Shown: one piece after another, positions 1-64,000 of the stretch | How positions within the stretch are numbered: the first letter of the stretch is position 1 | How the letters are laid out: each line of letters starts with the position of its first letter | Source: Ignavibacteria bacterium UBA7675 | GTDB taxonomy: Bacteria; Bacteroidota; Ignavibacteria; Kapaibacteriales; UB7675 | Direction of reading: 5' to 3' | NCBI GenBank assembly: GCA_002483085.1 | Contig: DLHF01000046.1 | Location: 5,313 to 69,312, forward strand | DNA: 64,000 nt | The notes under the pieces: model-generated | Seen by the model: only the letters and a program-made list of their open reading frames with translations | Databases searched by the model: none | What the model was told of the DNA's origin: nothing | Program-made: the position numbers and the translations under genes

Positions 1-1728
1 ACAAACAGTGGCATCTTTTCGGCGCCGCTGGCCACACCGCAGTTCAACCTTCCATCGGTTTGGCAGCCCTACTCATTTACCGATCTGAGCGGTGCAGCTC
101 TTGCACGCGGCCTCGCTGTGTACGAAGACACCCTGTTTACGGGCGTTGGCAAGTACCTCTGGAAGCTCGAAGGGAATGCGTTTGTACAGTCGACGGAACT
201 CGATACAACAGTGACGGCTCTTCTCTCCTCACCCGAAGGATTGTTTGTAAGCGATATGTTCTCTGTAGTTCGCTATCCAGATGACGTGCTGTACAACAAG
301 CGCCGTACAAATAATCTCATCAATAGTCTTGCCCGCCTTCCGGCATCAATAGGTTCCCCCGGTATCCTGTTTTCTAAGTTTGGCTTGTCGACAGCGGTAA
401 ACCGCGACAGCCTCGCCTTTCGCACGCCCAACTCGCCGCAGAGCAATCTCTTTATGGATATGACTACTACAGCCGATGGCTCCCTGTGGTCTGCCACAAT
501 CAAAGACGATGCCGGTAGCGGCTTCTCCCGACTGAAAAATGATACGTGGACAAACTTTACTGTCGACAACTACCCAGAATTGCTGACAGATTCGTATGTG
601 CAGATCAATACAGGGATCAATGGAGAAATATGGGCCAGTAGCTGGGGCTTCGGCTTAGCTCATATAGTGCCAGACAATGACGGTTTCGATATTACTGTCT
701 ATGAAACATCCAACTCGCCGATCAATGGTATTTTTACCGGCGGCGATTTCGAGGTGCTCGGCGAAACAGCAACCGACCAGAACGGCGTTACGTGGATATT
801 GGAACACGCCGGTGAAACACGCCCTAATCACAATATTATCGCGCGGGCTGCCGATGGTACATTCTACACGTTCAGCAGGCCAGAAGGCAAGCTTAGAAAC
901 TGGTACTTTAACTCTATTGTTATCGACCAAAGCGGAACAAAGTGGCTGGCTGCTCCCAACGACGAATCGGGCAATGTTATTCTCTATTTCAACGACCGAG
1001 GCACACTCGCCGATAAGACCGACGATATCTGGGGTACAATCGATGCGACAAGCACCTCCCTGCCCGGTGTTATCATCTTTGGTATGGCTGTAGACAACAA
1101 TGGCGTGCTTTGGCTGGCTGGCGAAAAAGGATTGTACGCAATCGACAACCCCTTTGCTGTGGTCTCGAAAAGCAGACTGTTCACACGCTCTATCCCAGCA
1201 CTATCAGGCCAGATTGTCAATTGTATCATGGTCGATGCTCTCAATCAAAAATGGGCCGGAACAAACTCCGGTGTGTGGGTGCTCAACGAAGACGGTACGG
1301 AAGTGCTCGCGCATTTTACAAAGGATAATACTCCAATCCTCGATAATATCGTGACATCGCTTGCCACCGACGAACAAAGCGGTCTGATCTACATCGGTAC
1401 ACGCAATGGGCTTTCCTCTGCATCCAGTTTGTCTATACGCGCAAATGTAGACTTCAACGAACTGCGCTGCTTCCCACAGCCCTTTGTTATTACAGAGGAC
1501 GACGAACTGCGCGTAGAAGGACTGGCAGAAAATTCTGTGGTAAAAGTAGCAACTATCGACGGTGTGTTGGTTCGCACACTCAATAGCCAAGGCTCGCGTG
1601 CCGCTGTGTGGGACGGGCGCAACGATCGCGGCGAATTTGTGGCAAGCGGAGTGTACCTTATCTCCGGCTTCTCCGAGACATCAGGCGAAACTGCTGTTGT
1701 CAAAGCAATGGTGCTGCACAAAGAATAA
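1..1728 (+). CDS. secreted beta-propeller repeat protein with T9SS C-terminal sorting domain; 5' end lies outside the window
   Basis: Frame 1 is open from base 1 (no stop upstream of the listed start at 118); stop TAA at 1726-1728. Repeated propeller-like blades (GEIWASSWGFGLAHI, GVLWLAGEKGLYAI, WAGTNSGVWVL). The last ~80 aa (CFPQPF...VKVATIDGVLVRTL...GVYLISGF) fit the Por/T9SS C-terminal beta-sandwich sorting-domain pattern. Confidence 0.6.
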   Translation, partial: TNSGIFSAPLATPQFNLPSVWQPYSFTDLSGAALARGLAVYEDTLFTGVGKYLWKLEGNAFVQSTELDTTVTALLSSPEGLFVSDMFSVVRYPDDVLYNKRRTNNLINSLARLPASIGSPGILFSKFGLSTAVNRDSLAFRTPNSPQSNLFMDMTTTADGSLWSATIKDDAGSGFSRLKNDTWTNFTVDNYPELLTDSYVQINTGINGEIWASSWGFGLAHIVPDNDGFDITVYETSNSPINGIFTGGDFEVLGETATDQNGVTWILEHAGETRPNHNIIARAADGTFYTFSRPEGKLRNWYFNSIVIDQSGTKWLAAPNDESGNVILYFNDRGTLADKTDDIWGTIDATSTSLPGVIIFGMAVDNNGVLWLAGEKGLYAIDNPFAVVSKSRLFTRSIPALSGQIVNCIMVDALNQKWAGTNSGVWVLNEDGTEVLAHFTKDNTPILDNIVTSLATDEQSGLIYIGTRNGLSSASSLSIRANVDFNELRCFPQPFVITEDDELRVEGLAENSVVKVATIDGVLVRTLNSQGSRAAVWDGRNDRGEFVASGVYLISGFSETSGETAVVKAMVLHKE

Positions 1729-1821
1729 CAGAATAATTGCGAGAATTACGCCAAAATTTTCGAGTACTGACACTTTTTTCTTGGCAACGCGCCTTCTCTT
1801 GCTTATTTTTGTGTTCCCTCT

Positions 1822-1903
1822 GCGGAAGTGGCGAAATTGGCAGACGCACCATCTTGAGGGGGTGGCGCCGTAAGGCGTGCGGGTTCAAGTCCCGCCTTCC
1901 GCA
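1822..1903 (+). tRNA. tRNA-Leu (anticodon GAG), class II with long variable arm; CCA not encoded
   Basis: Acceptor stem GCGGAAG/CTTCCGC plus discriminator A. D-arm GCG..AATTGGCAG..CGC. Anticodon stem CCATC/GGTGG with loop TTGAGGG (T33, anticodon GAG, G37). Variable arm CGCC-GTAA-GGCG. T-arm GCGGG-TTCAAGT-CCCGC. Confidence 0.85.
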
Positions 1904-1908
1904 CAGAA

Positions 1909-1946
1909 AAAAGCCTTCGTACACTGTACGAAGGCTTTTTTATTGA
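1909..1946 (+). terminator. rho-independent terminator downstream of tRNA-Leu
   Basis: Hairpin AAGCCTTCGTAC-actg-GTACGAAGGCTT followed by TTTTTTATT. Confidence 0.7.
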
Positions 1947-1972
1947 ACAGACGTTTTTGAACAGACGTTTTG

Positions 1973-2333
1973 TCGCTTCGGTCTTTGGCCGGAGCCGCCC
2001 TGCGGGACGGCTCTACGCTCGGCCTTCGCACCGCGCAGCACACCCGCCTCGTGGGGTTCATCCTCCATCGCAAAAAAAAGAAACTCGGCTTTGCGTACTC
2101 CAAACGCAATACTGTCTTCCCCCTGCCGAAGCACACCCGACCACAATACCACTACGCTCCCTTCTGGAGGCGGCTGTCAAGAGAATCGAATCAGCTTTTA
2201 CATACCGGATTTCTGTGGTTTTGCAGGTAAGATAGCGGAGAAAGCACGCACGCCACGAAGCGGATGTGCGACCGGCGACAGCGACGTATCGTAAAGCCGC
2301 CTATATAGGCGGCTCGCCGCAACGACGCCCGTG
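1973..2333. repeat. composite copy of intergenic repeat family (module B forward ... module A reverse, ~180-bp internal spacer)
   Basis: GTCGCTTCGGTC...CCTTCGCACCGCGCAGCACACCCGCCTCGTGG at 1973-2065. GCGGATGTGCGACCGGCGACAGCGAC...GACGCCCGTGC at 2258-2333. A 14-bp direct duplication TGAACAGACGTTTT x2 abuts the left end. Confidence 0.6.
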
Positions 2334-2400
2334 CAACTAAACGTAGGAATAGAATAACAGTGCAAATCTGCAATATCTGGCTGCTCTGCGCTCCTTATGC

Positions 2401-3465
2401 TCAATCAGTCTTCAGCGTGAACGAGATCGTCGTCCCCTTGCCTTGCTCGCTTTTGAGATGCACTGTAGATTTATGCGCTTCGAGTATGTGCTTTACAATA
2501 GCGAGACCCAGCCCCGTGCCGCCCACCGAACGCGAGCGGTTTTTATCTACGCGGTAGAAGCGCTCAAAAATGCGTTTGTGGTGTTCGGGCGGGATACCAA
2601 TACCGTTGTCATGTATCTGCACCAGCACTTCTGTTTCGCCCGGTTTCAGCCACACATCTACTTTTCCGCCTTCCACATTATACTTAATAGCATTCTCGAT
2701 GAGGTTTGTAAGAACCTGAGCAAGCCTGTCGCGGTCGCCATAGACTTCGATATCCTCGTCGTCTTGCGGTTCATGGACAGTAATACTCACCTTCTTGGTC
2801 TGCGCCTGTGCTTCGAGATTGCGGGCGATTTCGCGCACGAGCGGAAGCAAAATAAAGTAGCGGAAGCTGAAGCGCATCTCGCCGGATTCAATACGCGAAA
2901 TATTGATAAGATCGGTAAGCAGCGAATTGAGGCGAACGGTATTGGCGTGCGCCTTTTCTACGAACTGACGGCTTACTTCCTGATCCTCTAGCGCACCGTC
3001 GAGCAGCGTTTCTAAAAATCCCTGAATAGAGAAAATAGGTGTGCGAAGCTCGTGCGATACATTAGCGAGAAACTCGCTGCGAACGCGTTCTAACCGCTGC
3101 ATGCCCTCGATGTCCTTGTTCGACTTGTCGGCGAGTTTATTTACAGCGGCATAAGCGCGCTGCGTCTCGGCGAAATCGGTGTTTTCATCGGCAGTAATAC
3201 GCGAGTGTGTAGAGCCTTCGCTAATAGCACGCGACACAACGGCAATGCGCGACACCGAGGCCGCAATACGGTCGGAAGTGCGAGCAGAAAACCAGAATAC
3301 CACTCCGAGGCTAGGAGCCAGAAGCAGGAGTGCTGCTATAATGCCAACCGTCGCAGAAGAATGAAAAAGCGCCGGAACTAACAGCGCAATTCCGGCGAAA
3401 ACAACGAATGCGAAGATAAAAATCAGGGAAAAATTTCGCGCCTGATACGCACGCAGAGAGATCAA
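2401..3465 (-). CDS. two-component sensor histidine kinase (2 TM, HisKA + HATPase_c; PhoR-like)
   Basis: H-box LANVSHELRTPIFSIQGF, N-box LIENAIKYN, G-boxes DNGIGIP and GGTGLGLAIV. The listed ORF runs to 3615 but overlaps the upstream regulator gene. TTG at 3465 (..MISLRAYQARNFSLIFIF, immediately before TM1) is my preferred start and is uncertain. Confidence 0.75.
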   Translation of the reverse strand: MISLRAYQARNFSLIFIFAFVVFAGIALLVPALFHSSATVGIIAALLLLAPSLGVVFWFSARTSDRIAASVSRIAVVSRAISEGSTHSRITADENTDFAETQRAYAAVNKLADKSNKDIEGMQRLERVRSEFLANVSHELRTPIFSIQGFLETLLDGALEDQEVSRQFVEKAHANTVRLNSLLTDLINISRIESGEMRFSFRYFILLPLVREIARNLEAQAQTKKVSITVHEPQDDEDIEVYGDRDRLAQVLTNLIENAIKYNVEGGKVDVWLKPGETEVLVQIHDNGIGIPPEHHKRIFERFYRVDKNRSRSVGGTGLGLAIVKHILEAHKSTVHLKSEQGKGTTISFTLKTD

Positions 3466-3488
3466 CGTCTGCCAGCCTTTATTGGATG

Positions 3489-4196
3489 TTAATTGAATCG
3501 GTAGCCAACACCTTTTACCGTGTCGATGTAATGTCCGTACTTGCCAAGTTTGTCGCGGATTTTTGAAATATGAACATCCACAGTGCGGTCGATTACGTGA
3601 ATGCTTTCGCCCCATATACGGCGCAGCAGCACTTCGCGGTCGAATACTTTGCCCCTGTTGGCAGCAAGAAACGCCAGCAGTTCAAATTCTTTTTTCGGGA
3701 AAAATGTCTCGACATTGTCGATCCGTACAGTGTAGTTCTGCCGGTTGATTTCCAGTGCTTCGACCTGTAAGATCTCGGGCGCTTTTATCGTTTCGGTCTT
3801 TATTTTTTGAGCAGCTCTCCGCAGATGGCTTTTTACACGCGCTACAAGCAGCCGTGGACTGATCGGCTTCTGGATGTAGTCGTCGGCTCCCAGCTCAAGC
3901 CCGAGAATCTCGTCAATCTCACCCGATTTCGCCGTGAGAAATATCACTGGCGTTGCTGCTGTGTCGGGGTCTGCTCGCAAAGTACGGCATACCTCGAATC
4001 CGTCCATCTCCGGCATCATAATGTCGAGCACAATAGCATCGGGACGGTATTGCCGTGTTTTGGCTACCCCCTGTGCACCGTCTGCAGCGGTAAGCACATT
4101 AAACCCTTCTTTTTTCAAGTTGTATCCTATCAGCTCGACAATATCTTCTTCATCATCGACAACCAGGATGGTTTTATTGTACATTTCATCAGGCAT
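3489..4196 (-). CDS. OmpR/PhoB-family response regulator (REC + winged-helix)
   Basis: Internal ATG giving MPDEMYNKTILVVDDEEDI. Residues upstream in the listed ORF lie in a duplicated non-coding segment. REC motifs DD..D..K. C-terminal trans_reg_C (VHISKIRDKL...GVGYRF). Confidence 0.85.
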   Translation of the reverse strand: MPDEMYNKTILVVDDEEDIVELIGYNLKKEGFNVLTAADGAQGVAKTRQYRPDAIVLDIMMPEMDGFEVCRTLRADPDTAATPVIFLTAKSGEIDEILGLELGADDYIQKPISPRLLVARVKSHLRRAAQKIKTETIKAPEILQVEALEINRQNYTVRIDNVETFFPKKEFELLAFLAANRGKVFDREVLLRRIWGESIHVIDRTVDVHISKIRDKLGKYGHYIDTVKGVGYRFN

Positions 4197-4268
4197 AGTA
4201 GTACGACATATAGTTGTACAAAAATACGAGTTACTGGTGCTACATTTCAGTGGAAGCCGAGTTAAAAT

Positions 4269-4504
4269 AGGTAAAATTTTGGTAATACGCGAACCGGCAG
4301 ATACGCCACAACAGCCCATCAGACGAATATAAGCTGTTTTGGTACAGAATTACGGTAATGGCGAGGTCAGGCAGAGACAAGAGACTGGTAGGTAAAATTT
4401 TGGTAATACACGAACCGGTAGGTACGCCACAACAGCCCATCAGACGAATATGAGCTGTTTTGGTACAGAATTGCAGCCGCGACGAGGTCAGGCAGAGACA
4501 AGAG
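4269..4504. repeat. two tandem 115-bp direct repeats (~93% identical) in the regulator promoter/leader region
   Basis: Unit 1 4269-4383 and unit 2 4390-4504 (GGTAAAATTTTGGTAATACRCGAACCGG...GGTCAGGCAGAGACAAGAG). Unit 2 overlaps the last codons of the 4488-5618 gene. Confidence 0.85.
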
Positions 4505-5618
4505 GCAGGCGCACTGTAACAGTGGTTCCGGTATTAAGCGCACTTTCTATGGCAAAATGCCCGCTGAATATCTGGGTGAGGAGCTTTACGAGGATAAGTC
4601 CCAAGCCGGTTCCCTGCTGCTCGTGTAGATTGCGATGAAACTGGCTGTAAGCGCCGATGCTCTTAATCTGCCCGGCATCCATGCCGCGCCCTCTGTCGAT
4701 CACTCTGATTTCGTACAAGTCGCTGCGTACAGCCGATTGCACAAGAATAGAGGTGCCCGCAACTGAGAACTTGAGGGCATTGTCGATAAGCTCGAAAACT
4801 ACCTTGTTGAAGCTCTCGTAACTCATTCCTACAGCGGCGTTGTCGAGCTGAAGCTCAATATCAGCAGCTCGGCCTGCATTGCGCGCATTCAGCGCTACAA
4901 GGTCGTGGATTACTTCTGCGGCATCATTCACTACTTCCCGGCGCAGCCGTATCAGCTCGTCGGGCTGGGTCAGCACAGCCTGAATCTGGGTGTAAAACAA
5001 AAAATTCTCGGCGATCTTTTGCAGCCGCCTTCCCGACTGGCTTACCGAAGTGGTAAGGTCGCACAATTCCTCGCGCGCAATCGCGATGTTCAGGTCGGAG
5101 TCCGATAGCATGCCGTGCAGGATATCTGTTCCGCCGAGAATGCCGTTGAGAGCTGTGCGGAATTCGTGTGGCAAAGCACTGGAAATACTTTCGCGCAGAT
5201 GGTCGAACATTTCTTCGTAGCGCTGCGCTATCCGGTCCTTCTTCATCATGTGGTTCCGCACACGAGCTACTAGCAGCCTCGGGCTGACAGGTTTCTGGAT
5301 GTAATCGTCGGCGCCGAGTTCGAGCCCCCGAATCTCGTCCGATTCAAGTGCACACGCTGTCAGAAAAATAATAGGTAACGACGAAGTGACGGGGTCCTGG
5401 CGTAGGACACGGCATACTTCAAACCCGTTGAGCTCTGGCATCATGATATCGAGTATGACGGCATCGGGCTGATGCTGCCGGGCAAGCTCTATAGCCTGTA
5501 CTCCGTCGAAAGCCGATAAGACATGGTATCCTTCTTTTTTGAGATTATAACTTATTAACTGCACTATGTCCTCTTCGTCATCTACAACGAGGACAGTCTG
5601 GTTAAGCATCATACACAC
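4488..5618 (-). CDS. hybrid response-regulator receiver / histidine-kinase-like protein (N-terminal REC, C-terminal HisKA-like + HATPase)
   Basis: REC about 70% identical to the REC of the 3489-4196 regulator (VLVVDDEEDIVQLISYNLKKEGY...LELGADDYIQKPVSPRLLVARV). H-box-like ALPHEFRTALNGILG. G-box GTGLGL. Confidence 0.75.
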   Translation of the reverse strand: MCMMLNQTVLVVDDEEDIVQLISYNLKKEGYHVLSAFDGVQAIELARQHQPDAVILDIMMPELNGFEVCRVLRQDPVTSSLPIIFLTACALESDEIRGLELGADDYIQKPVSPRLLVARVRNHMMKKDRIAQRYEEMFDHLRESISSALPHEFRTALNGILGGTDILHGMLSDSDLNIAIAREELCDLTTSVSQSGRRLQKIAENFLFYTQIQAVLTQPDELIRLRREVVNDAAEVIHDLVALNARNAGRAADIELQLDNAAVGMSYESFNKVVFELIDNALKFSVAGTSILVQSAVRSDLYEIRVIDRGRGMDAGQIKSIGAYSQFHRNLHEQQGTGLGLILVKLLTQIFSGHFAIESALNTGTTVTVRLPLVSA

Positions 5619-5792
5619 GTTCCGTTTTTACCACCGTTCCGCAAAATTAGAAATAGCGGCAGGTTTACCTGTGTAAATTCTCGGTAACATACCCCTCATG
5701 TGTGGAAATACTCAACACGAAACACATCTACTACTTGTGCGCGGCAAAAAACCGCATCGGCAAGGCTATAATTTCTCTCTACCTTGCTCTCT

Positions 5793-6079
5793 GGGGCGTT
5801 CTGCCTCTGCTCCTGCGTTCCCTCTCCGCACCGCGCAGCACGCCCGCCGCGTGGCTATTCACCCCCCAATCGCATGCAAAATGCCCCTCGTCGGGCATGG
5901 ACAGGTTCTCCTTCTTGCGTGGTAGAGATTCTGTGCATATCCTTTCCGGCGGCAGTCCTTTGGCCAGCAACCAACCGGCATTATCGTAAGCACGATGCGC
6001 GGACGAGGTCGACCGGCAACAGCGACCATACGGTAGAGCCGTCCCGCCAGGGCGACTCCGCTGCAACGACGCCCGTGCC
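5793..6079. repeat. composite repeat-family copy (module B forward + partial module A reverse)
   Basis: CTCTCCGCACCGCGCAGCACGCCCGCCGCGTGG at 5822-5858. GCAACGACGCCCGTGCC at 6063-6079. Confidence 0.55.
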
Positions 6080-6180
6080 ACACATCGCCCCACAACAGAA
6101 ACGGCAAAAAGCGTTGTGTTCTGCAACATTTGCAGCACACTGCGTTTGCAGAGGTCGAAAAACAGGGGTAACTTGCAGAT

Positions 6181-6864
6181 ATGGTACAAAAATTACAGAC
6201 AGCGGTGGCCGAGGACTACCTTCGAACCATCTACAAATTGCAGCAGAACGAAGGCGATGTAACAACAAGCAGGCTGGCGTCTGCGATGAACGTCTCATCA
6301 GCTTCTGCTTCGGATATGCTCAAAAAGCTCGCTTATGATAAATTGGTGCGCTATCGGCCTTATTACGGCGCATCGCTTACCGATCAAGGGCTGGCGATTG
6401 CCTTGGCCGTAACACGCAAACACAGGCTCTGGGAAATGTTTTTGGTGGAAACTCTCGGCTTCAGTTGGGATGAAGTTCACGCTATTGCTGATAAATTAGA
6501 ACACTACACGCCTGCGCTGTTAGAAAAGCGCATCGACGAAAAATTGGGCTTTCCGACTGTGGACCCACACGGCGACCCAATCCCCCGCTCCGATGGCGAA
6601 ATCCACCATTCTAATGTCGCTCTGCTGGCCGACCTGGCGCTAAATACTCCCGCTGTGGTAAGCCGTGTCTCCGACGACAATCCCGAAATACTTCAGTATC
6701 TGGCTAAAATCGGTATGAAGCTCGGGCAGCGTATCGTTGTGCGCGAAAGTATTCCTTTCGACAATACGCTGCACATCGATCTGGAGGGCAAGGAGCTCTT
6801 CCTGAGCAACAAGCTCGCAAACAGCGTGTTCGTGTCGGCTGACGCTGTGGAAACTCCCTCCTAG
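6181..6864 (+). CDS. DtxR/MntR-family metal-dependent transcriptional regulator with C-terminal FeoA/SH3-like domain
   Basis: N-terminal HTH (TSRLASAMNVSSASASDMLKKL), dimerisation/metal-binding region (RKHRLWEMFLVETLGFSWDEVHAIADKLEH) and a C-terminal FeoA-like tail. Confidence 0.85.
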   Translation: MVQKLQTAVAEDYLRTIYKLQQNEGDVTTSRLASAMNVSSASASDMLKKLAYDKLVRYRPYYGASLTDQGLAIALAVTRKHRLWEMFLVETLGFSWDEVHAIADKLEHYTPALLEKRIDEKLGFPTVDPHGDPIPRSDGEIHHSNVALLADLALNTPAVVSRVSDDNPEILQYLAKIGMKLGQRIVVRESIPFDNTLHIDLEGKELFLSNKLANSVFVSADAVETPS

Positions 6865-6898
6865 CGTGTCTGGCTACAGGAGTGGCAGTACGAACTGG

Positions 6899-8170
6899 CT
6901 ACAACAAGGCAGCAGCTTCGTTGCCTTCCTCTTCCATATCAGCAGCAGGAGTGGGCGGCAGACGGCGTTTGGCAAGCCAGTCGTTGAAAAACATCATGAG
7001 CACAGCGGTACTGGGAACGGCCAGCAGCAACCCGAGCAGACCAAAGAAGTAGCCAAAAATAAACAGCGAAGCAATCAGCATCAGCGGATGTAATCCTACC
7101 CGTTTCCCCACTATACGCGGTTGTAGAAAGTACGTATCGGCAAAGTGCAGCCCCGCTACAATGAGCATGATAAAGCCCAGCCCAGCTAAAAAGTGGTCAT
7201 TACCGGTGAGCATCAGGATAATTACCCCTACAACCATGCTCGAAAACATCCCGATATATGGGATAGGATTGAGCAGCCCGCATACCAATCCGAGCAGCGC
7301 CGGGTACGGAATTCCCGCTACCGTGAACAAAAGCGACGCTGAAATGCCCACAAAAAACGCGGCTATAATTTGTCCGCCCACATATGCCTGCACGATAATA
7401 TTGATGCGATGTAAATCGTGGAGCAGCTTGTCGTTTTTGCCTTCGAGCGCTACGCGGATAAACTGCTTCAATTTGTCGAAATCCTTCAGGAAATAGAACA
7501 GCAAAATCGGCACGAGAATCACGTTAATCACTTGAGTGGCAATGCCCGACAGGTTCGTAAGAAAAACAAGCAGCGCGCGGAAAACTGTCTCAAAAATGCC
7601 TTTCAGGCGCGGTATGATTTCCGTCTGCATAATCTCGCGCAGTGTAGAGCTTGGCAGCCCCAGTTTGGGAAGCTCGCGGAAAAATTTCCGGCTGCCCAGA
7701 TATTCGTTGTAGTCTACAACTATCGACGACACTTGGCGGATGATATCATCGAGCTGTGTGTAGATAAGCGGGAACACAAACACTGATATCAGCGCTACAA
7801 GCCCCACGCCTACCGCCACAATAATAAACGCTATAAGCACACGCGACACATTCCTCCGCTGGAAAAACGTCACTGTCGGGTCGAGAATATAGGCGAGCAC
7901 AAACGATACAATGAACGGCACTAGCAGAAAAGCTACTTCGCGCAGTATCCACACCATAAAAGTAATGCCTGCCAGTAGTATCATACGCCTGATAAGCGGC
8001 GACTCTTTACGCATCGGAAACAGAAGAAACATGAGAGCCCCAAACAGAACAAAGGGGCTCATAGCGAGCTGCGTAAAATAGAGAAAACCGATGTAGAGAA
8101 TCAGTCCAGCCGCCAGAGCGACCCCCACGATAACCTTGCGGTTCTGGTTGTGATACATGCTCGTTTGCAT
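6899..8170 (-). CDS. AI-2E family (PerM/UPF0118) membrane transporter
   Basis: 423 aa, about 8 predicted TM helices, family-typical glycine-rich C-terminal helices (GLHPLMLIASLFIFGYFFGLLGLLLAVP). Confidence 0.7.
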   Translation of the reverse strand: MQTSMYHNQNRKVIVGVALAAGLILYIGFLYFTQLAMSPFVLFGALMFLLFPMRKESPLIRRMILLAGITFMVWILREVAFLLVPFIVSFVLAYILDPTVTFFQRRNVSRVLIAFIIVAVGVGLVALISVFVFPLIYTQLDDIIRQVSSIVVDYNEYLGSRKFFRELPKLGLPSSTLREIMQTEIIPRLKGIFETVFRALLVFLTNLSGIATQVINVILVPILLFYFLKDFDKLKQFIRVALEGKNDKLLHDLHRINIIVQAYVGGQIIAAFFVGISASLLFTVAGIPYPALLGLVCGLLNPIPYIGMFSSMVVGVIILMLTGNDHFLAGLGFIMLIVAGLHFADTYFLQPRIVGKRVGLHPLMLIASLFIFGYFFGLLGLLLAVPSTAVLMMFFNDWLAKRRLPPTPAADMEEEGNEAAALL

Positions 8171-8292
8171 TAAAAAGGAAGGGAATTAGGCTGCGCCCAA
8201 AATTAACAAGATCGGTGGTGAATCAAATGGATTTTTTATAAAAAAGGCGCTGTAGAAACAGCGCCTTCCAGTACATACTTCGTCAATTTTTC

Positions 8293-8727
8293 TTAATGTG
8301 AAGGCTCGGCTTTGCCGCAATGCTCGTCGAAAGCATACACAAGAGCCGAAGCAATCGTCTCGGGCATACGGCCTTCGATATGATGACGGTGGATAATGTG
8401 TATAAGCTGCCCGTCCTTCATCAAAGCCATTTGCGGCGACGACGGCGGCTGGTTGGTAAAATAGTCGCGTGCACGCTGTGTGGCCTCTAAGTCCTGCCCG
8501 GCAAACACAGTAACAATGTGGTCGGGAAGTACATCGTGCTTCATGGCAATCGCTACTCCGGGGCGCGCTCCGGCGGCGGCACAACCGCACACAGAATTTA
8601 CCACAACAAGGGTTGTTCCCGGCTGCTTCATGGCTTCGTCGACATCAGCAGCATTGCGGAGTTCTTTTATTCCAAGCCGCGTGAGCTCTTCGCGCATCGG
8701 CTGCACAAGCATAGGATCATAAGGCAT
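8293..8727 (-). CDS. thioredoxin-fold protein of the BrxA/BrxB (YphP/YqiW, DUF1094) bacilliredoxin type with CGC motif
   Basis: 144 aa. Conserved VVNSVCGCAAAGARP segment carries an unusual Cys-Gly-Cys redox motif in the position expected for bacilliredoxins. Confidence 0.55.
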   Translation of the reverse strand: MPYDPMLVQPMREELTRLGIKELRNAADVDEAMKQPGTTLVVVNSVCGCAAAGARPGVAIAMKHDVLPDHIVTVFAGQDLEATQRARDYFTNQPPSSPQMALMKDGQLIHIIHRHHIEGRMPETIASALVYAFDEHCGKAEPSH

Positions 8728-9059
8728 AGTAGTTCCTTTTCTCTTATTATTTCAGGGAATAACAAATTCAGGTGCATGGACGATTGTTATTGCGAATTAT
8801 CGTACAAGCCCCCGATAGTTAATACATATTCGCTATGGTGGCAACTTACAAAAGTTGTGTGCCGTCGCGCAACAATCTGTGTCTCATCTTTTCCAGTTGG
8901 CACGTGCTCATAGATTTTGCAATGGCAGAAAGCAGCTCGTAGTATTTATCAGGCAAAACCTGCATATTGCAACATTCATATTCCATTACACGGAAACACA
9001 GTTTGTTCGTCTACAGCAAGCAAGATTTTATACGACAGCAACCGAACCAAATACGAGTC

Positions 9060-10682
9060 ATGCGCTACTTCCTTTCCCTCCTCTGGGTTTCTTCTCTGCT
9101 GGCTACTATGCCAACTTCCGCTGCCCCGAAAAAGACTCCTTTGCGCCTCCCCGCTGAGAGCGTTTCGGTATTTACTCCTGCCAAGGCTCGCAGCCACTTG
9201 GAATACCTCGCTTCTGATGCGCTGCTGGGGCGCAATACGCCAAGTCCTATGCTCGACACGGCTGCCGAATACATCGCTGCGCGCTTCCGCAGCTACGGCC
9301 TGCAGCCAGTCAATGGCACGTACTTCCACACATACACGCTCGAACGCGCGCGCCTTGGCGACACCCTCGAACTAAATATTACTTCTGGTGGCACGACGAC
9401 AAAGCTGGCGCTTAAGGGCGACTTCATTCCGTTTGTTCGCACTTCGGCAGCCGATATAGATAGCGCGGCAGTCGTATTTGTAGGCTATGGGATATCGGCC
9501 CCGCAGGAACGCTACGACGACTACGCAGGCATCGACGTGCGCGGTAAAATTGTCGTGGCGATTAAAGGCGAACCTCTTACATCCGATACAGCGCGGCTCA
9601 AAGGCCCGGCGGCCAGCCGCTATGCACAGACGTCTCACAAGATAAGTGCAGCATCCGACCACGGCGCAGCGGGTATTATTCTCGTGGGAGATGCTCTTCG
9701 CATGCGGCGCCTGCGTCCGGTGGGCTTTGCTTGGCCTTCTCTCTATCCGAAAATTCCCGCTGATGCTCTTCCGTTGGTTCTGCCTGATACTACACCTTCC
9801 ATTCCCGCTGTAGACGCAGGAGAGAAAGCTATCACAGCGCTGTTTGGCAGTGTGGAAGCACTGCGCGCCATCCAGTCGGCCATCGACAGCACGTACAAGC
9901 CCAACTCGTTCGTGGTCAAGGCTACTACTGCCCGGCTGCGTATCATGCTGCTCAGCGAACGCTACACGATCAGAAATGTGATGGGAGTCCTTCCTGGATC
10001 AGAACGACCAGACGAATACGTGGTACTCGGTGCACACTACGACCACGTTGGCTATTTTTCTCCCGGTGCACACGCTACTGAAATGAATGAAATGGAAAAT
10101 GGTGCCAGCACTCCGGTGGATTCGATTTACAATGGTGCCGACGACAATGCCTCGGGTACAACTGGGCTGCTGCTCGCTGCCGAAGCTATGCAACAAGCTC
10201 CCATACGGCCCCGCCGGAGTATCCTGTTCCTCGCCTTTAGCGGTGAAGAAAAAGGACTGCTCGGCTCCAAAGCTTTTGTGGACTCTTCCCCGATCCCGCT
10301 CTCTTCGATGGTCGCAATGCTCAATATGGACATGATTGGCCGCAATAGCAGCGATTCTTTGTCGATTGGAGGTAATACACGCTCGCCCGAGCTCGCTGCG
10401 TGGAACGAAGAAGCTAATAGCGCTCTTACCAAGCCGTTTACTCTCGCGTACAATATCGAAGAGTATTTTCTGCGAAGCGATCAAGCCAGTTTTGCGCTCA
10501 AGGGCATTCCTGTGCTGTTCTATCACAGCGGTGAGCACGCCGATTACCACCGCGTAGGCGACGAAGTATCAAAGATCAACTACGATAAGTTGGTCCGCTG
10601 TGCACAGCTCTGCGCCGGCACAGCATGGCACGCCGCTCAAGAGGCTATCAAACCTCGGTATGTACCAGACAACGAGAAGTAA
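9060..10682 (+). CDS. secreted M28-family zinc peptidase with PA domain
   Basis: Signal peptide MRYFLSLLWVSSLLATMPTSAAP. M28 metal ligands (GAHYDHVG, NGADDNASG, EEKGLLGS, LNMDMIG, H..GEHADYH). The listed ORF start at 8967 is upstream of the signal peptide. Confidence 0.8.
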   Translation: MRYFLSLLWVSSLLATMPTSAAPKKTPLRLPAESVSVFTPAKARSHLEYLASDALLGRNTPSPMLDTAAEYIAARFRSYGLQPVNGTYFHTYTLERARLGDTLELNITSGGTTTKLALKGDFIPFVRTSAADIDSAAVVFVGYGISAPQERYDDYAGIDVRGKIVVAIKGEPLTSDTARLKGPAASRYAQTSHKISAASDHGAAGIILVGDALRMRRLRPVGFAWPSLYPKIPADALPLVLPDTTPSIPAVDAGEKAITALFGSVEALRAIQSAIDSTYKPNSFVVKATTARLRIMLLSERYTIRNVMGVLPGSERPDEYVVLGAHYDHVGYFSPGAHATEMNEMENGASTPVDSIYNGADDNASGTTGLLLAAEAMQQAPIRPRRSILFLAFSGEEKGLLGSKAFVDSSPIPLSSMVAMLNMDMIGRNSSDSLSIGGNTRSPELAAWNEEANSALTKPFTLAYNIEEYFLRSDQASFALKGIPVLFYHSGEHADYHRVGDEVSKINYDKLVRCAQLCAGTAWHAAQEAIKPRYVPDNEK

Positions 10683-10695
10683 CAATGATTGCTGT

Positions 10696-10752
10696 GGCAC
10701 GGGCGTCTCCGCAGCCCCGCCGCGTCGCTGTCACCGGTCGCACATCCGGTTC
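10696..10752. repeat. solo module-A repeat copy
   Basis: GGCACGGGCGTCTCCGCAGCCCCGCCGCGTCGCTGTCACCGGTCGCACATCCGG. Confidence 0.6.
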
Positions 10753-10924
10753 TTGGTTGCCAAAAGTCTGTCGCTTGTTCTCTCATTCGCCGCAGAACAA
10801 TGGATTATCGCCTGTGTATCGCCTGGCCGCAAGAACAGCACAGACGAGCTCATGATAACTACAGCGCGGTGCAGAGGCCAGCACATGGCCGGAGACTGAA
10901 GCACCCACATTCATTGTGCAGTAA

Positions 10925-10960
10925 GCATAAAAACAAAGCCCGCCTGGAATCCAGACGGGC
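10925..10960 (-). terminator. hairpin terminator between convergent genes (better T-run on minus strand)
   Basis: AAAGCCCG-cctggaatccaga-CGGGCTTT. The minus-strand reading is followed by GTTTTTATG. Confidence 0.5.
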
Positions 10961-10992
10961 TTTGTTGCGTTCTGCAAAATCTGCGAGAAAGA

Positions 10993-12339
10993 CTACTGCT
11001 TATACTGTGCGTCTTTGATTTCCCAGTAGATCGTGTTGCGAAGTTCTTTCACCCAGTCTTCGTACATTTTATTGCGTTTAAACATCGTAGCGTACTGCTC
11101 TACGCGCTTCAGATCATTTTCCAACGACATAATATGTTCGGGAACTTTCGCCTTGCGATACACAATGCGGAACCCCACTTTAGTCGGGCTTCCCGCATAC
11201 GGTATCGGATCGCTTACACCGCCATCGGGCAAAGCTGTCACCGCGCTGCCAAGATCACCGAGCCGAGCTGCTTCCACAGGGCCAATAGCACCACCAAAGG
11301 CTTTTGTTTCTTCGTCTTCGGAATTCTCACGTGCCAGGTCCTCGAAATTCGCACCACCTTCAACCTGCTTTTTCAATTCTGCAAGAGCGGCCTTTGTTCT
11401 CTCTACATCATCGCCGGACTGGCCAATTTTAAAGAGAATGTGCCTTGTATTCACCGATCCCTCCCGCTTTTCTACGAGCTGGATGAGATGAAACCCGAAA
11501 GGAGTCTCTATCGGATCAGAAATCTCATTGGGCTTCAGCGAATACGCTATCTTCTCGTACTCAGGCACGAGCTTTCCTTTATTGACAAATCCGAGGTCGC
11601 CACCCGAAGCAGCCGAGCCAGCGTCGGCACTGTATCTTTTCGCAAAGGCAGCAAAATCACCACCTGCGAGAATTGAATCGCGCACACGCCGGGCGAGATT
11701 GCTCGCCTCATCTTTGGCGGCAGTTGTCGCATCAACGTATTTCACAATATGGTAGAGTTCGTATTGTTCTGGCACAAGCGGCAGCGAATCGCGGTAATCG
11801 CGGAAGAATGTCTCCACCTCGCGTTGCGAAGGCTTGATATCCATAAACTTCTGCTGCTTTTTGCGTTCGGTGAGCAACTGCTTGCGAATCTCGTCGCGAA
11901 AATCGCGGCGGATACGGGCAATGCTCATACCATAGACCTCTTCCACGCGCTTTTCGGAACCGAGCTGCTGCACAAGCGACTGGATCTGAAAATTGAGACG
12001 CTCGGTCACTTCATCATCAGTCACATTCACACTGTCCTCTATGGCCCTGACAAGAATGAGTTTTTCGTTGACAAGCGCATCGAGAATACGGTGCAGAATT
12101 TCCGGATTATTCGGATCTTTCATCACCGAGGGATCCTGCTGGGCGAGCAGCGCCATCTGTGTTTGGACATCCGACTGAAGAATTACTTCATTGCCCGCAA
12201 CAGCCACAATTTTGTCTACCGACTGTCCTTCCTTCACCTGCGCCTGTGCCAGCGGCAGACAAAGGCAGAACGCCAGAGCAAACAACTGAGTACAACGCGC
12301 TACGGCTCTTTTTCTCGCGAGAATAGTCTTAACCACCAT
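10993..12339 (-). CDS. SurA-like periplasmic chaperone/peptidyl-prolyl cis-trans isomerase (parvulin domains)
   Basis: Signal peptide MVVKTILARKRAVARCTQLFALAFCLCLPLAQA (start at internal ATG). PpiC/parvulin segments (SVNTRHILFKIG...ISDPIETPFGFHLIQLVEKRE). Confidence 0.75.
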   Translation of the reverse strand: MVVKTILARKRAVARCTQLFALAFCLCLPLAQAQVKEGQSVDKIVAVAGNEVILQSDVQTQMALLAQQDPSVMKDPNNPEILHRILDALVNEKLILVRAIEDSVNVTDDEVTERLNFQIQSLVQQLGSEKRVEEVYGMSIARIRRDFRDEIRKQLLTERKKQQKFMDIKPSQREVETFFRDYRDSLPLVPEQYELYHIVKYVDATTAAKDEASNLARRVRDSILAGGDFAAFAKRYSADAGSAASGGDLGFVNKGKLVPEYEKIAYSLKPNEISDPIETPFGFHLIQLVEKREGSVNTRHILFKIGQSGDDVERTKAALAELKKQVEGGANFEDLARENSEDEETKAFGGAIGPVEAARLGDLGSAVTALPDGGVSDPIPYAGSPTKVGFRIVYRKAKVPEHIMSLENDLKRVEQYATMFKRNKMYEDWVKELRNTIYWEIKDAQYKQ

Positions 12340-14443
12340 GACTCCAGATCGAATTAATGGTATCATTCTTAATTGCTACGGGATATTTCAAGCGAAGACG
12401 CTCGATCCACTGGCGAGTCAACTGCTTTTGCATCAAGTCCTGGAACGTAACAGCGAAATCGGGAATAGCTTCCTCAAACGTCTTGGTGCGCGGGGATTCG
12501 ATAGCATTTACACGGGCAATTATATAGCCATTGTCCATTTTTACCGGCCCTATCACATCATTTAGTTTTGGCTGCTTTTCGGCTACAGCGGCTGCAGTTC
12601 TGTTTTCTTTTGCTGTCACCAAGCCGAGCCTGCCGTTTTTCTCACGCAGCCCTTTGCGCTGCGTGTGCTTTGCCGCCAGTTCCTCAAAGAGCTTGCCATC
12701 GGTCTGATAGACGCGTGTAGCCTCATCGTAAAGGCTTTTCGCCAGCGTGTCGGAAGTGACGAATATCTCCGTAAGATCGTATTTCGCCTCGGTCATATAT
12801 TTGTTTTTTGTCGAGTCGTAATACACACGGGCACGGGTAGAATCAAACTTCAGTTTGCTCCATACTTCTTGGTCTTCGATACGGAAAGCCAGGAGAGCGT
12901 CGTGGTATTCTTTCATCAGCGCAGCAAATTCCGGGTATTGCCGTTCGAGGTTTTCAGTAGCGCGAGCAAGCACTTTTGCTTCGACCAACCTTTTAGCGGC
13001 GCGCTCAAAGCCATCGCGTGTAAGCGGCACCCCTCGCATATCCGGGCGTTTTTTCACAGAGTCCACAAATGCTTGTACTGTCATCATATCTTGGCGGTTG
13101 CCGTACAGGTTACTGCCAATCGTCGCTTTTGTAAGGCCAGCGCTCCATGCAGTGTCGAGTGTCGATTTTGTAGAATCTACATTTGCAAACACTTCGCGCA
13201 GCGTCGCTTCATTCCAAGCATAGCCATAAGCCGTGCGCAGCGAGTCGATAAACTGCTCGCGGTCGCGCTCAAAATACTGTCGTTTGTACAGCTTCTTCAG
13301 CGTTTCGTACTCATCTGCACGCGTAAAGAGCTTGGTAGAATCACGCCGGATAATATGGAACCCGTAGGTTGTCTGCACTACCGGCGACAATTCCCCATCA
13401 CGCAGTTTATACAGAGCGTCTTCAAACTCAGGCACGAGTCTGCCCGGGCTGCTTTCAAAGCCGAGGGATCGTGTGTACAGGCTTGTCAGATCGCCGCCAC
13501 GAGTAGCACTAGTGTGGTCGTCGGAATGCTCCTTTGCCATTGCTGTAAAATCAGCTTTACCCGTTGCAACTACACGGCGCAAGCTGTCGGCAACATGATA
13601 CGCAGTTGCGCTGTCGCGCTCTGCTGTTGTGCTTATTAGAATATGGCTGCCGCGCACACGCTGGCGCGGTTCATCTTTTATCAGCTTGATGATAAAGTAG
13701 CCAAAGCGAGTGCGAACCGGCTGTTGGGTGTACTGTCCGGGCTTCAGGCTAAAAGCTGCGTCTTCTACTTCGCGGAGAATCATCCCGCCAGTAATGTAGG
13801 GAATTTCCCCACCACCAACGCGCGACTGCTCATCGTCGGAAGAATCGCGTGCGAGCTGTGCAAAATCGCCTCCCGCTTTTAGCTGGCGAAGTACGCCCAT
13901 TGCCTTGTTGTACGCCTGCATTGTATCAGCATCGGACGCTTGAGTAACCCCCATAAGAATAACAGCTATTTTCAGCTCTCTTTTTCGGCGCTCTACTAAA
14001 GCATCTACATTCGGATCGGTCAGTTTTTTCTCCAGCAAAAACGCCGGAGCAAGAGCTGCACGGTTCTCCCGGATGTCGGCCAAGACGGCTGAGTCCTTTG
14101 CAAAACCGAGTCCAACAGCTTCCTGTACCTTGAGCCTATAGTTTACATACATGTCCAGAAAATCATAAACGCTGTCGCGCTGAATATCCAGCAGCGAAGA
14201 ATCTTTCCGCGTCATAGTTTTGCGGTATGCATCCTGGAGCTGTCCATATGTAACATCTTCATTTCCCGCTTTGGCGAGAATAGCAGAAGACAGCTTAGAG
14301 ACATACTTTTTCTCGTCTGTCACCTGATTTTTTGTGGGCTTTTTTTTCGACGACTGCGCCTGGGCTGATGTACCGGATAGTACAGTGGAGACGACAATCG
14401 CCAGGCCGCAAACGGTGTTAAGAAGCGACTTAAACGACATCAT
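12329..14443 (-). CDS. large SurA/PpiD-like peptidyl-prolyl isomerase (two parvulin domains)
   Basis: Signal peptide MMSFKSLLNTVCGLAIVVSTVLSGTSAQA. Parvulin motifs (SHILISTT...GGDLTSLYTRSLGF...TYGFHIIRRD; GGEIPYITGGMIL...GYFIIKL). Confidence 0.7.
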   Translation of the reverse strand: MMSFKSLLNTVCGLAIVVSTVLSGTSAQAQSSKKKPTKNQVTDEKKYVSKLSSAILAKAGNEDVTYGQLQDAYRKTMTRKDSSLLDIQRDSVYDFLDMYVNYRLKVQEAVGLGFAKDSAVLADIRENRAALAPAFLLEKKLTDPNVDALVERRKRELKIAVILMGVTQASDADTMQAYNKAMGVLRQLKAGGDFAQLARDSSDDEQSRVGGGEIPYITGGMILREVEDAAFSLKPGQYTQQPVRTRFGYFIIKLIKDEPRQRVRGSHILISTTAERDSATAYHVADSLRRVVATGKADFTAMAKEHSDDHTSATRGGDLTSLYTRSLGFESSPGRLVPEFEDALYKLRDGELSPVVQTTYGFHIIRRDSTKLFTRADEYETLKKLYKRQYFERDREQFIDSLRTAYGYAWNEATLREVFANVDSTKSTLDTAWSAGLTKATIGSNLYGNRQDMMTVQAFVDSVKKRPDMRGVPLTRDGFERAAKRLVEAKVLARATENLERQYPEFAALMKEYHDALLAFRIEDQEVWSKLKFDSTRARVYYDSTKNKYMTEAKYDLTEIFVTSDTLAKSLYDEATRVYQTDGKLFEELAAKHTQRKGLREKNGRLGLVTAKENRTAAAVAEKQPKLNDVIGPVKMDNGYIIARVNAIESPRTKTFEEAIPDFAVTFQDLMQKQLTRQWIERLRLKYPVAIKNDTINSIWSHGG

Positions 14444-14539
14444 ACCTTTGGGGCATTAGTGGAACAATTTGAAAAATGAACATACGTAGGAACCCGCAAA
14501 TTTGCCAAACTCCCGTATGATATGCAAGTATAGTGCATT

Positions 14540-15910
14540 CTACGGCCTGTTCAGAAAGTCCGTACCAACTTTCCAAATGTCGCCTGCACCCAGTGTAAGC
14601 ACGATATCTCCTTCCCGTACAAGCGATTCCAGCAAATCAGTAATTTCTTCCTTATGAGGCAAATAATGCACGTTGCGATGCCCAAACTGGCGGGCAGCAT
14701 GCGCTACGAGCTCGCCAGTAACGCCCTCAATAGGCTGCTCGCGGGCGGGATAGACATCGGTGACAATGAGGACATCGGCATTGCCAAACGACTTGCCAAA
14801 GTCGGCGTAAAAATCGCGTGTCCGTGTAAATGTATGCGGCTGAAAAACACAGATAATGCGGTTGTTCCATCCGTCGCGGGTTGCCTGAAGAGTAGCTAAT
14901 ACCTCTGTGGGATGATGTGCATAGTCATCGATCACAAGTACACCTTGCCGCTCTCCTTTTACTTCAAAGCGCCTGTACACGCCCGAGAACTCTCGAAGCG
15001 CGTCGGCAATTATTTCAAACGGAATGCCTAATTTCAGCCCTACTGCCACCGATGCTAATGCGTTCTTGATGTTGTGCAGTCCGGGTATGTTGAGCTCCAT
15101 CGTGCCCATTGGCTCGTCGTTGTACAGTACTGTGCTGCGCGAGGAACGCTGGCGAAAGGTAATGTCTACAGCGCGCACTTCGCATTGCGGCGTCAGCCCA
15201 TATGTCACCTTCGGCTTGTTGATGGCAGGCAGCAATTCCATCGTATGGGGGTCGTCCAGGCATAATGCTACATAGCCGTAAAAGGGCACCTTGCCTGCAA
15301 ATTCGGCAAAAGTCGTCCGCAAGTCGTCGAGGTCTTTGTAGATGTCGGTGTGGTCTTCTTCCACATTGGTGATCACGGCAATGGTAGGCAGCAGTTGCAA
15401 AAACGATCTGTCGTATTCATCGGCTTCCACCACCGTCCATTCGCCATGCCCCAGCCGCGCATTGGTTCCGCCCAAGCCCTTTAGCCTGCCACCGACGATC
15501 ACCGTAGGGTCTAAACCGCCTTTCATCAGCACCAAGCCGCACATCGAGGTTGTCGTGGTCTTGCCGTGTGTGCCACCTATAGCGAGGCAATAGTTGAGCC
15601 GCGTCACTTCACCGAGCATTTCGGCTCGGCGAATAGTGGGAATATTGCGCAGCAAAGCTTCTGTTGTTTCAGGGTTTTCTGTAAGCCTGACTGCGCTCGA
15701 ATACACAACGACATCTGCGTTATGCACATGCTCCGCACTGTGCCCTTCGTAGATCACTGCGCCAAGCGATGCCAAGTAGTCGGTGCTTTCCGACCGCTGG
15801 AGGTCTGAGCCGCTTACGCGAAATCCCTGGTCGATAAGAATCTCGGCGATACCGCTCATGCCAATACCACCAATGCCCACAAAATGAATATTCCTTACAG
15901 AAGCAAACAT
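14540..15910 (-). CDS. murC: UDP-N-acetylmuramate--L-alanine ligase
   Basis: VGIGGIGMSGIAEIL nucleotide-binding N-terminus, GTHGKTTTTSM P-loop, Mur ligase middle and C-terminal domains. Confidence 0.9.
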   Translation of the reverse strand: MFASVRNIHFVGIGGIGMSGIAEILIDQGFRVSGSDLQRSESTDYLASLGAVIYEGHSAEHVHNADVVVYSSAVRLTENPETTEALLRNIPTIRRAEMLGEVTRLNYCLAIGGTHGKTTTTSMCGLVLMKGGLDPTVIVGGRLKGLGGTNARLGHGEWTVVEADEYDRSFLQLLPTIAVITNVEEDHTDIYKDLDDLRTTFAEFAGKVPFYGYVALCLDDPHTMELLPAINKPKVTYGLTPQCEVRAVDITFRQRSSRSTVLYNDEPMGTMELNIPGLHNIKNALASVAVGLKLGIPFEIIADALREFSGVYRRFEVKGERQGVLVIDDYAHHPTEVLATLQATRDGWNNRIICVFQPHTFTRTRDFYADFGKSFGNADVLIVTDVYPAREQPIEGVTGELVAHAARQFGHRNVHYLPHKEEITDLLESLVREGDIVLTLGAGDIWKVGTDFLNRP

Positions 15911-16049
15911 AGTCCTTCCTGCTTATAAAATACAAAAGCCCGTTTTTCCGGGCTTCCTCTCGCAATACAAAGTTTATTACTGGAACAGCACCGCCGCTCT
16001 CTTACCCGGCAATCGCAAAGATAAATCACAAAGATAGAAATGCGGTTGT

Positions 16050-16115
16050 GCGCTTCGGCCTTCGCTCATACGCTTTGTCTCCGCACCGCGCTGCACAGCC
16101 GCTGCGTGGATTGCC
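16050..16115. repeat. solo module-B repeat copy
   Basis: GCGCTTCGGCCTTCGCTC...GTCTCCGCACCGCGCTGCACAGCCGCTGCGTGG. Confidence 0.6.
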
Positions 16116-16150
16116 AGCATCCATCGCAAGGCAGTTCGCTGCCTGTAGCT

Positions 16151-16723
16151 TCAGTTGGCGCTACCCGTGCTTTGCGGCTCAAGTGTTTTACTCATCACAA
16201 TACTGCGGTAGTTCGTAACGCTCCACTGCACATGGCCTACCGAACGATACCCACGGCTACTGTAGTAGTGTATAAGATGGTGTGCACCTTCGGCAGTGTC
16301 TAATGCGAGTTCCTCGGCACCATTGCGATACGCATACAGCTCAATAATATCCATGAGCTTGCTTCCTATTCCATAGCGCTGTAGCTGCGGGTCGACGGCA
16401 AACTGGCCAAACCGCCACACTCCCTGCTGCTTATACCACTGGCATGCTCCTTCCGGTTTTGCTGTATTGTACAAGCACACCGTAGCCACAGGCTCGCCTT
16501 TGTATTCACCCACCCAGCAGAAGGCATCCTGTACCCGTGAAGCGGTGTCCTCTTCGGTCTGGTGTGTGGCAAAAAAGCGAAAACCCATAGCTGCAAGCGA
16601 ACCATAAGCGCGGTGCAAAAGCTCAGTAAGAGCAGCAAAGGAATCGCCGTCGGCTAAAGGCCGGATAGATATCTGCCCTCCTTCGGGCAGCAAAAAATAC
16701 TCGGTTGCAGCGTTAAAGAGCAC
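16151..16723 (-). CDS. GNAT-family N-acetyltransferase
   Basis: 190 aa. Acetyl-CoA binding motif region (QLQRYGIGSKLMDIIELYAYRNGAEEL). Confidence 0.6.
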   Translation of the reverse strand: MLFNAATEYFLLPEGGQISIRPLADGDSFAALTELLHRAYGSLAAMGFRFFATHQTEEDTASRVQDAFCWVGEYKGEPVATVCLYNTAKPEGACQWYKQQGVWRFGQFAVDPQLQRYGIGSKLMDIIELYAYRNGAEELALDTAEGAHHLIHYYSSRGYRSVGHVQWSVTNYRSIVMSKTLEPQSTGSAN

Positions 16724-16744
16724 ACAAAACTCCTTTTCTGCCGA

Positions 16745-17866
16745 TCAATGAGCCACAGGAAGTACCACCGTAACTGTAGTCTGTACTCCTACTTCGCTGT
16801 CAATAGTAAATTGTCCATCGTGTAGCTCGGCAAGCATTTTAGAAATGACTAAGCCAAGCCCGACGCCCTGCTGTTCGTACACATCCCGGCGGAACTGATT
16901 GTAAGCACCTATGCTTTCAATCTGGTCGTGGGTCATCCCTCTACCACCGTCGTGGATGGAAATAACATACGAGCCATTTTCCAGCGCACAACGCACACGT
17001 ACAGGCGTGCCTGCTTCCGAGAACTTAAAGGCATTGCTCAACAGCTCCTGTGCTATTTTGTACAGGTTCTCCGACGACATTCGCAGCTTTGCTTCGCAGA
17101 TATCGAGCGACAGATCGCTTTCACGCCCATTATCGCGCGAGGCAATAGTAGCTATATCGGCAATAATCTCGCTGGCGTTTTCCACGGTGAAGCGCTTGAG
17201 CTCTTCCACCGCTTCGGGCTTGCCCGCAATCGAAGTAATCTGCGTGTACACCAGGAAGTTCTCGGTCATCTTGTGCAAACGACGGCCAGAATCCTTGATC
17301 GCTACAGCCATTTCCAACAGTTCATCAGCATCTATGACATAGCTAGTATTCGACATTTGCGACATTTTCGCCATATCGATGATAATGTCAGAATAGCCGA
17401 GAATACCGTTGAGAGCCGTGCGGAACTCATGCGGCAAAGCATAGGAAATATTGCCGCGCAGCACTTCGAGCTTTTCCTCGTAGTGCTGCGCCACTTTCTC
17501 CTGCTTGGCCAGTTGCGTTGTAACAGCCGCGATAAGTTCAGTAGCTGTAAACGGTTTTGTAAGGTAGTCGTCTGCCCCGAGTTCCATCCCGCGCCGCATA
17601 TCAGCTTTTTCGGCCTTCGCAGTAAGGAAGATAAACGGCACCGTACCGAGCTCCTTGTTTTTGCGTAGTTCGCCCAGCACACCAAATCCATCCATGCGCG
17701 GCATCGAAACATCGCACAAGATCAAATCCGGCTTGCAGCTAGCAATAGCCTCAAGCCCTGCTACGCCGTCCTCGGCCACGCATGTGTCATATCCTTCAAA
17801 CCGAAGGGTTGTTGCAATGGTTTCGCTGATAAAATCAGTGTCTTCGATAATCAGTATCGTTTTCAT
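16745..17866 (-). CDS. hybrid response-regulator receiver / histidine-kinase-like protein (paralogue of 4488-5618)
   Basis: Start at internal ATG (MKTILIIEDTD). The listed ORF extends to 18127. REC domain, then ALPHEFRTALNGILG H-box-like motif and HATPase (GVGLGLVISK). Confidence 0.75.
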   Translation of the reverse strand: MKTILIIEDTDFISETIATTLRFEGYDTCVAEDGVAGLEAIASCKPDLILCDVSMPRMDGFGVLGELRKNKELGTVPFIFLTAKAEKADMRRGMELGADDYLTKPFTATELIAAVTTQLAKQEKVAQHYEEKLEVLRGNISYALPHEFRTALNGILGYSDIIIDMAKMSQMSNTSYVIDADELLEMAVAIKDSGRRLHKMTENFLVYTQITSIAGKPEAVEELKRFTVENASEIIADIATIASRDNGRESDLSLDICEAKLRMSSENLYKIAQELLSNAFKFSEAGTPVRVRCALENGSYVISIHDGGRGMTHDQIESIGAYNQFRRDVYEQQGVGLGLVISKMLAELHDGQFTIDSEVGVQTTVTVVLPVAH

Positions 17867-17877
17867 TGCCCTGATTG

Positions 17878-20220
17878 TTATGATGAAGTTTCTGCCGCCG
17901 ATGTCGTCGTTGCCACAGGATACGTCGTATGGCATTTGGGGCATTTTTTGAATTCGCCCTCGTCTTTTTTCCAGTGCACTTCTAAATAATTGTTGCCGCA
18001 ATTGGCGCAGGCTTCGTTCACAGGCTTGTAGTTGCTGATAAAGTCGCATTCCGGATAGCGCGAACAGCCCCAGAATGTACGCTTCATCTTGCCCCCCTTG
18101 CGCTCTACAATATGGCCGTCGTTGCACTTCGGACAGGTAATGCCCGATGGAATTTGTTTAATGCCCTTGCACTTCGGATACTGCGAACAGCCGTAAAACT
18201 TGCCGTAGCGGCCAGAGCGGACGTACATAGCCGAACCGCATAAATCGCAGGATACTCCTTCGGCAAGCACAGGCTCCGACGATTCTTCTGCGTCGCCACT
18301 GAGCTGCTTCAGCGTTTTGGTGTTGTCGCACTCCGGATAGCGTGTACAGCCAAAGAACGCGCCAAACCTGCCAATCTTCATGGCCATAGGCGAGCCGCAC
18401 TTATCGCAGATGATCTCCGGTATATCGCCTTTTTCCTCGGCGTTTTTCATGGAGAGCTTAAAGGGAATATAGAAATCATCCATCACCTCTTTATAGGTGT
18501 GCATCCCTTCGGCAATAGTGTCGAGCTCCTCTTCCATCATCGCTGTAAATTTTACATTGAACAGCTCTGGAAAATTCTTTACAAGCACCTGGCTTACATC
18601 CATACCAAGGTTGGTAGGTGTAAAGCGTTTGTCTTTTATTTCTACGTACTTGCGGTCCTGAATTGTACTTACAATGGACGCGTATGTACTGGGCCTGCCT
18701 ATGCCCTGCGCCTCCAATTCCTTTACAAGCGTTGCCTCGGTAAAGCGCGGCGGCGCTTTGGTAAACGACTGCTTCGGCGAAGCGTCCTTTAAGTCCACAT
18801 CTTCGGCCACGTGAAGCCCGTCGGGGAGTGCCCGGGAAGCGTCTTCGTCGCTGCCATCTTCGTCGCGTACATCTTCGTAAGCAGCCAGAAAGCCTTTAAA
18901 CTTTATTACCGAGCCATTGGCGCGGAATACGAAGTCTCCTCCGGTCATGGTCACGGCGGTCTGCTCTACAAGAGCGGCAGCCATTTGCGAAGCGAGAAAG
19001 CGGTTGTAGATAAGCTCGTACAAATCTGCCGTTTTTTTGTCGACATGCCTGCGCACCTGTTTCGGCGTGTATTCAAGCGTTGTCGGGCGGATGGCTTCGT
19101 GAGCGTCCTGCACATTCGAGGCTTTGGTCTTGTACTCCGGCGGAGCGTCGGGCAGATAGCTGTCGCCATACACGTTGGCAATAGTCTCGCGGGCAGCAAG
19201 CTGAGCCTCGCCGCTGATACGCACCGAGTCGGTACGCATATAGGTAATAAGCCCTACATCGCCGTCGGCACCCATCGATACGCCTTCGTACAGATTCTGA
19301 GCGATCTGCATCGTGCGCTTGGCATTCAGCCCTACGCGGCGCGATGCTTCCTGCTGAAGCGTACTAGTCGTAAATGGCGCCGGTGGCTTGCGCTTCATTT
19401 CCTTGCTCTGCACATCTGTAATCGAGTAGGCTTCGCGCTTGATACGCTCCAGCAGTGCTTGCGCCTGCTCTCCAGTGCGGATAAAGTGTGTCTTGTCGAG
19501 CTCTTTGTTTTTCTCGTCGTCGGCAGAACCCTCAGGATTGCGTATATCCCGGCCCTCAAAGCGTACAAGCCGCGCAGAAAACGCATTTTTTGCTCCGGCA
19601 GCCTTGTGCAGCGCAAATGTGCCGTAGATCGTCCAGTATTCAATAGGACGAAATCTGCGGATATCTTCCTCCCGCTCGCAGATAAGCCTGAGAGCTACCG
19701 ATTGCACACGCCCCGCCGACAGCGGCGACGATGTCTTGGTAGCCATGGCTCGCCACAAAAACGGTGATACTTCAAAGCCGATGAGACGATCCACTACACG
19801 CCGAGCCTGCTGCGACATAAACAGCTCTTCGTCGATGTCGCGCGGGGCAGCAATGCCCTTTTCCACACCCGACTTTGTAATCTCGTTGAACAGCACGCGC
19901 TTGATATTCGTATTGTCCTTGCGCACTTCTTCGGCAATGTGCCACGCTATGGCCTCTCCTTCGCGGTCGGGGTCAGTCGCAATGAGCACTTTCTGAGCCT
20001 TGGAAGCCAAGTCCTTGAGTTTTTTTACAATATCACCTTTGCCCTTTATCGTTACATAGCGCGGCTTGTAGTCTTTCTCTACATCGACACCCATGTTAGA
20101 CTTTACGAGGTCTTTGATATGACCAACCGATGCTTCCACGATATAGCTGCTGCCGAGATATTTATTGATCGTTTTTGCTTTTGCCGGAGATTCTACGACA
20201 ACTAATGTTTTCTTGGCCAT
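17878..20220 (-). CDS. topA: DNA topoisomerase I with C-terminal Zn-ribbon repeats
   Basis: TOPRIM N-terminus (LVVVESPAKAKTI), catalytic Tyr region, and four C-terminal CxxC..CxxC zinc-ribbon modules. Confidence 0.95.
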   Translation of the reverse strand: MAKKTLVVVESPAKAKTINKYLGSSYIVEASVGHIKDLVKSNMGVDVEKDYKPRYVTIKGKGDIVKKLKDLASKAQKVLIATDPDREGEAIAWHIAEEVRKDNTNIKRVLFNEITKSGVEKGIAAPRDIDEELFMSQQARRVVDRLIGFEVSPFLWRAMATKTSSPLSAGRVQSVALRLICEREEDIRRFRPIEYWTIYGTFALHKAAGAKNAFSARLVRFEGRDIRNPEGSADDEKNKELDKTHFIRTGEQAQALLERIKREAYSITDVQSKEMKRKPPAPFTTSTLQQEASRRVGLNAKRTMQIAQNLYEGVSMGADGDVGLITYMRTDSVRISGEAQLAARETIANVYGDSYLPDAPPEYKTKASNVQDAHEAIRPTTLEYTPKQVRRHVDKKTADLYELIYNRFLASQMAAALVEQTAVTMTGGDFVFRANGSVIKFKGFLAAYEDVRDEDGSDEDASRALPDGLHVAEDVDLKDASPKQSFTKAPPRFTEATLVKELEAQGIGRPSTYASIVSTIQDRKYVEIKDKRFTPTNLGMDVSQVLVKNFPELFNVKFTAMMEEELDTIAEGMHTYKEVMDDFYIPFKLSMKNAEEKGDIPEIICDKCGSPMAMKIGRFGAFFGCTRYPECDNTKTLKQLSGDAEESSEPVLAEGVSCDLCGSAMYVRSGRYGKFYGCSQYPKCKGIKQIPSGITCPKCNDGHIVERKGGKMKRTFWGCSRYPECDFISNYKPVNEACANCGNNYLEVHWKKDEGEFKKCPKCHTTYPVATTTSAAETSS

Positions 20221-20590
20221 GCTCTCTGTATCTGCTCAAAAATGTAACAAGACTATATGTACCAGATATTCTCCTCTGCCGGTCAACGACAGGATGTAAT
20301 CAGCGCCTGGCCGGTGGTTGTCCCTGTGGAGGTACATCTCCGTAACAGCCAGTACACTGCACAGCACAACCCTGCACTCTATAGGCCGCTGCCGCGCGTA
20401 GAGTTCCAATTTACAAGGATTTTGCACAATGTCAAATTTCAGTAGCAAGCATTATCTTTTCCTGATAGATGCCGGAGCTTCAGGCGTTTTCCCCGGCCCC
20501 GGGCTACAGGCTTTGCCTGATACCGCAGATTTCCGCTCTCGTAAAAGCCGGAAAATGCGTATTTTAAAGCAACATTTTTTCGGAGTACGC

Positions 20591-22015
20591 ATGACTGTCA
20601 TGATCCAGCCCTACAAGCCCCTGAACAAGATACGCATTGTTACGGCGGCTTCCCTGTTCGATGGCCACGACGCAGCAATTAATATTATGCGCCGTATTCT
20701 GCAATCTACCGGTGCGGAGGTGATCCACCTCGGACACAATCGATCAGTGCAGGAAATCGTGGACTGCGCTATCCAGGAAGATGTCCAGTCCATCGCCATT
20801 ACAAGCTACCAGGGCGGCCACGTCGAGTATTTTAAGTATATGTACGACCTGCTGCACGAAAAAGGAGCTGGCCATATTAATATTTTTGGCGGCGGCGGCG
20901 GCACAATCCTGCCCTCGGAAATTGAAGAGCTGCACGCCTATGGTATCACTCGAATCTACTCCCCCGACGACGGACGCGCCCTTGGATTGCAGGGTATGAT
21001 CAATGATGTGATGGAGAAATCTGATGTTGTTCCACCCGTCTCCTTCGGAGACGATTTTGTGGAAAATGTTCGGGGCAAAAATGCTCTTGCGCTGGCTCAG
21101 GCTATCACCCTTATAGAAAACGATCCCGCTCGTTCGGCTCAGTTGCTCGCAGCGCTCGGCACGCCCGCCAAAGTAATTCCCGTGCTCGGCATCACTGGTA
21201 CTGGTGGCGCTGGGAAGTCGTCGCTTACCGATGAACTCGTGCGCCGCTTTCTCGAAGATTTCCCCGACAAAACTATTGCTGTGATGTCGGTGGACCCCTC
21301 CAAACGCAAAACCGGCGGAGCACTGCTCGGCGACCGTATTCGCATGAATGCCGTGGGCAATGAGCGCGTGTATATGCGTTCGTTCGCCACACGCGAAGCA
21401 AATGTAGCGCTGAACCGCAATGTGCGCACGTCTATCGATGTGCTGAAAGCCGCTGGCTTCGATCTCATTATCGTAGAAACTGCCGGTATCGGGCAAAGCG
21501 ATTCGCAAATTACCGATGTAGCCGATGTATCACTCTATGTGATGACTCCCGAATACGGTGCTGCCAGCCAGCTCGAAAAAATAGATATGATCGACTATGC
21601 CGATATTATCGCGCTGAATAAATTCGACAAACGCGGGGCTCTCGACGCTCTGCGCGATGTAAAAAAACAATACCAGCGCAGCCGTGGCCTCTGGAACATA
21701 AAGCCCGATGAAATGCCCGTGTACGGCTCCATTGCCTCGCAGTTCAACGACCCCGGCACCAATGCGCTGTACAGAGCGATCATCGATAAAATTATGGAAA
21801 AAGTACCGCTCGGATGGCAATCGTCGTTCTACTCTACCGATGAAATGAGCGAAAAAATTTACATTATTCCGCCCGACCGCACCCGATACCTCGCCGAAAT
21901 TGCAGAGGAATCGCAGCGCTACGATAAGCTCGTGGAAGAGCAATCAGATGTAGCTCGCAAGCTGTTTCAAATCAAAGGAACAATCGAAGTGCTGAAAGAG
22001 CGCGCAACCAAGTAA
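20591..22015 (+). CDS. B12-binding domain fused to MeaB/ArgK-type G-protein chaperone (N-terminal two thirds of an IcmF-like fused acyl-CoA mutase)
   Basis: ATG at 20591 (MTVMIQPY). B12-binding Rossmann domain with DxHxxG-type motif ([11 protein letters not shown]). GTPase P-loop [12 protein letters not shown], switch regions and NKFD. Confidence 0.85.
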
Positions 22016-22036
22016 TCCTTCTCTGCTGAAGTGCTA

Positions 22037-22064
22037 AAGCCAGGGCGTTGCTCTGGCTTTTTTG
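22037..22064 (+). terminator. rho-independent terminator after the B12/MeaB gene
   Basis: AGCCAG-ggcgttgct-CTGGCTTTTTTG. Confidence 0.7.
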
Positions 22065-22094
22065 TTGTACAGCAGTGGGGTCCTATCGGTCATG

Positions 22095-22288
22095 GCGCTT
22101 CGGCCTCCGCCCTCGTGTTGCCTCTCCGCACCGCGCAGCACAGCCGCAGCATGGCTTTTCAACCGTCACCCGCAAGAAAAAGGCCACCCGCACATGCAAC
22201 GACGGCTGGCGGAAAACTTCCGAACTACACGACAACGGGTGTGCGACCGGCGACAGCGGCTGAACGCCAGAGCGAAGAAGCCCGTGCC
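22095..22288. repeat. composite repeat-family copy (module B forward + module A reverse)
   Basis: GCGCTTCGGCCTCCGCC...CTCTCCGCACCGCGCAGCACAGCCGCAGCATGG. Then GTGTGCGACCGGCGACAGCGGC...GAAGCCCGTGCC. Confidence 0.65.
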
Positions 22289-22436
22289 CATACATTACCT
22301 TCGCAGAAGAACTAAAGGCAGCTCCAGACTAAAAAAAACGGGACGAAAGAAGGAACTGTTTGCTGGTGAGTTTTTTTGTATGTTACGGAATCGCTCGAAG
22401 CAACAGGAAAGATTGTATCCTATGCGGGGAGAAACT

Positions 22437-25400
22437 ATGAACATTGTACGCTCGCGCTGCCTTCTACTGATACTTTTGTACTGTCTTCTGGCCGCTGCAT
22501 CTCTTCCGGCTGTAGCTCAGCCCGACACGCGCGGGCAGGAGTTTTACCTCACCTTTCCACCTAATTTTCACAATAACCTCGACAATCCACAGGCCAGCCT
22601 TATCGACAGCCTGTATATTTTTATTGCAGCAACCGAACCAACAACAGGCCAGATTGCCTACCGAGACATCGACAACAACGCATTTGTCGTCAATTATTCG
22701 ATTACTGATCCCTCGCAGGTGTACACATTCGGCATACCGTGGATAGACTTTGAACTGCGTGGATTCAACGACAGCGGTACGCTTATCAGCTACCATCAAA
22801 GCGCGAGTATTGCTCCACAGTCCTTTCGCATTACCAGCAGCAAAGACGTAGCAGTCTACGCCCTGAATCGCGCCGAAACAACCAGCGATGCCATGCTCGT
22901 GCTGCCCACAGATGTGCTTGGTACAAAGTACCGCGTCATGGCGTACAATTCGGATTTTCGCGGCAATGAGGACATGGACACGCCTTCGCAACTGGCCGTT
23001 GTAGCCACGCGCGATAATACGGTGCTCACGATTCAGCCCACCGTGCCTGTGATGGGCTCCACACTGGGCACGATCACAGTACGCCTGAACGCAGGTAATT
23101 CCTACTTGCTACAGGCTGCTCCCGGCGGACAATTGCCCGACCTGACCGGCACACTTGTAGAGTCGACTCAACCAGTAGCTGTATTCGGCGGCCACCAGCG
23201 CACACGCCTGCCAGTGCAAGACCCCTCGATGAACTCTCGCGATTACCTCATCGAGCAGATTCCCCCGATAGATGTGTGGGGCAAAAGCTATATCCTCACG
23301 CCCTTTCCCCCACCCGATAACCAGCAGGAAGAAGTCGTCGATATCGTGCGTGTGCTCGCTGCCAACGACAATACACAAGTGTTCATCGCAGACGAGCTCA
23401 AAGCCACGCTTGCCGCAGGTGAAGTATATGAAGAACTGCTACAAACAGCGTCGTTGCTCACCGCTTCGGAGAATGTGCTTGTAGCACAGTACAAGCAGAC
23501 CTCGCGGGATGGCGGCAACCTGCGCCTCGCCGACCCGTTTATGATCATTGTCCCGCCTCGAAAGCAGTTCCTTCAGTCGTACCTGTGTATCAATGCACAA
23601 TCCTACGCAGATAAGCGCATTTATTTCCGGCAGTACATGACCCTGATATGCCACAAGAATTATGTTGCCTCGATGACAATCGACGGCGCGCAAGTCAACG
23701 CTGCCCTGTTCAAAGATATTCCCGGCACGTGCTACACATACGCTTGGGTTCCTACAAGCGACGGCTCGCATCATGTAGAAGGGCAAAATCCATTTGGCCT
23801 CTATGTGTATGGCTACGGCACATTGGATTCCTACGGCTATACCGGCGGAATGGCTTTCCACAAAGAAGATGAAGACTTCGTCCATGTTTCGTCGGATACC
23901 GTGCTCTGCACTGGCGACAGCCTACAGCTTTCCATCACAGGAGGCACTTCTTATTCGTGGTCGCCTGCCAACGGGCTGAGCTGTACCGACTGTGCAAACC
24001 CAGTAGCGAAGCCCCAAACAGCTACAACCTATAACGTGTCGTTCACCGATGCCTTTGGCTGCGAACACAAGCGCAGTATTGCGGTCGATGTACAGCCCTA
24101 TCCAAAGCCGGTGGTAAGCAGCGATACAACAATGTGCAGTGGGCAATCGGTTGTGCTCAAAGCTTCGGGTGGGCGCTTCTATCAGTGGTCGCCATCCAGT
24201 GGGCTGAGCTGCACCGATTGTGCATCGCCTACAGCAAACCCGACTAAAACAACGACATACACCGTGGTAATAAGCAACGGCGGTACGTGCTTTGCTACAG
24301 ACAGCGTCACGGTTGCCGTCCGCTTTGCTCCGATTGATGCTCTGCCATCCGATACACTGATGTGCACGAACGATTCCATAGCCTTTCATCTGCCGGCAGA
24401 AGGCTTTTCTTACAAGTGGACACCGGCTACAGGGCTGAGCTGTACCGATTGCCCTAATCCTATAGCTCGACCGACCAAAACGACAAAATACATTGTAGTA
24501 ATGACCAACGACGCTGGCTGCAAAGTCGCCAAAGCTGTGACGGTGACTGTGGTAGCTCTGCCGATTGTCAATATTACACGCGACCTTACGCTGTGCAGCA
24601 ACGATCCGCCGGTAAGGCTGCTCGCTAAAGGCGGTAATTATTACCAGTGGTCGCCCGCCGATGGGCTGAGCTGTACCGACTGCGCGAGCCCGCTCGCGAA
24701 ACCGTCGGCAACAACAACCTACACTGTACATATTTCTATTACCAATACCTGTGCGGCAACAACAACTGTCACTATTACTGTACCGCCCACACCGGTGCCG
24801 GATATTTCTACCGATACAACAGTGTGCCTGAATACTGCTGTGCAACTGCACGCTTCGGGCGGAACAACATACGCGTGGTCGCCTGCCGATGGACTGAGCT
24901 GCACCACCTGCCCCGATCCGCTCGCGCTTCCGCAGAAAAGCACCTTGTATCGCGTAGCAATAGCCAACGACGAAGGCTGCTCTGTAGAAGACAGCGTGCA
25001 AGTTACGGTGATTAGTCCTGCCGACATATCCGTGAGCCCCGATGTGGAAGTATGCCGGGGTTCTTCGGCTTCGCTGAGCGCTAGCGGTGGAAGCGCCTAC
25101 CAGTGGTCGCCCGCCGATGGGCTGAGCTGTACCGATTGCCCGGCTCCTGAGGCTACGCCGAACGAAACAACGATCTACACCGTTGTCATTACTGGCTCCG
25201 GCGGCTGTATGGTAGAGCGCTCCGTAGCTGTTACCGTCCTTCCTGCCCCTCAGCTTGTCGTCGGCCCGGATGCTTCTGTGTGCCGTGGACAAAGCACAGT
25301 TCTCCAGGCATCAGGAGGCGTAGATTATGAGTGGTGGCCTGCGACCAGCCTAAGCTGTAGTAATTGCTCCAACCCTACAGCTACTCCCACATCAACAACA

Positions 25401-26510
25401 CAGTATTATGTGCGGGCGTCGAATGGAAGTTGTTCGCAGATCGACTCCGTGATGGTAACAGTAGCCCCCTGCAATCTGAAAGCAGAGTTCTCTACAGAAG
25501 AATTTCCTCCGCTGCTGCTGTGCAATTCTGCCGAAGGCCGATGCGTATTTCGCAATACCGGAGAAGACCCGATTATCGTAACAAGCTGGCAAATCAGCGA
25601 GGATAAAACATCTTCCTTTGTGCTGCGCGAGCTTGGCCTGACACCGCCGTACACCCTTGCCCCGAGCGATTCGTTAGTGTTTGGCATCGGATTCCAGCCT
25701 CAGCAAACTGGCTCGCTATCAGCCTTGCTCACGATTACAGTACAGGACGCTCCAGTATTTACGCAAAAACTGTCGGGAGAGGGCTACAAAAGAACACTTT
25801 CTCTTTCGCTGGGACCGGACATCTACACAACAATCGGCGATACAATTGCACTGCATATTGTTGCTGCTTGCGACAACTGGAGCGAAGCGCAGATTAGTAA
25901 GATATTGCTCGATATTACCTATCCTATCCAATGGCTAGCCTACAGTGGTACGGCAACCGCCATCGATCCATCGTGGCAAGTGTCGGCTGCCGAACTTCCC
26001 GGCGCAGACCGCGAAGAAAAGACTTTGCACATCTCTGTTGAGGGCAGCCAGCCTCTGACTGCTAATGGCACGGTGGCGACTGTTTACATTATTCCATTCC
26101 TTACAACACAGCAAGTGTACACGCCCCGAGTCTCGGCTTCTGCCCCGGACCGGGAAGTCTGCGTGGCAACTGTTGCCGAAGCAAATTCAATCGACTTAAC
26201 ACTGTGCGTACCGCATCTGCGCCCCATACGCTACAGCGGCTCGGCCTACAAGTTTGAAATCGCAGGCGGCACAGCAGCTTCGGGCGAACATGTGCATGTG
26301 TATTACGGAGTAGCTCTCCAAGCACATTCCACAATTGAGCTCTACGACTGCCTTGGGCAATTGCTCCGCACTATCGACCTCGGAACGCTGGATGCAGGGG
26401 ACTACCGGCACGAGATAGAGATGCAGAACCTCTCACGTGGCATGTATATCATGCGCTATAAATCAGGGCCATACAGTCGCAGTATTCCTTTTCTCTTCGG
26501 CGCTGAATAG
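22437..26510 (+). CDS. giant T9SS cargo protein, paralogue 1: ~480-aa N-terminal domain (IgGFc-binding-N-like, tentative), 7 Cys-containing Ig-like repeats, conserved ~300-aa region, T9SS C-terminal sorting domain
   Basis: GGGGAGAAActATG at 22437 with signal peptide MNIVRSRCLLLILLYCLLAAASLPAVAQP. The listed ORF extends back through the repeat to 22062. Seven repeats of the type Y.WSP..GLSCTDC..P.A.P..TT.Y. C-terminus IELYDCLGQLLRTIDLG...GMYIMRYKSGPYSRSIPFLF. Confidence 0.8.
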   Translation: MNIVRSRCLLLILLYCLLAAASLPAVAQPDTRGQEFYLTFPPNFHNNLDNPQASLIDSLYIFIAATEPTTGQIAYRDIDNNAFVVNYSITDPSQVYTFGIPWIDFELRGFNDSGTLISYHQSASIAPQSFRITSSKDVAVYALNRAETTSDAMLVLPTDVLGTKYRVMAYNSDFRGNEDMDTPSQLAVVATRDNTVLTIQPTVPVMGSTLGTITVRLNAGNSYLLQAAPGGQLPDLTGTLVESTQPVAVFGGHQRTRLPVQDPSMNSRDYLIEQIPPIDVWGKSYILTPFPPPDNQQEEVVDIVRVLAANDNTQVFIADELKATLAAGEVYEELLQTASLLTASENVLVAQYKQTSRDGGNLRLADPFMIIVPPRKQFLQSYLCINAQSYADKRIYFRQYMTLICHKNYVASMTIDGAQVNAALFKDIPGTCYTYAWVPTSDGSHHVEGQNPFGLYVYGYGTLDSYGYTGGMAFHKEDEDFVHVSSDTVLCTGDSLQLSITGGTSYSWSPANGLSCTDCANPVAKPQTATTYNVSFTDAFGCEHKRSIAVDVQPYPKPVVSSDTTMCSGQSVVLKASGGRFYQWSPSSGLSCTDCASPTANPTKTTTYTVVISNGGTCFATDSVTVAVRFAPIDALPSDTLMCTNDSIAFHLPAEGFSYKWTPATGLSCTDCPNPIARPTKTTKYIVVMTNDAGCKVAKAVTVTVVALPIVNITRDLTLCSNDPPVRLLAKGGNYYQWSPADGLSCTDCASPLAKPSATTTYTVHISITNTCAATTTVTITVPPTPVPDISTDTTVCLNTAVQLHASGGTTYAWSPADGLSCTTCPDPLALPQKSTLYRVAIANDEGCSVEDSVQVTVISPADISVSPDVEVCRGSSASLSASGGSAYQWSPADGLSCTDCPAPEATPNETTIYTVVITGSGGCMVERSVAVTVLPAPQLVVGPDASVCRGQSTVLQASGGVDYEWWPATSLSCSNCSNPTATPTSTTQYYVRASNGSCSQIDSVMVTVAPCNLKAEFSTEEFPPLLLCNSAEGRCVFRNTGEDPIIVTSWQISEDKTSSFVLRELGLTPPYTLAPSDSLVFGIGFQPQQTGSLSALLTITVQDAPVFTQKLSGEGYKRTLSLSLGPDIYTTIGDTIALHIVAACDNWSEAQISKILLDITYPIQWLAYSGTATAIDPSWQVSAAELPGADREEKTLHISVEGSQPLTANGTVATVYIIPFLTTQQVYTPRVSASAPDREVCVATVAEANSIDLTLCVPHLRPIRYSGSAYKFEIAGGTAASGEHVHVYYGVALQAHSTIELYDCLGQLLRTIDLGTLDAGDYRHEIEMQNLSRGMYIMRYKSGPYSRSIPFLFGAE

Positions 26511-26599
26511 TGGGAAAACCAGCGTCGGTTTTGCGGGACACAATCATGCCGGGTATGTATTGGAGCTACCTACAGTTGATGACAAAAATAAAAAATGGT

Positions 26600-26732
26600 G
26601 GCACGGGCGTCGCTCGGGCGCTCGGCTCGTCGCTGTCACCGGTCGCAAAACCGCTGCGGTGGAGGTCGGCCAGCCACGCAACGGCAATGCTGCGCGGTGC
26701 GGAGACCCAAAGCAAGAGCGAAGACGGCGGCG
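26600..26732. repeat. compact full-length repeat element (module A forward + module B reverse, ~133 bp)
   Basis: GGCACGGGCGTCGCTCGGGCGCTCGGCTCGTCGCTGTCACCGGTCGCAAAACCGCTGCGGTGG...CCACGCAACGGCAATGCTGCGCGGTGCGGAGACCCAAAGCAAGAGCGAAGACGGCGGCGC. Coordinates may be off by 1 here (see rejected note). Confidence 0.7.
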
Positions 26733-26782
26733 CTCTTATTGCAAAAGCTAAAAAGCACGATGCTCAGCAGCACCAGGCTCTA

Positions 26783-29700
26783 TTGGCAGTTCGCGTGCTG
26801 ATCGTATTCTTGGCATTGGTATGTCTACCCGCTATGTGCAGCGCAGCGGGACAGCCCGACAACAGAGGCGTTGATTTTTACTTCACGTTCCTGCCCAATT
26901 ATCACAGCAACGACAACTCCAATATACGCGATAGCCTGTACCTTGTCATTGCCGCCGAAGAAGCAGCAACAGGTGTGATCACACTGCGCGATATTAACGG
27001 CACGGAGACAACGATAAATTTTTCTATTCCCGATCCGGCTACCGTCTACCGCACTGGGCTTCCGTGGCGCCCGTATGAACTGCGAGGCTGCAATCGCAAC
27101 GGCACTCTCAACTTCGGCGGAGCTGATAATCAGAATGGAAAAGTTGCTCCACAGTCCGTTCATATTACCTCGGATAAAGAGGTCGCTGTCTACGCGCTCA
27201 GCCAGGCTGCAAAAACCAGCGATGCAATGATGGTGCTTCCCACAGATGTTCTCGATAGCCTCTACTACGTGATGTCTTATTATTCCGATGCCCGCGTGGA
27301 AACTGATATATTCGGTACAAAACGGCTCACAGCACAAAGCACGCCTTCGCAATGCGCTATTACAGCAGTAGAGGACAACACAGTTGTCACGATCACGCCT
27401 TCGGTTCGCGTTCGCAATGGAATAACAACGCCTTTTTCGATTACACTACAGCGGGGCGACTCCTACCTGCTCCAAGCCGATATGTACACCAATATTCCCA
27501 ACGCCGATCTTACAGGTACAGCAATAGAATCGACAAAGCCTGTTGCGGTATTTGGCGGGCATCAGCGCAGCCTGCTCCCGGTTTCCTCTACCACACTTGT
27601 TTCCCGCGATTTTCTAGCCGAGCAAATGCTCCCCGTTTCCTCCTGGGGTAAGCGCTATCTGCTCACGCCATTCCCTTCGCCGCCCAATCTGGCTGCCGGG
27701 TCCATGGATGTGTACAGGATATTAGCAGCGCACGACAACACAGAAATTCGCATCGGCGAAGCAGTAGTGGCTACCCTTCGCGCAGGCCAGTATTACCAAG
27801 CTCAGCTCAAGGAACCAGCCCTCGTAGAAGCATCGCAAGACGTGCTGGTAGCGCAGTACAAAGGCTCATCGCAGGAGAGCGACACGGACCGCCTCAGCGA
27901 CCCATTTTTTATTCTCGTGCCACCTCTCAAACAATTCCTGAAGTCATATACTTTTGCTGCTACGCAGGTGACAGCAACGCCCGCTGTGTACCGCGAACAG
28001 TATATCACAATCTTCTGCCCATCGGCAGCCTGTAGCACGATTGCTCTCGACGGCATCCAAGTAGACCAATCGCTGTTCAAACCCGTACCGCTGTCGTGCT
28101 ATTCGTATGCGTGGATTCGCGTGGGCGATGGAGCGCACAGAATTGAAGCCGAGAAAAACTTTGGGTTGTATGTGTATGGCTACGGTTTTGCAGACTCCTA
28201 TGGCTATGTAGGCGGTATGGCTTTTACCGCAGAAAAAGAACCTGCTATTGTGGCTCTGGGCGACACGACTCTGTGCCGTGGCGATACGGCGCGGCTCTCG
28301 GCTTCTGGTGGTGTATTGTACGCGTGGACGGGCGACCATCTGTCGTGTACGGATTGCCCCAATCCTACAGCCGTACCCGAGGTAAGCACTCTGTACACTG
28401 TGGCGATTACCGACGAAAATGGCTGTGCTTACGAGCGCAAAATTTCTGTGCGGGTAAATCAACCACCAATTGCGGTGTGTAGTAGCGATACGGCAATCTG
28501 TACCGGCTCGCAGGTGACAATTTCGGCATCGGGAGGGTCGGGCGTGCAGTGGTCGCCCCCAGAAGGTTTGAGCTGTGTGGATTGCCCCGCGCCAATAGCT
28601 TCCCCCCGCCAGCCGACAATGTACGTGGCTACTGTTGTCAATACATTTGGCTGCACGGCAGTCGACAGCGTGTTTGTGGATGTTTCTCCTTTTCCCATTG
28701 CTGCTATCGCCAACGACACAACCGTATGCACCGATACACCTGTGCTGCTTCAGGCATCCGGCGGTACGCGGTACGTTTGGTTTCCATCCAATGGTTTGAG
28801 CTGTACAAACTGTTCCTCGCCAACCGCGATCACAAGCCAAACTCGCATGTACTATGTGCAGGTGTTCAACGATGCGGGATGCAGCGTACTTGATTCCGTA
28901 CTTGTGACAATTAAACCATGCCAAAGTATTTCTTCGATCAATAGCGCAGTGGTATTTGGGGAGTTTTCCCTGTGCGATTCCGTCGAACAATTATGCTCAG
29001 TGAGCAATGTGGGCAACGCACCATTGGATGTTTTTTCGTGGGCACTGCGCGGTAATAATGCGACGGCATTTTCCGCCTTCCCTGTGTTGCCCAATGGCAG
29101 CGACTTTCCTGTTACGCTCGCGCCCGGCGATTCGCTGCATTTTCGGATTGTGTTTCATCCCGAATACACGGGCTCTCTTACAGCACAGCTCGCCGTACAG
29201 ACATCTGGTGCGCCAAGCGAGGCAGTGTGTGTATTGCAAGGTGGCGGCGTAAAAGGAACTGTCGCTTTTTCGCTTGTACCGCGCATCGCGGCAACGGAAG
29301 CTGGTGCTGTTGCAGGCTTCGATATTCGCGCCGACAACGGCGACTGGAACAACGCCGCACTCAACCAGCTCGTGCTTGAAGTCAACTATCAGACCGAATG
29401 GCTGGCGTATGCTGGCACAATTATTCCGGGGGCGGCTGTCGACAATACATGGCAGTTTACTGCGGAAGAACAACTGGAAGGCAATGGCACGTACACAACC
29501 GTTATCACAGCCGTGGGCGCGACGCCGCTGGCAGCATCTGGCACAATTGCGACAGTGCAAATGGATGTATTTTTAGACACCGACAGGCTGCTTACTCCTA
29601 CTCTTCGCGTTGTGCCCATAGGACGCGAACGCTGCGTGGAAGTGCAGACAACGGCAGAGCCTCTTGATGTTTCTACATGCGCCCGGCAATTGCGCCCAAT

Positions 29701-29980
29701 CCGGTACACCGGTCAGCCGCTGTTTGTCGAGATGCCGGGCGGCACAGTAGAAACAGATGGTATGATAGAACTCCGCTACGGCGTTCCTTTTGCCAGCGAT
29801 GTACATATCGAAGTGTACACAGCTATGGGGCAGATCCTTTACAAGTACAGCACTTCGTACAGCGGAGCTACACAAGATCAGTATGTCGTCGACCTGCGGC
29901 ACTGCGCTCAGCAAATGCTTATCGTGCGGTGCTGGATCGCAGGTCGATGGATGACAAAGCAGGTGTTGCTGGTGAGATAA
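26783..29980 (+). CDS. giant T9SS cargo protein, paralogue 2: same N-terminal domain, 3 Cys-containing Ig-like repeats, conserved C-region, T9SS C-terminal sorting domain
   Basis: The listed ORF starts at 26510 but reads through the repeat element. The true start is probably TTG/GTG near 26783-26795, giving signal peptide (M)AVRVLIVFLALVCLPAMCSAAG. N-domain motifs DNRGVDFYFTFLPNYH, DAMMVLPTDVL, GGHQRSLLPV, YGYGFADSYGYVGGMAF. Tail IEVYTAMGQ... Confidence 0.7.
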   Translation: MAVRVLIVFLALVCLPAMCSAAGQPDNRGVDFYFTFLPNYHSNDNSNIRDSLYLVIAAEEAATGVITLRDINGTETTINFSIPDPATVYRTGLPWRPYELRGCNRNGTLNFGGADNQNGKVAPQSVHITSDKEVAVYALSQAAKTSDAMMVLPTDVLDSLYYVMSYYSDARVETDIFGTKRLTAQSTPSQCAITAVEDNTVVTITPSVRVRNGITTPFSITLQRGDSYLLQADMYTNIPNADLTGTAIESTKPVAVFGGHQRSLLPVSSTTLVSRDFLAEQMLPVSSWGKRYLLTPFPSPPNLAAGSMDVYRILAAHDNTEIRIGEAVVATLRAGQYYQAQLKEPALVEASQDVLVAQYKGSSQESDTDRLSDPFFILVPPLKQFLKSYTFAATQVTATPAVYREQYITIFCPSAACSTIALDGIQVDQSLFKPVPLSCYSYAWIRVGDGAHRIEAEKNFGLYVYGYGFADSYGYVGGMAFTAEKEPAIVALGDTTLCRGDTARLSASGGVLYAWTGDHLSCTDCPNPTAVPEVSTLYTVAITDENGCAYERKISVRVNQPPIAVCSSDTAICTGSQVTISASGGSGVQWSPPEGLSCVDCPAPIASPRQPTMYVATVVNTFGCTAVDSVFVDVSPFPIAAIANDTTVCTDTPVLLQASGGTRYVWFPSNGLSCTNCSSPTAITSQTRMYYVQVFNDAGCSVLDSVLVTIKPCQSISSINSAVVFGEFSLCDSVEQLCSVSNVGNAPLDVFSWALRGNNATAFSAFPVLPNGSDFPVTLAPGDSLHFRIVFHPEYTGSLTAQLAVQTSGAPSEAVCVLQGGGVKGTVAFSLVPRIAATEAGAVAGFDIRADNGDWNNAALNQLVLEVNYQTEWLAYAGTIIPGAAVDNTWQFTAEEQLEGNGTYTTVITAVGATPLAASGTIATVQMDVFLDTDRLLTPTLRVVPIGRERCVEVQTTAEPLDVSTCARQLRPIRYTGQPLFVEMPGGTVETDGMIELRYGVPFASDVHIEVYTAMGQILYKYSTSYSGATQDQYVVDLRHCAQQMLIVRCWIAGRWMTKQVLLVR

Positions 29981-30019
29981 TGCATCTCGATGCACTCGCG
30001 ATACATCTTGCTCAACTTA

Positions 30020-30226
30020 CTAGTTTTCTATATCATCCTTAATTATAACATATGACGCTTCATTTGCATACTGGGCTTTCACCTGATTATACAACATCGG
30101 GTCATTCTCAACAGCATCGATCTGCACTTGGTGTTGCTGTTCGATGGTATTGATAGTGTGAGTGGTATAAACACCCGGGCTAAAAATCAGCGCGAGGTAC
30201 AGCATGACGCACAAAAGAGCGAACAT
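30020..30226 (-). CDS. small single-pass membrane protein (68 aa), hypothetical
   Basis: GGAGAAccaccATG Shine-Dalgarno-like spacing. MFALLCVMLYLALIFSPGVYTT hydrophobic N-terminus then hydrophilic tail. No recognisable family. Confidence 0.35.
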   Translation of the reverse strand: MFALLCVMLYLALIFSPGVYTTHTINTIEQQHQVQIDAVENDPMLYNQVKAQYANEASYVIIKDDIEN

Positions 30227-30493
30227 GGTGGTTCTCCAAAGTGGTATTGAAAAATATGAATAGGTGGTCCGCACCCGCGACGGGCGCATGGATAACAGTA
30301 CAGGCGATTAAGTTTTGGTTATGGCCATGGGCTAACAGCCGTATGAGCCTGGTGTCGACTGCATACGTGAACATTTAGAGAAGGCACAGCCCTCCTTTCC
30401 GCATAGAGTGGAAAATGTTGTGTTAATCTATGATCAATGCGATTCTGACAAATACTGAATGGGAAAAATCAGATTGGTTAGAATGAAGCTAAC

Positions 30494-30774
30494 GATTGAT
30501 TAGAGTTTGAGAAGGTATGATTGGTTTGCATAGCGGCCTCCGGTGTAACGATTATTATTGCACTGACAGTTGATTAGGAGCTCAGAACGTTGTGGTTGGT
30601 TTCCACAAAGCCTTCATTGCGATTAATTGACGTTATCAGTTAGTTGAGAAACTCAGAAGGTATGGTTGGTTCCCATAGTCTTCACTGCGATGATTGTAAG
30701 TTATCAGTTAGTTAAAAGTTCAGAAGGTAATGGCTGGTTTCCATACAATCCTTCACTGCGATGATTAACATTAG
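30494..30774. repeat. array of four degenerate ~69-73-bp tandem direct repeats upstream of the 30873 gene
   Basis: Units about 30494-30566, 30567-30636, 30637-30705, 30706-30774. The last two are cagttagttRARARYtcagaaggtaWggYtggttYccatA..cttcactgcgatgatt. Identity decays towards the 5' units. Confidence 0.75.
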
Positions 30775-30872
30775 TGTCTCTTTTTCTCGTGAACTTGGGG
30801 CAAATTTAATGTAATTTGACGGTATATACAAGAGATAAAATGGGTACCATGTTTTTTTTGTAGAATTTTAGT

Positions 30873-32360
30873 ATGAATTTTCTAAAACAAGTTATTAACC
30901 TATTAGACAAATACGAACAGAAATTAGAGTTTTTCGACGAGGCTGATCTTGCGAATACAACCTTCCACAAGCTATATGACGGTGTAAAATCAGGCAAATA
31001 CTCAACCGATGAAGAAGCCTGCGGCGACATCTACCAGCTTGAAGCACCGGATGCACGCTATCGCAATCTTAAATCGCGCCTAAAGAAAAAGTTAGCGGGA
31101 AATCTTTTCTTTCTAAGAATTGAACAGCCGGAACATTCGGAATACCTCTCCACAGTTCATGACATATTCCATCAAGTTTACATATTACATACCCTTGGTA
31201 GTTTAGGGGCATCCGTGGCAGCTAATGAGGTTGCCGAACAGATTTTTGCAAAGGCACAAAAGTTCCACCTAACCAATGCCGCTGTGGATAGCCTTCTGAC
31301 ACTTCGCAAGCGTGGAGCCTATCACGGTCAGTCAAAGGAATATCTACGCTACAGCGAATTACTCGACTACTATATTAGAGTACAAAGTGCCGAGATAAAA
31401 GCATCAAGCTATATAGAATCGATTAACATAATATTCACAAATACTAAATCTGATTCTCCCGGTATTATAGAACAATTAGAACATGCTGTCAGCGAAGTCT
31501 CTAATTTGTCAGATGAATACAAATCTCATTTCTTATTTCTCACTCATTACCGACTAAGCATTTACCTAAGCCAACTTAAAAAAGACAGTCTATTAGCACT
31601 GCAAGTATGTAATACTATAGATGAGTTCTATCACAAGTACCCTCATTTAGTAACTACGACCAGGATAGGTGAAATTGCTCTTGACAAAACCATGGCATAT
31701 TTCTATTTACGCCGCTATCGAGAGGGCGTTGAATATGCAAGACCCTATCTGCCAATATTTCGGGAAGGCGGGAATACATGGTTCACATTTAGAGAAACAT
31801 TCTGCTGGCTTCTAATCCATGGACAATGTTATACCGAGGCTCGCGAAGTTTACGAGGGGACAACTACTCACATCAGCTTCGACACTGGCATTGCCCATCG
31901 CAAAGAAACATGGCAAATCTTTGGCTTGTATCTCGCCTTTGTCGAAGGTGCAGAAACACCGGACATGGACAAGTTCATGAAAGACATGGAGGTGTACCGC
32001 GCCGACAAAAGTGGAGCCTATGTCACCGTGCTGGCTCTGAGCATTCTCGTTCTACTCCGCAAAGGCGACTACGACAGTATTATTACCCGCGATGAATACC
32101 TTAAAAAATACCTCACACGCTATCTGCGGGGTGAGGATCACGCACGTGGTGCTGCATTCTTCAAACTGCTGCGCCTTCTCGCAAAAAACGACTTTAGCTT
32201 GGATGCTGTAAAGAAGTACGGAGAGAAACACATTGCCGTGCTGTACGACGCTTCGCTCCCGCTCGACGACTACGAGGTAATGCCCTACGAACGCATGTGG
32301 GAATATGTCGTAGAGACGTTGACCGGCTCTGCGGGAACGGCTCTTCGCAGCATTAGCTAA
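30873..32360 (+). CDS. hypothetical all-alpha protein (495 aa), AT-rich orphan gene
   Basis: Long ORF in a locally ~40% GC stretch. No motifs I can assign. Helix-rich composition with Y/F/L periodicity suggestive of TPR-like packing (tentative). Confidence 0.55.
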   Translation: MNFLKQVINLLDKYEQKLEFFDEADLANTTFHKLYDGVKSGKYSTDEEACGDIYQLEAPDARYRNLKSRLKKKLAGNLFFLRIEQPEHSEYLSTVHDIFHQVYILHTLGSLGASVAANEVAEQIFAKAQKFHLTNAAVDSLLTLRKRGAYHGQSKEYLRYSELLDYYIRVQSAEIKASSYIESINIIFTNTKSDSPGIIEQLEHAVSEVSNLSDEYKSHFLFLTHYRLSIYLSQLKKDSLLALQVCNTIDEFYHKYPHLVTTTRIGEIALDKTMAYFYLRRYREGVEYARPYLPIFREGGNTWFTFRETFCWLLIHGQCYTEAREVYEGTTTHISFDTGIAHRKETWQIFGLYLAFVEGAETPDMDKFMKDMEVYRADKSGAYVTVLALSILVLLRKGDYDSIITRDEYLKKYLTRYLRGEDHARGAAFFKLLRLLAKNDFSLDAVKKYGEKHIAVLYDASLPLDDYEVMPYERMWEYVVETLTGSAGTALRSIS

Positions 32361-32483
32361 ACCGCCCCAACAACGGAAGTTTGCAGCATCCGCAGCACAG
32401 CAGAATATATGTTGCGGATTATTCGGTGTTCCTGTTTATTTTCCCTCTTGCTCCCAAGCACAGACTAATCGATGGAGGGAAAC

Positions 32484-34634
32484 ATGCTCACCAGCAACTT
32501 GTTTCGCAGTATCTACTGCATGGCGTTATGTACCATGCTGGCCGTATCTCTTCTGGCACAAACTGTCCCCGACAGCCGGGGGCGGGAATTTTACTTTACA
32601 TTCCCCCCCAACTTCCACGAAAACAACAATCGGGACAGCTTGTTTATTTTCATTGCAGCAGCACAGCCTACAACTGGAAATATAGCCTATCGCAATAGCA
32701 GCGGTACACGAATAAACCGTGTATTTACCATCAGCGACGTATCCAAAGTTTATTCTTTCGCTGTATCCTATCGCAATATCGAACTCGGCAGTGCATTCAA
32801 CAACACGGGCAGCAACCAGAACGGGAAAGTAGCGCCGCAGTCGTTCCATGTTACAGCCGATCAGGATATCGCCGTGTATGCGCTCAGCTACAGCAACAGA
32901 ACAAGCGATGCCATGATGGTGCTACCTACCGATGTGCTCGGCACGGAATATATGGTACTCGCCTACAACAGCGATGGACTCGACAAAGAGCCAACACCCT
33001 CGCAGCTCGCTGTGGTTGCTCCAGAAGATAATACCGATGTTGTTATCACCCCTTCCACTCGCGTGCTCAATGGCTCTATGGCGCCGATCAGCATTCGCCT
33101 GAACAGCGGAGACTCCTACCTGCTACAAGCCGACGTATCGCAGGCAGCTCCCTACAATGATCTTACAGGATCAACAATCAGCACGACTAAACCTGTAGCG
33201 GTGTTCGCCGGGCATCAGCGCACTGTTGTGCCAGTACGCTCATCCGCGCTCATTTCCCGCGACTATCTTTTAGAGCAGCTCCCGCCTGTGCAAGCGTGGG
33301 GACGACGGCATATACTTACGCCCTTTCCCCTTCCCGCAGGAATCCCCGCCACTGAAAATGATCTGTACCGCGTGCTTGCAGCACACGACAATACAGCAGT
33401 AGCGGTAAATGGCACACAACTCGTTGTCCTACGCGCAGGCGAGATTTATGAAGCCCCTCTGCGAACCGCAGCCGTAGTAGAAGCAAATATGGAAGTACTC
33501 GTAGCACAGTATAAACGCTCTTCAAGCCAGCAGAGCACGGACCTCCGGATCAGCGATCCGTTTATGCTCGTCGTGCCGCCGGTGCGACAATACTTGTCGT
33601 CGTATCTCTGCATCAACGCACAGAACTACGACGGTGGGAAAGTGTATCAGCAGCAGTATCTCACCATCATCTGCCCCGCTTCGTTTGTACACACTGTCAC
33701 ACTCGATGGCCAAGCAGTCGATCCCAACCGTTTCCTGCCGGTGCCTACGTCCTGCTATTCCTATGCGATTATTCCAGTACAGGACGGAGTGCACAAAGTA
33801 GAGGCTGCTACTGAAATTGGTATTTATATCTATGGCTATGGGCAGGCTGATTCTTATGGCTATGTGGGTGGAATGGCTTTTAGAAAACACCTCGGTGAAG
33901 GTGGAAATATTGCTTTTACAATGGCTCCCAGCTTCGTACATGCGTCGCCGGGCGATACGATTGCACTCGATATTCACGCCAGCAGCCTTGAATGGCAGGA
34001 TATGGCAGCAGTTTCATTTTCGATGGAACTCGCGTATAAATTTTCGTGGATGACCTACGCAGGAACGTTCACACGCGGGAATGTGCTCGACGATACGTGG
34101 TCGATAGAAGTACAGGAAACGGAAGGCGATGCGCCCGGAACGAAAAAAACTACCATTGTCGCCAGCGGCAGCACACCAGTAGCACAGGACGGAACCATTG
34201 CTACCATCCGCATGCTGCTTTTCATGAATACCGATACAGTGTACACGCCTTCGTTATCAGCATCGGTCAATGGCGATATTAACTGCGTAAAAACAACAGC
34301 AGCATCGCTACATATCGGCCTTTCGCAATGCGTTATCAATCTCAGCCCCATCCACTACTCCGGCAGTGGTTATGGGCTCGGGCAGGTGGCAAATGCCAGT
34401 GCATCCACAGGTGTACTTCGCCTGCGCTACAGCGTGGGCATTGAAGCCGAAACTCGCATCGAACTCTTCAACAGCCTCGGCGAGCGAATAAGCACACTTG
34501 TCGATACCGTAAAACCGCCGGGTGCATACGAGCAAGAAGCAGATGTCTCGCAATACGGAGCAGGTGCTTATTTTATCAGAATGGTATCGGGGCCCTACAG
34601 CCACACCCTGCCGATAGTATTGGGATCCAGATAA
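32484..34634 (+). CDS. T9SS cargo protein, paralogue 3: shared N-terminal domain and C-region, no Cys-Ig repeats, T9SS C-terminal sorting domain
   Basis: GGAGGGAaacATG at 32484 with signal peptide MLTSNLFRSIYCMALCTMLAVSLLAQT. Motifs DSRGREFYFTFPPNFH, DAMMVLPTDVLGTEY, AGHQRTVVPV, YGYGQADSYGYVGGMAF. Tail IELFNSLGE...GAYFIRMVSGPYSHTLPIVLG. Confidence 0.8.
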   Translation: MLTSNLFRSIYCMALCTMLAVSLLAQTVPDSRGREFYFTFPPNFHENNNRDSLFIFIAAAQPTTGNIAYRNSSGTRINRVFTISDVSKVYSFAVSYRNIELGSAFNNTGSNQNGKVAPQSFHVTADQDIAVYALSYSNRTSDAMMVLPTDVLGTEYMVLAYNSDGLDKEPTPSQLAVVAPEDNTDVVITPSTRVLNGSMAPISIRLNSGDSYLLQADVSQAAPYNDLTGSTISTTKPVAVFAGHQRTVVPVRSSALISRDYLLEQLPPVQAWGRRHILTPFPLPAGIPATENDLYRVLAAHDNTAVAVNGTQLVVLRAGEIYEAPLRTAAVVEANMEVLVAQYKRSSSQQSTDLRISDPFMLVVPPVRQYLSSYLCINAQNYDGGKVYQQQYLTIICPASFVHTVTLDGQAVDPNRFLPVPTSCYSYAIIPVQDGVHKVEAATEIGIYIYGYGQADSYGYVGGMAFRKHLGEGGNIAFTMAPSFVHASPGDTIALDIHASSLEWQDMAAVSFSMELAYKFSWMTYAGTFTRGNVLDDTWSIEVQETEGDAPGTKKTTIVASGSTPVAQDGTIATIRMLLFMNTDTVYTPSLSASVNGDINCVKTTAASLHIGLSQCVINLSPIHYSGSGYGLGQVANASASTGVLRLRYSVGIEAETRIELFNSLGERISTLVDTVKPPGAYEQEADVSQYGAGAYFIRMVSGPYSHTLPIVLGSR

Positions 34635-34679
34635 TCGCAACAACACAACATCGTGGCTGTATGTTGCAAAGAGATAGGT

Positions 34680-34752
34680 GGCACGGGCGTCTTTGTGACG
34701 CCCGCCCAGTCGCTGTCACCGGTCGCACGAGCCGGTTAGCCGCTGGCCAAAA
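34680..34752. repeat. solo module-A repeat copy
   Basis: GGCACGGGCGTCtttgtGACGCCCGCCCAGTCGCTGTCACCGGTCGCACGAGCC. The internal stem-loop is maintained by compensatory change. Confidence 0.6.
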
Positions 34753-34782
34753 GCCATCCGCAACTTGTGATAACAGCAATAG

Positions 34783-35193
34783 CTATTTTACAAAATAGAG
34801 ATCAGCATCGGTGTCTTTGTCTTCTTTGTAATCGTATAGTAACACACGAAATGTTAGCTTCTCGTCGGTAAGCGTGCGAACCTCGCATGAATCACCGTCT
34901 ATGACCAGTGTCCTATCGCCATTGGTCAGTTGCCATACCGTAGTTCCAATCGTAGTCCCTTCTTTTTTGGACTCTGCCCTACCATCGCTGTGAAAAGTCA
35001 CGGCGTCTATTCCAATAACGTCGCTCGCATCTTCCCCACTTACGGCTCGTAGTGCCCGCTGAAACGTCCACGAATGAGAAAGCAGAATATCCCGACGTGT
35101 TTTCTGGGTTGCAACAGGGTCGTCTGAGCAACTGGCAAACAGGAACGACACGGCCAACAGTACAATCAGGATAAGTGCCGGTTTGTTTTTCAT
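34783..35193 (-). CDS. lipocalin-like domain lipoprotein (paralogue a)
   Basis: Lipoprotein signal MKNKPALILIVLLAVSFLFASCSDD. Lipocalin_4-like LLSHSWTFQRAL...WQLTNGDRTLVIDGDSCEVRTLTDEKLTF. Confidence 0.65.
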   Translation of the reverse strand: MKNKPALILIVLLAVSFLFASCSDDPVATQKTRRDILLSHSWTFQRALRAVSGEDASDVIGIDAVTFHSDGRAESKKEGTTIGTTVWQLTNGDRTLVIDGDSCEVRTLTDEKLTFRVLLYDYKEDKDTDADLYFVK

Positions 35194-35372
35194 AGCATAC
35201 TGCCCGATAATGAGGAGATAATTGGATGATAGATTGTGGATGAGATTCCAAGTTAGAGAATTTCGCTATCTGATACAATACCACTACAGCTTCATAAGTG
35301 AAGTGCGGTTTAAAATGACAGCGGTGCGCCACAAGAGCACACCGCCATCGAATCTACTGCGCTACAAGGAGA

Positions 35373-35798
35373 CTACTTGTACGTAAGGTCGACGGGATAT
35401 GTCACCGTTTGATATTCGATGTTCGCCTTGCCCTTGAATTCACTTTCGCTCAGAGAAACGATAGTCACAACAAATTCATCGCTCGTCCCTTGGTCAAAGA
35501 CAATCTGTGTATCGTTGGAAGCGAGTGCCCAAGTAGATTCGAACGAGCCTTCGCTGCCTTCTATCTGCGCAGTGCCGTCGCTGCTGAATTTAATCTTCTT
35601 CATATACGATTCTATAATCGTTTTTACATCCACACCCATCGAGGTCGCAGTTTTCAGCTCCCACGTTTTGAGCAGAAGAAGCTCTTTTCTCGATTTATTC
35701 CCCGAAGCGGGATTGTCGTCGTCTTTGGAGCAACCTACGAGCAGCGACAAGCTGGCTATAACAACAAGAACGAGTGGAAGTACATAGCGTCGATTCAT
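35373..35798 (-). CDS. lipoprotein with lipocalin-like architecture (paralogue b, diverged)
   Basis: Internal start MNRRYVLPLVLVVIASLSLLVGCSKDD. LLLLKTWELKTATS...TWALASNDTQIVFD...EFVVTIVSLSESEFK. Confidence 0.55.
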   Translation of the reverse strand: MNRRYVLPLVLVVIASLSLLVGCSKDDDNPASGNKSRKELLLLKTWELKTATSMGVDVKTIIESYMKKIKFSSDGTAQIEGSEGSFESTWALASNDTQIVFDQGTSDEFVVTIVSLSESEFKGKANIEYQTVTYPVDLTYK

Positions 35799-35916
35799 AC
35801 CTTTACACCATACAGAGGTTTTACAACACGATTGCCGCAAGATACAAACTGATTAGCAGTTTTCATATGGATGAAGCAATTGACAGTTTCCGGCGCAGAG
35901 GAGCAGAGTTAATGTG

Positions 35917-36309
35917 CTACTTCACAAAAAACAGGTCCCTATCACCTTCTTTGTCTGGTACGCGCAATGTCATCTTCTCGTCCGTAAGCGTGCGAATTCC
36001 GCACGAATCGCTTTGTATAATCACCGTTTTATCGCCATCGACCAGTTGCCAGCCAGTGGTTCTGACCTCATCACCTTCCTTTTGGGCTTCAACTATACCA
36101 TTGGCATAGAATGTCAACACTTCTACTTCAATATCGTAAGTAACATCCTTTCCACCGGCAACTACCAGAGCTCGCTGAAACATCCAGGGGTGAGCAAGAA
36201 GCAACTCGCGACGCGTTTTCTCGGATGAGGCCGCGTCGTCGGAACAATTAGTGAACAGAAAGGATACTGCAAGCAGCACCAGCAGAACAAGAATAGGATT
36301 GCGTCTCAT
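35917..36309 (-). CDS. lipocalin-like domain lipoprotein (paralogue c, close to a)
   Basis: MRRNPILVLLVLLAVSFLFTNCSDD. LLLAHPWMFQRAL...WQLVDGDKTVIIQSDSCGIRTLTDEKMTL. About 55% identical to 34783-35193. Confidence 0.65.
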   Translation of the reverse strand: MRRNPILVLLVLLAVSFLFTNCSDDAASSEKTRRELLLAHPWMFQRALVVAGGKDVTYDIEVEVLTFYANGIVEAQKEGDEVRTTGWQLVDGDKTVIIQSDSCGIRTLTDEKMTLRVPDKEGDRDLFFVK

Positions 36310-36591
36310 GGCAGATAGTATTATAGTTAGGAAAACCGGGTTGGAGCTAAAGTTAGTAAATTTCCCTATTTACAGCAATTGCCCTGAACTGTTATCGCAT
36401 CTAAATTTTCCAGCGGCGTTTTTTCAAGAATTTCGCCACCGCGCTTTATATGCGTTTGCTCTGGCCGCTGTGCGTATGGCTATTAGTTGCAGAAGGCCAT
36501 ATCGTTGCGCCCACACACCGATGAGCACATCCTGCGGCTGAAGCTCTATGCTATTGAGTGCTTCTCTGCACAGGGCGAAGGAGGCCGGACT

Positions 36592-36651
36592 ACCACGCGG
36601 CGGACGTGCTGCGCGGTGCAGAGAACGGAGTACGCACAGCGACCGAAGCGC
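36592..36651. repeat. solo module-B repeat copy (reverse orientation)
   Basis: CCACGCGGCGGACGTGCTGCGCGGTGCAGAGAACGGAG...GCGACCGAAGCGC. Confidence 0.6.
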
Positions 36652-36733
36652 TCCTATCGCCATTGCACTGCCGACAAGGCTCTACCCGCGAGGAAAAATT
36701 TTTACCACTGCACAATGCTTTGTAATTTGCAGG

Positions 36734-36799
36734 CCGTTTCCGCGCCGCAACACGGCACTGCTTTGTTCGTCTGCACGGAAACCGGTTTTTTCTGTTTTT
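36734..36799 (+). promoter_or_regulatory. terminator/attenuator-like hairpin in the leader immediately upstream of the mutase gene, preceded by a Bacteroidota-type -7 box (TAATTTG at 36723-36729)
   Basis: CCGTTTCCG...(32 nt)...CGGAAACCGG followed by TTTTTTCTGTTTTT, 17 nt before the ATG at 36817. Confidence 0.4.
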
Positions 36800-36816
36800 A
36801 ACAGCCTGGAACATCT

Positions 36817-38826
36817 ATGCAGAACGCTTCTACAACCGACGTGACAACGCTCAACGGCCTTCGCAACGGCCATTCCAGTCCGGCTCTTACTGAATTGGAG
36901 CAGGTATATCAGGAACTTCTGGCGTATTTGCGCCCCGAAAGCCGGGAAATTCTCGACTCGTGGGAAGCAAAAAAGGCAAACTACGAGGGCGAACAGTTCA
37001 CCTACAAGGTGCGCGGCAAGGACATACACGTGCGGAACTACACAGAATCGCTCTCGCATACCCAGGTACCTAAGATTGCCGTACCGAAGTTCCGCGACTG
37101 GGGCGAAATTCTGCGCTGGGCGATGCAGGAAAACTTCCCCGGCGAGTTTCCATATACCGCTGGAGTGTACCCATTTAAGCGGCAGGGCGAAGATCCTACG
37201 CGTATGTTTGCAGGCGAAGGTGGTCCGGAGCGCACAAATCGCCGCTTCCACTACCTGTCGCACGGGATGCCCGCAGCGCGGCTTTCCACGGCATTCGACT
37301 CGGTGACACTGTACGGCGAAGACCCGGACGAGCGGCCAGACATCTACGGAAAAATCGGCAACTCGGGCGTGAGCATTGCCACGCTCGACGACGCAAAAAA
37401 GCTGTACTCAGGCTTCGACCTCTGCGCTCCTTCTACCTCGGTGTCCATGACTATCAACGGTCCGGCTCCAATGCTTCTCGCGTTTTTTATGAATGCCGCT
37501 GTGGATCAGCAATGCGAGTTGTACATTCGCCAGCACGGCATGGAAGAAGAAATTTCGGCAAAGATCGACAGAATATACCAAGAGAAGAGTCTGCCCCGCC
37601 CCTCCTACTCCGGTGAACTTCCCGAAGGCAACAATGGGCTCGGCTTGCTTCTGCTGGGCGTAACAGGCGACCAAGTGCTGCCCGCCGATGTCTACCAAGA
37701 GTGCAAAGAACGCGCTCTTACCAGCGTGCGCGGCACAGTGCAAGCAGATATTCTCAAAGAAGACCAAGCGCAGAACACCTGCATCTTCTCCACAGAATTT
37801 GCCCTGCGCATGATGGGCGACATACAGCAGTATTTTATCGAAGAAAAGGTGCGTAACTTCTACTCTGTGTCGATCTCCGGCTATCATATTGCCGAAGCGG
37901 GCGCCAACCCGATTACACAGCTCGCACTTACGCTTGCCAATGGCTTTACCTATGTAGAATACTACCTTTCGCGCGGCATGGATATTAACGACTTTGCGCC
38001 GAACCTGTCGTTCTTTTTCTCTAATGGCATCGACCCCGAGTACTCGGTGATTGGCCGCGTGGCGCGCCGCATCTGGGCTAAAGCTATCAAGAATAAATAC
38101 GGCGGCAACGAGCGCTCGCAAATGCTGAAGTACCACATCCAGACCTCGGGCAGATCGCTGCACGCGCAGGAAATCGACTTCAACGACATACGCACGACGC
38201 TGCAAGCGCTGTACGCTATTTACGACAACTGTAATTCGCTGCACACTAACGCCTACGACGAAGCGATAACAACGCCTACGGAGGAATCAGTGCGCCGCGC
38301 CGTTGCTATTCAGCTTATCATTAATCGCGAGCTCGGCCTTGCGAAAAACGAAAATCCACTCCAAGGTTCGTTTATTATCGAAGAGCTTACCGAACTCGTG
38401 GAAGACGCCGTGCTTACGGAGTTCAACCGCATAGCAGAGCGCGGAGGCGTGCTCGGCGCAATGGAACTCATGTACCAGCGCAACAAGATTCAGGAAGAAT
38501 CGCTGTACTACGAAACACTGAAGCACACAGGCGAATACCCGATCATCGGCGTGAACACCTTCCTGAGCAGCAAGGGCTCGCCTACTGTGGTGCCCAGCGA
38601 AGTAATTCGCTCCACACAAGAAGAAAAGGAACTGCAAATATCCAATGTACGCGCCTTCCAGCAGCGCAACAGCACGACAGCCGACGCGCTCAAGCAGCTA
38701 AAAGTTGTGGCAGTACAAAACGACAATATTTTTGAAGGGTTGATGGAAGCTGCAAAAGTGTGTTCGCTCGGCCAGATGACGCGCTCGCTGTACTCGGTGG
38801 GCGGGCAGTATAGAAGGAATATGTGA
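36817..38826 (+). CDS. methylmalonyl-CoA-mutase-family catalytic (substrate-binding TIM-barrel) subunit, IcmF C-terminal-half-like; no B12-binding domain
   Basis: [66 protein letters not shown], long N-terminal linker region. 669 aa, ends without a DxHxxG Rossmann domain. Confidence 0.85.
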
Positions 38827-38886
38827 CCTCGCCCAGACTCCTCTACGACACATACATACTTCAATTCTCGATCCTGAAAAGCACTT

Positions 38887-40191
38887 ATGAGCATATCAAA
38901 CCTGACCATACAAAACTTCAAGAGCATCAACCGTGTAGAGATGCAGCTTGGAGATTTTAATGTGCTCATAGGTGCTAACGCGGCAGGAAAAACAAATATC
39001 GTGCAGGCTGTGAAGTTTTTGAAGGATTGTGCGGCGGAGGGATTTGAGAATGCTTTTTCTTTACAGGGCGCTTCTAACTATTTCTTCAACTCGCGTAACA
39101 AAGCAACTCACGGTATATTTAATCTTACATTTATTCCTCTTGCTGCATATAAACGGATGTTGGGGTTCACCATAAAAGACACATCAGTATTTGGCTTGCT
39201 CCAGAATATTACCTACCAACTTCGCGTTCTACCGCAGACGGAGTCTTTACCTTATTATGTAGATATTATAACATCAGATGCTGTTTGGGACGAGTTTCCA
39301 CCTGTCAAGGAACAAGACAGCTATAGTTCCCAAATCGAGTGCCTAAAAGTATTAGAAAAACATAAACAGAATAAAGAAAAGATGGGCAAATTCCTTGCCT
39401 CTCATAATCCTAATACTGATAGACCTTTCTTTGCGGTTCAGAATCAGCAGGGAAAAACCATGCACCATATGGAGGAAATGGTAAATGAAGAATTAGGACG
39501 CAGTCTTCTCATACATAGTGACATATTTCATCTCGGTCTTTTAGGTAGACCCACAGTTGATCAATTATTAGATATTGGCATCTATAATTTTTCTATAAGC
39601 AAACTTGTGGAGGCAAACTCTCTTATTGGCCGCAAAGACCTCGAATCCGACGGCAGCAACCTCATCCTTGTCCTGAAAAATCTCATGGACAACGAGGAAA
39701 AACGCCACCAGTTCCTCCTACTGCTCGAATATGCTTTACCATTTATCAAGGATGTAAAGGTGGAGTCGATGCACGGCCAATCGCTTGTGGCTCTGCTCAC
39801 TGAAAAATACGATGAGAATTTCTCGCTGCCATCTGTCTTCTTTTCCGAAGGAACGATAAGCGTGATTGCTCTTATTATCGCGCTATTTTTTGAGAATAAA
39901 TCCGTCGTCGTCATCGAAGAACCGGAACGCTATATTCACCCTTCCCTGCTGGCAAAGCTCGTAGAACTGATGAAAGACGCCTCGCGCAACAAACAGGTAA
40001 TTATCACTACACATAGCCCAGAACTCGTCAAGCACGCAGGCATAGAGAACCTCTTGCTTGTGCAGCGCGATAAGGAAGGATTTACAACAGTGTCGCGACC
40101 AAACGACAATGAAATAGTGAAAACATTTCTGCACAATGAGATAGGGCTGGACGACTTGTACATTGACAATTTGCTTGGAGTAGAATCATGA
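38887..40191 (+). CDS. ABC/AAA_21-type ATPase (OLD/PARIS AriA-like N-terminal ATPase class)
   Basis: Walker A GANAAGKTN, Walker B VVVIEEPERYIHP, H-loop IITTHSPEL. 434 aa. Lies in a ~40% GC stretch. Confidence 0.8.
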   Translation: MSISNLTIQNFKSINRVEMQLGDFNVLIGANAAGKTNIVQAVKFLKDCAAEGFENAFSLQGASNYFFNSRNKATHGIFNLTFIPLAAYKRMLGFTIKDTSVFGLLQNITYQLRVLPQTESLPYYVDIITSDAVWDEFPPVKEQDSYSSQIECLKVLEKHKQNKEKMGKFLASHNPNTDRPFFAVQNQQGKTMHHMEEMVNEELGRSLLIHSDIFHLGLLGRPTVDQLLDIGIYNFSISKLVEANSLIGRKDLESDGSNLILVLKNLMDNEEKRHQFLLLLEYALPFIKDVKVESMHGQSLVALLTEKYDENFSLPSVFFSEGTISVIALIIALFFENKSVVVIEEPERYIHPSLLAKLVELMKDASRNKQVIITTHSPELVKHAGIENLLLVQRDKEGFTTVSRPNDNEIVKTFLHNEIGLDDLYIDNLLGVES

Positions 40192-40712
40192 GCTACAGAC
40201 CGCTTTTCCTGTTTGTAGAAGGCCTGCATGACAAGGATTTTTTCGAGCGCATTATCACCCAGAGGCTTTCCAGCTTTTATAGCCATATTACAGTCAAAAC
40301 GACATCAACAGATATTCATCAAGTAAATAAACTTGTCAAAACACTTACGCATCAGGGCAGCGATTACTGGAAAATTAACGACATTGACGAGTCGCCCTGT
40401 GTAACTCAAAAGAAAGAATCCGTTCAGAGAAAACATCCCACTATTCCAACGAACAGAATATTAATTGTGCGGATCGAGATTGAAAGCTGGTACGCTGCCG
40501 GACTCGATGCCGAAGCTCGCACAAAGCTGAAAGTGACGTTCAGCAAACCACCCGATGAAATGACAAAAGAAGATTTTGCAGCCTGTATTCCGTCACGCTA
40601 CAACAATTCCAAAATTGCTTTCATGCAGGACATCCTTCATCACTTCTCCTTCGATGAAGCCAGAACCAGAAGCACATCCTTCAACTATTGCATGAACAAA
40701 CTTGGCCTCTAA
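40188..40712 (+). CDS. small TOPRIM-like protein (DUF4276/RloB-like class, tentative), translationally coupled to the ATPase
   Basis: ATGA start/stop overlap. LFLFVEGLHDKDFF (TOPRIM Glu), NDIDE (DxD) about 58 aa later, then IEIESW acidic motif. 174 aa. Confidence 0.55.
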   Translation: MSYRPLFLFVEGLHDKDFFERIITQRLSSFYSHITVKTTSTDIHQVNKLVKTLTHQGSDYWKINDIDESPCVTQKKESVQRKHPTIPTNRILIVRIEIESWYAAGLDAEARTKLKVTFSKPPDEMTKEDFAACIPSRYNNSKIAFMQDILHHFSFDEARTRSTSFNYCMNKLGL

Positions 40713-41769
40713 CCGCTCATATCAGACTTGCGATTTCCTCATCGCCGGTGGTGGGCTGGCGGGTTCGCTGCTGGCGTGGTGTCTGCGCGAGCGCGGCGCT
40801 ACGGTGCTTCTGGCCGATTTGCCCAATCCCTCTGCCGCGTGGCGCACAGCGGGCGGCCTGCTCACACCTGTCACTGGGCGGCGCCTTGCAAAATCCTTTA
40901 TGCTCGACACGCTCCTGACCTTTGCAAAAGAGTGGTATCGCTCGATGGAACAGCAGTTCGGTGCGACTCTACTCACGGAGCTGCCCATCTTGCGCGTGTT
41001 TCGCAGTGCCGATGAACGCTCTGTATGGGAGGAGCGCCGCGCCGAACCCGGCTACAGCCAGTATATGCAGCCAGCACAGGACGCAATACCGGCGGGCGTG
41101 TATGCACCGTTTGGTACAGGCATCATGACCGGCGGCGGGCGCGTGGACCTCGTGGCCCTACTCCACTGCCTGCACAGCGTACTTCCGCTGGCAGAAACAA
41201 CAGGTGCGCCCGTGCGAGTGGAAGAACTCGACATCACCGAGAGCGGTGTGAAGTGGCGCACGATCCATGCCGAGAAACTTATATTCTGCGAAGGATGGCG
41301 CGGCGCTTACAACCCCCTGTTCAGCGCTGTCCCTATCCTGCCTTCGCATGGAGAAACACTCGTGATTCGCACGGCAGGCATCCCCGATACTTGCATCCTG
41401 AACGGCGGTGCACACGTCACTCCGCTCGGCAATGGCCTGTTCAAAGTGGGAGCTACCAATGGGTGGTCGACATTCGATGAAACGACGACACAGGACGGGC
41501 TCGCGGAGCTTCGGCACAATCTCGACAATCTGATAGGCGTGCCCTACGATATTGTCGAGCACACAGCCGGAATACGCCCGGCTATCAAGGACCGCCATCC
41601 AGTAGCGGGAATGCACCCCGTGCACAAGCGCGTGGGCATGCTCAATGGCCTCGGTAGCAAAGGCGCTCTGTACGGCCCGTGGTCGGCGTTCCACTTCGCA
41701 GATTTTCTCGTGAATGCCTCCCCCCTTCCGGCGTTCTCTATCGAACGGTTTTACTCATCCGATACCTGA
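40702..41769 (+). CDS. FAD-dependent oxidoreductase (DAO/glycine-oxidase/MnmC-oxidase-domain-like)
   Basis: N-terminal dinucleotide fold DFLIAGGGLAGSLLAWCLRERGATVLLAD. C-terminal GIRP...DRHPVAG. Only a TTG start at 40702 precedes the GxGxxG, overlapping the upstream gene by 11 nt. Confidence 0.7.
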   Translation: MASNRSYQTCDFLIAGGGLAGSLLAWCLRERGATVLLADLPNPSAAWRTAGGLLTPVTGRRLAKSFMLDTLLTFAKEWYRSMEQQFGATLLTELPILRVFRSADERSVWEERRAEPGYSQYMQPAQDAIPAGVYAPFGTGIMTGGGRVDLVALLHCLHSVLPLAETTGAPVRVEELDITESGVKWRTIHAEKLIFCEGWRGAYNPLFSAVPILPSHGETLVIRTAGIPDTCILNGGAHVTPLGNGLFKVGATNGWSTFDETTTQDGLAELRHNLDNLIGVPYDIVEHTAGIRPAIKDRHPVAGMHPVHKRVGMLNGLGSKGALYGPWSAFHFADFLVNASPLPAFSIERFYSSDT

Positions 41770-41774
41770 CCAGT

Positions 41775-42353
41775 ATGCTCAAGGCTCTGCATTTTGCACG
41801 TACACTTATCGCAAATGCCCTTCAGCCCGGCGCTCTTGCTATAGATGCAACAGCGGGCAATGGACACGACACGGAGTTTCTCGCACGATTAGTTGGTACA
41901 AACGGTATGGTGTATGCGTTCGATATTCAGGAACAGGCAGTAATCGCTACGCGCAATCGCCTGCTCAATGCCGGATTAGAACGGCAAACAATGGTTGTGC
42001 ACGATGGACACGAGCACATGCGGCATCATATAGCGCCAGAACACTGCGGGCTTATCAATGTCTGTATGTTCAACCTCGGCTATCTGCCTCGCGGCGACAA
42101 AAGCATCACCACAAAGCGGCAGACATCGCTCCAAGCGCTACAGGCTGCTACAGAACTACTCGCCCCAAATGGCATTATCACCGTTATGATCTACCCCGGC
42201 CATGCAGAAGGAACAGAAGAAGCGGCGCACATCTCGGCATGGGCACGCGAACTCCCGCAAACGCAGTACCACGTGCTGCACTACGAATTTATCAACCTGA
42301 GCAATGCCCCGCCAAGGCTTCTGGCCATCGAAAAGAATGACGTGCTTGAGTAG
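41775..42353 (+). CDS. class I SAM-dependent methyltransferase of the YtqB/MnmM type
   Basis: ALAIDATAGNGHDTEFLARLVGTNGMVYAFDIQEQA SAM-binding motif I and following. About 190 aa, typical of this family. Confidence 0.65.
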   Translation: MLKALHFARTLIANALQPGALAIDATAGNGHDTEFLARLVGTNGMVYAFDIQEQAVIATRNRLLNAGLERQTMVVHDGHEHMRHHIAPEHCGLINVCMFNLGYLPRGDKSITTKRQTSLQALQAATELLAPNGIITVMIYPGHAEGTEEAAHISAWARELPQTQYHVLHYEFINLSNAPPRLLAIEKNDVLE

Positions 42354-42420
42354 CACATTGTCCATCCTACAACGTCTTGATACGCATTCGCTCATGAGTC
42401 TTGCTGCTGCTATAGATTGT

Positions 42421-42482
42421 GGCACGGGCGTCGCTCGGGCGCCCGTCTGGTCGCTGTCACCGGTCGCACAAGCCGCTGCGTG
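42421..42482. repeat. solo module-A repeat copy (near-consensus)
   Basis: GGCACGGGCGtcgctcggCGCCCGTCTGGTCGCTGTCACCGGTCGCACAAGCCGCTGCGTG. Confidence 0.65.
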
Positions 42483-42736
42483 ATTTTTCTACCAGCAATC
42501 GCGCGGGCATACTGCCGCAGTACAACGCCGGAACAAAAGATAGCAGTAGGTAGAATGCTCCCTTCCAGCGACAGAAGCGAACATCACATCCAAAAACATT
42601 GTACAGAACAGCGTTCGCAACATCGTATCGACTGCGTAGAATGATGTTTTTTTTGCCTGTACTACTGGCGCACGATTTTCTATCTTGCATATTGAACGGA
42701 GTGCGATTTCGTTCATTTATTATCATAGGGTTCTTT

Positions 42737-44821
42737 ATGCGTTGTTTTTCTATTCGCACGCACGCTTTGTCCCTGCTGTTTTGTCTGACGGGAACCGTGT
42801 TCGCACAAGCACAATGGCAGCCTCTCAACGAGCCATTTGGCACAAATATCCAAGGTCTGTTTGAAAGTAATGGTACTGCGCTTGCTTCTTCGCCTACTGG
42901 TATTTACCGCTCCGACAACCATGGTATGAACTGGAGCCATGCGTACACAGGTAATGCATCCCCTTCATTTGCACGCATTGGCAGTCGCTTGTATGCAAGC
43001 ACATGGTCGGACATCATTGTCTCCGACAACGACGGGCAGAGCTGGGAACAGCTTCAGACCAACCTACCCGAAAGCAATGTATCTGCCCTCGCTTACGACG
43101 GTTCCACGCTCTATGCAGGTGGTTTTGGCCTCGGCATTTACTCCTCTACCGACAACGGCGCTACGTGGCAATCCAACAACGAAGGCCTACCCAACGACTA
43201 CGTTGTGTCCATCGCTGTTATCGACACGAGCGTATTTATCAACATTATCAGCAGCTTTGGCGCAGAAGACGGTGGCATATACACCCGCGAAGCTGGCGGA
43301 AACTGGATAAGGATTTCGTCGACAACCATGCATCCGTCCTTACTAAAAGCCATTGGTTCAGTTCTGTTTATCGCAGGATGGAACGAAGCATACCGCTCCG
43401 AAGACCTGGGACACACATGGATACCACTGGCTTCCCCTACAAGCCAATCCTACATAAGCTGCGTTGAATCTTCAGGCTCTCTGCTGTTTGCTGGTACGAG
43501 TGATAATGGTGTGTTCAGTTCTACAGACAACGGAGCTACATGGTCGCCTGCCGGATTAGAATTTACAGGTATTACAAGCCTTACCGCAAGCAGTTCGATG
43601 CTTATAGCAGGAACCACAAAATACGGTGCGTATATCTCACACGACAACGGTGCACACTGGGAAGCAGTCAATACGGGCATTGCCAGTACAACAACTGTTC
43701 CTGTGCTGGCGGCGGACAACAGCGGTATCTATGCAGCAGTAGAAAACTCGACGAATATATATAAAAGCAGCGATAACGGTATTTCCTGGGTAGAGCTTCC
43801 GGCGCCACACACGACATCCTCCACCATAACGGCGCTTGCAGTGGCCAACTCTACACTGCTCGCAGGTACGTCGATGGAAGGAGTGTTCAATGCGGATGTC
43901 GATGGCACGCTGTGGCAAGCGTCCACGGGAATCCCAAAAAAAATATGGGTGACAAATTTTCTCCAATCTGGCTCTCTGCTGCTTGCAGGAACTATGTCGA
44001 TGTCCTTTCCGGTTGCCCCCTACAGCGGAGCGTATATCTCGAATGATATCGGTATTACATGGACGGCAACCGACCTTCCAACTTCTGCGCTCTCTCTGGT
44101 ACAGCACAATGGCGCGCTCTATGCCGGTACAACAACCGATGTGCGCGTTTCTACCGACGGCGGTACTCACTGGGTACGGAGTAGCCCAGCAAGTATTGCT
44201 GAAAGCGAAATATACTCTCTTGCCTCCAACGGTGCTACCTTGTTCGCAGGCTCCTACAACAATGGTATTTTTATTTCGCACAACAATGGCATAACGTGGA
44301 CTCCATCTACAATGGGGCTGCCTGAGAACATACGCGTCACACGCTTTGCAGTGTATGAGCAGACAGTATTTGCAGGAACTGAAGACGGTGTTTTCAAAAC
44401 TACCGACAACGGCACAACGTGGGAATCCGTAACCGATGGAATGGAACACATTCCTGTGCAGACCATTGTGATCCAAGGAGACTATCTGTACGCAGGGACA
44501 ACCGGTGCAGCAACGTGGCGGCGACCGCTCTCAGAACTGGTGATAACATCGGTGAACGAGAGCACACCAGTGCAATCGGGCTACGAACTGTTTCCCAACC
44601 CCATGAAAACAGCAGCTACACTCCGGCTCTGCGCTTCCTGCGAACTCCATAACGCAACACTCTCTATTACTACAGTCGCTGGGCAGCACGTGCGCTCTAC
44701 TCATGGGCTGTACGGCTCCTCCATTACTATCCAGCGCGGAGAGCTTGCACCCGGAGTGTACGCCTTCACGCTCGAAGAACATGGCACTCGTCTTACTTCC
44801 GGGACTTTTGTCGTAGAATAA
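42737..44821 (+). CDS. secreted BNR/Asp-box (sortilin/Ycf48-like) repeat protein with T9SS C-terminal sorting domain
   Basis: Signal peptide MRCFSIRTHALSLLFCLTGTVFAQA. Multiple S/T-x-D-x-G-x-T-W boxes (STDNGATW, SHDNGAHW, SSDNGISW, TTDNGTTW). Tail FPNPMKTAATLRL...GVYAFTLEEHG. Confidence 0.75.
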   Translation: MRCFSIRTHALSLLFCLTGTVFAQAQWQPLNEPFGTNIQGLFESNGTALASSPTGIYRSDNHGMNWSHAYTGNASPSFARIGSRLYASTWSDIIVSDNDGQSWEQLQTNLPESNVSALAYDGSTLYAGGFGLGIYSSTDNGATWQSNNEGLPNDYVVSIAVIDTSVFINIISSFGAEDGGIYTREAGGNWIRISSTTMHPSLLKAIGSVLFIAGWNEAYRSEDLGHTWIPLASPTSQSYISCVESSGSLLFAGTSDNGVFSSTDNGATWSPAGLEFTGITSLTASSSMLIAGTTKYGAYISHDNGAHWEAVNTGIASTTTVPVLAADNSGIYAAVENSTNIYKSSDNGISWVELPAPHTTSSTITALAVANSTLLAGTSMEGVFNADVDGTLWQASTGIPKKIWVTNFLQSGSLLLAGTMSMSFPVAPYSGAYISNDIGITWTATDLPTSALSLVQHNGALYAGTTTDVRVSTDGGTHWVRSSPASIAESEIYSLASNGATLFAGSYNNGIFISHNNGITWTPSTMGLPENIRVTRFAVYEQTVFAGTEDGVFKTTDNGTTWESVTDGMEHIPVQTIVIQGDYLYAGTTGAATWRRPLSELVITSVNESTPVQSGYELFPNPMKTAATLRLCASCELHNATLSITTVAGQHVRSTHGLYGSSITIQRGELAPGVYAFTLEEHGTRLTSGTFVVE

Positions 44822-44851
44822 CAGCACCCACACATAGCAAAAACAGACGCT

Positions 44852-44880
44852 GGCGGTGAACTTCACCGCCTTCTTTTTTT
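44852..44880 (+). terminator. rho-independent terminator
   Basis: GGCGGTGAA-c-TTCACCGCC followed by TTCTTTTTTT. Confidence 0.7.
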
Positions 44881-44899
44881 ACCACAACAACTGAACCAA

Positions 44900-44991
44900 A
44901 GCGAACGCCCCCCGGCCAACCGAAAAGCGGATGTGCGACCGGTGACAGCGACCAGGCGGTCGCCGCAAAGAAGCCCGTGCCATAACCTTTG
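44900..44991. repeat. module-A repeat copy in reverse orientation with extended arm shared with the 46720-46806 copy
   Basis: AGCGAACGCCCCCCGGCCAACCGAAAAGCGGATGTGCGACCGGTGACAGCGACCAGGCGGTCGCCGCAAAGAAGCCCGTGCC. Confidence 0.65.
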
Positions 44992-45083
44992 CCCAACAGC
45001 CGATACTGCCCGCCAACCAACGATTTACTTTTTCCTCTGCTATGCGCGTTGTAAATTGCCAGATATTTTACAATGGAGAATGT

Positions 45084-45767
45084 ATGACGCCCAACGATGT
45101 GCTCGCTCTCCTCGAAGAGAACAAAAATGAACGCGGCATCGCTGTATGGAACCGAACAGGTCTACAAGACATCGGGTCGTTTGGGCTCGGCGTGACCCAG
45201 CTCAAAGCAATCGCAAAAAAAATTGAGAAAAGCCACCAGCTCGCGCTGGAACTGTGGAATTTGCCGTATCTCGACACGAGAATTCTCGCTACGCTCGTGG
45301 ACAATCCCAAGGAAGTGACACCCGAGCAAGCCGAACAACAAATAAGCGAGAAGCACGGCTGGATGCTGTCGAACGCCTATTGCAGCTATCTGCTTTCCAA
45401 AACATCCTTCGCAAAAGAAAAAGCTGTGGAGTGGATGGAAACCAGCGATAATCTGAAAAAGCGCTGCGGCTTCCTGCTGCTGTACAATCTTGCAAAAGAC
45501 GACAAAAAACTTCCCGATTCGTTTTTTATGCCCTACCTCGATATGATCGAAGCAAAGCTACAGTCCGAAGAAAATTTTGTAAAGGACTCTATGAACACAG
45601 CTCTTCTCGCTATCGGGCAGCGCAATCGCACTCTGAACAGCCGGGCTATCGACGTGGCGCATGCTATTGGTGTAGTGGAAGTCGACTATGGCGATAACTC
45701 ATGCCAGGCTATCGACTGCCTGAAACACCTTACCAGCGAGCGCATTCAAAGCAAATTCAAGCCGTAA
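45084..45767 (+). CDS. DNA alkylation repair protein (AlkD/AlkC-like HEAT-repeat glycosylase family)
   Basis: MTPNDVLALLEENKNERGIAVWNRTG..., helical repeat composition, ~228 aa typical of the family. The listed ORF start at 45042 is upstream. Confidence 0.65.
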   Translation: MTPNDVLALLEENKNERGIAVWNRTGLQDIGSFGLGVTQLKAIAKKIEKSHQLALELWNLPYLDTRILATLVDNPKEVTPEQAEQQISEKHGWMLSNAYCSYLLSKTSFAKEKAVEWMETSDNLKKRCGFLLLYNLAKDDKKLPDSFFMPYLDMIEAKLQSEENFVKDSMNTALLAIGQRNRTLNSRAIDVAHAIGVVEVDYGDNSCQAIDCLKHLTSERIQSKFKP

Positions 45768-45825
45768 CCGCAGCCGAGAATACGGCGGCAATATCATACT
45801 ATGTAATTGCAACACAGGATAAAAT

Positions 45826-46572
45826 ATGTCTATTTCCACACAACAAGAGCTCGACGGCATACGCGCAATCGGCTGGATTGTGGGCCATGTGCTCAAAGAA
45901 ATGAAAACCAGCGTGCGGGCGGGAATGACAACTGCCGAGCTAGACGCTCTTGGCAACGAGATGATGCGCGACCTCGGTGCAAACCCAGCTCCCCGGCTTG
46001 TCTATAATTTCCCAGGCGCGACGTGTATCAGCATCAACAACGAAGCGGCGCACGGCATACCCGGCAAGCGCGTCATACGCGAAGGCGATTTAGTAAATAT
46101 CGACGTATCGGCGGAAAAAGACGGATTTTTTGCTGATAATGGCGGTACGGTGGCTGTAGATGTCACCGATAAGCGCCTGCTCCGCCTGTGCGAAAGCTCC
46201 AAAGCAATTCTCGACAAGGCCATCGCCACCGCTAAAACAGGTGTACGTGTCAATCAAGTAGGCCGTGTTATCGAGCGCGAAGCGCGAAAAAATGGGTTTC
46301 AGGTTATCGAAAATCTGTGCGGGCATGGCGTGGGCAGAAGCCTGCACGAAGAGCCCTCGGAAATAGCAAATTACTACGACCCGGCGTACCGCAAAACCTT
46401 CACACGCGGTATGGTGGTAGCCATCGAAACATTCATTTCCACACGAGCTCACTATGTCGTGGAAAAAGGCGATGGCTGGACATATATCACGCCCGACGGC
46501 AGCTATGTAGCACAATACGAGCACACGGTGATTATTACCGACACCGAGCCTATTGTCGTTACAGCCGTATAG
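45826..46572 (+). CDS. map: type I methionine aminopeptidase
   Basis: Metal ligands in context (NIDVS, ENLCGHGVGRSLHEEP, AIETFIS). 248 aa. Confidence 0.9.
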   Translation: MSISTQQELDGIRAIGWIVGHVLKEMKTSVRAGMTTAELDALGNEMMRDLGANPAPRLVYNFPGATCISINNEAAHGIPGKRVIREGDLVNIDVSAEKDGFFADNGGTVAVDVTDKRLLRLCESSKAILDKAIATAKTGVRVNQVGRVIEREARKNGFQVIENLCGHGVGRSLHEEPSEIANYYDPAYRKTFTRGMVVAIETFISTRAHYVVEKGDGWTYITPDGSYVAQYEHTVIITDTEPIVVTAV

Positions 46573-46584
46573 AAAAATAGTTTT

Positions 46585-46806
46585 GCGCTTCGGTCTGCGC
46601 TCTACCGTTTAGTCTGCGCACCGCGCTGCAAAACCGCCGCGTGGCATTGCAACCCGTCTGCGCGCATGTTCCCGTAACGGTGCGAGGCGATACGGCCATT
46701 CGCTGGGCGATACGACAGCACCAGAGCGAACAACCTCCGGCCAACCGAAAAGCGGATGTGCGACCGGTGACAGCGACCAGACGGGCGGTGCAAAGAAGCC
46801 CGTGCC
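46585..46806. repeat. composite repeat-family copy (module B forward + module A reverse)
   Basis: GCGCTTCGGTCTGCGCTC...GTCTGCGCACCGCGCTGCAAAACCGCCGCGTGG. Then CCGAAAAGCGGATGTGCGACCGGTGACAGCGACCAGACGGGCGG...GAAGCCCGTGCC. Confidence 0.65.
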
Positions 46807-46839
46807 ACAAACTTTTCGCAATACTACACGGCAATACCT

Positions 46840-47285
46840 ATGGCTCTGTACTCTGCACTATTTTTTACACTGATGCTCTTTGCGGGTGTGGGCAAAACAG
46901 CTCGCAGGACGGTCCAAAGAGCACACAAACCAAAAGCTCGCAGTTTGCGACAATGGAGGAAAAGACCTCATTTTTGCATCAGTACGTGGCATTCCAGCGC
47001 AGCTATACCACACTCGACTTCGATATAAGCTATAATAACAACGGCGTGGGAAGAGTACCCGGCCCATCCGACTGGGATATCCGCCTTGTGGCCACCGTGC
47101 CCGAGGCGGAGTTGCAGCAATGGATACCAACAGATATCTCCCCTTCGGAACAGACACAGCCACCATTGTGGGTAAAAACCGTGCCTACCTCACTCGATCT
47201 TTCCACCATTACAGAATGGTATGGCGAAGACCTCGGTATCGACCGGCAGCGGTGTATCGTGGTGTACCACAATTGGAGCAACTAA
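46840..47285 (+). pseudogene. lipoprotein gene interrupted by an apparent 1-nt frameshift at a GGG run (about 46884-46886)
   Basis: ATG 46840 frame gives MALYSALFFTLMLFAG then VGKTARR... with stop at 47028. The other frame continues CGQNSSQDG...YHNWSN to 47285. Adding one G (GCGGG to GCGGGG) yields a canonical lipobox LFAG-C and a single 148-aa ORF. Confidence 0.5.
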
Positions 47286-47295
47286 CGGCACAGCG

Positions 47296-48687
47296 TTATT
47301 TATTCGATACAATGACTACCTTATCGCTTTTGGTTCTGGCTTTAAGCCATTCCTCTATTTTCTTCTTATCTGTCTGCTTCAGTCTTCCCTCAAACGAAAT
47401 ACATGCCACAATTGCAGTATCTACCGCGTTTTCTTTCGGCCTATAGACCAAGTTTCGATTGATAGTGAACTCTGTGATTTTCGGCTGAAGCGCTTTGAGC
47501 TCTGCAACAATATCATCGCTTGGCAAAGCCTGCGATTTATAGAGCAGAAGTTCATTTTCCAGATACTCAATTCGCTTGTCCTTGTTTTCCATTGCCTTCT
47601 CATTGCGCTTATATAAATCTTCGAGCAGCCCTGTTTTTACGGTGTTGATGTCGAGGCGCGTCTCGCTATCTACGCCTTGCCGCACCAGAAGCTGAACGTC
47701 CTCAAGCTGGTAGGCCGCCATCCGCGCTTTCAGATCATCAATCTTGCTTTTATCCAATGGCTTGCCAATCAGAAAAACTTCAACTACCTGTTTTCCCCCG
47801 CCAAAGCTCATTTTTGTATTGACGACCTGGCTGGTCTGGAAATTAAACTCGCGCTGCACAAACAGACGAGCATTTTCCTCATTGATAGTTCTCACAACAA
47901 TTGTATAGGCAAGATAGAGGCTGGGCAGGACGGTGACAATCGTAACAATCATAATGATGCGCTTTACCCGGCTTTCCTTCTGGCTATCTACTAAATGCTT
48001 TTGCGGAAGCTTCAGGAATTTGACCATCAGCAGAGTAGACACACTGATAAACACGGTGTTGATACAATACAAGTAAAACGCGCCGAGAGCAAAGTACCAA
48101 TTGCCATGAGCTAGGCCAAACCCGGTTGTACACAGCGGAGGCATGAGCGCCGTTGCGATTGCCACTCCGGGAATCACATTGCTCTTTTCTTTCCTTGTAG
48201 CGGCGATAATACCGGCGATTCCCCCAAACAGAGCGATTAGCACATCCCAGATTGTAGGAGTAGTTCTGGCCAGCAGCTCCGACTGAGCAGCATCGAGTGG
48301 GCTTATCGCAAAATAGATAGTAGAGGTAAGGATGCTGATACCAGTAGCAATTGCGAGATTCTTCACAGCTTTCTTAATCAGCTCGAAATCATTCGTTCCC
48401 ACTCCCAAACCAATGCCCATGATAGGCCCCATGAGCGGCGAAATAAGCATGGCTCCAATGACAACAGCCGTAGAATTGACATTGAGCCCAATAGAAGCAA
48501 TAAAGATGGCAAAAATGAGCACCCAAAGGTTCGTTCCCTTGAACTCAACACCTCTTGTAATGGCCTCAATAATATCTTCGGTACTCGCCTTGTCATCAGA
48601 GAGATTAAATCGATCCTGAAGAAATCGCAGTACCTGTTGATATGCCGAGCTTGCGCGTCGCTGCTCGGCTGCGCCTTTCTCTGTCAT
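47296..48687 (-). CDS. DUF389-family integral membrane protein
   Basis: Hydrophilic N-terminus then paired hydrophobic repeats (LISPLMGPIMGIGLGVG...; LMPPLCTTGFGLAHG) characteristic of DUF389/TIGR00341. 463 aa. Confidence 0.6.
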   Translation of the reverse strand: MTEKGAAEQRRASSAYQQVLRFLQDRFNLSDDKASTEDIIEAITRGVEFKGTNLWVLIFAIFIASIGLNVNSTAVVIGAMLISPLMGPIMGIGLGVGTNDFELIKKAVKNLAIATGISILTSTIYFAISPLDAAQSELLARTTPTIWDVLIALFGGIAGIIAATRKEKSNVIPGVAIATALMPPLCTTGFGLAHGNWYFALGAFYLYCINTVFISVSTLLMVKFLKLPQKHLVDSQKESRVKRIIMIVTIVTVLPSLYLAYTIVVRTINEENARLFVQREFNFQTSQVVNTKMSFGGGKQVVEVFLIGKPLDKSKIDDLKARMAAYQLEDVQLLVRQGVDSETRLDINTVKTGLLEDLYKRNEKAMENKDKRIEYLENELLLYKSQALPSDDIVAELKALQPKITEFTINRNLVYRPKENAVDTAIVACISFEGRLKQTDKKKIEEWLKARTKSDKVVIVSNK

Positions 48688-48905
48688 CTATGTTCCTGTC
48701 TCATTGTTTGACATCTTACACGGTGGTTCCAGTTTCCCACTATACTTCCTACGGGAATACACCGCCGCGAAGATACTCCACAAGCACACAACAGCCAATA
48801 CCGGGCACTTGCTTATCAGTAATAAGACGAGGACAGAAGCGGCCTTATATGCCACCAGGCCCGCACGTTCACAGCACGGACCTGGCAGGATACTCTGTGC
48901 AGTCA

Positions 48906-51900
48906 TCAATCGAGAATGATCATTTTCCGCTGGAGTTCAAATGTCTGGCCGGTGCGCACCAGTACCGCTTTGAGCCTATAGATATACGCACCTGCGGGAA
49001 CAGATACACCTCCCCGCTTCCACTCTACTTCGTGTGTACCTTCTGCAAGATTGCGTGCGAGCACCGAAGCAATACGCTCACCTGCAAGATTGTATATTTC
49101 CAGCTCCACCCGCGACTCGGCAAACAGATCGAACTTAAACATCGTGCGCTGGTCGAACGGGTTCGGATAGTTCTGGTACAATCTAAACGGCAGGTCGGCC
49201 ACAGGTTTATAGCCGACTGATGATACAGGCAGCAGGCTTGTCGCTTCTTCGCTGATAATATTCAGCTCGTTCAGCCCTATCACATACGCTCCCACTTCTG
49301 TCACCGATAGGAGATCATCCATCCTATTGCCGTTATCTGTGATACGCAGTTCATCGCCTCCTACAGAAGCACCGTTGGCGAGCGAAAAGCTCACTGCACC
49401 GGGCCACAGCAGCCGGAAACTCGGATCATCAGTATTATCATCAACAGCATGTCCACCGCCATTTGGCCAGTTGTTCACTCTACCAATGAACGAGGTCAGC
49501 CCTCCTGTTCCGTACACAAAATTCCCATTGTTATACACTTCTACTCTGTAGTCCTGCACACCAAGCCGCGAGAGATCGGCAAAAATATCGGCGTCGCTGG
49601 TAGTGCGCTGCAACCAGACCGAACCCGTTTCCCCCGGACCCGATATAAAATTGCCATGTGCAGACACAGCCAGATGCGTACCATACGGTACATCGCTGAT
49701 ATCTGTCGCTGTCCAAGTGAGATCATAGCCTTTGAGCTCAGGAACTTCGGCCCGCACACCCACAGCCGAACGATCTGTAAAAGCACGTGCGGTCAGCGTC
49801 TGCCCGTCGTCTTTCCACTCTAAAACAGGATTTCCCATAGCTCTGAACGGGCGTTCAAATACGCCACCAGCTTCGCCTGTCAGAGCAAATTCTGTGGGTC
49901 CGTCGGCCAGTATTTCCACGTTTTCTATATAGTCGGCCAGTGTAGCCTGTGTGCCAGCTCGCACTACGATTCTGTCGCCTGCTACCATCGTAGCGGCTGT
50001 GGAGCTCAGTATTTCAATATCGGTCTTATCGGCAAAGCTCACCTCGGCATACACATCGCCGTCGGCCTGCCTGTACGGTGTTACTCGAATACCTTTGAGC
50101 GGCGGCCACGCATTGGCAAAGGTGACAGAAGCTGTTGCAGTTGTAAGCACAATACTGTCGACGCCCATAAGCACGCCATCGTTGTACACTTCCACTGTAA
50201 GAGTTGTTGTTGTGGTGTGCTGAAAAGCTACAGACAATCGCGCGTGATCGCTTTCATCTTCAATACGCAGCGTGGCTATTGTCACTGGTGCAGTACCGCC
50301 CACACTTCCCTGTGCAGTAAACGAAATGCTCTGGCCGTCCAGCAGGTCGTCCGGAAGAAATTCTTCCAGTGTTCCGCGCCAGAAGTCAGCCCTGCCAAGC
50401 CATGCCATGATACCATCGTCGCCTCCACCGTCGATATGCGACACAGCAAGTCGCGTAGGTGTAGAGCGCAGGTGCACATATCCTAACCCTGTGTGTGCTA
50501 TACCATCGAATACAGCATGAACAGGCGGGCGAGCCTTACCGCGACCATCTATGGCAATAATGCGTACACCGCCAAGCTCTTGGTATTCGCTCTGCCCTTC
50601 GCGACCACGCACATACACATTAACAGCCATGGTATCGGGCGCATTGGGCGCCATAGGCTCAAGCGACACCACAACAGTTTTCGGGCATTCGTTCGCCCTC
50701 ATTACAAAATCCTTTTCGGTTATAGTAAGCTCCCAGCCCTGTGCGGCTATCTGTGCGGCTGTTGGATCGGTGACAATCTCCATATTGAGGTTTTTGCCCG
50801 TGGGGTTGACCACTGTCATGGGAAAAGGCGCAGGCGAATTCGATTGTTTGATATTGACATTATGCTGTGCACAGTTATTGCCGTGGTTGGTATCGTTCGG
50901 GTAAATAATAAAAGCTTTAAGGCATGCGTGCACTACCGGCGGCGTATCGAACTCAGCCTGCGGTGTCCACGGAACCGTGAACTCATAGGTATCGCCAGCG
51001 TTAATTTGGGGGATATTCTCCAAAGCAATATCGTACTCGGCATTCGAGTTGCTAAAGTTGTAAATCCCTACACGCACTTTTACATTATAAGCCGTAGAAG
51101 TACCGGAGTTATGAACTTTTACTTTGATATTGTTTGCAGTTCCTTCCACAATGACAGGGTCTACCGGTTCGAGGCTCGCTGATGTCCACCAATCAGGATT
51201 GCCCGGCTGGTTGCAGTATTCGTCGAACTGCACATCGGTTTGCACAGAGCCAAGCAGGGTGTCTATTGCGTGATAGGCATCGATAATCCCATGCCCAAAA
51301 GTATCATCCCAGCCGGCGGTGCCTTTATCTTCGGCAGTAAGCTGAATAAGCTCGCCTACCGACAGCGGATCCATATTCGGCTTAGCCTGCAAAATCAGGG
51401 CTGCGAGCCCGGCTACCTGTGGCGCTGCCAACGATGTACCGCTTACGCTGAGATAGCCATTGGTTGTATTAGATTCGGCTGCATAAATGTTCGTGCCGTA
51501 TGCCGTTACTTCCGGTTTGTCCTCATCAACAGTAATAGCATCGCCGTCGCTCAGGCGAGGACCCCGGCGCGAAGCAGAGTTGATAATATCATTGGTGCGG
51601 TCTACATCCCCTAAGTCGTTGGCGGCGGCGACTGTCAGTACAAGGTCGCCAGCTCCCGGCCCGTTGATCTCGTGCAAAGGGTCGCCAGAGCTCCGTCGAT
51701 TGCCCATCACACCTACGACTACAATACCTTCGCGCACCATACGGTTGGCCATTTGCGAAAGGCCATCGGTGCCATTGGAGTTGCCGTCGTTCCGGTAGCC
51801 GAAGCTCATATTGGCAACGTGGATATTCCAGTCGTGCTTCTTCTGAATGACTTTTTCTATGCCAAAGTACATAGATTCCCAATAGTCTATAGAGAAAGCA

Positions 51901-52733
51901 CCGCTCCACACCTTGATGTCTATCAGCCCGGCCTGCGGCGCTACTCCGCGAAATGTTCCATCGCTTTTTGCTATTCCAAGAGCAATAGAGGCTACGCCTG
52001 TGCCGTGCTCATCGTCGTCGTCTGGGTCGGTTTCTGTTCTGAAGACGGCATCATAACCATGCTTGAACTTCCAGCCCGGCAGGCTTTCGTGTCCGCCCGG
52101 GCTACCATCTGCCGGACCATTATCCACACCTGAGTCGATAATAGCGATATTGATACCCGTACCATCAATGCCCGGGTACATATCTTCCAGATTGGCTCCT
52201 GCATAGGTAGCACTCGTTGTAATTTTAGCAGCGGCTTGGCTGGTGTGAATCTCTGGCACAATGGGGCGCGCCATTTCCACCATAGCAACGCGTTCGTCGC
52301 TCCCAAGTGCAAGAGCAGTTTCCACACGTACATTGCGGAAGGTCATCAGCGAAAGGTACGCGCTGCGAAAGCTCGGTTCGCCCATGCCCATCTTCTGAAA
52401 GCGTGCAAAGTCTTCGTTGTCGCCACAGGAGTTCAGGCACAGAATAATATCAACGCGCTCATCGGGCTTCATCTTCTCGATGGCGTCGTCCACAAAATTT
52501 TTATTGCGATCAAAATTAGACACGTAGTTTTTAGGTATCCATTCCAAGGGCGTATAGCACTCCTGAGCTGCTGCATACGGCACCGAGGCTATCAGCGCTA
52601 TGACTGCCAATGAGAGAGCGCGTTTTACAACACTGTGTATCATAGGATGTTTTATATGTGTAAGTGAAAAATGTAGCAGGTACGGCCTGCATATTCCGGT
52701 AAGGATAGGCACGGTCGCGGGCGCCGAGCGCAT
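48906..52733 (-). CDS. large multidomain subtilisin-like serine peptidase (S8) with T9SS C-terminal sorting domain
   Basis: Catalytic triad regions DSGVDNG, HGTGVASIALG, GTSLAAPQVAG. Signal peptide. 1275 aa. Tail NYPNPFDQRTMFKF...GAYIYRLKAV. Confidence 0.9.
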   Translation of the reverse strand: MRSAPATVPILTGICRPYLLHFSLTHIKHPMIHSVVKRALSLAVIALIASVPYAAAQECYTPLEWIPKNYVSNFDRNKNFVDDAIEKMKPDERVDIILCLNSCGDNEDFARFQKMGMGEPSFRSAYLSLMTFRNVRVETALALGSDERVAMVEMARPIVPEIHTSQAAAKITTSATYAGANLEDMYPGIDGTGINIAIIDSGVDNGPADGSPGGHESLPGWKFKHGYDAVFRTETDPDDDDEHGTGVASIALGIAKSDGTFRGVAPQAGLIDIKVWSGAFSIDYWESMYFGIEKVIQKKHDWNIHVANMSFGYRNDGNSNGTDGLSQMANRMVREGIVVVGVMGNRRSSGDPLHEINGPGAGDLVLTVAAANDLGDVDRTNDIINSASRRGPRLSDGDAITVDEDKPEVTAYGTNIYAAESNTTNGYLSVSGTSLAAPQVAGLAALILQAKPNMDPLSVGELIQLTAEDKGTAGWDDTFGHGIIDAYHAIDTLLGSVQTDVQFDEYCNQPGNPDWWTSASLEPVDPVIVEGTANNIKVKVHNSGTSTAYNVKVRVGIYNFSNSNAEYDIALENIPQINAGDTYEFTVPWTPQAEFDTPPVVHACLKAFIIYPNDTNHGNNCAQHNVNIKQSNSPAPFPMTVVNPTGKNLNMEIVTDPTAAQIAAQGWELTITEKDFVMRANECPKTVVVSLEPMAPNAPDTMAVNVYVRGREGQSEYQELGGVRIIAIDGRGKARPPVHAVFDGIAHTGLGYVHLRSTPTRLAVSHIDGGGDDGIMAWLGRADFWRGTLEEFLPDDLLDGQSISFTAQGSVGGTAPVTIATLRIEDESDHARLSVAFQHTTTTTLTVEVYNDGVLMGVDSIVLTTATASVTFANAWPPLKGIRVTPYRQADGDVYAEVSFADKTDIEILSSTAATMVAGDRIVVRAGTQATLADYIENVEILADGPTEFALTGEAGGVFERPFRAMGNPVLEWKDDGQTLTARAFTDRSAVGVRAEVPELKGYDLTWTATDISDVPYGTHLAVSAHGNFISGPGETGSVWLQRTTSDADIFADLSRLGVQDYRVEVYNNGNFVYGTGGLTSFIGRVNNWPNGGGHAVDDNTDDPSFRLLWPGAVSFSLANGASVGGDELRITDNGNRMDDLLSVTEVGAYVIGLNELNIISEEATSLLPVSSVGYKPVADLPFRLYQNYPNPFDQRTMFKFDLFAESRVELEIYNLAGERIASVLARNLAEGTHEVEWKRGGVSVPAGAYIYRLKAVLVRTGQTFELQRKMIILD

Positions 52734-52871
52734 CGCCTATGTAGTTGTACCACAAGAGCGATGTGCAGACAATCTTGCGATCCCCCTACTACTGCGATGA
52801 AGCCTGCACGGCCACGCGGCGGTTATGCAGCGCGGTGCGGAGGCGCAACGCTGGAGCGGAGACCGAAGCGC
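52708..52871. repeat. composite repeat-family copy (degenerate module A forward + module B reverse)
   Basis: GGCACGGTCGCGGGCGCCGAGCG... then CCACGCGGCGGTTATGCAGCGCGGTGCGGAGGCGC...GAGACCGAAGCGC. Confidence 0.55.
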
Positions 52872-53409
52872 AATCAGGCAAAACGATGTATCATGTTGGA
52901 TCGAGCGCCATACTATCATCAGCAGCCATTAGCTGCCCGTTGTTGGCAACAATTGGTACGGCACACTCCGAGTCGAGATTGATGTTTTCGCTACTACTAC
53001 TACCCGTGGCAGTTGCAGGTATTTCTGCCCCGAGCGCAAAGGCACTCATGGTAGCGGCTATGAGCAATGGCCGCGACCACGAAACGCCAAAAGAGCAATA
53101 CTTCCTTGTAGGAACTATGTTGTCCATACATTCTCCCTGAAATTGCAGGCAATGCACAGCCTTCCCATCCCGGCACACAGGATGAGCGCAGAGCAATCGC
53201 CCCAAAGTAAAAAATGGTTATACTATCGCATACGAATAAGGGAAGCTGTACCCCGCGTAGCCTTCTCCAATCCAGAACCATGCGCACTGCGAAACTACCT
53301 TGTAGACGGCAGGCAATCAATCGGTGTTTGTCTGATTTTGTCCTACGCAATCACCTGAGAGCAGGGCTTTTGGCCATATACTCTGTGCCCTGTGCCAGCT
53401 ATTCGCAAT

Positions 53410-53450
53410 AAAAAAGGCATGGTGGCTTCCCCTTACAATGCCACCATACC
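53410..53450 (-). terminator. hairpin with minus-strand T-run (orphan terminator in a gene-poor gap)
   Basis: Minus-strand reading GGTATGGTGGC-attgtaagggga-GCCACCATGCC then TTTTTTATT. No annotated minus-strand gene immediately upstream of it. Confidence 0.4.
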
Positions 53451-53611
53451 TTATATGTACTCCCCTTATATGTTCCGTCAGCGAACATTTTTCTACAGGC
53501 AGATCATTCCTGCCTAAAAACCTTTTATGCACCTAAAAAACTTCTTATGCACCTGCTTTCCCCTTGCATTTACTGCAAAGAAGTCGAAAGAGCATACTGG
53601 ATACAAGGATG

Positions 53612-53674
53612 AATGAGTATCTGGCGGCTTTCAGTGAGTATCTGGCGGCTTTCAGTGAGTATCTGGCGGCTTCT
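53612..53674. repeat. three perfect/near-perfect tandem copies of a 21-bp unit
   Basis: AATGAGTATCTGGCGGCTTTC / AGTGAGTATCTGGCGGCTTTC / AGTGAGTATCTGGCGGCTTCT. Confidence 0.85.
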
Positions 53675-54187
53675 ATGTGCACTTCTGCCAGTGCAATTCC
53701 TGTCGCTATGCGCGTTTGCCCCGGTAGAGAAGGGCATATCGGAAACTGTTTGCAGACCGAAACAGCATACAACGCAGCCGGAACTATGGAGGAAATCTCC
53801 ATATCTCTACTGGCACTGATAATTTCCCTGTGTTTTCTCTAAAGTAAAAGTTCTCCCGTTCGATACTATGCAAACCGGTGTCAAAATTATGTTTCTGCGC
53901 AGAACTTTATACAATGGCTCTTCAAGGGATTGAAAAGAGCTCCACAAAAGCAGAAAACTGATAGTAGCTTAATCAGTCAGCAAACAGCAATCATAGAACT
54001 ACGGACAAGTACCATACAACAGATTTATGATTGGGTGCGATTGTACACGATCTGTACAGACAATCTCTTGTATGTGTAGCTCTTGCCCTTCTCATCCGCA
54101 TCTACGGCCATACTCTTCAATATTGGTGGCAACAGCTATGCGTATTCTCCATTATCCTTCTAAAGATTTTCCCAAAGGTACATTGTT

Positions 54188-56014
54188 ATGAAGCAGTGGT
54201 TTCTGAACCTGAACATTGGCAAGCGTCTCACTGTGGCATTCAGTGGCATCCTTGTCCTGCTATTGATTACCGGCGTTACAGGCTTTATCAGTATGAGGGC
54301 GGTCGACCCTCTGTTGCAGGCGACCTACGATAAGTGTATTATTCCCCTGCTTGAGCTCGACGATATAGCGCGCAACTGGTACCGCATACGCGTTGATATT
54401 CTCAAGGCTATTACAACGTCGGACCCCGCTGAACAGCAGGCCATGTTCGCGAAAGCCTCCCCCCTATTAGACTCGATCAACGCGAATTTTGCACGCTACG
54501 AACCAACAATCCTGACTGAAACTGAGCGAAAAGCAGCAAATAGCTACAAGGAACATCAGGCTCTCTACCTCGCTACACGAGCAAAGGTCGTTTCGTTGCT
54601 AAGCGAAGATCGGAGAGACGAAGCAAGAGAAGTAGCCGAAACCGAAGGCCGCGACAACTTTTACCTCGTGATTAACAGCCTGGACGAGCTTCTGAAAATT
54701 CAGGCTCTAAACGCTGCAGAGCTGCATCGCGAGTCGGAAGCGACAGTAGACACCGCATCGATACTCATAGGCAGTCTGCTTGTATTCTCCATGCTCTTTG
54801 GGATGTGGCTGGCGCGCTTTATTGGGAGGTCTATCAGCCGCCCGGTGGTGCAATTGGAACAGGCAGCGCAGGCAATTGCTGCGGGAGATCTCGATACTTC
54901 TGTATCAATAGAAAATAAGGACGAATTAGGCAACCTCGCCTCGTCGTTCAATAGTATGGTAGGCTCTATTCGCAGCGGTGTAGAAGACGTGCGGCGCAAA
55001 AGCGAAGAGGCAGAAGCAGCTTCGCAGGAAGCACAATCCGCACTTGAAACTATTACTCACCTGTCTGCTGAAGTCCGGCAAGTAGCCGAACAAGTAGCGC
55101 TCCACACTACAGGCATTAGCTCCAGTGTCGAGCAGATGGCTGCGAGTGTACAGGAACAGGCGTCGCAAACAAGCGAAGTCGCGGCAGCAAGCGAGGAAAT
55201 GGCGTACACTATCGCCGAAACAACAAAAAGTATCACCACGACAGCTCACTCCTCCAACCAAGCCAGCAGTGCGGCAAAAGAAGGAATACACGCGGTGCAA
55301 ACTACGCAGCAGAGCATGGCGAAAATTGTGAGTGTCACAAAAGTAAGCAGTGAAAAAATCGAGATGCTGAGCAATAAGGTAGAAGAAGTTGGCAATATTA
55401 CCCAAGTGATCAACGAGATTGCCGACCAAACCAACCTCCTGGCTCTGAATGCAGCTATCGAAGCAGCGCGAGCGGGAGAACACGGGCGCGGCTTTGCAGT
55501 GGTAGCCGACGAAGTAAGGAAACTGGCAGAGCGCACTGCACGCGCTACCAAAGAAATAGCCAGCGTACTTAGGTCGATACAAGATGAAACCATCGGAGCT
55601 CGGGAGTCCATGGACGAAGCAGCCGAAGTGGTAAGCCACGAGCTCGTCATTACAGAAACATTGGCGTCGACATTCGACCGCATTTCTGCGGAAACTATCA
55701 ATGTAACAACGCTTATCAATCAGATTGCCGCTGCCAGCGAAGAACAGTCCACAACAATGAGCGAGGTAAGTAGGACAATCGAGGGCATGCACACAGTATC
55801 AGAGCAAACGGCCATAGGAATACAGCAAATCGCAGGCGCAACATCGCAGCTCAACGAGCTGACGTTTGCGCTACAGCAGCTTGTGGAGCAGTTCGCACAG
55901 GGTGATTCGCAGGAACAAGCCAGCACTTCGCAGCACGGCTCCCGCCAGCTCCAGCACCAGAGAGCGCCTCATCATGCTACACAGCCCAAGCACCAGCCGA
56001 GACGAACGGTATAG
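54188..56014 (+). CDS. methyl-accepting chemotaxis protein (N-terminal 4HB-type sensor, TM, HAMP, MA domain)
   Basis: TM2/HAMP region ([25 protein letters not shown]). Highly conserved signalling hairpin [32 protein letters not shown]. Confidence 0.85.
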
Positions 56015-56167
56015 CTCCAACAAGCAAATAGCTCACAGAGAAAAATACAACACTCCGTATCAAAAAAGCCGAGTCTTCATATGAAGGCTCGGCTTTTGCG
56101 TGCATAGCTTTTACAGCGAGGAAATACCGCAACAACAACGACAGTGCGCTTTCCAGGCTCCTCGCTC

Positions 56168-56788
56168 CTATTCTTTTGCGTACAGCTTGTGCTCATAGAT
56201 ATACTGCTCGATCTTCCACGGCACCACAAATTTAATCGACCTGCCGCCTGCCACCCGGCTGCGGATATCCGTAGAAGAAAATGCCATCAGCGGAGCGTCA
56301 ATCCAGAGCGGTGCGCCCTTTTCATCCGAAAGCGTAAAGGAAATCACATGCTCTACTTCGTGCGGAATCGTATGCGGGCGCCGCGCAATGCACAACTGTA
56401 CCTGTGCTATAATTTCTTGCCAATCCTTCCACTTCGTAAATGCCGTTGCCTGATCGCTGCCTATAAGCAGAAATAAGTCGGCATCTGGAAACATATTGCG
56501 GAAATAGCGAATGGTATCAATCGTGTACGACACGCCACCGCGCTCGATCTCCACAGTATCCACCTGAAACTGCGGGTAGTATTCTAATGCCAGCCGCAGC
56601 ATTGTGGTGCGATGCTCTGCCGAGGCAACATCGGTGCCGTCTTCTTCGAGCTTGAACGGCGACCGAAACGCCGGTATCAGGAATGTCTTATCTAATTGCA
56701 TTTGCTCTGCAAACCTGTCGGCAATGATCAAGTGTGCAATATGAACGGGATTATAGCTACCGCCGATAATGCCTATACGCTGTTTCAT
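56168..56788 (-). CDS. nadD: nicotinate-nucleotide adenylyltransferase
   Basis: GGSYNPVHIAHL (H/T-x-G-H motif region), SSTDIRSRV C-terminal motif. 206 aa. Confidence 0.85.
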   Translation of the reverse strand: MKQRIGIIGGSYNPVHIAHLIIADRFAEQMQLDKTFLIPAFRSPFKLEEDGTDVASAEHRTTMLRLALEYYPQFQVDTVEIERGGVSYTIDTIRYFRNMFPDADLFLLIGSDQATAFTKWKDWQEIIAQVQLCIARRPHTIPHEVEHVISFTLSDEKGAPLWIDAPLMAFSSTDIRSRVAGGRSIKFVVPWKIEQYIYEHKLYAKE

Positions 56789-56815
56789 ATGTCGTTTTGT
56801 AGGTTATGGGAGCAT

Positions 56816-56874
56816 GGGCACGGGCGTCGTTGCCCGCCCTTCTGTCGCTGTCGCCGGTCGCACAACTGCTCGTG
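56816..56874. repeat. solo module-A repeat copy
   Basis: GGCACGGGCGTCGTTGCCCGCCCTTCTGTCGCTGTCGCCGGTCGCACAACTGC. Confidence 0.6.
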
Positions 56875-56967
56875 TTTTTCGCCCACCTGCCGCCTGTTTC
56901 AGCTTGTAATAAAAAAGCCGTGCGGTGAAACCGACACGGCTATACCATACACGCAGAATGCGCGTGG

Positions 56968-58299
56968 TTAATTGTTCTGGACTTCTAATGTAGGAGCCTG
57001 GTTACGCATACCGTGCACAACATTCAGCGGGATAAAGTTGCGGCGCGGCTTTACGCGCTTCTCAAACTCATCGCGGAACTGCACAATAAAGCCGCGCACC
57101 GGCCATGCAGCCGCATCGCCAAGAGCGCAAATAGTATTGCCCTCGATCTGCGAAGCCACATTCACAAGCAAGTCGAGGTCTTCGGTCGTACCATCACCGC
57201 GATGGATGCGCTTCAGGATTTTTTCCATCCATCCACATCCTTCGCGGCAGGGCGTACACTGCCCACAGGATTCGTGGTGGTAGAAGTGTGCAATACGCAA
57301 GAGCACTTTTACTAAATCGGTATCCTCGTCCATCACCATAATACCTGCGGTGCCAATATGCGTACCGATCTTCTTCAGCGATTCTTCGTCCATCGGCACA
57401 TCGAGCTGGTCGCCGCGCAGTGGCGGCATCGAGCTTCCGCCCGGGATCACCGCTTTTACTTTTTTATTGCCGGGGACGCCACCGCAGATGTCGTAAATAA
57501 TTTCGCGCAGCGTAAGGCCCGTAGGCAATTCGTACACACCCGGCTTATTCACATGGCCGCTTACGCCATAGAGCAACGTACCGGGATGCCCCTGTGCGCC
57601 AATTTTACTGTACGCCTCGCCGCCCATACGGATAATAGCAGGCACAGTAGCGAGCGTTTCCACATTGTTGATAGTGGTAGGCATGCTCCACAATCCCTTC
57701 TGAGCCGGGAACGGAGGCTTCACACGCGGATAGCCCCGGTTGCCTTCGAGCGAGCTCATCAGCGATGTCTCTTCGCCGCACACATAAGCGCCTGCGCCCT
57801 TGTGCACGTAAATATCCATGCTGAAATCGGTGCCGAATGTTTCCTTCATTTTCGGGCCGATCAAGCCACGAGCATACGCTTGGTCGATGGCATCCTGCTG
57901 AAGACGTACCCACTTGTGGTACTCGCCGCGAATGTAAATATAAGCGGCCTTTACTCCCATCGCATAGCCTGCAATCAAAATGCCTTCGATATGCTGATGC
58001 GGGTTGTATTCAAAAATTTGCCGGTCTTTGAACGAACCGGGCTCAGACTCATCGCCGTTGACAGCCAAGTATTTCGGCTTGTCGGTTCCCTTAGGCATGA
58101 AGCTCCACTTCAGTCCCGTCGGAAAACACGCGCCGCCCCGCCCGCGAAGATTGGATTTTTTTACTTCATCGATCACCTGGTCAGGCGTCATCTTCAGCAC
58201 TTTGCGTATCGACTCATATCCCTGGTTGGCTATGTAGACGTCGATGTCGTGAAGATTCGGAATATCGGGAAGGACTATGCGCGGGAAGGACTGTGCCAT
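56968..58299 (-). CDS. nuoF: NADH:quinone oxidoreductase subunit F-like flavoprotein (51-kDa NuoF/HoxF family: NADH-binding, FMN, 4Fe-4S)
   Basis: GRGGACFPTGLKW, FMN/NADH fold, C-terminal cluster ligands ESCGQCTPCREGCGW. 443 aa. No nuoE or nuoG neighbours. Confidence 0.8.
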   Translation of the reverse strand: MAQSFPRIVLPDIPNLHDIDVYIANQGYESIRKVLKMTPDQVIDEVKKSNLRGRGGACFPTGLKWSFMPKGTDKPKYLAVNGDESEPGSFKDRQIFEYNPHQHIEGILIAGYAMGVKAAYIYIRGEYHKWVRLQQDAIDQAYARGLIGPKMKETFGTDFSMDIYVHKGAGAYVCGEETSLMSSLEGNRGYPRVKPPFPAQKGLWSMPTTINNVETLATVPAIIRMGGEAYSKIGAQGHPGTLLYGVSGHVNKPGVYELPTGLTLREIIYDICGGVPGNKKVKAVIPGGSSMPPLRGDQLDVPMDEESLKKIGTHIGTAGIMVMDEDTDLVKVLLRIAHFYHHESCGQCTPCREGCGWMEKILKRIHRGDGTTEDLDLLVNVASQIEGNTICALGDAAAWPVRGFIVQFRDEFEKRVKPRRNFIPLNVVHGMRNQAPTLEVQNN

Positions 58300-58513
58300 A
58301 AATCAGAATTCCTGTTTGATTTACACTCTCTACAGGCCCGGCTGCTCATGCGGCAGAGCCCAAATGCGTATGCCGGGATAATCAGCGCTTAAAATACGTT
58401 TTTTTCATTGAACGGGCAATATCTGAACACCTAAAAAACACAGGCCCAACACGATGAACCCCGCCGGGTATCTATTGCCCCAATTGCGACTGCTATGACA
58501 GCTCGCAGTTGTG

Positions 58514-58574
58514 GCGCTTCGGCCTCTGCTCCTACCTCTGCTCTCTGCACCGCGCAGCACATCCGCTGCGTGTG
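58514..58574. repeat. solo module-B repeat copy
   Basis: GCGCTTCGGCCTCTGCTCC...CTCTCTGCACCGCGCAGCACATCCGCTGCGTG. Confidence 0.6.
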
Positions 58575-58966
58575 TTTCGACCCGTCCCCCGCGCATTTGC
58601 TACCGTAAAACGGTGCGCCTGTGGTAGCCCACACTGGCAAAGAACAGCTAGTTCCAGCCTTCCGGGCACAGTTCCTACACCGAGACGATTTCCATCCGGT
58701 GAGCCTCGTGTGCGTAGGCCAAATACATCTTGCAGAGAATGACTCATCAGCTTACCAAGGCGATATGATAAAAATAGTGATAGTAGTGTCGACCTAACGA
58801 GAGAGGCATATGGTTTTGCTCTATACATCGGCCAGCAGAATTTCTATTAGTGAAGCTTTGAGCGCACAGGAAAACACACTGGTTTTAGTACACCGTGTGC
58901 CGTATATTGCGCCCTGTTGTTCGCAATTTTAGTCGTCTTTCTTTATTCGTTGTACGGGAGATTCTT

Positions 58967-59803
58967 ATGCGTGTACTGGCTCGCTTGGTCTGTACGTTGC
59001 TCCCTTTGGTTGTTTTCCTTCCATCGTGCTCGCCGCCTGCATCATCGCCTGTAGCCGATGTACCACAGACATCTACTAACAGCGATACAGCCATCTCCAT
59101 TCACTTGGAGCTCGGCTATCCGCACGACGCAGATACAACCGACGACTTTTTGGTGGTACGCCCCCAGTATGTGGCATCGTTCAGCTACAAGCGCAACACA
59201 CCCAACTGGGTGAGCTGGAATTTGAACAGCGACTGGTTTGGCGATGTACCGCGCTACGAAGGCAACTTCATAGTCGACCCGATGCTACCTGAGTCCTTCT
59301 ACCATCCAGATCACAACGACTATACCAACAGTGGTTATGACCGGGGGCACATGGTGCGCTCCGAGGAACGCACAAAAACACCGGAAGATAATCGCTCGAC
59401 GTTTTACATGACCAATATCATACCACAGCGCCCCGACCTGAACCGAGGGGTGTGGTTAGATTTTGAACGCTATTGCGAATCGCTGTGCAAAGACTCTCTC
59501 AAGCAATTATTTATTGTAGCCGGCCCAGTGTTTTCTACTCCCCAGCCTACAATTATCGGCCAGCATATTGCTGTGCCGGATTCTTGCTTTAAAATTGTGG
59601 TTGTGCTCGACCGGGGACAAAAGCGCAGCAGTGTTACGGCAACCACGCCTGTTATTGCTGTGATGATGCCCAATCGCGACGGCGTGCGAAAAGACGACTG
59701 GACGCTGTATCGCAGTACCATCGACGACATCGAAGCGAGAACAGGCTATGATTTTCTCAACGACATAGCTCCTTCCATCCAAGCGCTTATCGAAGCAAAG
59801 TAA
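58967..59803 (+). CDS. secreted non-specific DNA/RNA endonuclease (Serratia NucA-like, DRGH motif), probable lipoprotein
   Basis: Signal/lipobox MRVLARLVCTLLPLVVFLPSCS. Active-site YDRGHMV...N. The listed ORF starts at 58895, upstream of the signal peptide. Confidence 0.8.
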   Translation: MRVLARLVCTLLPLVVFLPSCSPPASSPVADVPQTSTNSDTAISIHLELGYPHDADTTDDFLVVRPQYVASFSYKRNTPNWVSWNLNSDWFGDVPRYEGNFIVDPMLPESFYHPDHNDYTNSGYDRGHMVRSEERTKTPEDNRSTFYMTNIIPQRPDLNRGVWLDFERYCESLCKDSLKQLFIVAGPVFSTPQPTIIGQHIAVPDSCFKIVVVLDRGQKRSSVTATTPVIAVMMPNRDGVRKDDWTLYRSTIDDIEARTGYDFLNDIAPSIQALIEAK

Positions 59804-62029
59804 TTATCTGACGACTGTAAATACGCCCGTCTGCACGCGCTGCCCGGCTTGTAGCCTGTACATATAGGTTCCCGCCGTAAGCTCTGCGGTGCTCACTGTG
59901 GCCGTGTGCTCTCCCGCCGCCATTTTGCTATCGAATGCAGTAAACTTCCTGCGGCCAAACGTGTCGTACACATCTATTACTACACGCTGTGCCGACACTA
60001 ATCCAAACTGTACATATACATATGAAGAAGTAGGGTTTGGATAAGCAGTGGTCTGCACACCGTTATCCAGCACAGAAGCACTTGCGGCAAGGTTAGTCAT
60101 AGCCGCAAAAATATCGAGCTTGCCGTATCCCCACGTGTTGTTTGGAAGCGAGCCATGCGATGCGGTAAAGCTGTCCTCTGCGGCTGTGCCTGTCAGAACA
60201 TTATACACCTCGCTGAACGAGGACAAAGGATGTTTCTCCATGTAAAGAGCAACTGCGCCAGCAACCGCAGGAGCAGACATACTCGTACCACTTCGCACCA
60301 TGTAGCGCCCATCTCCTACAATAGTAGAAGGAACATCTTTGCGCTCGACCACGCGGGCTGATACGACGCGCTCGCCCGGCGCTGCAATGTCGGGCTTCAG
60401 ACGGCCATCAGATGTTGGCCCGGAACTGGAAAACACGCTGAGCTCGCCTACAGGACGCCCCGACCCCAAACGTTCGATACCACTTGTATCAGTATAAGAA
60501 TATCTGTTTATATAGCATCCTACGGTGATGGCTCCGCGCGACACACCGGGCACACCCACCTGCATGAGGTTGTCTGTAGGTCTGTAGCGCGAGTTGAATG
60601 GCAAACCGCCACTTGTGTGCTCCGGGTCGTCTACATATCGCCCCCAGGAGTGGAAAGTACCGCTACCCCGCACTTTGATGCGGTAAATACTCAATTTACT
60701 CTGAAAACGCCGCATTGAAAGCATCAAGTCAACGCGTCCTGATGGGGCTTTCGAAGCGGTGAATGTAATGACTGCCGACGTGTCGTGTGGCACTCCTGAT
60801 GTCGTGCAAAGCCATGTGAGAGTACTACTGCCGATATCGGCAAGGCTGGCGGGCGTCCACCACGGAGTAGCTCCTACCGGCACGAAAAACAGCTTGCCAT
60901 TACTGCTGCCGAGGGAATCGCATTCCACGGCAATTTCTAATGTTTCGGTATCAGAAGCTGGTACTTCAAAATACAATCCGTCCTGGCGGAAGCTGTAAAT
61001 CCACAGTGAATCTTGCTCTACAGGAAAACCGCCCCAGTGTGTTTTGAGCTCGCCGTCGTTGCCCGCCGAAGCACAGAATATTCGCCCGGGTTTTGCATGC
61101 ACCAACTGGTCGATTGCCTGCGATGCTGCGTCGTCGCCACTGTGCGTTACACCAAGCCGCTGCCCAAGGCTGGCATTGATTACACATGGCATGCCTAGCT
61201 CGTCAGCTTTGGCGTAGATGTACGCTACAGCATCAACAAAAGAAGTAAGCACGACATTTTCCTGTTCAAAATCCAACTGCACAACAACGATAGAAGCCTC
61301 GGGAGCAACACCGTTGTTTCCGGCGGCAGTAGCAGCTACATGAGTGCCGTGCCCGATCTGGTTGTCGTTTTGCAATACAAAGCCCGCAGGCGAGCCATCG
61401 AGCTCGTCTTCAATCTGCGCTTGTGTGTACTCCACGCCATAGTCGAAGCCTTTTGGGGCTGCGCCCTGTGTCTGCATATGGCTCCAGATAGCGAGAATAC
61501 GCGAGCGCGTAGAATCGGCGGGATCGCGAAATTCGGCATGGGTAAAATCAATACCGCTGTCGATAATTCCCACCAGCACCCCCTTACCAGTATAGCTCCG
61601 GTCTAAAGGCATAGTGCCTCGATGTACCCTGTCGGCGCCGATATCTGCCACTAACGAATCGTTGTGCAATTCCATCGGCGACGCTGCTTCTATATATTCC
61701 ACACTGGATAGAGCTGCTACCCCCTCAATACGCGAAGCTGGAATGCGAGCCGTCACCAGCAATGGCAATACAGTACCTACAACTCCGCCATGCTGCTCTA
61801 TCTCCTGCCTGAGCGCCGAACCGTCGCCGCGCACAAATACGTGGAGCATATCGTCCGCTGGTACAACTGCCGCGCGCAAAGCTGCCAATTGCCGCTGGTG
61901 CAGCATCATGCGAAGACGGGCATCGTATTTGGACAGAGCAGTCTTCTCCACACCATCTGCATGTGCGGCAGAAGAAAGAAGAAACACAAAAGCAGCGATG
62001 GCAAAAGCAAAACGGATGGCTCGGTGCAT
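59804..62029 (-). CDS. subtilisin-like serine peptidase (S8) with T9SS C-terminal sorting domain
   Basis: Start at internal ATG (MHRAIRFAFAIAAFVFLLSSAAHA). IIDSGIDFTHAEF (Asp), GHGTHVAATAAG (His), SGTSMSAPAVAGA (Ser). Tail AYPNPTSSYVYVQF...GTYMYRLQAG. Confidence 0.85.
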   Translation of the reverse strand: MHRAIRFAFAIAAFVFLLSSAAHADGVEKTALSKYDARLRMMLHQRQLAALRAAVVPADDMLHVFVRGDGSALRQEIEQHGGVVGTVLPLLVTARIPASRIEGVAALSSVEYIEAASPMELHNDSLVADIGADRVHRGTMPLDRSYTGKGVLVGIIDSGIDFTHAEFRDPADSTRSRILAIWSHMQTQGAAPKGFDYGVEYTQAQIEDELDGSPAGFVLQNDNQIGHGTHVAATAAGNNGVAPEASIVVVQLDFEQENVVLTSFVDAVAYIYAKADELGMPCVINASLGQRLGVTHSGDDAASQAIDQLVHAKPGRIFCASAGNDGELKTHWGGFPVEQDSLWIYSFRQDGLYFEVPASDTETLEIAVECDSLGSSNGKLFFVPVGATPWWTPASLADIGSSTLTWLCTTSGVPHDTSAVITFTASKAPSGRVDLMLSMRRFQSKLSIYRIKVRGSGTFHSWGRYVDDPEHTSGGLPFNSRYRPTDNLMQVGVPGVSRGAITVGCYINRYSYTDTSGIERLGSGRPVGELSVFSSSGPTSDGRLKPDIAAPGERVVSARVVERKDVPSTIVGDGRYMVRSGTSMSAPAVAGAVALYMEKHPLSSFSEVYNVLTGTAAEDSFTASHGSLPNNTWGYGKLDIFAAMTNLAASASVLDNGVQTTAYPNPTSSYVYVQFGLVSAQRVVIDVYDTFGRRKFTAFDSKMAAGEHTATVSTAELTAGTYMYRLQAGQRVQTGVFTVVR

Positions 62030-62245
62030 ATGCAGATTCCAACAAAAATTAAGATGAAGCGGAAGATACAACAGAACTCTATTATATCCTCGTGTGCGCT
62101 TTTTGGCAGCGATACGATAATAGTTGCTGACCACGAACTCTTGGCAAGGATGCAGCACAGCAAAAAAATCCCGTATCTAAAAAACCCCGTATCTGTATCT
62201 ATTGTAGAAGTTATCCAACATTGTGCTCTCTACCCCATAGGCTGT

Positions 62246-62300
62246 GGCACGGGCGTGGTTCGGCGCACGGCTCGGCGCTGTCACCGGTCGCACAAACTGT
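62246..62300. repeat. solo module-A repeat copy
   Basis: GGCACGGGCGTGGTTCGGCGCACGGCTCGGCGCTGTCACCGGTCGCACAAACTG. Confidence 0.6.
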
Positions 62301-62893
62301 TCTGTAGCTGCCCCGACGCCTGGCGCACAGGCACGCAAAAGTGGACTACGCGCAGCGCTCGTCCGCACATCCTCACTGCAAAAGCAGTGCACAGACGAGC
62401 TTATAATAACTGCCAAACAGGCCACAGACAAAACACCCGAGCGAAGGTATCTGCACACACAACAGAACTTCAACCAACTCCGCAATAACTATTTTTTCGT
62501 CCATTCAAAAAAAACTTTGCATTCGACAAATTGGTTAATATATTTGCACCCTGTTTTTCGATTTTTCCACCTTCTTTCATTAAAGGTGAGACAATGCTGC
62601 TACATCTACTCTTCTAACTCCCGCAGGTAGCCCTGCGCCGCACACAGGCCGGGCGGCTTTTGTACCGTGTCGTCTTCCCATCACGGTGGCAGCCGTCATA
62701 CGCATTCATATCATATCAACTACACTTTTCGACCGGTGATAAACCGGACGCAGTTGGTGCATTGTACCATCGTGCGCATTTCATGCACTGCATAGCACGC
62801 AGCGCACGGATAGTTCTATCGCCGTATTTACGTCATCGCCAGTTGCTGCAAGCGCCTTCACAGGTGCTCGCAGGTGGCTGCTCGATGCCTTTG

Positions 62894-64000
62894 ATGGAGG
62901 ACACCGTCGTGACGGACGACCCAGAATTGGAATCAGAGCCCAGAACAAAGATCAGTATATCCACCTTTCGGCGTATGCTCCCGTTCTTCAGCGGCTACCA
63001 GCACACGGTGGCTGCCGCAGTAGCAATGGTGCTTGCGCGCACAGGTATTCTCGCCTGCTTGCCGCTCGTATTTCGCGAACTGGTAGATAGCTCTATCCCC
63101 TCGCAGCAATACAGCCGTATTGCAATTGCAGCAAGCATCTACTTGCTGATGCTCGTAGCACAGGGTACACTAGAATACTACCAATCGTTGATTGTTGGTT
63201 TCATGGGCATTCGCATTGTCAACACGATTAAACAACAACTGCTCGCGCACATCTTTACGCTCTCGATCCGCTTTTTCGACCATCACAAAGTCGGCAAGCT
63301 GATCAGTCGTGTAGAGTCCGATTCGCAACGCCTGTATATGGCGTTTTCCAGTGTGGGCCTGCAACTACTCGGCGCCTTGCTGATGCTGGGCATATCGCTT
63401 ATAATTATGATCTCGACAAGCGTACAGCTAACGCTGTACGCACTGGCTGCCGCGCCTCTGTTTCTCGGTGGATTATACGCCATCTTTTTCAAAATGCGAC
63501 CGCTGTTCCGGCAGGATCGCGAGCTCTATGCAAACATTACCGGATTTCTTACAGAGCATATTCCCGCTGTAGTGCTGCTGCGTAATCTGAACAACACGGC
63601 GTGGTCGCGCAAGAAAATGGCCGACCTCAACCGCGAAAAAACACGCTTTTCGATTAGAGTGGAAAGCCTCGAAGTAGTGCTGTGGTTCTTCATGCTGCTG
63701 GCGCCTGTGCTGGCAATTACGGGTATTCTGTACCGCAGCGTTTCGTGGATTCCATCGGGCGATATTTCCATTGGTACGGTGTGGATGTTTATTCAGTACA
63801 TCCAGCTCGCTACCATGCCGCTTATTATGATTTCCGAACAGATTAGCGAGTTGCAAAAAGCAATGGGCGCCGCCGAACGGATATTCGACCTGTTCGATAC
63901 ACAACCGGAAATAAGCAATCCGGTGCGCCCTGTAGCCGATAAGCCGTTTACAAATGAACTGCGCTTTGAGCGCGTGAGCTTTCACTATGAATCCGACAAG
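62894..64000 (+). CDS. ABC exporter, fused permease/ATPase type (MsbA-like); only the transmembrane domain lies in the window; 3' end outside the window
   Basis: ATG 62894, open to base 64000 (not in the ORF list because no stop is reached). Six TM segments, family motifs FFDHHKVGKLISRVESD and ERIFDLFD. Confidence 0.8.
   Translation, partial: MEDTVVTDDPELESEPRTKISISTFRRMLPFFSGYQHTVAAAVAMVLARTGILACLPLVFRELVDSSIPSQQYSRIAIAASIYLLMLVAQGTLEYYQSLIVGFMGIRIVNTIKQQLLAHIFTLSIRFFDHHKVGKLISRVESDSQRLYMAFSSVGLQLLGALLMLGISLIIMISTSVQLTLYALAAAPLFLGGLYAIFFKMRPLFRQDRELYANITGFLTEHIPAVVLLRNLNNTAWSRKKMADLNREKTRFSIRVESLEVVLWFFMLLAPVLAITGILYRSVSWIPSGDISIGTVWMFIQYIQLATMPLIMISEQISELQKAMGAAERIFDLFDTQPEISNPVRPVADKPFTNELRFERVSFHYESDK

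Follow-up and report, generated by a model that had tools for sequence, protein, structure and literature searches.

The question raised by this locus is whether two overlapping genes, lying in an AT-rich islet of the 64,000-nucleotide stretch of DNA analysed here (the window), constitute a defence cassette and, if so, of which system. The initial annotation, made by reading the sequence, described a split ATPase and TOPRIM pair of OLD/PARIS-like logic, possibly a minimal variant, that it could not place in a named system. The pair is a real feature and a divergent member of the catalogued candidate HEC-01, not a new kind of system. Both open reading frames and their ATGA overlap were confirmed exactly, and the elements of the gene pair are as follows.

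38887..40191, + strand: ABC ATPase gene of the SMC/Rad50-head type, HEC-01A-like, 434 aa (ORF list)
40188..40712, + strand: gene of a predicted stand-alone OLD-type Toprim-plus-helical nuclease, HEC-01B-like, outside Pfam DUF4276 thresholds, 174 aa (ORF list)
40188..40191, + strand: ATGA start/stop overlap of 4 nt between the ATPase and nuclease genes (translational coupling), seen in the sequence; most of 80 related loci are equally tight
40702..40712, + strand: 11-nt overlap between the end of the nuclease gene and the TTG start of the downstream DAO (MnmC1-like) gene (ORF list)

The ATPase stop codon at 40189-40191 makes these two separate ORFs, not one fused polypeptide. The TTG start of the DAO gene is also the choice of the source's gene caller, and the overlap of this gene with the nuclease gene is present in the contig of a sister lineage (L083) as well. 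An MM_CoA_mutase/IcmF-like gene lies upstream of the pair, and downstream of it come the genes of a DAO oxidoreductase (MnmC1-like) and an MnmM tRNA-U34 methyltransferase equivalog, in agreement with the flanks first proposed. The GC contrast is likewise real, although its original figures were off: the pair has 42.5% GC and the rest of the window 51.5%, not 57% (mutase gene 54%, DAO gene 60.5%). Around the islet, no direct or inverted flanking repeats were found beyond chance-level matches of 12-24 nt, the counts of terminators and promoters were not above those of shuffles, no tRNA gene lies within 35 kb, and Rfam gave no match in 36000-43000. A Por_Secre_tail (T9SS) gene occurs among the neighbours, and the nearest relatives are Bacteroidales and Bacteroidetes MAGs, which together suggest a genome of the Bacteroidota/Chlorobi group.

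The product of the first gene has the ABC head fold and carries Walker A, Q-loop, signature, Walker B and H-loop in the order typical of the ABC ATPase superfamily. The Walker A, Walker B and H-loop motifs of the initial annotation are among the following elements.

38971..38997, + strand: Walker A / P-loop GANAAGKTN, residues 29-37; G29, N31, A32, G34 and K35 invariant in 62 homologues
39109..39576, + strand: poorly conserved beta-rich insert, approximately residues 75-230 (conservation profile, tblastn splits, model)
39844..39855, + strand: ABC signature-like motif S-E-G-T, residues 320-323; S320 and G322 invariant in homologues
39904..39927, + strand: Walker B VVVIEEPE, residues 340-347; E344, E345 and P346 invariant in homologues
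40006..40023, + strand: H-loop TTHSPE, residues 374-379; T375 invariant, H376 nearly so

The remaining signature positions, D321 (E in the window protein) and T323, hardly vary among the homologues. The insert has a mean top-residue frequency of 0.13-0.5, compared with 0.65-0.86 in the N- and C-terminal parts, and it splits half of the tblastn matches; in the model it consists of strands at 78-137 and 166-195 and a helix at 142-160. This region may be a sensor or partner-binding element. In Pfam the ATPase matches AAA_21 (1.7e-32) and AAA_15 (2.9e-22), its closest solved structures in a sequence search are GajA, OLD and PtuA, and its N-terminus also matches RecF, RecN and Rad50 models.

The structure predicted for the small protein (pLDDT 94.6) is a Toprim fold, and its top structural matches are all OLD-type Toprim nucleases (the class 2 OLD C-terminal region, GajA and AriB). 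The reading of the pair as a split ATPase plus TOPRIM of OLD/PARIS-like logic is thus borne out by the comparison of folds that had been proposed for it. The three motifs noticed at the outset lie at residues 9 (FVEG), 65 (DID) and 96 (IEIESW), and the protein displays the OLD catalytic pattern E11, D15, D65xD67, E97xE99 and K127.

40218..40232, + strand: Toprim glutamate motif E11-G12-x-x-D15; E11, G12 and D15 invariant in 53 homologues; pattern counterpart of BpOLD E400/E404 by residue order and spacing, not by superposed coordinates
40380..40388, + strand: DxD motif D65-I-D67; D65 invariant and position 67 D or N in 53 homologues
40476..40490, + strand: E97-I-E99-S-W101 motif; E97, I98, E99 and W101 at least 90% conserved in 53 homologues
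40566..40568, + strand: K127 in the helical part; invariant in 53 homologues

The catalytic scheme of BpOLD comprises E400/E404, D455/D457, T506/E508 and K562, the last of which is catalytic (PMC6755086). Judged from the residue pattern, the E97-I-E99-S-W101 stretch likely provides the metal-B ligands as the counterpart of T506/E508, and K127 is a candidate counterpart of K562. The arrangement is that of the OLD-like branch of the Toprim superfamily: a Toprim fold with Glu after strand 1, DxD after strand 3, and a helical extension bearing the likely metal-B ligands and a Lys. The 174-aa protein aligns over approximately 139 residues to the approximately 200-aa Toprim-plus-helical catalytic region of class 2 OLD. 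As it covers the whole of that region, nothing of the nuclease module is missing, and the label 'minimal' is not supported.

The relationship of the nuclease family to OLD is visible only at the level of the fold. The small protein has no Pfam match even at E ≤ 1, and the PDB sequence search with the family profile gave noise alone (E ≥ 0.31). Matches of its 53 relatives to known families are all weak: 29 match OLD-like_TOPRIM, 23 DUF4276 (best E-value 2.8e-7), 23 DUF3226 and 16 DUF4435. The family was compared by hhalign with a canonical DUF4276 protein that adjoins the pair in one related locus (L017); the probability was 39.6% over 47 columns, and the sole part aligned was the E97-I-E99-S-W101 stretch. 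The comparison is a weak one, since the N-terminal part is missing from that DUF4276 ORF. The 158-aa partner of a second ATPase in another locus (L021) showed no similarity to the nuclease family in hhalign.

The small-protein family comprises 1257 clusters at 50% identity. Of 185,579 species genomes, 505 carry a relative, and both bacteria and archaea are represented. All 80 loci compared from other genomes have an ATPase homologue upstream of the nuclease homologue, and in nearly all of them the two are direct neighbours; in one locus (L066) a transposase-like ORF is inserted between the two genes. The junctions are mostly 2, 3, -4 or 0 nt. No third gene is conserved across the 80 loci, the largest neighbour cluster being an ABC-transporter ATPase found in 11. 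The two proteins co-vary, as the distance matrices of ATPase and nuclease correlate with a Mantel r of 0.71, a value reached in 0 of 2000 permutations. Additionally, the nearest neighbour is bacterial for 7 of 18 archaeal ATPases, and the GC content of the pair is below that of the flanks in 68 of 70 loci, with a mean difference of 8.9 points. The low GC, the patchy carriage and the inter-domain neighbours lend support to an accessory, horizontally moved character of the pair.

The HMM search that had been suggested for both proteins placed them where the initial annotation had found no named system, with PADLOC HEC-01A and HEC-01B as the best matches; the assignment is by best HMM matches, not by PADLOC's own system thresholds. 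For the ATPase the best model was HEC-01A PDLC04178 (2.8e-48), and HEC-01A PDLC04176 (5.9e-46) aligned to residues 1-431 over model positions 1-366 of 371. The small protein matched HEC-01B PDLC04191 at 7.5e-7 (27.3 bits, positions 49-169 of 192), which is weak yet its best match, and 46 of the 53 family members matched HEC-01B, with 7.9e-12 as the best value. The divergent clade of the window pair is probably absent from the HEC-01B HMM seed. We consider the molecular identity, an ABC ATPase plus an OLD-type Toprim nuclease of HEC-01-like type, to be very well supported. HEC-01 (Hma-embedded candidate 01) was described as an ABC ATPase with a TOPRIM protein bearing a conserved metal site (Payne et al., bioRxiv 10.1101/2024.01.29.577857). 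A representative of HEC-01, not known to be of this clade, gave no protection against any phage tested (Payne et al., 10.1101/2024.01.29.577857). In a second assay an HEC-01 representative, also not known to be of this clade, gave E. coli B protection from one or more of T4, T5 and T7.

The genomic context shows no association with defence islands. Tabulation of the neighbourhood, as had been recommended, confirmed a pair conserved in all 80 loci amid mostly housekeeping genes. The nearest and second-nearest neighbours include ABC transporters, PAS sensors, def, fmt, rsmB, MetRS, aminotransferases and flavodoxins; among the translation-related ones, def-fmt-rsmB occurs in 5 loci and MetRS in 4. 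Defence-like neighbours amount to a handful, namely three extra HEC-01A-type ATPases, two type II MTases and two ResIII proteins. A search of 50,697 phage and 72,556 plasmid records found no member of the nuclease family, and only 1 of 2.9 million viral contigs carries one. The sister lineage carries the pair at the same insertion site, with a dS of approximately 1, which points to long vertical residence and not to the fast turnover typical of defence genes. Concomitantly, dN/dS between the two lineages is approximately 0.03 for the C-terminal half of the ATPase and approximately 0.14 for the nuclease, a sign that purifying selection maintains the pair. The 96% identity of the two ATPases was considered as a trace of recent recombination, and this was rejected; with a dS of 0.83, near the 0.97-1.15 of the flanking genes, selection, not recent transfer, explains it. 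A search of metagenome contigs with the DAO protein for a mutase-DAO site free of the pair gave only DAO genes of 30-37% identity, with no mutase, ATPase or nuclease nearby. The initial annotation had named a conserved housekeeping context as evidence against itself, and this is largely what the overwhelmingly housekeeping neighbours and the retained site amount to, so that the inference of defence for this pair is drawn from homology only. Taken with the homology to defence proteins, such a context leaves a defence role plausible by homology and unsupported by the surroundings.

The explanation that we favour, with reasonable though far from complete confidence, takes the locus for an OLD-like module of two genes, complete in itself and of the PADLOC HEC-01 type, for which defence by a caged nuclease is proposed by analogy. 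An anti-phage or anti-mobile-element role as such we judge only slightly better than even. The first gene encodes an SMC/Rad50-head-like ABC ATPase, whose Walker A, signature, Walker B and H-loop are intact, and the second, translationally coupled to it, a predicted stand-alone nuclease with a putative two-metal site formed by E11, D15, D65, D67, E97 and E99 together with K127. By analogy with PARIS, OLD and Gabija, the ATPase may keep the nuclease inactive in a complex and may sense infection through a foreign protein or an aberrant nucleic acid. Binding or hydrolysis of ATP would then license the nuclease to cut tRNA or DNA, and this cleavage would stop the infected cell or the invader. The folds, motifs, strict pairing, co-variation and purifying selection come from the analysis itself, and the complex, its trigger, its substrate and the defence role are proposed from the analogy.

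The same context invites other readings. The pair could serve a housekeeping nucleic-acid function instead of immunity, be it RNA or tRNA processing or quality control, or DNA repair like RecF-RecR or Rad50-Mre11. The neighbours in the 80 loci, many of them translation-related, would suit such a function, as would MnmM beside the window pair, the MnmC1-like gene whose start overlaps the end of the nuclease gene in two lineages, the strong purifying selection and long residence at one site, the absence of the family from phages and plasmids, and the RecF, RecN and Rad50 matches of the ATPase N-terminus. Nevertheless, we regard it as unlikely, given the very patchy distribution (505/185,579 species) with inter-domain nearest neighbours, the consistently foreign-looking GC, and top sequence and structure matches that are defence proteins, not RecR or RNase M5. 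The neighbouring genes, moreover, vary among lineages and thus include no conserved functional partner. A further and rather improbable reading treats the clade (1257 clusters at 50% identity, mostly from anaerobic or thermophilic bacteria and archaea) as a separate unnamed OLD-like ATPase-Toprim branch, now a stably inherited chromosomal module and not a mobile defence gene, whose target may be tRNA or another RNA of the cell and which is physically coupled here to the mnm5s2U34 genes, MnmC1-like and MnmM. If so, its role would be constitutive surveillance of tRNA or translation, or defence that reads the modification state of the wobble U in tRNA.

A selfish addiction-type (toxin-antitoxin-like) cassette, in which the ATPase restrains a nuclease toxin and loss is harmful with no benefit to the host, would agree with a compact overlapping pair that has no third gene, is poorer in GC than its host in 68 of 70 loci and is wedged singly amid unrelated housekeeping genes. 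The transposase-like ORF that parts the genes in L066, indicating that the locus can decay, has also been counted in its favour. We find it very unlikely, as the dN/dS of approximately 0.03 in the C-terminal half of the ATPase is tighter than expected of a mere antitoxin, the plasmid records, a usual place for addiction modules, contain no member of the family, and PARIS, OLD and Gabija, the known systems of related architecture, are triggered by phages. The pair might also be part of, or left over from, a larger named system, such as PARIS (AriAB), MADS (mad3-mad4), Menshen (NsnB with the Toprim NsnC), AbiL or Gabija, and the ATPase does match AriA (3.2e-31), AbiLi (9.6e-28), Old (1.3e-26), mad3 (2.2e-24), NsnB (6.7e-22) and GajA (1e-19), with MAD3 (NF047739) as its top NCBIfam match and mad4 matched by the small protein at 0.012. 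HEC-01A and HEC-01B are matched more strongly than any of these, the MAD3 score is 132 bits against a cut-off of 420, and no helicase, methylase, NsnA or further mad gene is conserved beside the pair in the window and the 80 loci. Membership of PARIS is rejected by the lack of an AriB match in PADLOC, the lack of DUF4435 in the window protein and its length of 174 aa; that of OLD class 1 or 2 or Gabija, by the two ORFs and the lack of a helicase among the window neighbours and the recurrent neighbours of the 80 loci; that of MADS (mad1-mad8), by the MAD3 score and by flanks consisting of the mutase, DAO and MnmM genes; and that of AbiL (AbiLi with AbiLii/RloB) or Menshen (NsnABC), by the weaker ATPase matches, the lack of an RloB or NsnC match in the small protein and the missing conserved third gene. 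The Pfam result likewise places the window protein outside DUF4276 (PF14103). A larger-system origin is already largely refuted by these tests and retains a very small probability.

The pairing of an ABC ATPase with a Toprim nuclease is common to OLD, Gabija, PARIS and retron effectors, and HEC-01-type pairs rank with the most abundant candidate systems of archaea and bacteria from the environment, with activity assays that are split. The locus supplies a clean divergent HEC-01-like example with a high-confidence structural model and a defined list of catalytic residues for mutation, and the family has cultured carriers in Methanotorris igneus Kol5, Halanaerobium saccharolyticum MSL 17.2 and Marinitoga sp. 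1154. As this clade combines strong purifying selection with no association with defence islands or mobile elements, the label 'defence' taken from homology alone may be premature. AriB and P2 OLD are tRNases, and if the nuclease acts on tRNA as they do, the adjacency of MnmM gains interest.

Among the known systems, the mad3-mad4 pair of MADS (AAA_21 ATPase and DUF4276) resembles the present one in joining an ATPase to a small Toprim-like partner, and it differs in the poor mad4 match of the small protein and in the further mad genes, of which none is nearby. With the canonical DUF4276 protein the small protein has the ExW motif in common, and its relatives match DUF4276 and DUF3226 weakly. 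PARIS also splits an ABC ATPase (AriA) from a Toprim nuclease (AriB) in two genes that co-evolve, as the Mantel correlation indicates here; however, AriB is approximately 300 aa long and belongs to DUF4435, which only 12-16 of the 53 relatives match, below threshold, HEC-01A models fit the ATPase better than AriA models do, and PARIS is often found on phage satellites whereas the present family is chromosomal. [quoted passage not shown] In OLD, however, the ATPase is fused to the nuclease, and a UvrD-like helicase gene accompanies class 2. HEC-01 differs in that its small-protein match is weak (27 bits) and in that neither the window pair nor the 80 related loci are embedded in Hma systems, yet it has the same layout of two genes, in which that of the ABC ATPase precedes that of a small TOPRIM protein whose metal site is OLD-like.

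The ATPase gene and its small nuclease partner represent a divergent clade of HEC-01, an already catalogued candidate family comprising an ABC ATPase (HEC-01A) and a TOPRIM protein (HEC-01B). Both open reading frames, joined by an ATGA start/stop overlap, lie exactly where the initial annotation had located them, and every motif quoted there was found in the two sequences. The surroundings were also described correctly, with a mutase gene on one side and a tRNA-modification-like pair on the other.

Features of the pair and its flanks (window coordinates)
36817-38826, upstream of the pair: IcmF/methylmalonyl-CoA-mutase-like gene
38887-40191, + strand: ATPase gene, ORF of 434 aa
ATPase residues 29-37, +: Walker A, GANAAGKTN
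ATPase residues 320-323, +: signature-like SEGT
ATPase residues 340-347, +: Walker B, VVVIEEPE
ATPase residues 374-379, +: H-loop, TTHSPE
40188-40712, + strand: small-protein (nuclease) gene, ORF of 174 aa
Small-protein residue 9, +: FVEG
Small-protein residue 65, +: DID
Small-protein residue 96, +: IEIESW
First gene downstream: DAO-family oxidoreductase, sub-threshold similarity to the MnmC1 FAD domain
Second gene downstream: MnmM equivalog, tRNA U34 nm5s2U methyltransferase (232 bits, cut-off 135)
40702-42353: span of the DAO and MnmM genes

The AT-rich islet reported earlier is real but milder than claimed (~40% GC in ~57%): the pair has 42.5% GC, the remaining window 51.5%, the mutase gene 54% and the DAO gene 60.5%. 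Just upstream of the mutase gene, a stretch of 45-49% GC (34783-36309, - strand) encodes three paralogous small lipoproteins of 136, 155 and 130 aa, one with a borderline Lipocalin_4 match. Another low-GC gene (44%), a 495-aa ORF at 30873-32360 (+) with no Pfam match, adjoins a 720-aa IgGFc_binding-domain protein (32472-34634).

The small protein of the window has no match at all in Pfam. Iterated searches collected 56 relatives, and an exhaustive profile search yielded 1257 representatives of 50%-identity clusters at E ≤ 1e-3, 473 of them at E ≤ 1e-30. Residues E11, G12, D15, D65, K127, S164 and F165 are invariant in an alignment of 53 sequences, and E97, I98, E99 and W101 are conserved in ≥90%. 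The weak matches of these 53 family members to four related Pfam families, OLD-like_TOPRIM (29), DUF4276 (23), DUF3226 (23) and DUF4435 (16), place the family inside the OLD-like Toprim clan and outside every current Pfam model. The molecular reading as ATPase plus TOPRIM was right. In fold the small protein is nearest to OLD-type Toprim nucleases: it matched the class 2 OLD C-terminal region (6nk8; score 8.3), Thermus OLD (8.0), GajA of Gabija (7.9), PH0156/DUF3226 (7.7), a small Toprim protein (7.7) and AriB of PARIS (7.1). The sole Foldseek matches below E = 1e-3 were five class 2 OLD C-terminal regions (TM 0.45-0.54, probability 1.00). The alignment to this ~200-aa region takes in about 139 of the 174 residues and covers both Toprim and helical domains, which does not fit the earlier description of a minimal variant. 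The C-terminal region of B. pseudomallei OLD, when purified, has nuclease activity by itself, and its two-metal site consists of E400/E404, D455/D457, T506/E508 and K562 (PMC6755086). The conserved residues of the small protein follow in a like order (E11-x3-D15, D65-x-D67, E97-x-E99, K127), and this pattern suggests their equivalence to the BpOLD site.

The ATPase matched the Smc head (21.3), Retron Ec83 ATPase (20.7), PtuA (19.4), AriA (18.7), Retron Eco8 OLD (16.9), GajA (16.2) and Thermus OLD (15.2); by sequence, the nearest solved chains are GajA, OLD and PtuA. The ATPase sequence is well conserved over its N-terminal residues 1-70 and again from 230 on, and poorly in a beta-rich insert (~75-230), which is likely a recognition surface.

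With each species represented by one genome, relatives of the small protein turned up in 505 of 185,579 species, the carriers belonging to numerous bacterial phyla and to several orders of archaea. All 80 fetched loci have, upstream of the small-protein gene and on its strand, a gene homologous to that of the window ATPase; in nearly all of them the two are directly adjacent, with junctions mostly of 2, 3, -4 or 0 nt. In one Chloroflexia MAG (L066, 5255-8528) the nuclease gene is separated from the ATPase gene by an oppositely oriented DDE-transposase-like ORF, and the ATPase ORF extends to 703 aa; an IS element has probably inserted here and disrupted the pair. No third gene is conserved beside the pair in the 80 loci, the largest neighbour cluster (ABC-transporter ATPase) being present in 11. 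The distance matrices of ATPase and nuclease are correlated (Mantel r = 0.71, reached by 0 of 2000 permutations), indicating that the two genes travel and evolve together. A bacterial sequence is the nearest neighbour of 7 of 18 archaeal ATPases, and in 68 of 70 loci the pair is poorer in GC than the DNA on either side (mean 8.9 points lower). The spread of carriers, the inter-domain neighbours and the low GC are typical of an accessory module that has spread by horizontal transfer. Mobile-element marks around the pair are absent: searches there gave no meaningful flanking repeats, no excess of terminator and promoter matches, no nearby tRNA gene and zero Rfam matches.

The start of the DAO gene overlaps the last 11 nt of the nuclease gene. 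The two genes also overlap in the sister-lineage contig L083, which carries the pair at the same site (nuclease 70% identical). Nei-Gojobori estimates for window versus L083 (dN and dS, respectively) were 0.026 and 0.83 for ATPase residues 265-434, 0.206 and 1.52 for the nuclease, 0.158 and 1.15 for DAO, and 0.18 and 0.97 for MnmM, indicating that the pair diverged along with its flanks under purifying selection, stronger on the ATPase C-half than on the housekeeping neighbours. Divergence along the pair is very uneven (L083:3-1036 versus window 39681-40712): the ATPase C-half, with that lowest dN, retains 95% protein identity, whereas the first 105 residues of the nuclease are only 64% identical (dN 0.27), a greater divergence than that of the housekeeping genes on the flanks. 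The similar dS throughout points to differential selection, not recent transfer. A second public contig with the same DNA as the window (L082, JGI 3300000271) has its ATPase and DAO genes split into several ORFs, most likely through homopolymer/indel sequencing error rather than pseudogene formation.

Whether the pair is a defence cassette, as initially proposed, is answered differently by homology, which favours that role, and by genomic context, which does not. On the side of homology, HEC-01 models are the best for both proteins. The initial annotation had held that a housekeeping context across relatives would speak against defence, and such neighbours mostly surround the pair in the 80 loci. 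The closest are mainly ABC transporters, PAS sensors, peptide deformylase, MetRS, aminotransferases and methyltransferases, and the second mainly fmt, IMPDH, flavodoxins and glutamate synthase; YidC, def, fmt, rsmB, polyprenyl synthetase and NAD(P)HX dehydratase form recurrent clusters. In five loci (L025, L035, L038, L054, L067), mostly from Planctomycetota MAGs, the pair lies between a LivG/F-like ABC-transporter ATPase and def-fmt-rsmB, in some with YidC further upstream; MetRS adjoins it in 4 loci of other lineages, and glmS precedes it in Methanotorris igneus Kol5. Translation-related neighbours recur, in plain counts over non-independent loci. Defence-type neighbours are few: 3 extra HEC-01A-type ATPases, 2 type II methyltransferases and 2 ResIII proteins. 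In one MAG (L017:8694-10086) the genes directly after the pair encode another AAA_21 ATPase fragment, a canonical DUF4276 protein (PF14103, 1.5e-28) and XisI, giving two different ATPase-Toprim pairs in tandem, and a second AAA_21/AAA_15 ATPase lies downstream in L020 and L021. Among 50,697 phage and 72,556 plasmid records tblastn found no relatives, and a pattern search through 2.9 million viral contigs gave one. Such a context does not disprove defence; it takes away guilt-by-association as evidence.

A housekeeping role in RNA, tRNA or repair is a rival reading. Transfer RNAs bearing mnm5s2U34 (Lys, Glu, Gln) are typical targets of anticodon nucleases. The adjacency of the pair to genes for this modification is found in two lineages only and could be coincidence. 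A selfish addiction cassette is another rival. A third, that the pair belongs to a larger named system, fails on the protein models and partners: the MADS model MAD3 scored 132 bits (cut-off 420), the small protein matches neither DUF4435 nor RloB, and no helicase, methylase or Nsn (Menshen) partner accompanies the pair. Interest in the clade is modest: it is chromosomal, housekeeping-embedded and strongly constrained, and in the window lineage it adjoins the mnm5s2U34 genes.

The pair, which the initial annotation could not place in a named system, finds its best PADLOC-DB models in HEC-01A (2.8e-48) and HEC-01B (7.5e-7), ahead of AriA, AbiLi, Old, mad3, NsnB and GajA; 46 of the 53 small-protein relatives match the same HEC-01B model. 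Payne et al. [quoted passage not shown] The PARIS paper grouped MADS3-4 and AbiL with the ABC-ATPase-plus-Toprim systems, and the Menshen paper classed DUF4276 and RloB as Toprim nucleases. AriB is a tRNase that cleaves tRNA-Lys(UUU), as reported in the AriB paper, and P2 OLD is one too (recent preprint). In the best-supported mechanism, the ATPase would be a sensor or regulator and its partner a caged OLD-type two-metal nuclease; an ATPase-nuclease complex, its trigger and a tRNA or DNA substrate may be envisaged from the analogous PARIS, OLD and Gabija systems.
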